Assembly: GCA_000004985.1 (NCBI GenBank)
Contig: GG739494.1
DNA from: Naegleria gruberi
Lineage: Eukaryota
Reading direction: 5' to 3' (one strand)
DNA length: 1,225 nt
The translations under genes and the position numbers were made by a program. Under the pieces are notes generated by a model. That model was given only the letters and a program-made list of their open reading frames with translations, was not told the origin of the DNA and did no database searches. This document shows, piece after piece, positions 1 through 1,225 of the stretch. The stretch's first letter is position 1. Every line of letters starts with the position of its first letter.

Positions 1-48
1 AGAACTTTTGCCCATCAAATAAGCACCTTACTATTTTCGTCTAGACAT

Positions 49-113
49 TTTAGGCTATTTTTTTTGGCCTATATATTTTTTGCCTGTTTTTCAGGCGAAA
101 AAAGTAGCCTAGA
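49..113. repeat. Imperfect palindrome or hairpin-capable element. The exact core hairpin is gcctg(82-86)-ttttt-caggc(92-96). It is flanked by tttttt(76-81)/aaaaaa(98-103) with one bulged g, and by an outer pairing aggcta(52-57)/tagcct(105-110).
   Basis: Read directly: 82-96 is gcctg ttttt caggc, a perfect 5-bp stem with a 5-nt loop. The reverse complement of 98-110 (aggctacttttt) nearly matches 52-63 (aggctatttttt). Two T-runs on the left arm (58-65 and 76-81) compete for the single A-run on the right arm, so the alignment is not unique. Confidence 0.55.
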
Positions 114-353
114 ACAGACTGTTTTACCTTTAAGGTGATCAGCCTTGAGACCTGCTACTATTGTTTAAATCACTAATAAACACCATATTTAATCAAAATT
201 TGAACTTTCCAAAGTTTACTATTTACCTGAATTGTTTGAGAAGGAAACTTCTCATAAAAAGAAGGGTAGTTTCCCAACAGTGTTTTAATCAACTAAGTCA
301 AATTATTTCATGTCATTCTTAAATTTGAGACAGAAAGAGTGAAATCTTTGATT

Positions 354-551
354 TTAATGAATATTCCACAACAGAGGTGTTTGTGAAGTTATTTCCATTT
401 TAAATTTTTCCATTTTGGATTTATTATAGAATGATACATTAGTATTTCCCTTAATTCCATTCTTGCTCCGTCTCTTACTGCTGACTGTCCCGTTTGACAG
501 CTTATTACATCTGACGGATCCCGTTACTCCTCGTGCCAGTTGAACTCGTTG
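354..551 (-). other. Longest open frame in the window, on the minus strand. It is 65 codons without a start and only 19 codons from the first in-frame ATG (413-411) to the TAA at 356-354. I do not call it a gene.
   Basis: Hand translation (minus strand): QRVQLARGVTGSVRCNKLSNGTVSSKRRSKNGIKGNTNVSFYNKSKMEKFKMEITSQTPLLWNIH*. It is bounded upstream by TGA (the complement of 552-554). The K/N/S-rich composition is what an AT-rich random frame produces. Confidence 0.1.
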
Positions 552-570
552 TCAAGTTGGCCCATTATCG
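461..570. other. Local GC- and CpG-rich island, roughly 50% GC against a window average of about 30%. It holds about half of the window's CpG dinucleotides.
   Basis: Hand count: 7 of the 12 CpGs I could find in the whole window lie between 469 and 570. The composition shift is visible by eye. Confidence 0.5.
474..530. repeat. Degenerate tandem direct repeat of two units of about 28 bp: cttactgctgactgtcccgtt-tgacag followed by cttattacatctgacggatcccgtt-actcc.
   Basis: Shared ordered blocks are ctta[c/t]t (474 and 501), ctgac (481-485 and 511-515) and tcccgtt (488-494 and 519-525). Spacing between matching blocks is 27-31 bp. Confidence 0.5.
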
Positions 571-627
571 TTATTTCTTTTTTATTTCATTGATATTTTG
601 GACAGGTTTGTGACTATTACGGTGACT

Positions 628-653
628 GGGTTTGGGTTTGGGAGACTGTAGGG
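628..653 (+). other. G-quadruplex-capable tract: GGG(628-630) ttt GGG(634-636) ttt GGG(640-642) agactgta GGG(651-653). It contains a (TTTGGG)2 tandem.
   Basis: There are four G3 runs with loops of 3, 3 and 8 nt on the + strand. This is the only such G-run cluster in the window. Confidence 0.4.
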
Positions 654-667
654 TAAATCCATTACCC
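651..667. repeat. Perfect small hairpin: gggtaa(651-656), loop atcca, ttaccc(662-667).
   Basis: The reverse complement of gggtaa is ttaccc. The stem is exactly 6 bp with a 5-nt loop, immediately 3' of the G-run tract. Confidence 0.5.
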
Positions 668-726
668 AAATTTAGTTGTCCAATCATTGAAAATTGACTT
701 TTACCAATATCATACTAGACGTTGTG

Positions 727-740
727 CACTATATAATAAA
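727..740 (+). promoter_or_regulatory. TATA-like string: actatataataaaaa.
   Basis: A TATATAA match at about 730-736. No open reading frame follows: the ATG at 747 runs straight into a stop (atg gaa ttt taa). The orientation and function are therefore unsupported. Confidence 0.15.
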
Positions 741-1016
741 AAAGAAATGGAATTTTAATTCACTGTACTTATTCAGAAAATCAACTCTGAAAACTAGTGT
801 TTAACTTTTATTTTTCATTTCCTAGTAACAAGTATGACTTGGAACACAATCATTTCAAATACGATAGATACACATATGAGTTGACTATAATCACAAAAAT
901 ATTTGAAAAATATAAAGTCTAGAAAAAGTTATAAGGCACTGCCTAAAACATAAAGATTTTTACCCTGTTGGGTCTGAAATTTCAAAGTTGAGTTGGAATG
1001 TAAATTTGAACATATT

Positions 1017-1040
1017 GTAGATATATAGATGAATAGATGA
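1017..1040. repeat. Short AT-rich tandem repeat: tagatatatagatgaatagatgata, with tagatga[a/t] repeated.
   Basis: tagatgaa occurs at 1026-1033 and tagatgat at 1034-1041, preceded by tagatata. The tract is microsatellite-like. Confidence 0.45.
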
Positions 1041-1143
1041 TATTTACAATTAATCATGTTTAATCAGTATATATACAAAGTTACATCTTGTCTAAAAATT
1101 AACTTTTCAACATTTATTGTACTATAATATGAATGTTATTAGA

Positions 1144-1182
1144 ATCATCACCAACCTCATATATATGATGTATAATGATGAT
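1144..1182. repeat. Imperfect palindrome: arms atcatca(1144-1150) and tgatgat(1176-1182) around the perfect 10-bp palindrome catatatatg(1158-1167).
   Basis: The reverse complement of atcatca is tgatgat. catatatatg is its own reverse complement. The arms sit roughly symmetrically about the centre (about 12-13 bp each side), but the spacers do not pair. Confidence 0.35.
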
Positions 1183-1225
1183 ATCCACCTTTTAGACATG
1201 TTGGAAGTATAATATATTATATCCT

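Follow-up and report, generated by a model that had tools for sequence, protein, structure and literature searches.

Eukaryotic nuclear DNA that has long been subject to cytosine methylation and deamination is usually recognisable by a depletion of CpG combined with an excess of TpG and CpA. The classical CpG islands of Gardiner-Garden and Frommer have a GC content of at least 50%, a CpG observed/expected ratio of at least 0.6 and, as conventional minimum, a length of at least 200 bp. The as-1 element of CaMV 35S consists of two TGACG motifs arranged in tandem and closely spaced. The W-box consensus, in the passage of PMC3834811 used here, is TTGACY. In the maize hAT elements Ac/Ds, AAACGG hexamers are subterminal transposase-binding repeats, and an Ac/Ds end is recognised by at least three AAACGG in the subterminal 200 bp and by an 11-bp terminal inverted repeat (TIR) (PMC3260210).

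The window analysed here is the whole stretch of DNA of 1225 nt, with an overall GC content of 30%, and it contains a GC/CpG-rich patch (Table 1) which can be compared with each of these systems. With 50.0% GC and a CpG observed/expected ratio of 1.06, the patch lies within the GC and ratio limits of a classical CpG island, and like a promoter CpG island it stands in CpG-depleted surroundings. However, its length of about 100–110 bp (110 bp for the patch, 99 bp for the segment found by maximum likelihood) is below 200 bp, it has only seven CpGs, and no gene is detectable adjoining it. It is similar to the W-box clusters and as-1 of plant defence promoters in that several TGAC occur within 150 bp, with one TGACG, but it possesses neither TTGACY nor a second TGACG, and the clustering is not significant family-wise. 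It is similar to hAT Ac/Ds ends in that the CpG-containing word ACGG/CCGT occurs five times, in both orientations, within 160 bp, but only one exact AAACGG is present, whereas at least three are required in Ac/Ds (PMC3260210), and no 8-bp target-site duplication (TSD) is present at the patch.

Compared with a young or CpG-retaining transposable element (TE) fragment in CpG-decayed intergenic or intronic DNA, the patch is alike in being short, sharp-edged, higher in GC, undepleted in CpG and non-coding, and in having short internal direct and inverted repeats. It differs in having no TIRs, target-site duplication or tail, and neither a second copy nor a family consensus in the collections searched, which hold almost no eukaryotic nuclear DNA. 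Our tentative preference is that the patch is non-coding DNA which either post-dates its CpG-decayed flanks or is foreign to them, for example a fragment of a mobile element.

Table 1. Features of the GC/CpG-rich patch and the adjoining sequence (positions in the window)
Feature	Position	Strand	Description
GC/CpG-rich patch	461–570	.	50% GC; 65% pyrimidine on +; 7 CpGs; CpG obs/exp 1.06
Nested inverted repeats	467–518	.	From folding; symmetric 12-nt spacers between arms
Outer arms	467–472 and 513–518		TCCGTC and GACGGA
Inner arms	485–489 and 496–500		CTGTC and GACAG
Direct repeat, copy 1	481–494	+	CTGACTG-TCCCGTT; from local alignment; carries TGAC 482–485
Direct repeat, copy 2	511–525	+	CTGACGGATCCCGTT; from local alignment; carries the window's only TGACG, 512–516
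Mini-ORF	565 down to 524	-	ATGGGCCAACTTGACAACGAGTTCAACTGGCACGAGGAGTAA, encoding MGQLDNEFNWHEE-stop; 13 codons; A at -3, G at +4
Fourth TGAC core of the patch	551–554	-	CTTGACAA; not TTGACY
T-rich spacer	571–600	+	13% GC; 70% T; between the patch and the second GC-richer patch
Second patch, G-rich	601–667	+	48% GC; one CpG; TGAC at 611–614 and 623–626; (TGGGTT)2.7 at 627–642

Composition, CpG content and repeats of the patch

The first-pass annotation of this DNA had described 461–570 as a segment of about 50% GC, unlike its surroundings, holding about half of the CpGs of the window. Our analysis bore out both statements. GC content is 50.0% within 461–570 and 28.2% in the rest of the window, and seven of the 12 CpGs (at 469, 491, 515, 522, 532, 547, and 569) are located in the patch. 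The highest GC count of any 110-nt frame was reached in only one of 3000 dinucleotide shuffles (P=0.0003), and the same was found for the highest CpG count (1/3000, P=0.0003). The edges are sharp: in 10-nt bins, GC rises from 30% to 60% at 460/461 and falls from 50% to 10% at 570/571. Maximum-likelihood segmentation placed a GC-rich segment (53% GC, 99 bp) at 465–563.

The patch also holds more CpGs than the flanks would predict. The observed/expected ratio is 1.03–1.06 in the patch vs 0.21–0.23 outside, and seven CpGs were found where 1.5 are predicted from the depletion ratio of the flanks (Poisson P=9e-4). The CpA/TpG value is 1.10 in the patch, no sign of decay, and 1.21 in the flanks. In the flanks themselves (1–460 and 661–1225) the values are 0.21 for CpG, 1.21 for CpA/TpG, 0.62 for GpC, and 0.84 for TpA; CWG is not depleted there (17 observed vs 13.9 expected). 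About four fifths of the flank CpGs have been lost, with a matching excess of TpG and CpA. This suggests a heavily CpG-methylated eukaryotic host, and on this dinucleotide signature the window was treated as non-coding nuclear DNA of a CpG-methylating eukaryote. Decay of the RIP type was ruled out for the flanks, because the (CpA+TpG)/(ApC+GpT) ratio of about 1.2 is not RIP-like. Undepleted CpG is the one robust signal in the patch; in a strongly CpG-depleted context it is informative on age or methylation state, and it names no transcription factor.

The same figures bear on the reading that the patch is plain compositional heterogeneity, i.e. old non-coding DNA that became GC-richer by chance. 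None of the tests run gave any functional or homologous signal, which agrees with such a reading, and the second G-rich patch at 601–667 shows that the neighbourhood is uneven. But a homogeneous-sequence model is rejected for GC and for CpG (P=0.0003 each), and in old methylated DNA, whatever its GC content, CpGs should have disappeared as in the flanks, whereas the ratio in the patch is 1.06. We therefore consider chance heterogeneity unlikely.

The patch had also been said to contain a tandem duplication of two 28-bp units. What our analysis found of it is a short direct repeat of 14/15 nt, with one mismatch and one indel, at a spacing of 30 (Table 1). Its local alignment score was 18, and the best adjacent-block score was 20, the mean of the shuffles being 12.9 (P=0.014). 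The 28-bp units themselves could not be recovered: the other halves of the proposed units gave no alignment with each other, Tandem Repeats Finder (TRF) at a minimum score of 30 reported nothing in 461–570, and a repeat search of the window listed no direct-repeat family at 481–525.

Folding revealed, in addition, the nested inverted repeats of Table 1, whose arms supply the TGAC cores at 495–498 and 512–515. The stretch 462–522, chosen post hoc, folds at -14.3 kcal/mol (z=-3.3) on the + strand and at -16.2 kcal/mol (z=-2.9) on the - strand, and the fold of the whole region 455–680 is unremarkable (z=-0.6 and -1.1). Since the fold of 462–522 is stable on both strands, it indicates a dyad at the DNA level and not a strand-specific RNA.

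TGAC cores and the cis-regulatory reading

Six TGAC cores had been listed in the first-pass annotation, which likened them to WRKY and TGA-bZIP cores and gave a cis-regulatory module as one of several possible readings of the segment. The four in the patch, CTGACTG (481–487), TTTGACAG (493–500), CTGACGG (511–517), and TTGTCAAG (549–556), are exactly where that annotation placed them, but the two downstream are off by one: 609–614 reads TGTGAC, with GTGACT at 610–615, and 622–630 reads GTGACTGGG, with GGTGACTGG at 621–629.

That annotation had reckoned with less than one TGAC in 150 bp, which proved too low. Shuffles gave 8.1–8.5 TGAC per 1225-nt window, or about 1.0 per 150 bp, and at local composition the expectation is 1.4 in 110 bp and 1.9 in 150 bp. 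Over the whole window there is no enrichment (11 observed vs 8.1–8.5 expected, P about 0.2). The nominal P was 0.03 for the four cores in 461–570, and 0.004–0.005 for six in 461–630 or 481–630. However, because TGAC was picked after the sequence had been read, a correction for the choice of word was needed, for which the best of all 136 strand-symmetric 4-mers was taken from each shuffle. Over these 136 classes, the family-wise P was 0.85 for 461–570 and 0.39 for 461–630. The enrichment over shuffled controls was thus lost, which is one half of what the first-pass annotation had itself named as speaking against its proposal. The 4-mer with the strongest over-representation was ACGG/CCGT, all five window copies of which are located in 461–630, in both orientations (family-wise P=0.08).

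A cluster of a 4-base word picked post hoc should be corrected not only for the 136 words but also for internal repeats. The cores at 482 and 512 are within the direct repeat, and those at 495 and 512 are within arms of the inverted repeats, so that three of the four patch cores derive from these repeats and are not independent of each other.

TGAC by itself is not a W-box. By the consensus in the passage of PMC3834811 used here, none of the four cores within 461–570 is a canonical TTGACY. The window has three such sites, at 296–301 (-), 694–699, and 881–886, a number at chance (at least three in 49 of 200 shuffles). Without TTGACY in the patch, as the consensus is given there, and without family-wise significance of the clustering, the WRKY W-box reading is not supported. 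The TGA-bZIP reading is likewise unsupported, as the TGACG at 512–516 is the single one in the whole window, and there is thus no as-1-type pair. The plant framing of the motifs has no support in the sequence data, and the proposed WRKY/TGA-bZIP module is not supported: there is no W-box, there is one TGACG, and the clustering is seen only before correction.

A broader form of the proposal makes the patch a cis-regulatory module to which TGAC-recognising factors bind, whether WRKY, TGA/bZIP, TALE homeodomain or similar. Six TGAC in 481–630 against 1.9 expected locally (nominal P=0.004) and the TGACG at 512–516 would fit it, as would TGACAGCT at 495–502, which resembles TALE/KNOX-type sites. 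The dyad symmetry of 467–518 could suit dimeric factors, and CpG retention would be in keeping with a site that bound protein keeps unmethylated. But the cluster has a family-wise P of 0.39–0.85, the patch offers no TTGACY and only one TGACG, and three of its four cores, being part of the direct repeat or of an inverted-repeat arm, do not count as independent. A module of this kind seems to us quite improbable.

Coding, transcript and RNA signals

No protein-coding signal was found. The longest stop-free stretch on either strand has 65 codons under the standard or bacterial code, and alternative genetic codes, ciliate included, gave nothing convincingly protein-like in the window. Six-frame searches of 430–700 and of the rest of the window returned no protein relatives at E<=10, and none of ten window ORFs is present in a collection of 15 billion proteins. 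Over the patch there is no three-base periodicity (P=0.43). No AG...GT exon with an open frame and good splice sites was found on either strand; donors were weak or acceptors purine-rich. An internal protein-coding exon over the patch is disfavoured. An organellar insert (NUMT/NUPT) is also unlikely, because neither protein searches nor rRNA/tRNA models gave a match.

The patch might still belong to a transcript that encodes no protein here. It could be the hypomethylated start of a + strand transcript, i.e. a 5′UTR first exon or a non-coding exon, in which case CpGs would be retained because the transcription-start region is unmethylated in the germline. A TATA-like TTATTATAG is present at 421–429 and an initiator-like CCATTCT at 457–463, about 30–35 nt downstream of it, at the left edge of the patch. 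Alternatively, the set of signals around a 3′ splice site could be read from a pyrimidine-rich stretch at 443–495, a branch-point-like CTGAC at 481–485 and AG at 499–500, with a donor-like CAG/GTTTGT at 605/606. On the + strand the patch is 65% pyrimidine, its surroundings to the left and right are rich in T (AT skew between -0.3 and -0.4 over 376–650), 431–747 is free of ATG, and the hairpin at 618–682 is stable on the + strand only (z=-3.46 vs -0.29). However, the signals in question are generic, being brief consensus matches singled out by eye in an AT-rich sequence, and an ATG-free 459–605 arises in 15% of shuffles. All three + strand frames are closed within 501–605, with no open-frame exon with good splice sites, and no protein similar to the rest of the window was found. 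A transcript start or exon at this place is, in our judgement, rather unlikely.

A more specific version would make the patch a functional ‘CpG islet’, unmethylated in the germline, that serves as a compact regulatory or transcription-start element; factors would bind the dyad core at 467–518 and the CTGAC...TCCCGTT units, and the hairpin at 618–682 would be part of the same transcript. This we regard as highly improbable.

Several observations were made on the + strand beyond the patch. Two ATG-free stretches of about 310 nt each were found, 431–747, which spans both GC-richer patches, and 1–310; the total number of ATGs is 17. The hairpin at 618–682 has a G-U-rich stem of 17 bp in which GGUGACUGGGUUUGGGU pairs with ACCCAAAUUUAGUUGUC; it folds at -25.4 kcal/mol (z=-3.46, reached in 0 of 200 shuffles; z=-0.29 on the minus strand) and has no Rfam match. 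Transcription into an RNA hairpin is one possible explanation, a side effect of the (TGGGTT)n microrepeat another. That microrepeat, a perfect (TGGGTT)2.7 at 627–642 with a TRF score of 32, is similar to telomere-like G-strand repeats, for instance TTTGGG, but its length is much too small for any interpretation. At 725–742, CACTATATAATAAAAAAG is a close fit to the plant-type TATA-box consensus, and the same stretch contains AATAAA. No convincing gene start was found downstream of it, the first ATG, at 834, opening an ORF of 16 codons.

Searches for known RNAs gave no match overlapping 461–570 in Rfam at E<=10 and no tRNA in the window with ARAGORN, and hence no sign of a tRNA-derived SINE head. 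The hairpin of 462–522, with its large symmetric internal loop, was considered as an H/ACA RNA and rejected: by eye, neither strand has an H box after the lower stem, and a second hairpin plus ACA is missing. A weak covariance match to mir-5365 at 289–361 (+) reached 24 bits (E=0.03), where the gathering score is 70; it lies in AT-rich sequence and is probably due to chance.

Whether the patch encodes a small structured RNA, in the hairpin of 462–522, or a micro-peptide, in the minus-strand ORF MGQLDNEFNWHEE-stop, can be judged from the same data. The + strand fold (z=-3.3) speaks for the RNA, and the mini-ORF has A at -3 and G at +4, with G or C at the third position in 11 of 13 codons (GC-by-phase P=0.002 over 524–565, a stretch chosen post hoc). 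On the other hand, the two strands form the hairpin with equal stability, as expected of a DNA-level inverted repeat; inspection by eye showed neither an H/ACA nor a C/D box arrangement; Rfam has no match over the patch at E<=10; and the fold of 455–680 as a whole is ordinary (z=-0.6 and -1.1). No relatives of MGQLDNEFNWHEE were found, and the periodicity is gone over the whole patch (P=0.43). We give very little credence to either product.

Mobile-element comparisons and origin of the patch

No DNA relative of the patch was found, and no sign of a prokaryotic, viral or plasmid origin. Upon blastn search against phages and plasmids there was no hit, and an exact 29-mer was absent from metagenome, prokaryote-genome, and viral contig collections. 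A degenerate 21-mer that tolerates CpG decay gave 6 + 3 matches, all of seed length only and thus attributable to chance. Two other window segments were absent from the viral contigs, and a full-text literature search with six 14–17-mers gave no match. As these collections are almost without eukaryotic nuclear DNA, missing related copies say little.

The comparison with mobile elements was made on their termini and on consensus sequences of three repeat families. A scan for 12-nt TIRs flanked by 5–10-nt target-site duplications around the patch (starts 331–480, ends 561–800) gave no candidates, against 0.43 per control shuffle; a MITE or a complete DNA transposon was rejected, as no TIR and TSD bracket the patch. 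Two TSD-like direct-repeat pairs do bracket it, GTTATTTCCATTTTA at 388–402 with GTTATTTCTTTTTTA at 570–584 (13/15), and TTAATTCCATT at 451–461 with GTAAATCCATT at 653–663 (9/11), but both are at about chance for T-rich or AT-rich DNA by a rough estimate (about 0.1–0.15 expected for the first pair).

A hAT Ac/Ds-like end was likewise rejected, there being one AAACGG, no TIR beyond chance and no TSD. The ACGG/CCGT copies include one exact AAACGG (490–495, -) and GATCCCGTT, and the number of AAACGG with at most one mismatch in the window is at chance. No Ac-type 11-bp TIR was found beyond chance, the best having three mismatches (11 found vs 7.3 expected). Alignments to single consensus sequences of these three families, which give leads rather than the result of a repeat-library search, were non-significant: P was 0.09–0.2 for MIR, 0.11–0.56 for the inverted repeat of Sleeping Beauty/Tc1, and 0.045–0.6 for the human L1 5′UTR. 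In the L1 consensus used, TGTCCC-GTTTGACAGCTT matched at 18/19 positions, with P=0.045 before correction for the three consensus tries. The ACGG/CCGT cluster calls to mind the short repeats that DNA transposons carry in their subterminal regions.

The preferred reading, a younger or foreign piece of non-coding DNA, would account for these observations as follows. The flanks would be old AT-rich DNA that lost four fifths of its CpGs through methylation and deamination, and the patch may have arrived or been copied in after this decay, with all its CpGs kept. The 22-point GC gap is too large for CpG retention alone, which argues that the patch is a different kind of sequence from its flanks. It may derive from a mobile element, as a fragment, or from some other inserted DNA, and it probably has no function of its own. 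The TGAC words, and the CCGT words with them, would be by-products of the direct and nested inverted repeats rather than selected binding sites; these repeats account for three of the four TGAC cores of the patch.

A functional element that is hypomethylated in the germline would explain the CpG retention itself just as well. We take the patch to resemble the familiar CpG-retaining repeat or exon remnants of methylated genomes, and a TE fragment or a CpG-keeping exon or UTR remnant, both named as alternatives in the first-pass annotation, are the most reasonable candidates. Nothing in the patch is outside known kinds of sequence, and its identity is probably mundane. If our preferred reading is true, it is one more anonymous remnant in non-coding DNA and matters little; if it were conserved and unmethylated in the host, it would be a candidate for a very small promoter or enhancer.

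Two other parts of the window carry repeats of their own. A strong imperfect palindrome was found at 38–122, with outer arms TTTTAGGCTATTTTTTT at 48–64 and AAAAAAGTAGCCTAGAA at 98–114 (88%). Inside these arms is a perfect GCCTG-TTTTT-CAGGC hairpin, bordered by runs of T and A. The palindrome folds at -27.7 kcal/mol, with z=-4.7 on the + strand and z=-4.0 on the - strand, and this stability on both strands indicates a foldback at the DNA level, possibly a small foldback or MITE-like element. The Rfam match to Phe_leader at this place is spurious (24.9 bits vs a gathering score of 55). At the right end of the window, where GC is 20%, there are tandem repeats, (ATAGATGA)2 at 1025–1040 and about 2.5 copies of TATATATGATG at 1160–1184.
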